A stretch of DNA of 63,761 nucleotides, filler included, from Octopus bimaculoides (Eukaryota), in assembly GCF_001194135.2 (NCBI RefSeq). It is 7 parts of 7 records of this genome, joined end to end, with 100 filler letters (N's around TTAATTAATTAA, not from the genome) between each part and the next. Parts side by side here need not be neighbours in the genome. Positions count along the whole stretch, not along the records: positions 36,774 to 47,300 come from NC_069004.1; 6 more parts are not named here. One strand, 5' to 3'. This document shows positions 1 to 63,761 of this stretch, one piece after another. The position numbers were made by a program, and so were the translations under genes. The notes beneath the pieces are model-generated. The model was not told where the DNA came from. It made no database searches and saw only the letters and a program-made list of their open reading frames with translations. The number at the start of each line of letters is the position of its first letter. Position 1 is the first letter of the stretch.

Positions 1-616
1 TTTTATGTATAGTTACAATATGTATGCAAAACTATCAAACATTAATTACATCACATTTTTATAGGAAAAGGTAGGCTGTGACTTCGAAGTTTCGGCTCAG
101 TTGCCTACTTTGCGATGATATCGATGAACAAGTGTTCCATTTGTTGTTAGTGTTGTTTAACGACGGGGCAATCCTGATCGAATTGGGCTATGAACAAAGC
201 AGTCCAGCTATGGCCACCACAGTTTTTTTGTATACTGTACTGCATTATGCAAACTCTTCTTCCTTTCTTTTTTTTAAGATGATACGGTATGATTTCAGAA
301 TATTTTAGCTGCTATTTCTCACATATCACGAAATTAACTTGAGGTTTCTACGTTGGCTTCTACTTTGGCTTTTTGTTGGCCAGGAACAGTGAGGTGTAAG
401 CGGAGAGAAATTTGGTTGCTATTTCTAGCAGGACAAACGGCCTACATAGAGGACTTTCCATTGGGTCTTCATAATGCTGTTGTGGACGTTGCCGTTGTTG
501 TTGTTGTTGTAGTTGCTGATGGTGGCACTAGTGGTGTTCGTGGTGGTATATATGTTAAAATTGTAGTTAGGTTAGTCGACGAGAATTTGGTGTGAGTGTG
601 AATGTGGGTTCGTATA

Positions 617-618
<2 letters not shown>

Positions 619-672
<54 letters not shown>

Positions 673-1091
673 NNNNNNNNNNNNNNNNNNNNNNNNNNNN
701 NNNNNNNNNNNNNNNNNNNNNNNNNNNNNNNNNNNNNNNNNNNNNNNNNNNNNNNNNNNNNNNNNNNNNNNNNNNNNNNNNNNNNNNNNNNNNNNNNNNN
801 NNNNNNNNNNNNNNNNNNNNNNNNNNNNNNNNNNNNNNNNNNNNNNNNNNNNNNNNNNNNNNNNNNNNNNNNNNNNNNNNNNNNNNNNNNNNNNNNNNNN
901 NNNNNNNNNNNNNNNNNNNNNNNNNNNNNNNNNNNNNNNNNNNNNNNNNNNNNNNNNNNNNNNNNNNNNNNNNNNNNNNNNNNNNNNNNNNNNNNNNNNN
1001 NNNNNNNNNNNNNNNNNNNNNNNNNNNNNNNNNNNNNNNNNNNNNNNNNNNNNNNNNNNNNNNNNNNNNNNNNNNNNNNNNNNNNNNNNNN

Positions 1092-1170
<79 letters not shown>
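619..1170. repeat. (TG)n and (TA)n/(TG)n microsatellites flanking an N gap
   Basis: Direct dinucleotide runs on both sides of the gap 673-1091; they generate the spurious CV/HT/YI ORFs in the track. Confidence 0.95.
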
Positions 1171-1176
<6 letters not shown>

Positions 1177-1544
1177 CATAATTATATAGCTGTGCATGCG
1201 TATATACGGGATGGGGTGTAAATATGTATCTACATATGTGTGTGTGCGTGTGTGTGTGTGTGTGTCCCCGTGTCTATGGGTCTGTCTGTCTGTCTGTATG
1301 TTTTAAAAACAAACGAGAAAAATAAAAGAAAACTTTATTCATCTCTGTGTCGCTCAAGCGACCGCGTGTGGCACAAACTCAGAGTAGCAGCAGAGTGAAA
1401 CAACAGCTGTTTGTGCGCACGGGCACACGCTTACGCATACGCACATACATCTACATATGTGTGTATACATATCTCTCTCTCCCTCTGACTCTCTTTCTGT
1501 GTGTGAGCGCGTCTGTGTGTGTATATATATGTGTATATACAGGA

Positions 1545-2966
1545 CATATGGAAAACCAGATCTGTTTGTCACTTTCACCTGCAATCCTAAATGGGAGGAA
1601 ATAAAATCTAACCCTTTCAGTGTTGCATCTTCTACCATTGCAACTACCCTCCTCAATGGGGGAAGAACTGCTCATTCCATGTTCAAGCTTCCTCTAAACC
1701 TTGCAATGAAAGAATCTGAAATGTGCAACATTTCCCAAAACTCTCCAATGGCAACAGTTCTTCAACAAACTTGTCCCATTATTTGGGATGAGTGCACTGT
1801 CACATCATAGAGCTCCAGAGGTACTTGACTGTACCCTCCAAGACATAAGAAATAATAGCCCGCTCATGGGAGGGGTAACAGTTCTTCTTGCAGGAGATTT
1901 TCGTCAAACGTTGCCAGTTATCCCCAAAAGATCAAAAGCTGATGACGTCAATGCATGCTTCAAAATATCGTACTTTTGGAGACATGTGAAAAAACTTCAT
2001 CTTACAAGCAATATCAGAATACTTCTACAAGATGATCATACAAGCTTCTTAAGATTGGTAATGGGATATTAACATTCAACTCAAGTCTTCAACTACACGA
2101 AATTTCATGCGGTCAAATGATACTTTCTCTTAAGGATCTTATGGATAAAGTATTTCCAAAATTATCTGTCAATTACACTGATGTAAAATGGTTATGTGAA
2201 AGAGTTATACTAGCCCCAACTAAGGAAATTGTTAATAAACTAAATCATGAACTTCTTCAAAAGTTAACAGATACATCAGAAATGACTTTTCGATCAATTG
2301 ACTATAGTTGATCATGATCAGGTTGCTCAATACCCTGTTGAATTTCTGAACACAAACCCACTGGGATGTCACCACATAACTTGACACTAAAACTGGGTGC
2401 TCCCATTATGTTGCTTAGGAATCTTGACCCATCTCACCTGTGTAATGGAACTCGCTTAATTTTTACATCCAGGAAGCCCAATGTTCTGCAGGCAACAATC
2501 ACAACAGGTAGTCACAAAGGAGAAAATATCTTTATTCCCAAAATTCCTCTCATACCTACAGATGTTCCATTTGAATTTAAGACACTTCAGCTTCCAGTCA
2601 AACTAAGCTTTGGTATTTCAATAAACAAAACTCAGGGTCAATCCCTCAAGGTAGTTGCACTTGATCTCATTACTACATGCTTTTCCCACGGCCAACTCTA
2701 CGTTGCTTGCTCGCGAGTTGGAAACAGCAAAAGTTTTTTTCATTTCGACACCAACCAAAAATTACACAATGAATATTGTTTACCCTGAGGTGCTTGAACA
2801 TTGACAGATTTTCAGTTCGAAATCTATTAACATTACAATTTGGATAGATATTTTAAAATAAAATATAGATATTTTGAAATAGTTATGAGAATATATCTTT
2901 ATATTTATTGTTTACTAATCTGAATAAGAAGAGCAGTAACCCGGGCAACGCCGGGTCATTCATCTA

Positions 2967-2967
<1 letters not shown>
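1545..2967 (+). mobile_element. Internally deleted, degenerate Helitron (Rep motif plus PIF1-like helicase remnants and 3' terminus)
   Basis: YGKPDLFVTFTCNPKW (Rep motif); VASSTIATTLLNGGRTAHSMFKLP, IIWDE, GGVTVLLAGDFRQTLPVIP, LKLGAPIMLLRNL, LCNGTRL, SINKTQGQSL and FSHGQLYVACSRV (helicase motifs) across frameshifts. The 3' end is a hairpin ACCCGG-GCAACG-CCGGGT (2939-2956) followed by CTAG (2964-2967) then T. The 5' end is not defined. Confidence 0.93.
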
Positions 2968-3001
<34 letters not shown>

Positions 3002-3121
3002 GAAAAAGAGAGAGAGAGAGATGGTGGGGTGAGCTACATTNNNNNNNNNNNNNNNNNNNNNNNNNNNNNNNNNNNNNNNNNNNNNNNNNNNNNNNNNNNN
3101 NNNNNNNNNNNNNNNNNNNNN

Positions 3122-3277
3122 AACCAACCAACCAACCAACCAACCAACCGACCAACCAGCCAACAAGCCATCCGGCCAATTCCACCATCACCACCACCAT
3201 GAACAACAACAACAATAACCACCACTACCACCACCTCCACTACCACCACCACCACCACTACTACTACTACTACTACA

Positions 3278-3348
<71 letters not shown>

Positions 3349-3370
3349 AGCAGCAACCACAACCGCAGTA
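3122..3370. repeat. Compound (AACC)n/(CAC)n/(TAC)n simple repeats
   Basis: Direct inspection. Confidence 0.9.
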
Positions 3371-3648
3371 GTATACAACAATAACATCTGTAATCCCCTT
3401 TCTAATTATAAAAACAACAAAGTCGATGTTTCTGTGTTTATTTGTACATATATTGTTTCATCTGTAATTACTCTACTTATACGCACACATGAATATACGT
3501 ATGTATGTGTGTATGTATGTATGTATGTATGTATGTATGTATGTATGTATGCATGCATGTATGTATGTATATATAAATGTATGTGTGTGTATGTATTTGT
3601 GTGTGTATATATATATTTATATATAGATATGATATATATGTGTGTGTT

Positions 3649-3686
<38 letters not shown>

Positions 3687-4779
3687 CATGCAAATATACA
3701 TTTCTTTATGCAATTACACATGTATAAACATACAAGCATGTGTGTGTGTGCGTTGGAGTGTGTATGTGTGTGGGTATATGTATATATATTAATAAAGCTA
3801 AATGAAATTATGTACGCATGTATGCACACACTTATATTGATACTTACATACATGCATATATATGTACGTACATACATACATACATGTACACATATACACC
3901 CGTATATAATCCCTATATTATACGCATATATATATACCCATATATATATATATATAGTGAGAGAGAGAGACTTACGGGCAAACAAACAGACACATGCATA
4001 CATGATACACACACATACCACGCATATTAATTACTTTATACACTATACTGTGTACACTACACATATTACATGCGATAATGTGTACATCAGTAACATCATT
4101 CCCTGTACTGCGTAGCTTGCTGACATTGCACCCTATACTGTATAACAATACATTTTCTCATACTGTAACGTGAACATACTGTTTATATTGCACAACCTCT
4201 CCTCTGTATGTTATTCACACATCCCATAACGTGCAGTGAATACTCCATACAGCACAGTCTATAGTGTAGAGTACCCACAGCACATATTCTACTCCACATA
4301 CAGTGTATTACTCAAGTCCACCGTATACCGTGTACCGTACGCACTGCATATACTAGGCCATTATATACACAAGCAAACGTGCAAGCTTCTTTGTTAAACG
4401 TAAGAGCTGCTAAAAATGGCTGCCACATCTCTCCCAAACCATACCCAATTGACTTTTAAAAAAAGAAATTTATTAAAAGGGGAAGTTTTGAGAAAAGAAA
4501 ATTTCTACATAGCTGAAAAATGTTTGATTAAAGATTTACGTATTCGGAACCGGCGTGAAATATGCAACAACAGCAATAACCATTGCGCATATAACCCACA
4601 ATCCACTCTATACACATGCAGAACGAACAACGTATCCCATTTACAATATACCATACATCATGCATATCTACACATATACATAAAGACAGACACGCACACA
4701 CATAATGAACCGTTCACATATTTAAGATGATAGTCTACGCAGAGTTGATGAATCTTAATAGACATCGCTCCCAAACTAG

Positions 4780-5450
4780 AGATGGGCTTTAAACACCAAG
4801 TATAAAATCTGGACATGAACGCCAATCGGAAGGGGAAATGGTTGGAATCTGCTGGAAGTATTTGAAGCCAATGAAGACTTCTTTTCTTTATTTTCGATCT
4901 GGTGGGATGAGATGAAACTTGGGTGCACCTTTAGGATGAGGAAACAAAAGCCATAGAATGGCGCCACATCTCTCTTTTCCAAGGTCTAAAGAGTAGAAGA
5001 GTCAGCAATCGGTACAGTAAGTCATAGGGAATATCTTTTGGGATAATAAGGACGTCACTGTCCTTGATTTTTTGGAAAGTGGTTGTACCGTGAACATTGA
5101 GACATAGGAGGAAGTGATCGAGCAAGGATGTGAAAACGATCCGCATTCATTATGATAATTCGTGACTGCATACATTTTCGGCAACAAATCAGGCAATCGA
5201 CAAACTGGATTGGTTAGTGGTCTCTTGTCTTCAGTAAAGCCCGGATCTGGTACTCTCCGACTACCACCTTTTTGGACCATTGAAGCACAGTTTTCGGAGA
5301 CAGATTTTACGATACAGACGAGGTGAAAGAAGCTGTTAATAAGTGGGTACCGTAGTAGTACACACCTGATTTCTTTCCATAAAGGATTCCAAAGATAAGG
5401 TTGACAATGGCGAGAATGCCTCGCTTATTATGGAGACAGGTACATTTCTA
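4780..5450 (+). mobile_element. Mariner transposase fossil (catalytic domain)
   Basis: Manual translation gives DETWVH..EETK..EWRH, IFWDNKDV..LDFLESG.TVN, IHYDN and SPDLVLSDYHLFGPLK, with multiple stops and frameshifts. Confidence 0.85.
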
Positions 5451-5794
5451 TTGATGGTGACTTACCTTACCGACAGAAGCCACTTGAACGATTTATGCTG
5501 GTTAAAGCTATGTCCACTATTGTATTACTTTCGGATGACCCATAAATCAATATTTTACTGGCTGATTAGCTTATTAATAAGCGACTTAATGAATACATTT
5601 ACACATTTATGAATCTAATTTAATGCCTATTGACTTGTTGGTCTAACTATCCATCTAACTATGAATGTATATATACATGTAATTGTCTTTCTATTTGTTT
5701 AGCTACACCACACATCACTCTATTTACTTAGCTAAATGTTGTCTATCTAATTGTGTATAGACTTACTTATCTCCCTGAATGTCTGACCTCATGC

Positions 5795-5839
<45 letters not shown>

Positions 5840-5868
5840 CATCTATTTCTGTCTATATGTATGTGTAT

Positions 5869-5948
<80 letters not shown>

Positions 5949-6723
5949 GTCTCTATCACTGCCCTCCTATCGAATATGGAGCCCTTACATCCTTTGTAAC
6001 ATAAGACACCCAACTGTCCCTTGGATAGCTATTCCCCGTATCTTTTACAAAATAAACTAACTTTAACGAACTTTAACGAAGTCCATCAAGAAAGCGAACG
6101 GCAGCAGAAATAAAATACTAGACGACTGATTATTCGATACTAATCAAACATAACTCTCTAACAACCTACCTAATAATCCTTTTTATCTCTTGTCACTTGA
6201 ATTTGTACAAGATTGTTCTTTTAAGTGGCGCCTGTCGTTGCAAAGATATTTACGAAGTAGAATGTGTCTGCGTTTGTATAAGTATGTGTGTATGAGTGTG
6301 TGTATATATACTCTGAATACGACCCGATTCGATGTAGATTTGACATCTAAAACTTCATTAATTGGACAGTTTGATTGGTCTTATGAAAGTAATAAGTAAT
6401 GCAAAATAGAACAATGCTTTCACTGACAGTTTTATTTGAAAGAAAGGATGTGCATGATGTGTGTGTATGTGTGTGTGTGTACATCTATATACATATACAT
6501 AGACACATACATACACGCACATACATACATACACACACATACATACATATATATATATATATATACATACATATATAAATAATATATATATGCATATAAC
6601 ATATATATATGTACATACATATATATGTATCTACATATATGTATATATGCATATATATATTTATTTATTATTTATATTATTATTTGATTAAACGTCACGT
6701 ATCCATTTCCAAGTAAGTTTATA

Positions 6724-6789
<66 letters not shown>

Positions 6790-6791
<2 letters not shown>

Positions 6792-6895
6792 ACTCCGTCG
6801 GTTATGACGACGAGGATTCCGGTTGATCCGATCAACGGAACAGCCTGCTCGTGAAACTGGAGCAACGTGAAATAAAGTGTCTTGCTCAAGGACAC
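6790..6895 (-). mobile_element. 3' fragment of tRNA-derived SINE family B
   Basis: CACTCCGTCGG...GTTGATCCGATCAACGGAACAGCCTGCTCGTGAAA matches the full copy at 46285-46662. Confidence 0.85.
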
Positions 6896-6899
6896 AACG

Positions 6900-7160
6900 C
6901 GTCTGAAGAATTTTTAGTCGAATGAATCAACCCCAAGACTTATTTTTTAATGACTGGTAATTATTCTATCGGTAAATTTTGCTGAATCGTTTAGTTACAG
7001 GGACGAAAACACACTAACACCGGTTGTCAGATCCGTTCACAAGGCTTTGATAAACTCGAGGCTATTGTAGAAGACACTTGCCTAAGGTGCCACGCAGTGG
7101 GACTGAACCCAGAACTATGTGGTTGAGAAACAAGCTTCATACCACACAGCCACTCCTATG
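6900..7160 (-). mobile_element. SINE family C (tRNA-like head, CORE-like GGCACCTTGGGCAAGTG block), partial
   Basis: Shares GAAGACACTTGCC.AAG.TGCCACGCAGTGGGACTGAACCC...ACCACACAGCCACTCCT with 52897-53053 and partly with 58447-58765. Confidence 0.85.
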
Positions 7161-8651
7161 AGATACAGTAATAAATTTAAGCAATTGTATTAGGCATCAC
7201 TTAGTTAATTAAAGAAATATTGACTCTACATCTATAAATGTATTCAATGCTTTCTTGAATCATAGTTTGTTCGATTGAAAATGATCCCATTCTCCAGGAT
7301 AAAGTGCACGCTTAATATACAGTTTTCCTCTCCATAGTATAGTGAATGCTGGACACTGTCTAGCTTATTAGACAAGTTGGCCCTAAATGTCTTTTCTATA
7401 TAAGTGTGTCTATAAGAACAGATACTGCTTGGCGCACCATATTTTCACAGAGCTCACTACACCATAGTGCGTTCGATGATCAGGCGATATAACCAGGCAA
7501 CCAAACTAAGAGGACAACTCTGACTCGAAACCTGAATAGACTGGTTTGTTAGGTAAGTCAGATCATTTATCTAGGAGAAGGAAACTTCAGATTTACAGTT
7601 ACGATCTGTAGACCTCGCTAACACCATCTCAGCTTTCTTTGTCACGAGAGAGTGCAAAGGTGAAACCACTACCACCCACATTACCCTCTATCTAAAAAAT
7701 AATCTTTTTGGCAGCCAAAGGACATGCTCATGTCTATCCAGAGTCATCTCTGTCGACCATTGATCAAATCTTGCAGCGATAAGAAAGTGGCGAAAACTGC
7801 AGAACGAAGATTGCGCCGGAAGTTGCGTTTACGAATTATTTACGAATAAATAATAGCGTGTAGAAAACTGAATTATACAGTCCCTTGGATTGAAAAAATT
7901 GAAGGCTGCCCTTAGAACTCGAACCTACATCATCTGTAAATATAGTATACGTTTACCATTACAATAAAGTTTCGAAATTCTCATAACTCGAATATACAAT
8001 TCGTTGGTTATTGAACAAAGCATTGAAAATGGATATTTAAAATTCGACTGGTTGCTTTGGTATAAATAGTATAATGTTGAATCTGCTACTTTTACAAAAT
8101 ATGTGGATTTGAGTACCATGTATAGTCGTCAACTACTTCCATCCAAGAGGTTTTTTTAACCCAATATTCAACACACTAATTTTCATTATTTTACCTTCTT
8201 TGAGTTCCAGCATTAAACATAATTTACTTCATATATCTTGCAAAATTTTAAAATTCTTATGACGTAAACTATATACAATTTATTCCTTCACCGCAACCAC
8301 TAGCTGGCATACACAGGTGCTTACAATTGTCAAGTATTACCTCTAAATTTTAATTTATATATAAATATATGTACATACACGCACAAATTAATATTTATTA
8401 ATAAATGTGGAACAGCCACTCCTCCGCCAAGGCAAAAACTTACGTCATCTTAGTCAAAGCTCACATGTTTGAATTACAGTGCAGAACCCCTGCGATTAAA
8501 ATAAATAGCATACAAATACGTAATAAGAATTTTTAAGAAGAAAAATTCCTTAAAAAAATTAAATGGTTTATTTAGTAATTATTTAATTTTAGTTTAGTAT
8601 AATTATAGTAAATAAAAGTGTACTATACTAATCTTTTCATTAGGGATTAGA

Positions 8652-8866
8652 AGGCAGTCAACTGACAGAATCGTTAGTACGTAGAATAAAATGCTCAACG
8701 GCATTTCTTCCGGTTCTTTACCTTCTCAGTTCAAATTCCGCCTAGTTTAACTTTGCTTGTAACCCTTCGAGATGGGTAAATTAAAGAGCCAATCATGTAC
8801 TGGGGTCGATGTAACCGCTTACCCCTCCTCCCAAAACTGCTGGTCTCGTGCCAAAATTTGAAACAG
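8652..8866 (+). mobile_element. SINE family A, diverged copy
   Basis: Colinear with the AAGGCGGCGAGCTGGCAGAA...GTTCAAATTCC...ACTGGGGTCGAT...GTGCCAAAATTTGAAAC consensus seen at 17781 and 26222. Confidence 0.8.
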
Positions 8867-9934
8867 GCGGTAAGCTTGGTTGCGTTTCTTCTGGCTCATT
8901 GCATTTTGAGTCCAAATTCCCCTGAAATACTCAGTAAGATCAGCTAAAATTACATAACTGTAAACCAGAGATATATAAAGCACCCACTGACAAAATTTCA
9001 AATCCGTATGTAAAAAAATTGCAAAGTTACAAGCAAATATTGTGGACACCCCTCTTGAACCTGAATAATTCAAAATAGCGTGGACAAATAAGCATTACAT
9101 TTGACAGATTAATATGAACACTAAAGATGTTTTAGGTGTTTTTTTTTCTTACACACACACATAACACGGCCACGCTCGGTTGGAACTACACGTGTGTTAC
9201 TTTGACATCATCATTCCATAAAATTTGTTTATGGGGAGAAAAATATTGAAAAATATCAATAGATGTGTGAGTGAGAAAGAAACGGGGAGGGAGGTTTTGG
9301 GATGTGCTAGAAACAACGGCCAGATCTCCCTTAATTCACACATTTTNNNNNNNNNNNNNNNNNNNNNNNNNNNNNNNNNNNNNNNNNNNNNNNNNNNNNN
9401 NNNNNNNNNNNNNNNNNNNNNNNNNNNNNNNNNNNNNNNNNNNNNNNNNNNNNNNNNNNNNNNNNNNNNNNNNNNNNNNNNNNNNNNNNNNNNNNNNNNN
9501 NNNNNNNNNNNNNNNNNNNNNNNNNNNNNNNNNNNNNNNNNNNNNNNNNNNNNNNNNNNNNNNNNNNNNNNNNNNNNNNNNNNNNNNNNNNNNNNNNNNN
9601 NNNNNNNNNNNNNNNNNNNNNNNNNNNNNNNNNNNNNNNNNNNNNNNNNNNNNNNNNNNNNNNNNAAATCTATACCATTTGAAAGATATTTGTAAAAAAT
9701 TTCATTAAAAATACCTATTTTCCAGAAAGTTATGAGGAGGAAAATGTCGGGTCCTGTGAATTTTCCGAAACTCCTCTCCCCAAACCCATGGAAAAAATTT
9801 TCTAAGAAATCTTTACATACATTCAATTTACAGGATATAATCGATTATTTAGTGAAAATTTCGTTAAAAAGTATCCATTTTTCTGGAAGTTACGAGGCAA
9901 CTAAGTCGGTGCGGTATTAAGCTGTAGTTATGCA

Positions 9935-10051
9935 GTTTTTTCAATAAAAGTTAACGTTAACGGATTAACGTTAACTTCCGTTACATTTTCAAAGAATTAA
10001 CGGAGTAACGATTAACGTAGTTAACTTTTCGATTAACGATGCCCACCTCTG
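9935..10051. mobile_element. hAT-like MITE end with clustered TTAACG motifs
   Basis: Ends TTAACGATGCCCACCTCTG (reverse complement CAGAGGTGGGCATCGTTAA, a hAT-type terminus) with repeated internal GTTAAC/TTAACG motifs. Confidence 0.55.
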
Positions 10052-10118
10052 TAAACATATATGCATGCATAGATGTATATGTACTTATATATATATGCAT
10101 GCTTTCATACATGTATAC

Positions 10119-10150
<32 letters not shown>

Positions 10151-10374
10151 GTCCATTTATATTTACATTTAAGCAAATATATGAATATATGAAGCGTGAG
10201 ATTTCCTAATCACCGTGAATGATGGGGTATGCGTTGTGGATTATCTGCTATGCTGTATTTCATCTCCCTCCCTCGTTCGTTCCCGTGTGTTTGTTCGTGT
10301 GTGCGTGTGTGTGTGTGCGTGCGCGCGCGCATGCATTATGCACGCATGAATGAATGTGCTAATGTATGTGTCTG

Positions 10375-10423
<49 letters not shown>

Positions 10424-10623
10424 ATATATGTTTTTATGTATGTATGTACGTTTACTTTTTCCTTCTTCCACACTCACACGCACTCCAACACGCATGTTCA
10501 CGCACACTCACTCATACACGCGCACGAACGCTTATTAATCGCCAATCATTTGCATTTATGCATACACCCACCAAAAAATACTTTTCACCCGTTTATAAAT
10601 CCAGACATACTTATACATAAGCA

Positions 10624-10663
<40 letters not shown>

Positions 10664-11059
10664 CGCACACACGTGAACAGCGACGAAAGAAATTTGACTA
10701 ACAAACAACTGATTGATTGTTTAACCAGCACATTAAAGAAACAATCGATTTGTTAGATGGCTAAATATTTAACCAATTAACTAAAAATAAAGAAATGGAA
10801 CTGAACCTGTGCGTGTTTTATTATTATTGACGTAATGACGCAAACTTTGTCTCAACACACGAATTCACATCAAGAATCTTGCAAACCAAACATAAAATCG
10901 AAGTATACATACATACATACATACATACGTACGTAAGTATGTATGTATGTGTGTATGTATGTATTTGAATGCACATACACACACACACACATATAGACAT
11001 GCACATTCATAATAAATGTAGATTTTAAATTGAAAGACATCGATGTTGTTAGGAAGCAG

Positions 11060-11190
11060 GAATAAAGTCGGCTAAAGTAAATCCAGTACTTGACTGGTAT
11101 ATATTATATCGACCTCAAAAAGATGAATGAGAAAATTGGCCTCAGCGTGATTTGAACTCCGAACCTAAAAGCAACGTAACTAAATATCGC
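11060..11190 (-). mobile_element. SINE family A, old diverged fragment
   Basis: CCAGTACTTGACTGGTA...ATCGACC...GATGAA...ATTTGAACTC is colinear with the reverse complement of family A. Confidence 0.65.
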
Positions 11191-11529
11191 AATAATAAAC
11201 GAAACCCTTCATCAGGAAGTGTGTTATGTTGATAACCACCCAGCTGTGAAACATCAAAGTGAGCAAATATAACTTGGTGACCCTTTACAACCCTCTCTTA
11301 CTCTGGTGACCTTTCAAAGTCCCCCGATTGTTTTTTTCTTACTACTGCTGACTTTTGCTTTTAGAATATTTTTAATTTTTTGTTTTATTTTCCCACCTTT
11401 TCTTGTTAATGTTCCTTGATCGGTCGTAACAGCTGATACCCTCTCACTTGCAATATGTTCTTCATATTCTAGCAATCATGCACTCTGCAGACAAATTACA
11501 ACGAAACAAAAGAAGCCAGGTTTGTTTGT

Positions 11530-11597
11530 GTCCTGAGTACAGGTATGGTACCTTGGGCAAGTGTATTTTAGTATTGCCTCGGACCGACCAATATAAT

Positions 11598-11641
<44 letters not shown>

Positions 11642-11890
11642 CGTGTGTGTGTGTGTGTGCGTGTGCATGTACATGCAGCTCTTTGCGTTTGTGCTTGAAA
11701 ACCGGTGCTGGTTTGTTTACGTCATCGTAACTTAGCCGCTCGACGAAAGACACCGACACAATGAGTATCAGACTTTAAGAGAATATTAAGTACGGGGGTG
11801 GGGGCGTGATTCGTTTGACAAAAATCTTCAGTATGACCTCAGTCAAATGACTGAAGCAAGTAAAATTTAAATGATAAAAGATAAACAAAA
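11530..11890 (+). mobile_element. SINE family C with internal (TG)n
   Basis: CCTTGGGCAAGTG...CGACC, then a microsatellite, then GTAACTTAGC...AAGTAC.GGGG...AAATGACTGAA.CAAGTAAAA tail. Confidence 0.75.
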
Positions 11891-13013
11891 ACTTGGCAGA
11901 ATTTGCCTCGGAATTTGTTTTTGATCTACCAGTAAGTAGACAGTGTACTATGCTGACGATGTTTAGCAGACCGAAACAAATGTACATAGTTGTCCATTGT
12001 CCACAAGAAAGATCAGATTCTTACTTCTCTAGCAAATAAGTTTACTCAAGAAATTTGTTCTTCATCTCTTGAAACTATATCTCCTAACTTCTAATGAGTT
12101 TTTAACAATCACTGCTAACAGTAAAAGTAAGCCATCCTTGCTAATAAAAGTAAGCCATCCTTGGTTCAGCCCTACAACCTGACCCTTGGGAGTCTTTAGC
12201 CGAGTGCATTCTTTTGCAAGCATTGCGCCAGGTCTCCGGTTTGAGAATAACTTCGTTCCTTCCTTCGTTCCTTCCTTCCTTCCTTCATTCATTCATTCAT
12301 GCATTCCTTTTTCCTTCCTTTCTTCGTTCGTTCGTTCGTTCGTTCCATCCTCTCACCAGGCTTGGGAATCCTTGAAGTTAGTTGCTGTAGCTACTTAGCT
12401 CCTGTTCAATCCTGATTGAACAGACCTCTGATCAAAGGCACTCCCTCCATGACCATCGCCAATTTTTTTTCTGTGTGTATGGAATCCAGAACCAATTATG
12501 CAACGTATCCTGGTTTTAAAAGATGACCGAGTGTAATTTATTTAGCTGCTATTTCCTGCAGGCTGAGCGACTAGATAGAGGAACCCTCATTAGCTCATCT
12601 CCTTCCATGGGCGCTGCCGTTTGTAACTCATATAAAATGATAAATACTTATGTATGTATGTATGTATGTATGTATGTATGTATGTATGTATGTATTATGT
12701 ATGTGTATGTATGTATGGTTGAGTGTATGGATAAATGGGTGGATCTATGTATAGGCTTCTCTCGGTCCAGTACTCCACACCTCCTAATATTTCCATGGAA
12801 CAATGTAGCAGACATCTTTCTGAAAACAAATACGTTACTTTGTAAATCCGCAGCTGTTTTGACTACCACTATTGTCAACATCACCGCCGCCGCCGCCACC
12901 AACCTACATAACGGCAGCAACAACAACATCCAATAACTATCCTAGCCATCAGCAACTCAGCTTTGTGTCAGGATTAAACTGTAATTTTGTCCCAACAAAT
13001 TCATACCCACCCC

Positions 13014-13067
<54 letters not shown>

Positions 13068-13868
13068 NNNNNNNNNNNNNNNNNNNNNNNNNNNNNNNNN
13101 NNNNNNNNNNNNNNNNNNNNNNNNNNNNNNNNNNNNNNNNNNNNNNNNNNNNNNNNNNNNNNNNNNNNNNNNNNNNNNNNNNNNNNNNNNNNNNNNNNNN
13201 NNNNNNNNNNNNNNNNNNNNNNNNNNNNNNNNNNNNNNNNNNNNNNNNNNNNNNNNNNNNNNNNNNNNNNNNNNNNNNNNNNNNNNNNNNNNNNNNNNNN
13301 NNNNNNNNNNNNNNNNNNNNNNNNNNNNNNNNNNNNNNNNNNNNNNNNNNNNNNNNNNNNNNNNNNNNNNNNNNNNNNNNNNNNNNNNNNNNNNNNNNNN
13401 NNNNNNNNNNNNNNNNNNNNNNNNNNNNNNNNNNNNNNNNNNNNNNNNNNNNNNNNNNNNNNNNNNNNNNNNNNNNNNNNNNNNNNNNNNNNNNNNNNNN
13501 NNNNNNNNNNNNNNNNNNNNNNNNNNNNNNNNNNNNNNNNNNNNNNNNNNNNNNNNNNNNNNNNNNNNNNNNNNNNNNNNNNNNNNNNNNNNNNNNNNNN
13601 NNNNNNNNNNNNNNNNNNNNNNNNNNNNNNNNNNNNNNNNNNNNNNNNNNNNNNNNNNNNNNNNNNNNNNNNNNNNNNNNNNNNNNNNNNNNNNNNNNNN
13701 NNNNNNNNNNNNNNNNNNNNNNNNNNNNNNNNNNNNNNNNNNNNNNNNNNNNNNNNNNNNNNNNNNNNNNNNNNNNNNNNNNNNNNNNNNNNNNNNNNNN
13801 NNNNNNNNNNNNNNNNNNNNNNNNNNNNNNNNNNNNNNNNNNNCACACACACACACACACACACACAG

Positions 13869-13913
<45 letters not shown>

Positions 13914-14645
13914 TATAGATAGAGAGAGAGACAGAGAGAGAGAGAGAGAATGAGAGAATGAGATAAAGGGAGAAAGAGAGAGGGAGAAAGAGAGAGGGAG
14001 AAAGAGAGAGAGGGAGACAGAGGGATAGAGAGACAGAGACAGAAACATGTAAAATGAAATATACTAAGAGAAAAATGAATCTTGAGAAAGGATCAGTATC
14101 CGAAACGTCAAACACTCTGCTCAGCTTTCTTTGCTGGGTTTGATCAATTTCTTTATATTCCTGTTTGTTTTGTTGGTTTTGCTTTGATTCGTTTCTGAAG
14201 TCTTTTTGGGTAAAGCAACAAAGTTCGTTTAAGGTATCGATGAAATACTTTCATAGTGGAAGGTTTTTTAGTTCGGCCCACCAACATTGTTTGGTAACAG
14301 CAGGATAAAGAGACAGAAACAGAAAAAAAAACACTACCACCATCACTTCTACAACAAAAAGTAGTAGTAGTCGCAGTAGTAGTCGTTGATACTGTAGTTG
14401 TAACCGGTGTCGTAAAAAAAGAGAAAGAAAGGAGAGGATAATGACTGTGGTGCTGGTAGTGAAACTGAAGAATAAGTACAACAAAAAGTAGCAAAGAATC
14501 CATTTTAGTCATGTTGTGTTAAAGAAAATGTGTGTGTGCGTGTGTACATATATATATACATATGTATACACATATACATATATGTATATATATATATATA
14601 TNNNNNNNNNNNNNNNNNNNNNNNNNNNNNNNNNNNNNNNNNNNN

Positions 14646-14657
14646 TTAATTAATTAA
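14646..14657. other. Artificial assembly linker TTAATTAATTAA in N gap
   Basis: Identical palindromic 12-mer with stops in all six frames centred in about 100 nt N runs; also at 28332, 36718, 47345, 54310 and 61721. Confidence 0.92.
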
Positions 14658-14701
14658 NNNNNNNNNNNNNNNNNNNNNNNNNNNNNNNNNNNNNNNNNNN
14701 N

Positions 14702-14890
14702 CGGTTGAATGGACGTCAGTCATTGGTTGAAATTACAGAAATACGACAACTTTAACATGAAATAAGTTGCAATATAATAATTTTTCTTAAGAAGACTAAG
14801 AGAAAAAGCTGTTTTATATGACACATTCTACCAGTGTCCCAAGTTTCAAAGTGTTTCGTTAAGAAAATACTGGCGCCCCCGTTTTGAACT
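14702..14890. mobile_element. Non-autonomous DNA-transposon-like repeat fragment
   Basis: ATATGACACATTCTACCAGTGTCCCAAGTTTCAAAGTGTTTCGTTA block resembles an abundant mollusc MITE; recognised by recall only, truncated by a gap. Confidence 0.4.
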
Positions 14891-17780
14891 AGATCCAAGA
14901 ATAAAGTTAATTAGCTAAGTGATAAAGTTAAATATACCGAAGAAAATTAGACAGATTTATTGATTACTACGTTAGTGTAGAGACCGTAAACAAAAAAAAA
15001 AAACGGTCACATCTCAAAAAATCTCCAAATAAAATTATGATTTACAAATTTAGTGATTACTATTAAATGAAGTAGCAAGCAAGAACACTAAATAATATCA
15101 CAATATATATTTTAAAAAAAAACAGACAATATATATAAAGCTAGTTATATTATAAGAGAAAGATATTATGCCTTGACAAACTGGCGATAAATACTATTTT
15201 CATATTGATGGTCAAGGGGAGGTAAATCTAGCTCTTTCATAAATATGAGTATATAGAGATTTCAAATTGACTCAGTTTATTTTTAAAAATCATTTATCTA
15301 TAGAATAAGTGTTAATTATTAAATGTGTGTTAAATTGGTAAACAATAACGTAAAGACTCATTACAGAATTGGCAAGGCTACGACCTATTTATGAGTTATA
15401 GCTATTTCTTTTGCCATCCCTCCCACCTGAAGTCAATAAAGGTACTGAGGTTATTTAGTGGAGTCGGTTCAGCTCATCGCATGCCCTTACATTGTTATTA
15501 ATTTCTGCTAATGTAAGAAATCGGTAATTAATTATATCAAGACAATGTATATCAAGAATAATCGGGGAACGGGCTAAATGACTTGACTCAGTAAATTCTG
15601 GGCTCAAATCCACGGACGTCGGTGGTGCCTTATATCCATCTCGGATTAATAAAATAAGTACCTGGTAAGTAATGGGACTATTTTAATATAAAGTACAGAT
15701 GGGGTAATGTAGTCCTCCATATAGTACATCAGAAAAAGTGGAATGGTTGTAGCTGGAATACTTTGATCATAGATCTGCTCAATGTAGGCTGACATGAGAG
15801 TTAATCAACAGCATCTACAATATAATTCTTGTGGACTTTTTCTTTTTTGGTGGGGGGACAATAAATTCAATAACATTTCCACAAACAAGTCCTTTGGAGG
15901 ATAAGGCCTTGAAGGTTTGGGAATGTTAACTGATTTAGGGACATTGTTGTTCACATCAAAACATAAATAAATATTGAGGAATACGAAAAGTCATTGGTAA
16001 AAAGGATTACTCTCTAGCACTGTAGTGCCTTCAACAAAATATGTCTCAAACAAAAGTTCTTCCATATATCTCATATATATATATGTATTGATATAGTCCA
16101 TCATTATTATTGCTATGTTACTTAAACGTTCGTGCTAGGCTATTACGAAACAGACACGAGATGATAAACTCAACCATTTCATAAAATATTTTGGCTGTTC
16201 CCAAAATGGCATTAACGGTAAAAGAATAGTTAAAAATGGTCATAATGAGGTGCATTTGATCATGTTTAATAGCGAGCTATTTTTCTTTGGTAGCTATATA
16301 TAGAGAAAAACGTAGAAAGAGGAAGTCTTCAATGTATAACAAAGTGAAGAGGAGAAAAGTGGAAAACTGGGAGTGCTAGATGGAAAGCGGGAAAATTATT
16401 TTTAAAAGCATATTGCATCGTAGAATGTGTTATTATACAGGAAAATGAGATCGGGGATGTCAATTTGCGAGTTAAAACTGAAAGGAAAATGAAATTGTGA
16501 TTGCTCCTGATTCTACTACATAGAAATGAGCATGGAAAGATTAACAGTCTAAAATATCAAAGAGTGTATTATTAAGGAAAGGTATAGTGAGATCAGTTGT
16601 GAATGTAATGGGCTGAGACAGAAAAGAGAAATGGAGAGAGCGTATTATTGTTCCTGGTAAAATTTAAGTATGGAACCATTCAGTCAGGTAGTAGTATGAT
16701 CTCGCAGCGATTTAGGAGATACTTGTCTATACGGCGACATTCAGGAAAGAACTCTGATCTGGCATTTTAGTGGTTTGCAAATGTTTTGTCCCAGTATGTG
16801 CAAATATGTGAGTGCGCAAGTGTGTATGAGTGTGTATATATGCATGTATATATATATATATATNNNNNNNNNNNNNNNNNNNNNNNNNNNNNNNNNNNNN
16901 NNNNNNNNNNNNNNNNNNNNNNNNNNNNNNNNNNNNNNNNNNNNNNNNNNNNNNNNNNNNNNNNNNNNNNNNNNNNNNNNNNNNNNNNNNNNNNNNNNNN
17001 NNNNNNNNNNNNNNNNNNNNNNNNATGTAATGGGGGAGAGGCAATGGTAGAAATATAATTATTGTTGAGACTTCTTATGATAATACAATCCTTTTTCTTT
17101 TTACAAAAGAATGAAATGGAAAGTGTGGTTTGACTTGGTTCCAGTAGAGCATTAGTATTAATCAAATGAAAGCTTGAGACACGAAATCAACTCTGCTCAT
17201 AAAACAACGAAATAAATGTTTTATAGCGTGCAGGGTGTCTGCTAGTTAATCACTGCAAAGTCAATAATCATTCAGAAAACAATAGTATTACTTTATCGAT
17301 AATGAGCAGTACAACCAGCTGAATTATTGGCAGTTCAAATACAATCTCGGCACCATTACACTTCTGTCCAATACTATTAATTCTCTAGAACCTAGTCAAC
17401 CTTTTCAAAAATAGGTAGAACAGGTGAAGTCTCTACCTTGTCATTCGATCTGTAGAATTCTTTTTCCCATCATTTTCTTTTGTCTTTTAATAATTTAAAA
17501 TTGAAGGACGGGATCGTTGACGTTGGAACATCTTTGAGATCCAATTTATCAGAGTTGATCTGGAATTAAACAAGATAGAATAAGACACTGATGTAAGTAT
17601 TGATAGACCTATGAAGTTTAGGAATCTTTCATTTAGTTTGCCATGATGTGTTTGTTTTTATTCTGAAATTTGTCCATGGCAAAAATTCAAAGGTAAAAAT
17701 AACGGTCATACTGCAAAAATACATTTTGCAAGTACAAGAAAAACATCTTTCTTGCTGTTCTTGTTACTATTATTATCAAT

Positions 17781-18345
17781 AAGGCGGCGAGCTGGCAGAA
17801 TCGTTAGCATACCGAGAAAAATGCTTAGCGGCATTTCGTCCATCCTTACGTTTCGAGTTCAAATTCCACCGAGTTCGACTTTGCTTTTCATCCTTTCGGG
17901 GTCAATAAATTAAGTACCAGTGAAACACAGATCGATGTAATCGACTAGTCCCCTTCCCAAAAATTTCAGGTCTTGTGCCTATAATAGAAATTATTATTAT
18001 CATTATTATCATTGTTGTTGTTTTACGTTCAGAGTTCAAGTTTTGCCGAGGTTGGCTTTGCCTTTCATCGTTTCGAGATCGATAGAATAAGTTACCAATT
18101 AAGCAATGAGGTTGATGTAATCGATTTACCACCTCCCACTAACTTTCTGGCCTTTAGCCAAAATCTGAAGCCTTTATTGTTGTTGTTATTCATTATTGTT
18201 AGAGAGGCGAACTGGCAGAAATGTTAGCACGCTGAAGAAAAGCGCATAGCGGCCGAGGTCGACCTTGCCTTTCAACCTTTCAGGGTCGATGAATTAAGCA
18301 CCAGTTGCGTACTGAGGTCGATCTAATCGATTGGCTCTCCTCCCC
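17781..18345 (+). mobile_element. Three tandem SINE family A copies (one full, two partial)
   Basis: Full copy from 17781 with (ATT)n tail; partial copies at about 18020-18170 and 18203-18345. Confidence 0.9.
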
Positions 18346-18621
18346 CGTCAATTTATTCTGAATTACGTTCTTCATCTTTGCAATCTTTTTTCTATCTCTA
18401 CACTTTTTGTGTATTGTTCCCTTTTGGTGTCACTCTCTGTTTTCTTGATTCGCCAATCTCTTTTTCTGTTACTTATATTCCTTTCTCTGTATGTCTCTCA
18501 TTCTTTCTTCCATTTTCCTTTTTCTTCTGTACTCTCTCCTGCTTGCTAGATAATGGTAACGGTCTCTGCATTCGCTCCTCACTTATATTTGTTGACATTT
18601 TTTCTCTGCTCGTTCGTTTTT

Positions 18622-19150
18622 TCATGTTTTTCCACTCTGCGTCTCCTCCCCACTTGCCTTTCTTTTCTTCCTAGGACTCTTTGGTGGTAAGTCTGTGTTA
18701 CTTTTCTTCCTCTTTACCACTGTATACTGTTCTTCCATTTTTTCCTCCTCTACGGTTAAAACCTCTCCTTTTTGATGTTCCTTCTCTATCTCCTCCTCTT
18801 CGTGTTTCTGGGGACACTTAGCTTTCATGTGCCCCCTTACTCCACATAGATAGCATACGGGAGGTCTTCCTTCCACCACAATTCTCAACCTCGTCTCTTC
18901 CGGTAGTACCAATTCTTCTGCAATTTTGTGGAGGTCTGGTAAGCTTATATGAACCGATACCTCTAGTCCATATTCACTCACGAAGCGTACCTCCACTGTG
19001 CCGTATTTCTTTCCTCTGGTGTAGAATGTCGTTAGCTCTTTAACTTCTTTTAAGCATTCTTCAACCGCCTCCACTGCTGCTATTTCCACTCTTTTGTTGT
19101 AAGGGACAGCGTTCTATATATAATCGTTTCTTTCTCTGTCTTTTTTTTTC
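18622..19150 (-). pseudogene. ORF1/gag-like protein copy 2 with in-frame internal deletion
   Basis: TEKETIIYRT...TVEVRFVSE joined directly to YGLEV...CYLCGVRGHMKAKC. Confidence 0.75.
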
Positions 19151-19160
19151 TTCTGTCTTT

Positions 19161-20009
19161 TCATTTTTTTCTCTTCTCATTTGTATTTTCTTGTTTTCCA
19201 CTCTGTGTCTCCTCTCCACTTGCCTTTTTTTTCTTCCTCGGACTTTTCAGTGGTGAGTCTGTCTTCTTTCTTTTTACCACTGTGTATTGCTTCTCTATTG
19301 TCTCCTCCTCCACGGTTTCACCCTCTTCTTCCTGATATTCCTTCCCCGTCTCCTCCTCTTCATGTTTCTGGGGACACTTAGCATTCGTGTGTCCCCTTAT
19401 TCCACAAAGAAAACATACAGGCGGTCTTCCTTCTACCACTATTCTCAACCTTGCTTCGTCTGGCAGTATCAGTTCTTCCGCAATCTTGTGGAGGTCTGGC
19501 AAGCTTATATGGACCAAAACCTCTAGTCCATACCTCCAGGCTGATATGGACCGACACTTCCAGTCCATATCCCCACAGTTCACCTCCGTCGTTCTCGATA
19601 TCTTCAATACCTGAGTGTCTTCCTCTGTGTTATAGAGGATGGCTGCCACCAGCCACACCTCATCAATTTCTGGGGGCACTCTACCTATTCTAACTCTGGC
19701 CGCACGTTTGCCACAGTAAGTAGGTAGCAGTGCCCACTCGGCTGATCTCAAAGGCAAAGTGGAGTATTTCCTCGCTTCTTCTTCGCTTACGAAGCGTACC
19801 TCTACTGTGTCGTATTTCCTTCCTCTGGTGTAATATGTCGTAATATCCTTTATCTCTCGTAAACATTCCTCTACCGCTTCCTCCGCTGTTACTTTAATTT
19901 TTTTTGTTGCCACATTCAACGTTCTATAAATAATTGTCCTTTTTTCTGTTTTTTCAAGTATTTCTTTAGGGGGCGTCAACCTCAGGCTGTCCCCCTCCTT
20001 CTTAAACAA
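19161..20009 (-). pseudogene. ORF1/gag-like protein copy 1 (RRM-like plus CCHC)
   Basis: 282 aa ORF in the track; a small frame-restoring indel is inferred around NCGDMDWKCRSISAWRYGLE. Confidence 0.75.
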
Positions 20010-20499
20010 ACCGTTATATTTTTTTTAATTCTTCTCCTTTAATTCGATTTCTTGGACCTACAGTACCTCTTCTGACAGGCCTTTGTCAGTCACCGCAGCG
20101 TAAATGCCCGCTTGTCTACTTTCCATGGCGGTATTATTCATAACTTCACCCATAAATGAGGAAGAAAAAATAAAAGCCAGTTAACAACAATTTCAACAAT
20201 TCCAGTTAATAACAGTTCATCATTTCAGTAAATTAACAATACAATGCAACAAAACTCACATGGAGCGAACACACTTCTAACACAGCTCGGAATCAAATGA
20301 TTCGAAAAGCAACTCTAACGACAACGACGACGTCCTCTCAACGATTAGCCGGAGATGATTTTTAAAATGAGAGTATCTAAAATAAACTCGACTACTCTCA
20401 CAAACAAGAATACTAAAAATGAACCCGATCACTCTTAAAAATTAAGTAAAAAAAAGACGAAAAACTAATCCAGAATCCTTGTCCGGTACCTGATCGATC

Positions 20500-20830
20500 C
20501 CAATGGTAGTCATGGAATGTGAAGGTGGGTGTGCAGGCCGTGTTTGTAATGTTGTGTGTGTGTCGTCTGCAGTCAGAACAGGGACAGTTTTCTCTATGAT
20601 GGCCTTTTTTTTTACTCCATCCACTGATATAGTGTCTTTACGGCCATTAAGGTCTGTAGTGAAAAATGTATCCGTGCGTGAAAGAAAGCGGAAAGAACCT
20701 GCATACGGTGCTGTTAACAGAGTACAACATTGTTGTACAAAGTACAACATCGTTACGCACAAAAACGTGAGTCCAAGAAGTAAAGTTTCCTTCAAGGCAA
20801 AGCTAGAAATGTAATTGTCAAGTAGGTAAG
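20500..20830 (-). mobile_element. Ty3/Gypsy pol C-terminal (post-integrase GPY/F module) fragment
   Basis: WTHVFVRND (alternative frame) then LLTAPYAGSFRFLSRTDTFFTTDLNGRKDTISVDGVK, matching the Gypsy consensus HVFVR.D....L..PYDGP..VL.R....F..D.NGR...VS.DRLKP. Confidence 0.8.
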
Positions 20831-21156
20831 AGGTTTTAAACAGGAGTGATATCTTCAAAATTGGCAAAAATAAAAATTGTCGAAGATAAAATAAATTTAT
20901 TATTGTTACTAAATATGTTAGTGATATATAATTTCTGAACGGTTTTGCTGTAGTTTGATTTCTTTATCCATCAGTTTCTAATAAGATAGAGATGCGAGTA
21001 AAATAATAATAGAAAAATAAATATAAAACTTTGGAAACAGCAACGCCGCTAAAACTTACGTGGAAACTATGAGCCTGCTTTCAAGGGAGATAATCAGATA
21101 ACGACTTGAAAGTTAACGTAAGATCGTAATACTTCGTGTAAAGTAAATATAACAAA

Positions 21157-21319
21157 TAATCCAGAATCCTTGTCCGGTACTGGATCGATTCCCAAATCTA
21201 ATCAGTTCGTGCTAATCACGAGGTCAAACATCCCTGAAAGTTTCATCCAAATCCACGGACAAAACAAGCAAACAAACACGACTGAAAAACAATACCTCCA
21301 CCTTCGTTAAGGCGGAGCG

Positions 21320-21322
<3 letters not shown>
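21157..21322 (+). mobile_element. Helentron/HINE-like non-autonomous repeat, 3' part
   Basis: ATCCAGAATCC..TCCGG, AAATCTAATCAGTT, AAAGTTTCATCCAAATCC, (AAAC)n, terminal hairpin CTCCACCTTCGTTAAGGCGGAG (21296-21317), followed by (TAA)n. Confidence 0.55.
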
Positions 21323-21384
<62 letters not shown>

Positions 21385-21632
21385 CTTGATCGGGTTATCA
21401 ATACTGTCCAGGGAATATGCACTAAGAGCAAGGATAATAGGGCAATTAACAACTATCGGCAACAACACAAATGAAAATGAAGATGAAAATAAAAACAAGA
21501 GTTTTTTACTCAAACCCCAAACTAATTATGGTGACAGGAAGCATAACGTACACATAGGGAAAAACAGGAATAAACGTGATGCAACACCCTTCAATTACAT
21601 AATAGATACTAATATAAGTAGAATAGTATTCA

Positions 21633-22815
21633 TCAGGCTGAGTAAGAAGTAAGCAATGTTTTGAAACATGAAATTCATCACAATATATTTCAACAATGCG
21701 GGAAGTTTATTCATCAAAGTAAGTACTATTACAATCAATACATTTTTGCCATTGAATTACAAGTTTGTTTATTCCAGTAACATAAAAATATGGAGTTCTG
21801 GAGCTGACGAACTCTTTGAACGCACTTTCAGCATCGGTTTGATTTTTGAACTCCTTCTCTTGCAGGAAACCATCAAGGTGCTTGAAAAAGTTGTAACCAA
21901 TGGGAGACAGGTCTGGGTAGGCAAGAACTTCGTAGTGAAGTTCCTTCAACTTCTGAAGCGTCATTAGTAAAGCGTGTGATCGAGCATTGTCATGAAGAAT
22001 GATTGGCTCTCTTCTGTTGACCAATCTGGGACGGAGGAGTAGCAGTTCTTAGTTCATTTTGGTAATTTCATAGCAATATGTTTTCTCCAGTAATGGTTTT
22101 TCCGGATTTTAAGAAGTTATACTGAATGAGTCCAGCCGTACACCACCAAACTGTCACCAGAACCTTCTTTTTGAAGAGCTCGGGTTTTGAGAAGGTTTTC
22201 GGTGCTTCATTTTGGTCCAACCACTGCGAAGAACGTTTTTTATTATCCACTTTTTACAGAATCCACTTTTCATGGCAAGTTACAATACGGTCGAGAAATG
22301 GATTGGTCTGGTTCCGAAGAAGAAGCGACGAACAAATTTCACATCTGCGCATTTTCTGATTTTCATTCAAATCGTGTGGCACCCATTTGTCGAGCGTTTT
22401 TGAGTTTCCTATCGCATGCAAATAGTTGCAGGCAGTTTTCAGGCTAACTTGAATTTGTTTTGTCAGTTCTCGAGTGGTTTTATGGGGATCTTTCTCAATG
22501 CCGGTCTTTAATTGACCGTCATCGATGACAGATGGGCGTTCATTACTTTGACGATTTTCAAGGCGTCCACTGCAAAATCGTTTAAACCATTTTCGAGCTG
22601 ACCACTCACTGGTCATTTCCTCATCAAACGCTTTGTTGATATGGTGAACAGTTTCGGCTGCTTTACGTCCTTTTCTGAAGTTGAATAGCAAAATTGCTCG
22701 AATATCGCGCATTGACGGTTCCATTTCAGATGCTTGTAACAAACATTTAATGCAAATGCGATGAACAACACGTTACAAATTAAATATTTTTGAAAACCAA
22801 ACATTTTGTTGACCG
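21633..22815 (-). mobile_element. Near full-length mariner (Hsmar1/cecropia-like) fossil
   Basis: IRAILLFNFRKGRKAAET, ARKWFKRF, KWVPHDL, FLDRIVTCHEKWIL, KVLVTVWW, LHDNARSH, YPDLSPIGYNFFKHL, WQKCIDCNSTYFDE, in three frames. Confidence 0.93.
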
Positions 22816-23095
22816 CTCGCTGTTGGTATTGTTGCGTACAGTATCAGTCTCGGTTGAGATAGTAGTGATAAGAGGAATATTGATATTATTATTATTATTA
22901 TTGTTTTTCCTACTGCGATTTTTATCAGGAGCGGTGCTGCCAAGGGTATTATTACTACTCCGGGTGATGGATAAGTGTTTCTTATTCAGGCCAGCTATGA
23001 CTGTACCTAGATTGGGGAGTGCTGAGTAGGAGACCCAAACGTTTCTACGGGAGAGTAAACTTGTGTGAGGAGGTGAATTGCTTTAGTATATACTA

Positions 23096-23140
23096 TCAGG
23101 TCGAGTAAAAAGTAAGCAGCGTTTTGAACCATGAAGAATT
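23096..23140. repeat. Isolated mariner-like terminal repeat
   Basis: TCAGGTCGAGTAAAAAGTAAGCAGCGTTTTGAACCATGAA resembles the terminus at 21633 (TCAGGCTGAGTAAGAAGTAAGCAATGTTTTGAAACATGAA) and is preceded by TA. Confidence 0.6.
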
Positions 23141-23599
23141 TGTACCGGATTTTTGCAGAGTTTTGATTTTTTTGAAACAATTTTTAGCGATTGTCTGATA
23201 ATACAGACATAGAATTACTCAAAGGCATCAATAAATTAACATTGATATTTTTCACTGTTGTTTGGTGAACGACAGTGTAATCGATATTATTAATCGTTAC
23301 TACATATTGGTCATCCATATCTAAGTCGAACTTTTACTGCCACAAACTCTTCGCCTGGATTTAAATTCTAGAACACAACAGGCAAAATGCCAATTTTATT
23401 CTCGTCTTGCCTTCCGTATAACGCCTGTACAACCAACAATAACAATAACACAGAGAAGAAAATCAAAAAAATAACCGTTTTAAACAGTTGCAACAAGAAT
23501 TACAAAACCGAGGCAACTAAGTATATAATAAATAAATATGATGATAGATGCACCAATAATGTGTAATACATCAGTAGCAACAGAGCAGATTATACCAAA

Positions 23600-24330
23600 C
23601 ATAGTCATCATCATCATCATCGTCATCATCATCACCACCACCACCACTATCGTCAGGGTCATTATCATCTTCATTAACCATCATATTTATTGCCAAATCT
23701 ACCTTAATCGTCATTATCGCCGTCTTCCCTTTTCTTTCTTCATCTGTTCCTCTTCTTTTCCTCCTCCACCTCTTCCCCGGTCCTTTCTCTACTTCATTTA
23801 CTCTTGCTCTCATGTTCATCTTATTCCATTTTCTTTTTCCCCCCATCGCATTCGTGTTTCTTTATTCCATCGTCAGCATTCTTCTTCTTATTCATCTTCT
23901 TATTCTTCTTCTTATTATTATTATTCATCTTCTTCTTCTTCTTCTTCTTCTTCTTCTTCTTCTTCGTCTTCGTCTTCTTCTTCTTCTTTTTCTTTTTCTT
24001 CTTCTTCTTCTTCTTCTTCTTCTTCTTCTTCTTCTTCTTTTTCTTCTACTTCTTTTTTTCTTTTTCTTCTTCTTCTTTTCTTCTTCTTCTTCTTCTTCTT
24101 CTTCTTCTTCTTCTTCTTCTTCATCATCATCATTATCATCATCACCACCGTTGTTGTCGACGTCCACCTTGTCGTCGTCATCGTCATCATTGTCACGATC
24201 AACTTTTTTCTTCTTTTCTTCTTTGCATCTTCTTCGTTTTCATCTTCTTTCTCGTCATTTTCTTCTTAATCTTCGTCTTCTTCACAACCTTCTTTTTCTT
24301 CAACATCATCTTTTTCATATTCTATCTTTT
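23600..24330. repeat. Compound trinucleotide tract (CAT)n/(CAC)n/(TTC)n
   Basis: Direct inspection; gives poly-S/F/L/E/K ORFs in several frames. Confidence 0.9.
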
Positions 24331-24713
24331 CTTTCTTCATTTCCTTTTTGTCGTTTTCTGTTTTCTCCATCTTATTTATCCTCATCTTTTGTACTTGATA
24401 AGTGACGGCGAATTAGTGAACCGTCAACCAAAAAGAAAAGAAAAAACTATTCAATTCTGACTGACTACACACGTGGCCACGGAGCCATTTATTACAAACA
24501 CACACGCACACATACATGCACGCACACTCATACACACACACACACATGCACACGCGCGCACATGCATGCATAAGCGGACACCATCACACACGGGCACGCA
24601 CACACACACACACACACACACATACACACACACGAATACACATGGACATGCACATATATTGTTTAATAGCGAAAGGCAAACAGTATGTGTGTGGTGGAGT
24701 GTAAAATGGCGTA

Positions 24714-24784
<71 letters not shown>

Positions 24785-25139
24785 AAAAGAATGGGAGTTA
24801 ATAAATAACTAGATAAATAAAAATAAGTAAACAAATCAATAAAGAGATAAATAAAATAACGTTTGAAGAAGCAGGGACAATATGTCGGACTGGTCGTTCG
24901 TTCGGTTATCACCATCTGGTCCGAGTTGGCATAAGACAAGTTAACAACTCTCGGGAGTTTAGCGGCTTTTCAACTGCGTGGATAGCAATACACCACGTTT
25001 ATTTAGCCATCACACATATAGAATAATACATCAGCGAAAATAATGTCTAATCATTCACCTCCACCACTTACACCAGCCATTCACCAGCAACTGACACAAT
25101 CATCATAAAACAACACTATAACCGCCGCCGTGTTATTGC

Positions 25140-25490
25140 TATAACCGACTCTGACACCTCCACCACCACCACCACCAACACGTCCGCTGTCGCTGCCGCC
25201 ACCACCGCCGCCACAGCCGCCACTACCACGTCATCAGCTTCGTCATCGGCGTTCTGTTGTCTTCGTCTCCTGTCGTTGCCGTCGTCGTTCTGTCGTCGTC
25301 GTCATCATCATCGTCATCATCATCATCCAAATCCTCGCAACTGCAACATTCAACATCAACACCATTATCACCATCATCTGTAAAACCATCATCATTATCT
25401 CCTCCTCCTCCACCACCACCACCACCACCACCACCACCTCTACCACTACCATCGCTACTGCTGACAACAACAAAATATAACAACAATAAC
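25140..25490. repeat. Compound (CAC)n/(CGC)n/(GTC)n/(CAT)n tract
   Basis: Direct inspection. Confidence 0.85.
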
Positions 25491-26221
25491 ATTTATGAGC
25501 TAATGAGGGACCTACAACGGGGTCACTAGATCTGCCCAAAATAGCAGCCACGTATCACTCAACTCATACTCTATATACTTTAATAAAGAAAAAAAAAACA
25601 TCCGTCAACAATATCACATCTACATCATCACTTGAGATACTAGCAGTAGCACCTAAATACACATTATGGAGTATTAAATACATGGTGCCTGAATAAGTGA
25701 TCTGATTATCACTCCTTTGTCTGGGACTAAGCAACAACCACAAAATTTAGCTCTGCTAATATTTTTCCCATATTCTTCTTCCTCACCATTCTCATCGTCA
25801 CTGTTATAAATCGTAGGACAACTAATATCCCCACTCTGCCACTGGTACTACCATCAGAATACTTCCATCTGTACCAACATGCAGTTTAAAGCGATTATCC
25901 CTCATCATCGTAACAAACACTCCCACCAACACAGCGTTATCATCACTAGTACCACAACCCCTGTATTCTCTTAAATCACAAAGTTACGTCTTAAGAATGA
26001 AAGGGCATATTAGAGAGTGTCATGTTACATTGTGTACCTGTGTGTGTGTGTGTGTGTTTGTGAACCATAAAAAATCAGGCTATGTAGGAAGTGAATATAT
26101 GTAATTTAACCATGTATCACCCCAAGGGTTACGGCCGTTTCGCAAACTTTTCCGTGTAATATTAACTTCAGTGTGTGGAAGAAATTATGCTAACATGTTT
26201 GCATTAATATGTATGCTCCGC

Positions 26222-36800: not shown

Positions 36801-37674
36801 ACTAGTAATTTGACTCCTGATAAGTTCACTCCCGGAAATTTCCGGAAATTTCACTCCTGATATTAAAAAAATAAATAAAACGTCAAATAAAGATAAAACA
36901 GAAAATACAGTAAAAAAATTAAAATATTAGCAAAAGCTTCAATAACGATGAAGGTTATGAGCTATTACTCGTAAAATATCCCATCCATCTTATTTTCGGG
37001 ACTATATCGCTCAGTAATTATCTGCAGCCGTTTGTTTATATCTTTATACAGTAATCCCTCTCCGTATAGCGGCTCACTTATCGCGGTTTATTATGTAAGC
37101 TTACATCGATTCTTCCGTGGTGTTGTTTTGTATTTATAATGAAATAAACATATACAAATTATAAAAATAATTTAAAAAATATATATACTGTTTCTACTTC
37201 GCGGATTTTCACCTATCATGGGGCGTTTTGGAACGTAAAACCCGCGATAGTCGAGGGATTACTGTACTTTTTTTTTTAGTTTCTCAGATCTCACCTCGAT
37301 CAAATTCAAACTTTCTCAGTTGTGCCGAGTGTTCTTCCCTTTTCAATGCAGTAATTAATTTCGATACGTTCGGAGATCTGCGAGACCAAAGAAAAGAAGA
37401 AAGATATAAACAAACGGCTGAAGAAAATAAGATGGATTTTTTTACGAAAATAAGATGGATTTTTTTACGAAAATAAAATGGATTTTTTTACGAGTAATAA
37501 ATAACTCATAACTTTATTGAAGCTTTTAGTAATATTTTAATATTTTACTATACTTTTTATTTTATCTTTATTTAATGTTTTATTTTGTTCTAATATCTGG
37601 AGTGAAATTACCAGGAGTAAAATTGACTGGCAGTCAAATTACCGGGAGTGAAATTACCAGAGTCAAATTAGAAC
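36801..37674. mobile_element. Foldback/MULE-like element with about 250 bp imperfect inverted arms
   Basis: Left arm TAATTTGACTC...GCCGTTTGTTTATATCTTT mirrors right arm AAAGATATAAACAAACGGC...GAGTCAAATTA; the right arm has a triplicated unit of about 23 bp (GAAAATAAGATGGATTTTTTTAC). Confidence 0.8.
37049..37264. mobile_element. pogo/Tigger-like MITE nested in the foldback element
   Basis: TA-CAGTAATCCCTC...GAGGGATTACTG-TA, perfect 12 bp TIR and TA duplication. Confidence 0.9.
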
Positions 37675-37857
37675 TTTATCTATATTGTGGAAAACGGAAA
37701 ACTGGATGAGGTTAAATGTGGTCAACTTCTGATGGAAAAAAAATTACATATACCTGTTTGGATTTGAGAAGGACGTAATTCTATCGGATAAGATCAAAGC
37801 AGAGTGTTTAAAGCGGAGTCTACTGGGTGAGAAGGGAAGGCAAAATAGAGTGAGAGA

Positions 37858-38075
37858 CCTGGGCAGCGAGCTGGCAGAATCGTTAGCATGCTGGGGCAAA
37901 ATGCTTAGCGGCATGTCATCTGTCTGAGTCCAAATTCTGAGTTCAGTTCTGAGTTCAAATTCCACCGGGGTCCCCTTTGCCTTTAATCCTTTCGGGGTCG
38001 ATAACAATAAGTACTAGGTGATTACTGGGGTCAGTGTAATCGACGTAAAATGCTGCTTTGAAATCGCTGGTCTTG
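37858..38075 (+). mobile_element. SINE family A
   Basis: GGCAGCGAGCTGGCAGAATCGTTAGC...GAGTTCAAATTCC...TCCTTTCGGGGTCGATA...ACTGGGGTC. Confidence 0.85.
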
Positions 38076-38383
38076 TGACTTACAACATGAGAGTTGGGGT
38101 CCTGCTTACAGACACCTATGACATAATATAAGATGCCAAGATGTTCAGTATCCTATCAACTCAGTCTTAAACATGAAATTGTACAAAGAATAAATTTTAT
38201 TAATGTTTATAAAACTTTCAATCCTTTCTCTGATTGAAATTTAGGCTAAAACGGGTCTTAGCGTTTTCTTAAAGACCAAAACAACTCTCAAATACGTTTA
38301 AGATAGACAAAATGAAACACAAATGAAACAATACGTTGAACTAAATTTTACTCTTCTCAGTTTACTCTTCTATTCCCTTTCAG

Positions 38384-38567
38384 AGGTGGGCTTATCTACA
38401 GAGCATGTAAAGTAGATTTAAATGAGATGCTTACGGTTGTAGAGGTAGCGATTAATGCCCGGAATGAGAGCTTCAAATATCTACTTGAGAAACTTTATTT
38501 ACATATTGAAAAGAAAAATGGTTTATATCAGCAACAGGAGTCAGTTATTGAAGAGCATTTCAGAGAG
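38384..38567 (+). CDS. Unidentified alpha-helical/coiled-coil protein, exon A
   Basis: Pyrimidine tract plus TTTCAG acceptor (alternative AGs at 38360 and 38385); GGLIYRACKVDLNEMLTVVEVAINARNESFKYLLEKLYLHIEKKNGLYQQQESVIEEHFRE; phase-0 GTCAGT donor, in frame with exon B. Confidence 0.6.
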
Positions 38568-38797
38568 GTCAGTGAGTTTGATTTCCAGGTTTTCATCTAT
38601 AAAGATTTAATTGTTAATAAGAGAGGAAGTTCTTTTATTGTTGTTTTGACAGCTCAGTAAAGTAGCAAAGTCTGGTGTCCAGAGAAAATCATACTCCTTA
38701 CCAAGCAGACTTGGTAGGGTTGCCCGTTTCTTTGCCGATCAGGTTGTATTCATTTTTAACATCTCTATTATGTGTTACATACAATGGCTAGCTGTAA

Positions 38798-39090
38798 GTG
38801 AGGGCGCGTGGCTCAGCAGTTAGGATATTCGGCTCGCGACCTTAAAGGCGTGAGTTTGATTCCCGGCGGCGCGGTTGTTCCAGTCCAATCAGCTGGTAAA
38901 AATTATTAGTACTTGTGCTTCAAAGGGCCAATTCTGTCACATTCTGTGTCATGCTGAACCTCCCTGAGAACTACGTTAAGGGTGCACGTGTCTGTAGAGT
39001 ACTCAGCCACTAGCACACTACTTTCATGAGCAGATTGTTCCGTTGATCGGATCAACTGGAACACGCAATGTTATAACTAACGGAGTACCA
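38798..39090 (+). mobile_element. SINE family B, diverged
   Basis: tRNA-like head GGCGCGTGGCTCAGCAGTTAGG...CTCGCGAC...TTCCCGG, and body matching the reverse complement of 46285-46662. Confidence 0.85.
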
Positions 39091-39569
39091 GTTATGGATA
39101 GCCTTAGCCGAGAAAGGTAAATTAACTCGATAAAACATTTCCATGACGAAATGAAGGTGTGAGTCAGGATTGGAGTGGGTGGGGGGAGTAAGCCCTCTGA
39201 ACACCTACTGAAAGAGGCGCTCATCGTAATAAAGAGTGTAGGTCCCTAACAGAGCTGAAAAGCCACGTCTGTCTGTTCTGTTCTTGCTAAAGAGAACAAT
39301 CAAGTGATGGCATTGCTTGAAATTGGGTGGCAGCCATCAAGTATGTATAAATACATGTATTCGTATACACGGGGAACAATGTTATTTTTTTGTTTTATGC
39401 TTTACATTTCTGGAATTTTCATAATGCTATTTTCTTTATTTAAGCTAGTTTGAAACAATAAAGTCCCTAAATTCATATTCGACTTATCCAGACCTTCACC
39501 TCGAAGTTGATTTGGCGCCGGTGTCGTTTCATATACATTAGTTGAATTCACATAGACTTTTCCGACAGA

Positions 39570-40760
39570 CATTTTTTATTTGGCTTCTTTGTCAGCAGTC
39601 ACTATTGCCCACCTTCCTTTTTTCCCTTTTTTTCGAGGTCTCCACCTCCTCGACTGCCTCCATCTCTCCCTCCCTCCAAAGGAGGAGGGGATGCTACTTT
39701 TATTAACTGCTCCAGAACCCTACTTTGGTCCTGGGGACAGTTCTTCTTAATATGGCCCGGTTCCAGGCACAGATGACACTTGTGGGGGCGTCCCTCAAGT
39801 ATCACTGGGTACCTGCAACCGGTCATTTTCAAAAAATCTAGAAATACCAGATCTTTAGCGGCTGATTGGGTCCATAGGGTCAAAACAGCTTTTGACCCCN
39901 NNNNNNNNNNNNNNNNNNNNNNNNNNNNNNNNNNNNNNNNNNNNNNNNNNNNNNNNNNNNNNNNNNNNNNNNNNNNCACATTTAAAAGCTTGGGCCCACA
40001 ACCACCCAGACCCCGGCGGATAGTGTCCTCTATCCATTCCGGTTCAATGCCCGGTGGCAGCCCACAGACCCAAGCTCTTGTTCATTTCTTTCTACTATAT
40101 GTGGGAAGAAATAGAATCTTTTGCCCTTCTAATGGCTGGCTCGCATATTTGCGAGCCACCTCAGGGGTGTCAAATAGCAGCCACACCGTTGCATATCTAA
40201 CACCCCTAGAAATAAACTTAATAGTTGGCAGATGTTCTGCCAACTCTTTTTCTATTTCTGTCTTAGGAAAGATTGCGATGGTGTCGAGTGACTTAGAATA
40301 AGTCCTCAACACCACCGTTCTTTCCTCTAAGTTTTTTAGCCATTGATTGGGTGGGATGATTTTCCACTCCGATGCAGTGCTCAATTTCTTCGCCATGCTT
40401 TGAAGAAGTTTAGGAAACAGTTCAAAACAAAAGCCTAAACAAAGTCAAAAAACAGTTTGAAGGAAGACAAAGAAGATAAATAGAAAGAAGGAAGACAGTT
40501 CAAAACACGGCAACACACAATTCCGACCAACCGGTACTCCTGGTCAACAAGTACTCCAGAGGGTACTCCAAAAGCGAACAGGGACACAGTAGCAGGAATA
40601 CAGCTTCAAAAAAATCCACCACAAGTTAGTAAAAATTCAGAAAATATTTTCACAAAAAATTTCACAATTTTTGGAGGCGGGATACGCCCCCAAAACAGTA
40701 CTTTTCTCACAGCTAAGTGAGATAGCGCAACTATAGGCAGACAAATTCGCCGGAATCCAG
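39570..40760 (-). mobile_element. Second gag/ORF1-like zinc-knuckle element without polymerase
   Basis: T-rich 5' UTR with three GGAGTAC motifs; AAGCATGGCG start; MAKK..RTVVLRT..ATVWLLFDTPEVA..LPTY, then after a stop and a gap VILEGRPHKCHLCLEPGHIKKNC (CCHC); stop, then AATAAA about 20 nt later. Confidence 0.75.
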
Positions 40761-41062
40761 TGAGGATTTCTTGTTCGGAAAAAAAGGACAACAAACAACA
40801 AACGCCGACTGCATCTCAAAAAAACAAAACAAATGTCCTACTTTATAGCTACGCTTTCACAGTTCTTCGATTGAAGACCGCTGCAAAGCAACGTCTTGGC
40901 AACACCAGTGCAGAAGTAAAACTAACTACGCATGCGCGTAAGCGAGCTACTTACTGCACGGTGCAACTACTTACTCACTCAAAACGAATTCACGTACAGG
41001 AACTTCTCGGGCTCTTGATTCTAAGATGTGGTCACATTCGGTCAGGAGTCGACTTCCACTAT

Positions 41063-41220
41063 AGATCGATGGATAGATTGATGGATAGATTGATGGATAG
41101 ATCGATGGATAGATCGATGGATAGATCGATGGATAGATCGATGGTGGGGTGGATGGATGGATGGATGGATGGTCGGATGGATGAATGGATTGATGGATGG
41201 ATGAATAGATAGGTAGATGT
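41063..41220. repeat. 12 bp minisatellite (GATAGATCGATG)n grading into (GATG)n
   Basis: Direct inspection; about seven units. Confidence 0.9.
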
Positions 41221-41465
41221 ATATATAGATGGATAACTGGATGTGTGTGTACGTATGTCTGCGTTTATGCTTATCATCAGTTAAATATTCTTGTGTTTTG
41301 ATTACGTCCTCTGGTGCCGCACAACTTCAAATTCAACGAAAAAAGAACAATAAAATACATGAGACTGAAATCAATATCAAGGGAAGGGATTGCTCCAGCA
41401 TTGCTGCAGTTCAATGACTAAAACCAATAAAAAATAATGGAATTTATTTTAACTTTGTTTGACAG

Positions 41466-41561
41466 ATAAACAAACTCCAGGCCATTGCACGTCGGGTCAA
41501 AGACGAGAAAATAGAAGCAAAAGAATTATATGATTTAGACATTGCTAGCTTCAAAGCTCAG
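41466..41561 (+). CDS. Coiled-coil protein, exon B (96 nt, phase 0-0)
   Basis: TTTGACAG acceptor, INKLQAIARRVKDEKIEAKELYDLDIASFKAQ, GTAAGT donor. Confidence 0.7.
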
Positions 41562-41619
41562 GTAAGTAAATTTGGTTGCATTCATTTGAAAAATTTTTTA
41601 TTTCCATCAATCTTTCTAG

Positions 41620-44200
41620 ATGTCCAATAGCTGAGAGGATACGCCAGGGAGCTATTGACTATACTTATCTGTTCTTAACCCAAATTAAAATATTAATTTG
41701 CTCTTTTTTTTTCCTCACCTCGCTCTCCTGTTCTTGAACTGCAAATGTATAGCCTTCGAAGTAGCGGTCACGAGTCCAAGCAAGGCTTCACTTCATGTCA
41801 ATGTTACAATCTTCCTCAAGTCTACGAGAAACATACCCATGCATGGTCTTTTTTGGTACCTGAACGTTTCATCTCCAGGTCCTCTTTGAAGTATGCTAGT
41901 CCAGCTGACTTGGGGTTGTATAGGAGGTCATCAGGAAGAGAGTACTTCCTGAGGAGCTCACTTCCAACACGTAGGATATTACTTTCTTCACTTTTCAGCA
42001 CTACGTTTATGTATTTATATTTGCTGCTGTTGTTCAGCAAGTGCAGTCTGAGAGAGACTATGTGACATTCAAAGGCTGCATTGCTTTCAAGTCCCTACTT
42101 CCTTTATTTCTTCTTAGGTAGAACCTGTCGATATCACTATTTTTGCGGAGATTTCCAATTGATGTTAGAACCTTACGGGTTTTAATGTCTATGGAATGGA
42201 TTTCTTCTACAGACTAGTCAAGTATCCCAACTGTTGAAATTAGCACTGATACTGCAAATGCATTGTGGAATATTGTCTTGCTGTGAGAGGAGAGGTCAGA
42301 CTGCCATATTTTTCTTAGTCTGGTGTAATATTCCTAGGTCACTCTATCTTTATTCCCAGTACCTTGGTATGATATATTTTCATCAATGCTAAGATATTTG
42401 TAGCATTATTTATGTGGGGCAGAAGAGATAGTGAGACTATTGATGCACCGGTTGTATGTCAGAGGGAACTGATTTTCCCCGTTCAACAATTAAATAACAT
42501 CTCTTTTGGCCAAATTCGATTCCTATGTCAGCTGAAAATGGTGTTAAATCCAGTTGTTTTATTTTTTTATTCAGTTATTTATTGGTATTGTTAACATTCT
42601 TAGCATAAATCTTAAGGTTATTCACAAAACAATTAGGAGTTACATTAATGTCTCTTGCAGTTTCAGAACCCAGCGTGTAGTTATTTGGAGGGTTTCTTTT
42701 ATAGTGGGAATGATAATGGGTTTAACGCCAAGATGAACAGAAGTATAGAGAGACTATCACCCTGGAATATTCCCTTCGAAATATTTATGGCCTTGGAGAC
42801 GATCGTTCCACTCTCTGTTCTAAGTGTGAGGATTGTGGTCCAGGTCTTTGTGCGCCTGTCAATAACAGCAATTAAGGTAGCAGGCACTTTTGTCAAATGG
42901 AAACATTTCAGCAGCCATGAGTGGGGAATAGATTCAAATGCCTTCCTATAATCAAGCCATACTGTTGTACGGCTCCCATGATGTTTTTTTGTTTTGCTTT
43001 TGTTTTGTTACAGTACAGCTTTGTTTATCAGAAGTTGTTCGACACATCCCCGCACCCCTTCTTTCTTCATCAGTCGCTATGTTGTTGGAATCACAGTGAT
43101 CCTGGAGGAATTGGTTGAGGCAGCTTTTGTACAGTTTGTACATAATGTTTAAGTAAGCAATGGGCCTGTAGCTTTCAGACAACTCGGTTGGTTTCATTCT
43201 TGGCCACGAGATTCGTCCATATAATAGCAAGCCAATTTGATATGTCAATCTGAGCTTCCATAGTAATTTTGAATATATTAAGTGGCTTTCTATAAAATGT
43301 CAGCCTCTTATGCTAATATCCAGCTATTAGGGCCTTTCAATGTGCCTTCCCGTTACACAGTTTGCCTACAGCTATAAGTGAAAATTTCCGGGTCTATTGC
43401 CTATGTTTTACTGTTGATGTTGGTACAATATTCTCTCTTTACTGCATTTAGCCATGATGCATTGAGGTTGAAACTCCTCTTTTCGTTCCAGATTTTCAAC
43501 CAAAATGATTTAGCATCTTCTTGAGATGGGGCTTTCTTATTGGTAATATTTTCTTCCCTCATCTCTCCATATACTGTCTGTGGGTTAGCAACAAACTTGT
43601 GATATATGCAGACTTGTTCAAAAATTCGCTTGCGATAGGAAAGATTTTCGTTCAGAGCCCTGGGTGCATGTTTTAGAGTGATTAACCTTCCCTCAAGAGC
43701 TTGTTGTGGAGAGTCACCATACAGTTTTATTAATTTGTTTATTAAGATGTAACTGATGTGATGTGAGCTCATTGTTCCTCTTACATCTTATCATCGTGGT
43801 TAGCTATCTAATATGGCAGCGTAGTACTTTCATCACCATGTACACTGCAAATTTCTCCAAGGTGTTCTTTAAGAGTTATAGCAGCCGTGTATACGAGAGT
43901 ATTACTACTCCAGTAATTAACACCACATGATTCCATTTGCTCTGCAGCGACATCGTCGATAACTTTCAACATTAAAGCTGTTGGAAGTTTTCTTAATCTT
44001 GCTTAGAATGGCTTATTACTTAACGATAGTTTCGAAAAAGTAGGAAAAGAAGTAGACATTTCTAAAGTATTCTACAGTTGTCTTTTTTGGCTCGGCTACA
44101 TTTGGAGAGATACGAGAATTTAGAGATGACCGCAGTTTGTTTATATTATTTCCGATCTCTTTACTGGCAGGTTTTGACCAGTTCTGTGTTTTGAGAAGAT
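41620..44200 (-). mobile_element. R4/Dong-like non-LTR retrotransposon fossil (RT and flanking domains)
   Basis: NTLVYTAAIT, FWLKIWNE...NLNASWL, YRPIAYLNIMYKL, WIDYRKAFESIPHSWL, GIFQGDSLSILLFILALNPLS, degenerate YxDD (FVNNLK), EGYTFAVQEQE; many stops and frameshifts. Confidence 0.88.
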
Positions 44201-44555
44201 CGATTTACGTCATGACAGCATGTATGTATGCATGTATGTATGTATGAATGGATGTATGGATGGATGCATGCATGTATGTATGCATGCATGTATGTACGTA
44301 CTACGTATGTATGTATGTATGTATGTATGTATGTATGTACATGTGCTGTGATTACGCGGACCTAAAAATGACTGCCTCTATGCTGTCTCTTTCTCGCATA
44401 ACCTAGCTATTAAACAAAGAGTGGATAAATAATTAGTAGGCAGAAATATGTGCTAGGGTCTATTTGTATTCCCAAACCCTTGAAAACAGTCCCCCAGCAT
44501 AGCCATATTCCAATGACTGAAACCAATAAAAGAATAAAATGATTGACTTTGACAG

Positions 44556-44651
44556 ATATTGATACTTCAAGAACAAATTAGTCGAGTTAATACAAGAATA
44601 GAGGAAAATGAAACGAAAAGTAAAAATGAAATGAATATTCTTCAGCAAACG
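44556..44651 (+). CDS. Coiled-coil protein, exon C (96 nt, phase 0-0)
   Basis: TTTGACAG acceptor, ILILQEQISRVNTRIEENETKSKNEMNILQQT, GTAAGT donor. Confidence 0.7.
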
Positions 44652-45736
44652 GTAAGTCGGTTTAAATTCCCTTTTTTGTATCCCTATCAATCTACAAAGA
44701 AGTTGTGTTGTAATGAGGTTCAGTTACTTGTCTTCTAACTGCATTTACCTGCCCGCAACCCAAGTAACATTACCTCTTTATTCTTTATCTTGTTTACCAC
44801 AGAATATTTTGATGAACAAGCATGCTATAATGAATAAGTCCCAATCCTTAGTCACTGATATGTAGTTTCCTATAGTAAGGAGATTCAACTGCTGAACGTT
44901 CCAAGAAATAGGATGCAGTTTGTTTGTGAATTTTCCACTACGGGGTGTTCCACTTTCACAGCACGGGGTTACACAACACTTGGAGCAGTGAACTTCTCTT
45001 TACCTCCGGATTGATCAATACTTTGTGAGGAGAATTTCATCGATAGAAAAGGTGCAGATATCCTTTAAGTATCATATTCATAATCATAATCATTATATCT
45101 GCAATCCAAGCTGCATGAGTTAGATAAACCGTGGCTGTCCAATGTAGTTCATACGCTGTATTATAACCCTTCAAGATGCGTCAGAAAGCCATGATTCATA
45201 CGTTTCAGTTTTAATATGAATTACAAAGGACTGGAAGCATTTTTAAAACTCCAATCACTGTAGAAAATGTACCAAGTGCATCTTATTATGGCACCAGCGC
45301 AGTGAGCTAATCTTATGCCTTGTAAAAGTCATTATCACTTTGCAATGTCTTCATTTGTTATAAGCAGCGTGACCAAAAGGCGGGGATGCATGAGAGAGAG
45401 AGAGGAGATGGAGAGAGAGAATGAGAATGTGAAGATGAATGGAGTGAGAGAATATTAGGAGATATAAGGTAACTGGATTGAAAGGGTGGTACATGAGGAT
45501 AGTGACAGCACAAAATAGATGAGTAAAACAGAGATCACTTCGACATCTGACGTATGGCACACCGTGCACCTGTACAGGTAATGTCAAATTTGATGGAGGA
45601 AGTGAGATAATGAGCAGTACAAACATTTCATCGCTATAAACAAATCATCTGCACAGGTTGTTCAACAAGAAATTGCGGAATCGTCTTTCTAATCCTTGCG
45701 CCTGTGTGTGTTTGTGCGTTTGTGTGTGTGTATGTG

Positions 45737-45775
<39 letters not shown>

Positions 45776-46122
45776 GTGTGTGTGTAGGTGTGTGTGTATG
45801 TGTGTGTGTGTATGTATGTGTGTGAGTGAATGAGTGAGTGAGTGAGTGAGTGAGTGACTGAGTGACTGAGTGCGCATGCGCACATGTGATTATATTAACA
45901 TTGGCCAAAAACTGGTCTTGTCGTGTCCCTTGTTGTGTCCCTTTTTGGTTTGTAATCTAGTGAATCGACAAATAGTATTCGATAAAACATATTCCAGAGA
46001 TAAAGAAGTATTAGGGGGTCAATTTAATAGCCTAAACAGGCGTGGACAGTAAAACCCTACATATCTGTAATCCCATGACTAAAACTAGTAAAGAACAAAA
46101 GGTTTTATTTTAATTTTGGCAG

Positions 46123-46221
46123 ATAATAAAATGTCGATCTCATGTGGATATGCTCACTTCTGAGAAACAGAGAGCAGAGGAAACGATGAACGAGGGATTT
46201 GCGGTAGATACGAGAAGAGAG
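46123..46221 (+). CDS. Coiled-coil protein, exon D (99 nt, phase 0-0)
   Basis: TTTGGCAG acceptor, IIKCRSHVDMLTSEKQRAEETMNEGFAVDTRRE, GTAAGT donor. Confidence 0.7.
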
Positions 46222-46284
46222 GTAAGTAAATTTGGTTGCATTCATGTTTAAAACTTTTCCCGCTATCTTCCTACACGCATAATG

Positions 46285-46662
46285 TTGTTGTTGGCACTCC
46301 GTCGCTTACGACGTCGAGGGTTCCAGTTGATCCGATCAACGGAACAGCCTGCTCGTGAAATTAACGTGCAAGTGGCTGAGCACTCCAAAGACACGTCTAC
46401 CCTTAACGTAGTTCTCGGGGATATTCAGCGTGACACAGTGTGTCAAGGCTGACCCTTTGAATTACAGGCACAGCAGACACAGGAAGTAAGAGAAAGTTGT
46501 GGTGAAAGAGTACAGCAGGGTTCGCCACCATCCCCTGCCGGAGCCTCGTGGAGCTTTAGGTGTTTTCGCTCAATAAACACTCACAACGCCCGGTCTGGGA
46601 ATCGAAACCGCGATCCTATGACCGCGAGTCCACTGCCCTAACCACTGGGCCATTGCGCCTCC
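46285..46662 (-). mobile_element. Full-length tRNA-derived SINE family B with 12 bp TSD
   Basis: Minus-strand head GGAGGCGCAATGGCCCAGTGGTTAGGG...GGTTTCGATTCCC (A and B boxes), (CAA)n tail, TSD ACACGCATAATG at 46273-46284 and 46663-46674. Confidence 0.93.
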
Positions 46663-47129
46663 ACACGCATAATGAATGACAAGGTAAAGCACTATGCTGC
46701 AGAAAGCATTTAACTGGCCTCAGCTTGAATGACAACACCTCTTTTAGTGTTTTTGTTATTACTCTCCTCTTGGGTGAACGGTAAGAACTGTAATGTTAAA
46801 TTACTCAAATAAGCTGCATAGCCAGAAGCTCAAATCTATATTTATTGTGTTGCACACTCAGATAGAATATAAATAAGTAGTTTTAATGGGCAAACAACTT
46901 ATGACAAATAAGTTTCAGATCTGCCTTGCTGTTATTTGGTTTTCTGAAGTAATGAAACATAGTTGTGTCCAACAGAGTGCAAGTACAGATGTTCGCAACT
47001 ACGCGGTCCCACTTTCAATCCTACCGTGTGGCGTCCTAAGCACGGGATTTATGCTATCGCCTCCTTCGATTGACAAACAATTTGGATGGAAAATGTGCAG
47101 ATGTCTGGTGTGTGTGTTATTTCTTTACT

Positions 47130-47300
47130 ACCCACAAGGGGCTACACACAGTGGGGACAAACAAGGACAGACAAACGTAACTGGTACTTATTCAATCGAC
47201 CCCGAAAGGATGAAAGGCAAAGTCGACCTCGGCGGAATTTGAACTCAGAACGTAACGGCAGACGAAATACCGCTAAGCATTTCGCCCGGCGTGCTAACGT
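47130..47300 (-). mobile_element. SINE family A (alternative tail), cut by gap
   Basis: Reverse complement of the family A body. Confidence 0.88.
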
Positions 47301-47400
47301 NNNNNNNNNNNNNNNNNNNNNNNNNNNNNNNNNNNNNNNNNNNNTTAATTAATTAANNNNNNNNNNNNNNNNNNNNNNNNNNNNNNNNNNNNNNNNNNNN

Positions 47401-47438
<38 letters not shown>

Positions 47439-61035: not shown

Positions 61036-61148
61036 TCATTTATTTATACGCAACATCTTATTAACTTCCCGTTTGCCCCATAAGCAAGTGTTCACCTGTT
61101 GTCAGTAGGTCATCTCATATGTACATGAAGAAAGACTTCCTCTTCATT

Positions 61149-61254
<106 letters not shown>

Positions 61255-61512
61255 AATTGTCTGCAGGTTTTTTTTCGTTTTATTCTTTTTTTATTCGTGT
61301 ATGTGAGATTTGAGAGTAGGCAAGGATTTGCTGTAACACACACACACTCATACAAACTCGCACCACGAGCATTTACGTACACACACACAACACAAACACA
61401 AATTCTGACAAATACAAAAGTATACTTGCAATTTTGATGATTCGATTGGTTCACAAAGCGATAAAAACCACAAATTGCGCAGACAAAATCAATACACACG
61501 GAGACAATTATC

Positions 61513-61566
<54 letters not shown>

Positions 61567-61789
61567 ATGTATGTGTGTATGTGAGTGTGGGTCTGTGTGT
61601 TTGCATGTATACATGTATGTATGTATGTATGTATGTATGTATTGATGTATGTAGACACTTGGTGGCTGAAGGGTTANNNNNNNNNNNNNNNNNNNNNNNN
61701 NNNNNNNNNNNNNNNNNNNNTTAATTAATTAANNNNNNNNNNNNNNNNNNNNNNNNNNNNNNNNNNNNNNNNNNNNTGTACTTGTCGTC

Positions 61790-62490
61790 GTCAAATGAAA
61801 ATTCAATCTTTTCAACGTGCTATTGATGGAGTTATTTGACGATGTAATTCATGCAGTAAAACAATCTCTATAAGGAAAAATACTTTTTTAGAGAAATACC
61901 ACTTGACAGTGTTTACATTATTTCAAATAATAGCAGACTTTATATCTGAATTGCCAGTAACCTGTTCCATGAGTTGGAACAATATTAGGTGGACTGAACG
62001 ACATTGTACAAGTGGATGAAAGCCTGCTTTTCAAGAGGAAATATGAGGTTGGCAGAATGGTTGAAAAGTTTTGGGTGATAGGCTTTTACAATGTCACTCA
62101 GAAAAAGGGCTACCTGCAACATATAACCGATACAAATGCTGAAACGTTAGAAGCTGCAATCATTGAAAATGTGGAGCCAGGAACTACGATTTTCACGGAT
62201 ATGTGGCCCAGTTACCAAAATCTTCAGAAACTGGGATACATTCATGGTACCGTGAACCATTCACGGAATCTTATTGATCCCGTTAGTGGGGTATGTACCA
62301 ATAGTGTAGAGGCATTCTAGTCACGGATAAAACGTAGACTGAAATACAAAAGTGGATCATGTGGTAACATGAAATGGCCACATATTGATGAGGCAATGTA
62401 CCGTGATTATTACGATATGAAGTGGGAGAACTTTCAGACAATTATCAAGCACATAGCCGAAATATATCCACAGTGGTTTCAGAAAGGTAA
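61790..62490 (+). mobile_element. Merlin (ISXO2/IS1595-like DDE) transposase fossil
   Basis: DGVI.RCNSCSKTISIRKNTF (zinc-ribbon region), VQVDESLLFKRKYEVGR, TIFTDMWPSY, HGTVNHS..IDPVSGVCTNSVEAF.SRIK, HIDEAMYR; one in-frame stop at 62318. Confidence 0.9.
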
Positions 62491-62559
62491 AGGTTAGTTT
62501 TTTTTCTTTTTCTTTTTTTGCTTTTGAATTTTGTTACAGGCTTTGTTTCTTTCTTTTTT

Positions 62560-63761
62560 TCTTTTATTTTGTATTTTTCGTTTTCGAATATATGTTCTCT
62601 GGTAAAAAGCGTGAAACTCGCAGTTTAACTTTCTGAGTAAATGCAAGATTTGGATTGTCCGTGTTTAGCTGTTATTTCAAGCATATCAAGTTTCGTTGTG
62701 GATACTGCACATGCCGTGATCCTTTTGCTGTTTCAATATATGTCTTGCAAACAACTTGCACATGCAAGTGCTACCAGTCAAGAACTCCGCATACCGGAAG
62801 CCAGCAAGTGTATGGGGTCATCAGGAGAGAATGCGCGCCGTTTCGGGGCCTACCTCTTGACGGATCAATGCGCACCGGCCCCCCTCACTGATATGAGGCC
62901 CCGCTTGCTAGATCAACTGATTATTAAAACAAAGCTCAATATTTCACTAGCCATTGCTCATCGTCTCTTTTTAACCAAATCCAGTGGCTAGCCTTCTCCA
63001 TTGTATTTTGGATATCGGTCATGGTGGTATTTACCTTACGATGAGTTAGGCCTAACGATAACAGCAGTCGTCTCACACTGTCCTACAAATCCTCTACATC
63101 CAACTTCGATTGGAAAATGCTCCGCTTTCCAGCCTGCGTCTTCACATTTCTCGAGGAGGTTTACATAACGGCCCATCGTTCGAGCCCGCGCAGCGTCCAT
63201 ATTATCTTCATGAGGAACTGTTAACTCGACTAGATTTACAACTTTCCAACTTTCACACCACATTAAAATGTCAGGTTTTTCCGTAACTGGGATGGGAAAG
63301 AATGCCTGGCACCCAGGCAAATCTGCAGTCACTTCCCAATAGTCGTTCCACTTTTCATTTCTCACAGGAAGTTTCTTGTTCTTTTTCTTGAAACGGATCC
63401 ACTGACCTGAGCGCACGAAAGTAATAAAATCTTTAGATGGTTTTTTTCTCAGTGTTGTTGAGATGAATTTGGTTCTTCACAGCATTGAAGATAATCTTCA
63501 GGACCAGGTTGTGTCTCCATGTATATCTATTCAATGCTAAGGAACAGTTGGAAAGAATATGTTTCAGTGTTCCGACCTTTCTGCATTTGCATATGTCATT
63601 CTCTGAGACGTTCCATCTTACGAGATTCCTAGGTGATGGCAAAACATCATAGGGTGAACGAATCAGAAAACTTAGCCGAGATGTCGTCTACTTCCATATC
63701 TCATCCCAACATATTTTCCTCTCAACAACATGTTCTTCCCATCTCTTTATCTGTCCTTGTT
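62560..63761 (-). mobile_element. HERO/NeSL-like RLE non-LTR retrotransposon, 3' end
   Basis: ERKICWDEIW, RLSFLIRSPYDVLPSPRNLVRW, CKCRKVGTLKHILSNC, RYTWRHNLVL, KPDILMW, LVELTVPHE, PIEVGCRGFVG; 3' UTR and A-rich tail toward about 62500. Confidence 0.9.

What the first reader, a model, noticed from the sequence alone, without database searches (positions are those of the whole stretch)
41380..46260. Triplicated SINE-tail plus exon cassette whose intron flanks are better conserved than its codons
Seen: exons B, C and D are all phase 0-0, 96/96/99 nt, start with ATA after a (G/A)CAG acceptor, and each is preceded within about 20-50 nt by the family C SINE tail (AATGACTAAAACCAATAAAA, AATGACTGAAACCAATAAAAG, CATGACTAAAACTAGTAAAG). 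B and D share 24 identical donor-side bases (GTAAGTAAATTTGGTTGCATTCAT) and a similar TTATTTTAA.TTT acceptor tract, yet their peptides share only about 6 of 32 residues. Inference: the coiled coil grew by tandem duplication of a SINE-anchored exon module (possibly SINE-mediated unequal recombination, with the tail supplying a branch-point-like CTRA), followed by accelerated coding divergence as in venom, immune or reproductive genes.
Basis: partly seen in the sequence, partly recalled or inferred. Interest (0 to 1): 0.7.

Follow-up and report, generated by a model that had tools for sequence, protein, structure and literature searches.

The report
Amplified SINE-plus-exon module, octopus CEP63-like gene
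A 96-base exon of a fast-evolving octopus centrosome-protein-like (CEP63-like) gene was copied in tandem, together with a decayed SINE lying just upstream of it; its codons have since changed about twice as fast as the surrounding introns, a sign of positive selection.

Summary
Exons B (41466-41561), C (44556-44651) and D (46123-46221) are CDS exons 3-5 of Octopus bimaculoides LOC106879378. Each lies 18-30 nt downstream of an old, same-orientation copy of one tRNA-derived SINE family (nhmmer E 1e-10 to 4e-18). B and D share 24/24 donor-side bases.

The tandem-duplication reading holds and extends. O. sinensis and O. vulgaris have four modules; the fourth in O. bimaculoides falls in an assembly gap just past the piece. 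A neighbouring paralogue also has four modules. A third paralogue has one, and it already carries the SINE. The Argonauta relative (Pfam CEP63) has one exon and no SINE.

So the SINE was a resident passenger copied with the exon. SINE-driven recombination is not shown.

Accelerated coding evolution is supported. Between O. bimaculoides and O. sinensis dN/dS is 2.6 (4.3 for exons A-D), and exon divergence is 0.165 against 0.082 for introns.

The SINE tail is dispensable: it is lost at two modules whose exons remain intact. A tail-donor RNA stem was tested and rejected.

This is a new example of known processes, of moderate interest.

The parts
38384..38567 (+). Exon A (184 nt): CDS exon 2 of LOC106879378, encoding the CEP63-like N-terminal segment GGLIYRACKVDLNEML...
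   Evidence: It is homologous to the first large exon of the paralogue, of gene 3 and of Argonauta CEP63-like.
41216..41435 (+). Old SINE copy of module B: internal microsatellite, body and tail (profile positions 166-412 of 416)
   Evidence: nhmmer E 9.9e-11 (L001 17409-17628); local alignment above shuffles
41436..41465 (+). Linker and 3' splice tract of module B (aataatggaatttattttaactttgtttgacag)
   Evidence: Shared by all modules, mean pairwise identity 0.69
41466..41561 (+). Exon B, 96 nt, phase 0-0, INKLQAIARRVKDEKIEAKELYDLDIASFKAQ
41562..41625 (+). Donor flank of B: GTAAGTAAATTTGGTTGCATTCAT (identical in D) followed by ..TTTCCATCAATCTTTCTA
44286..44538 (+). Old SINE copy of module C (profile positions 177-416)
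   Evidence: nhmmer E 4.3e-18 (L001 20479-20731); best non-self hit
44539..44555 (+). Linker and 3' splice tract of module C
44556..44651 (+). Exon C, 96 nt, phase 0-0, ILILQEQISRVNTRIEENETKSKNEMNILQQT
44652..44715 (+). Donor flank of C (more diverged; keeps ..TATCCCTATCAATCTACAAAG)
45772..46098 (+). Old SINE copy of module D (profile positions 173-414)
   Evidence: nhmmer E 1.8e-12 (L001 21965-22291)
46099..46122 (+). Linker and 3' splice tract of module D (..ggttttattttaattttggcag)
46123..46221 (+). Exon D, 99 nt, phase 0-0, IIKCRSHVDMLTSEKQRAEETMNEGFAVDTRRE
46222..46284 (+). Donor flank of D (first 24 nt identical to B), cut off by a young inverted SINE insertion
46992..47064 (+). Head of the SINE of the fourth module (E). 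The rest of that module lies in the assembly gap after the piece.
   Evidence: nhmmer hit at L001 23185-23257 (E 0.005). It is orthologous to the SINE upstream of O. sinensis exon E through the collinear match L001 23089-23310 = L002 12930-13145. Gap at L001 23494-24636.

Best explanation
The piece is part of an Octopus bimaculoides gene (NCBI LOC106879378) for a CEP63-like, largely helical protein.

History, in order:
1. The ancestral gene had one 96-nt, phase-0 exon encoding 32 residues of the N-terminal helix.
2. A tRNA-derived SINE inserted about 25 nt upstream of that exon's acceptor.
3. The unit of SINE, short 3' splice tract, exon and about 60 nt of downstream intron was then amplified in tandem to four copies. 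B, C and D are in the piece. E is in an assembly gap in this genome but present in O. sinensis and O. vulgaris. The amplification adds 96 residues to the helix.
4. The same four-module array is in the neighbouring paralogue LOC106878640. A third paralogue keeps a single module that already carries the SINE.

Since then the protein has been under recurrent positive selection. Non-synonymous sites change about twice as fast as introns and synonymous sites, so the codons of the copies are now almost unrecognisable.

The splice-proximal intron (pyrimidine tract and acceptor, and the donor to about +27) is held by ordinary splicing constraint. The CpG-poor SINE tail decays slowly and is a passenger.

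Shown: the anatomy, the SINE identity, the shared origin of the modules, and dN/dS above 1.
Inferred: the order of events, the duplication mechanism, splicing constraint as the reason for flank conservation, and the protein's function.
For: Gene identity:
- 100% match to P0001.
- Relatives P0002-P0005 were found by an exhaustive phmmer search. The paralogue scores E 2e-6 and Argonauta 'CEP63-like' E 4.5e-5.
- Pfam CEP63 (PF17045) scores 40.7 bits in Argonauta and 26.3 bits in the paralogue.
- Exon order is collinear across the relatives.
- The AlphaFold model is helical but of low confidence.

Module anatomy:
- All 96-nt exons of gene 1 (three species), the paralogue (two species) and gene 3 have the same SINE tail, linker and donor flank.
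- nhmmer finds old + strand SINE copies ending 18-30 nt before the exons.
- The modules share substitutions against both young SINE subfamily copies.
- The linker and donor motifs occur nowhere else in about 200 kb of these loci.
- The Argonauta exon has no SINE.

Selection:
- Gene 1, O. bimaculoides versus O. sinensis, 744 nt: dN 0.208, dS 0.079, omega 2.64, Fisher p 0.0015. For exons A-D omega is 4.3, p 0.0006.
- Exon p-distance is 0.165 against 0.082 for introns (5035 sites), p 4e-11.
- Non-synonymous sites against intron sites give p 5e-13. In gene 2 pN is 0.137 against 0.079 for introns, p 7.5e-6.

Flank profile: SINE body 0.46-0.56, tail 0.64, linker 0.69, exon 0.48, donor 0.68, +28..+62 0.52.
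Against: - No transcript data were available. Splicing rests on gene models from NCBI and from the O. vulgaris annotation, and these disagree on which repeat exons are included.
- The SINE tail is somewhat better kept than the SINE body even at non-CpG sites (0.71 against 0.59). Some function of the tail is therefore not excluded.
- The perfect 24/24 identity of the B and D donor flanks is more than generic 5' splice-site constraint explains. Synonymous sites of B and D are saturated.
- Trees of the modules are unresolved apart from orthologue pairs. The order of amplification and gene duplication is therefore inferred only from copy numbers and a few shared characters.
- P0001-P0003 themselves do not hit Pfam CEP63.
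- dN/dS used the Nei-Gojobori method on short sequences.
Confidence: 0.8

Rival explanations
1. The conserved flanks are functional splicing-control elements. In this reading the four phase-0 exons are cassette exons included in different combinations to set the length of the coiled coil. The extended donor motif, and perhaps the ACTRAAAC block of the SINE tail acting as a branch point, regulate that choice.
For: - All copies are phase 0-0, so any subset keeps the reading frame.
- Gene models differ in which repeats they include. P0002 joins A-B and then skips to exon G, P0006 uses only R2, P0007 starts at R3, and P0001, P0003 and P0004 include all repeats.
- The proximal flanks are better kept than the distal intron and the exon.
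- ATGACTRAAAC is the best-kept block of the tail and lies 35-44 nt from the acceptors (coordinates).
- B and D share 24/24 donor bases in all three species.
Against: - The tail is lost at B in O. sinensis and O. vulgaris, and at R2 in O. vulgaris, with the exons intact. R2 is even the one repeat kept in the O. vulgaris model.
- Tail-to-donor base pairing is no better than shuffled controls.
- Differences between gene models may be annotation noise.
- No expression data were available.
Confidence: 0.2
2. The flank similarity is kept by gene conversion (concerted evolution) between modules, while selection for diversity keeps the exons different.
For: The B and D donor flanks are identical over 24 nt, although B is otherwise closest to paralogue exon R1. 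Flank-only and exon-only trees disagree.
Against: - The conserved stretches are short and lie on both sides of a diverged 96-nt exon, whereas conversion tracts are contiguous.
- The same motifs are kept in paralogues tens of kilobases away and in the single-copy gene 3.
- The B/D donor sequence is unchanged in three species, which looks like stasis rather than recent exchange.
Confidence: 0.1
3. The three SINE tails are independent insertions of an abundant SINE near three exons, and the resemblance of the flanks is due to the SINE alone.
For: SINEs make up about 11.6% of the O. vulgaris genome (PMC13282606). Dozens of copies lie in these loci.
Against: - Position and orientation are the same in at least 8 modules.
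- Homology continues past the SINE end into the linker, the exon and about 60 nt of downstream intron, none of which is in the SINE consensus.
- The modules share substitutions against young SINE copies.
Confidence: 0.03
4. The exons are not real. In this reading LOC106879378 is a spurious or dead gene model built on repeats.
For: - The NCBI model is truncated.
- Its last exon (TILFRPYFSIARPYPRY) has no counterpart in other species.
- Pfam finds nothing in it.
- No literature mentions it.
Against: - Open frames and GT-AG sites are kept in three species.
- The gene continues collinearly into exons F, G and H beyond assembly gaps.
- It is related to a bona fide CEP63-family protein.
- A pseudogene would give dN about equal to dS and to the intron rate, not dN twice the intron rate.
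Confidence: 0.05

Closest known systems
Alu/Alu-mediated (SINE-mediated) intragenic tandem duplication of exons in humans (for example PMC6071635, PMC13041450)
   Same: A short interspersed element heads every copy of an exon-containing unit that is repeated head to tail inside one gene.
   Different: Here no SINE of matching age is seen at the far end of the array, and no hybrid SINE can be recognised. The SINE was already next to the exon in a single-copy paralogue. The event is ancient, fixed and in frame, and it lengthens a helix rather than causing disease.
Tandem duplicated exons used as mutually exclusive or substitution exons (PMC9741552, PMC8373072)
   Same: Neighbouring homologous exons of equal length and phase, with conserved splice-proximal intron sequence.
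   Different: The annotated mRNAs string the copies in series. Phase 0-0 lets all be included. No competing RNA pairing was found.
CEP63 / Deup1 family (Pfam PF17045). In vertebrates Cep63 was duplicated to give Deup1 (my own knowledge: Zhao et al. 2013).
   Same: The N-terminal domain and exon order are related to CEP63-family proteins. There has been lineage-specific gene duplication: three tandem genes in Octopus.
   Different: The octopus genes fall below Pfam's threshold, carry a fourfold-repeated 32-residue segment, and evolve with dN/dS above 1. Localisation and binding partners are unknown.
Genes whose introns are better conserved than their coding exons under accelerated evolution: snake venom PLA2 genes and conotoxin genes (my own knowledge: Nakashima et al. 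1993/1995; Olivera et al. 1999)
   Same: Non-synonymous change exceeds synonymous and intron change, and the flanking introns remain alignable.
   Different: The product here is an intracellular coiled-coil-type protein, not a secreted toxin. The selective agent is unknown.

Membership tests
Tandem exon duplication (internal repeat growth of a gene) | Adjacent exons of the same length and phase | tested here: met
   96/96/99 nt (plus 96 nt for exon E), all phase 0-0
Tandem exon duplication (internal repeat growth of a gene) | Sequence homology of the exons and of their flanking intron sequence | tested here: met
   In-register identity of 8 modules is 0.475, against a maximum of 0.333 for shifted registers. 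Linker, donor flank and SINE are shared.
SINE-mediated non-allelic recombination as the cause of the duplication | Direct-orientation SINE copies of matching age at both ends of the duplicated unit or array | tested here: inconclusive
   Every unit begins with an old SINE. Downstream of the last exon only a clearly younger SINE head is found, and none is found within 300 nt after B, C or D.
SINE-mediated non-allelic recombination as the cause of the duplication | Hybrid SINE at the junction | not testable with these tools
   The copies are about 40% diverged from the consensus, and no subfamily markers are left to phase.
SINE exonisation | Exon sequence or splice sites derived from the SINE itself | tested here: not met
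   The SINE profile ends 18-30 nt before the acceptor. The exon is homologous to the SINE-free Argonauta CEP63-like exon.
Mutually exclusive exon cluster with competing RNA structures | Only one copy included per mRNA | tested here: not met
   Models P0001, P0003 and P0004 contain the copies in series. This is annotation-level evidence only.
Mutually exclusive exon cluster with competing RNA structures | Complementary docking and selector sequences in the flanks | tested here: not met
   Duplex energies of tail against donor flank give z from -1.1 to +1.0 relative to shuffles in 10 modules.
CEP63 family (PF17045) | Match to the Pfam model above its gathering score | tested here: not met
   P0001-P0003 have no hit. 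The paralogue P0004 scores 26.3 bits, below the cut-off of 33. Only Argonauta P0005 passes, at 40.7 bits.
CEP63 family (PF17045) | Significant sequence relationship to family members, with collinear exon structure | tested here: met
   phmmer against 1.84 bn proteins gives P0004 E 2e-6 and P0005 E 4.5e-5. Shared A-like exon, 96-nt exon, F-like exon and ECExQL exon.
CEP63 family (PF17045) | Centrosomal localisation and CEP152/CEP57 binding | not testable with these tools
   No experimental data. No paper mentions these loci.
Positively selected gene | Non-synonymous rate above the neutral rate between orthologues | tested here: met
   omega 2.64 (p 0.0015). pN 0.182 against intron 0.082 (p 5e-13). 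Gene 2 pN 0.137 against intron 0.079 (p 7.5e-6).

The most novel reading that the evidence does not exclude
The four phase-0, 96-nt exons with their conserved flanks may form a combinatorial cassette system. It would set the length of the N-terminal helix of a CEP63-like protein in steps of 32 residues. An exapted SINE tail and an extended donor motif would act as splicing-control elements. The whole three-gene cluster would be driven by an evolutionary conflict, for example in the male germ line or in centriole inheritance.
Probability: 0.15. Interest if true: 0.7.

Novelty: new member of a known kind. Interest (0 to 1): 0.45.

Why it matters
- It is a clean, datable example of how a coiled-coil protein grows by in-frame exon amplification. 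A resident SINE serves as a built-in marker showing that the copies share one origin.
- It uncovers an undescribed tandem cluster of three CEP63-like genes in Octopus whose coding sequence evolves faster than its introns. That points to an unknown selective pressure on a centrosome-related protein in cephalopods.
- It shows that the current NCBI model of LOC106879378 is truncated by assembly gaps.
- The individual processes (exon duplication, SINE hitch-hiking, positive selection) are all well known.

Tried and rejected
1. RNA stem between the SINE tail and the donor flank. By eye, AATGA..AACCAA pairs with TTGGTT..TCATT in B, and D appeared to have a compensatory CATGA/TCATG. Duplex energies in 10 modules are no better than shuffles, so this was rejected.

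2. Donor flank as an inverted SINE-tail fragment, or as the decayed head of the next SINE. nhmmer at maximum sensitivity on 300 nt downstream of every exon finds a SINE head only after E. That copy is young.

3. Homology between modules beyond +62 or upstream of the SINE. All-against-all blastn of the introns found only the proximal flanks, dispersed repeats and one B/R1 element. The ends of the duplicated unit remain undefined.

4. Trees of exons, flanks or both, to order the duplications. They are unresolved except for orthologue pairs.

5. dN/dS between B, C and D. Synonymous sites are saturated.

6. Pfam on P0001-P0003 found nothing. Rfam found only sub-threshold hits driven by microsatellites. 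No tRNA genes were found.

7. Literature searches for the locus names and for CEP63 in octopus found nothing.

8. AlphaFold without an alignment gave only a low-confidence helical model, pLDDT 58. It was not used for fold search.

9. CpG decay as the sole reason the tail is better kept than the SINE body. It explains only part: at non-CpG sites the tail is 0.71 and the body 0.59.


Full report
**What the piece is.** The 10.5-kb piece is AT-rich eukaryotic DNA full of microsatellites and SINE-like repeats. The joined translation of four candidate exons is 100% identical to an NCBI protein: 'uncharacterized protein LOC106879378' of Octopus bimaculoides, P0001, 192 aa. The four exons are:

| Exon | Window coordinates |
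|---|---|
| A | 38384-38567 |
| B | 41466-41561 |
| C | 44556-44651 |
| D | 46123-46221 |

The gene lies on chromosome record CM046624.1. I fetched 38 kb around it as L001; window coordinate = L001 coordinate + 23807.

**Check of the observation.** All stated features are present.
- Lengths are 96/96/99 nt and all three exons are phase 0-0.
- Each starts with ATA after (G/A)CAG and is followed by GTAAGT.
- A three-member repeat family lies upstream at 41395-41432, 44494-44531 and 46056-46093.
- B and D share 24/24 donor-side bases, found nowhere else in L001, and 90% identity over 39 nt.
- The B and D peptides share 6/32 residues.

**The repeat is a SINE, and the whole SINE is there.**
- A complete young copy lies at L001 30079-30495. 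It has a tRNA-like head, an internal (TATG/GT)n microsatellite, a body, and the tail ..CCAGCATGGCCGCAGTCAAATGACTGAAACAAGTAAAAG.
- A profile from 10 young copies finds old copies in the + orientation immediately upstream of B, C and D: window 41216-41435 (E 1e-10), 44286-44538 (E 4e-18) and 45772-46098 (E 2e-12). Each runs from the microsatellite to the tail and ends 18-30 nt before the exon (independent check).
- The microsatellites upstream of each exon are therefore the SINE's internal microsatellite.

**Relatives.** An exhaustive phmmer search found only four relatives:

| Protein | Species | Note |
|---|---|---|
| P0002 | O. vulgaris | orthologue model |
| P0003 | O. sinensis | orthologue model, labelled 'RB1CC1-like' |
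| P0004 | O. bimaculoides | paralogue LOC106878640, about 26 kb downstream on the same chromosome |
| P0005 | Argonauta hians | 'CEP63-like' |

- Pfam CEP63 (PF17045) scores 40.7 bits in Argonauta, above its cut-off of 33. It scores 26.3 bits in the paralogue, and nothing in gene 1 itself.
- Exon order is collinear across all of them.
- A profile search added the paralogue's models in O. vulgaris and O. sinensis. The O. vulgaris model is fused to a third CEP63-like gene further downstream.
- A single-sequence AlphaFold model of P0001 is helical (H12-41, H45-91, H97-166) but of low confidence, pLDDT 58.

**The array is fourfold and older than the species.**
- O. sinensis and O. vulgaris have exons B, C and D plus a fourth 96-nt exon E (AKKLQSRVREIAKKKQEIEKLHVMQMKVFKTN).
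- In O. bimaculoides, E falls in the N gap at L001 23494-24636, which begins exactly where the piece ends.
- The head of E's SINE is still visible at window 46992-47064.
- Exon F starts at L001 26988 and runs into a second gap. Exons G and H follow at L001 29770 and 33546.
- The NCBI model is therefore truncated, and its last exon is probably spurious.

**Every module has the same anatomy.** The pattern holds in gene 1 (B-E), in the paralogue (R1-R4, in two species) and in the single 96-nt exon of gene 3. Each has, in order:
- the SINE tail;
- a linker such as GAATTTATTTTAACTTTGTTTGACAG;
- the exon;
- a donor flank GTAAGTAAATTTGGTNNNATTCAT;
- often ..TTCCCATCAATCTTTCTA at about +40 to +60.

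Further points:
- nhmmer detects the old SINE upstream of E, R1, R2, R3 and the gene-3 exon as well.
- The linker and donor motifs occur nowhere else in about 200 kb of these loci.
- The modules share changes against both young SINE variants, for example TTCGGCAAAAG to TTCAACAAAGA in seven modules.
- The Argonauta exon has no SINE and no such flanks.

Independent insertion is therefore excluded. One SINE inserted about 25 nt upstream of the acceptor and was copied with the exon.

Gene 3 has a single module that already carries the SINE, and no further candidate exon was found in its introns. The SINE therefore predates the amplification.

**Was the SINE the cause?** This is not shown.
- Only exon E is followed within 300 nt by a SINE head. 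That copy is much less decayed than the module SINEs.
- No homology between modules was found beyond about +62 or upstream of the SINE, so the ends of the duplicated unit are unknown.
- Unequal exchange between SINEs, as in human Alu/Alu rearrangements (PMC6071635, PMC13041450), remains possible but is only an inference.

**Flanks against codons.** Mean pairwise identity among eight modules:

| Region | Identity |
|---|---|
| SINE body | 0.46-0.56 |
| SINE tail | 0.64 |
| Linker | 0.69 |
| Exon | 0.48 |
| Donor +7..+27 | 0.68 |
| +28..+62 | 0.52 |

- By codon position, exon identity is 0.41, 0.53 and 0.49.
- The exons are still demonstrably homologous: in-register identity is 0.475, against at most 0.333 for shifted registers.
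- Between B, C and D synonymous sites are saturated, with pS 0.73-0.79.

**Accelerated coding evolution.**
- The O. bimaculoides and O. sinensis loci are collinear, and introns differ at 8.2% of 5035 aligned sites.
- The seven comparable exons (744 nt) give dN 0.208, dS 0.079 and omega 2.64 (Fisher p 0.0015). Exons A-D give omega 4.3 (p 0.0006).
- Exon p-distance is 0.165 against 0.082 for introns (p 4e-11).
- Non-synonymous sites against intron sites give p 5e-13.
- dS equals the intron rate, so the excess is specific to non-synonymous sites. That argues against pseudogene decay and against gene conversion from diverged copies.
- The paralogue (O. bimaculoides versus O. vulgaris) gives omega 1.34, which is not significant. 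Its pN of 0.137 still exceeds its intron rate of 0.079 (p 7.5e-6).

**Is the tail functional?**
- ATGACTRAAAC is the best-kept block of the tail and lies 35-44 nt from the acceptors, which is compatible with a branch point.
- However, the tail has been replaced by a microsatellite upstream of B in O. sinensis and O. vulgaris. It is also gone upstream of R2 in O. vulgaris. Both exons remain intact and annotated.
- CpG decay explains part of the difference between tail and body. Identity to the consensus at non-CpG sites is 0.71 in the tail and 0.59 in the body.
- A stem between tail and donor flank, which looked attractive by eye, is no better than shuffles.
- My reading is that the tail is a slowly decaying passenger, with weak constraint not excluded. 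The linker and donor region are kept by splicing. The perfect B/D donor identity remains unexplained.

**Age (rough inference).**
- PMC13282606 equates Jukes-Cantor distances of 0.065 and 0.2 with 18 and 56 My. It quotes 13-33 My for the O. vulgaris / O. bimaculoides split.
- The intron distance found here (about 0.087) fits the lower end of that range.
- The module SINEs are 29-41% diverged from the consensus at non-CpG sites. This suggests an insertion of the order of 100 My ago.
- Module trees are unresolved.
- B and R1 share an extra intronic element. E and R4 share GGTGGAATT donor flanks and a ..FKT[NK] exon end. These characters favour a four-copy array in the common ancestor of genes 1 and 2.

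**Verdict.** The SINE as driver and as branch point is not supported. This is a new example of known processes in an undescribed, rapidly evolving CEP63-like gene cluster, of moderate interest.

Noticed in passing
window 46285-46662 (- strand); target-site duplications at 46273-46284 and 46663-46674: A young tRNA-derived SINE of a different family is inserted in inverse orientation 63 nt after exon D. It is flanked by a perfect 12-nt duplication, ACACGCATAATG. O. sinensis and O. vulgaris have the empty site (..cctacacgcgtaatgaatgacaag..), so the insertion is specific to the O. bimaculoides lineage. An older inverted partner lies at 38939-39090 (inverted repeat I1).
   Followed up: yes
window 41863-44450 (L001 18056-20643): The B-C intron is 2994 nt here but only 412 nt in O. 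sinensis and O. vulgaris. The extra stretch holds reverse-transcriptase-like ORF fragments on the - strand (weak RVT_1, weak Tc5 HTH) and the 5' two-thirds of module C's SINE. The other two species therefore have a deletion that truncated that SINE.
   Followed up: partly
window 41614-41690; L003 14266-14375: An intronic element, TAGATGTCCAATAGCTGAGAGGATACGCC..GAGCTATTGACTATA..CCCAAAT, lies 52-125 nt after exon B. It is about 88% identical over 74 nt to a stretch in the intron after paralogue exon R1, although those exons are only 57% identical. It is not found elsewhere in the fetched loci. It could be a conserved non-coding element or an old shared insertion.
   Followed up: partly
L001 23494-24636 and 27012-27322 (just beyond the piece); L001 27977-28033: The NCBI model LOC106879378 is truncated. 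Exon E is hidden in one assembly gap, and exon F (INRLKTVY.., from L001 26988) runs into another. The model's terminal exon (TILFRPYFSIARPYPRY) has no counterpart in other species. Exons G and H lie further downstream.
   Followed up: yes
L006 35776-44080 (O. vulgaris): A third CEP63-like gene lies in tandem and is fused into the O. vulgaris model P0006. It has a single 96-nt repeat exon (39262-39357), which already carries the old SINE and the donor motif.
   Followed up: partly
L002 9900-9975 and L004 17730-17810: Upstream of exon B in O. sinensis and O. vulgaris, the SINE tail is replaced by an (AT)n/(GGATATA)n microsatellite, while the 3' splice tract is unchanged. Likewise the SINE upstream of paralogue exon R2 is absent in O. 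vulgaris (L006, before 9208).
   Followed up: yes
window 39602-40400 (- strand), N gap 39900-39976: A retroelement remnant lies in the A-B intron, with a CCHC zinc-knuckle ORF (Pfam zf-CCHC, 20.1 bits) interrupted by an assembly gap.
   Followed up: partly
window 36817-37661: A foldback or MITE-like element with long imperfect terminal inverted repeats (inverted repeats I3-I6, I9, I13 and I14, with arms at about 36817-36984 and 37478-37661). It contains a 23-nt unit repeated three times at 37423-37493.
   Followed up: no
window 37866-38048 (+) and 47117-47299 (-): Two copies of yet another SINE family lie in inverse orientation about 9 kb apart (inverted repeats I2 and I8), bracketing exons A-D. 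Further copies are in the O. sinensis locus.
   Followed up: no
window 44207-44353: Sub-threshold Rfam 'miRNA' hits (mir-297, mir-3149, mir-1277, mir-466) fall on the (ATGT)n microsatellite of module C's SINE. They are composition artefacts, far below the gathering scores.
   Followed up: yes
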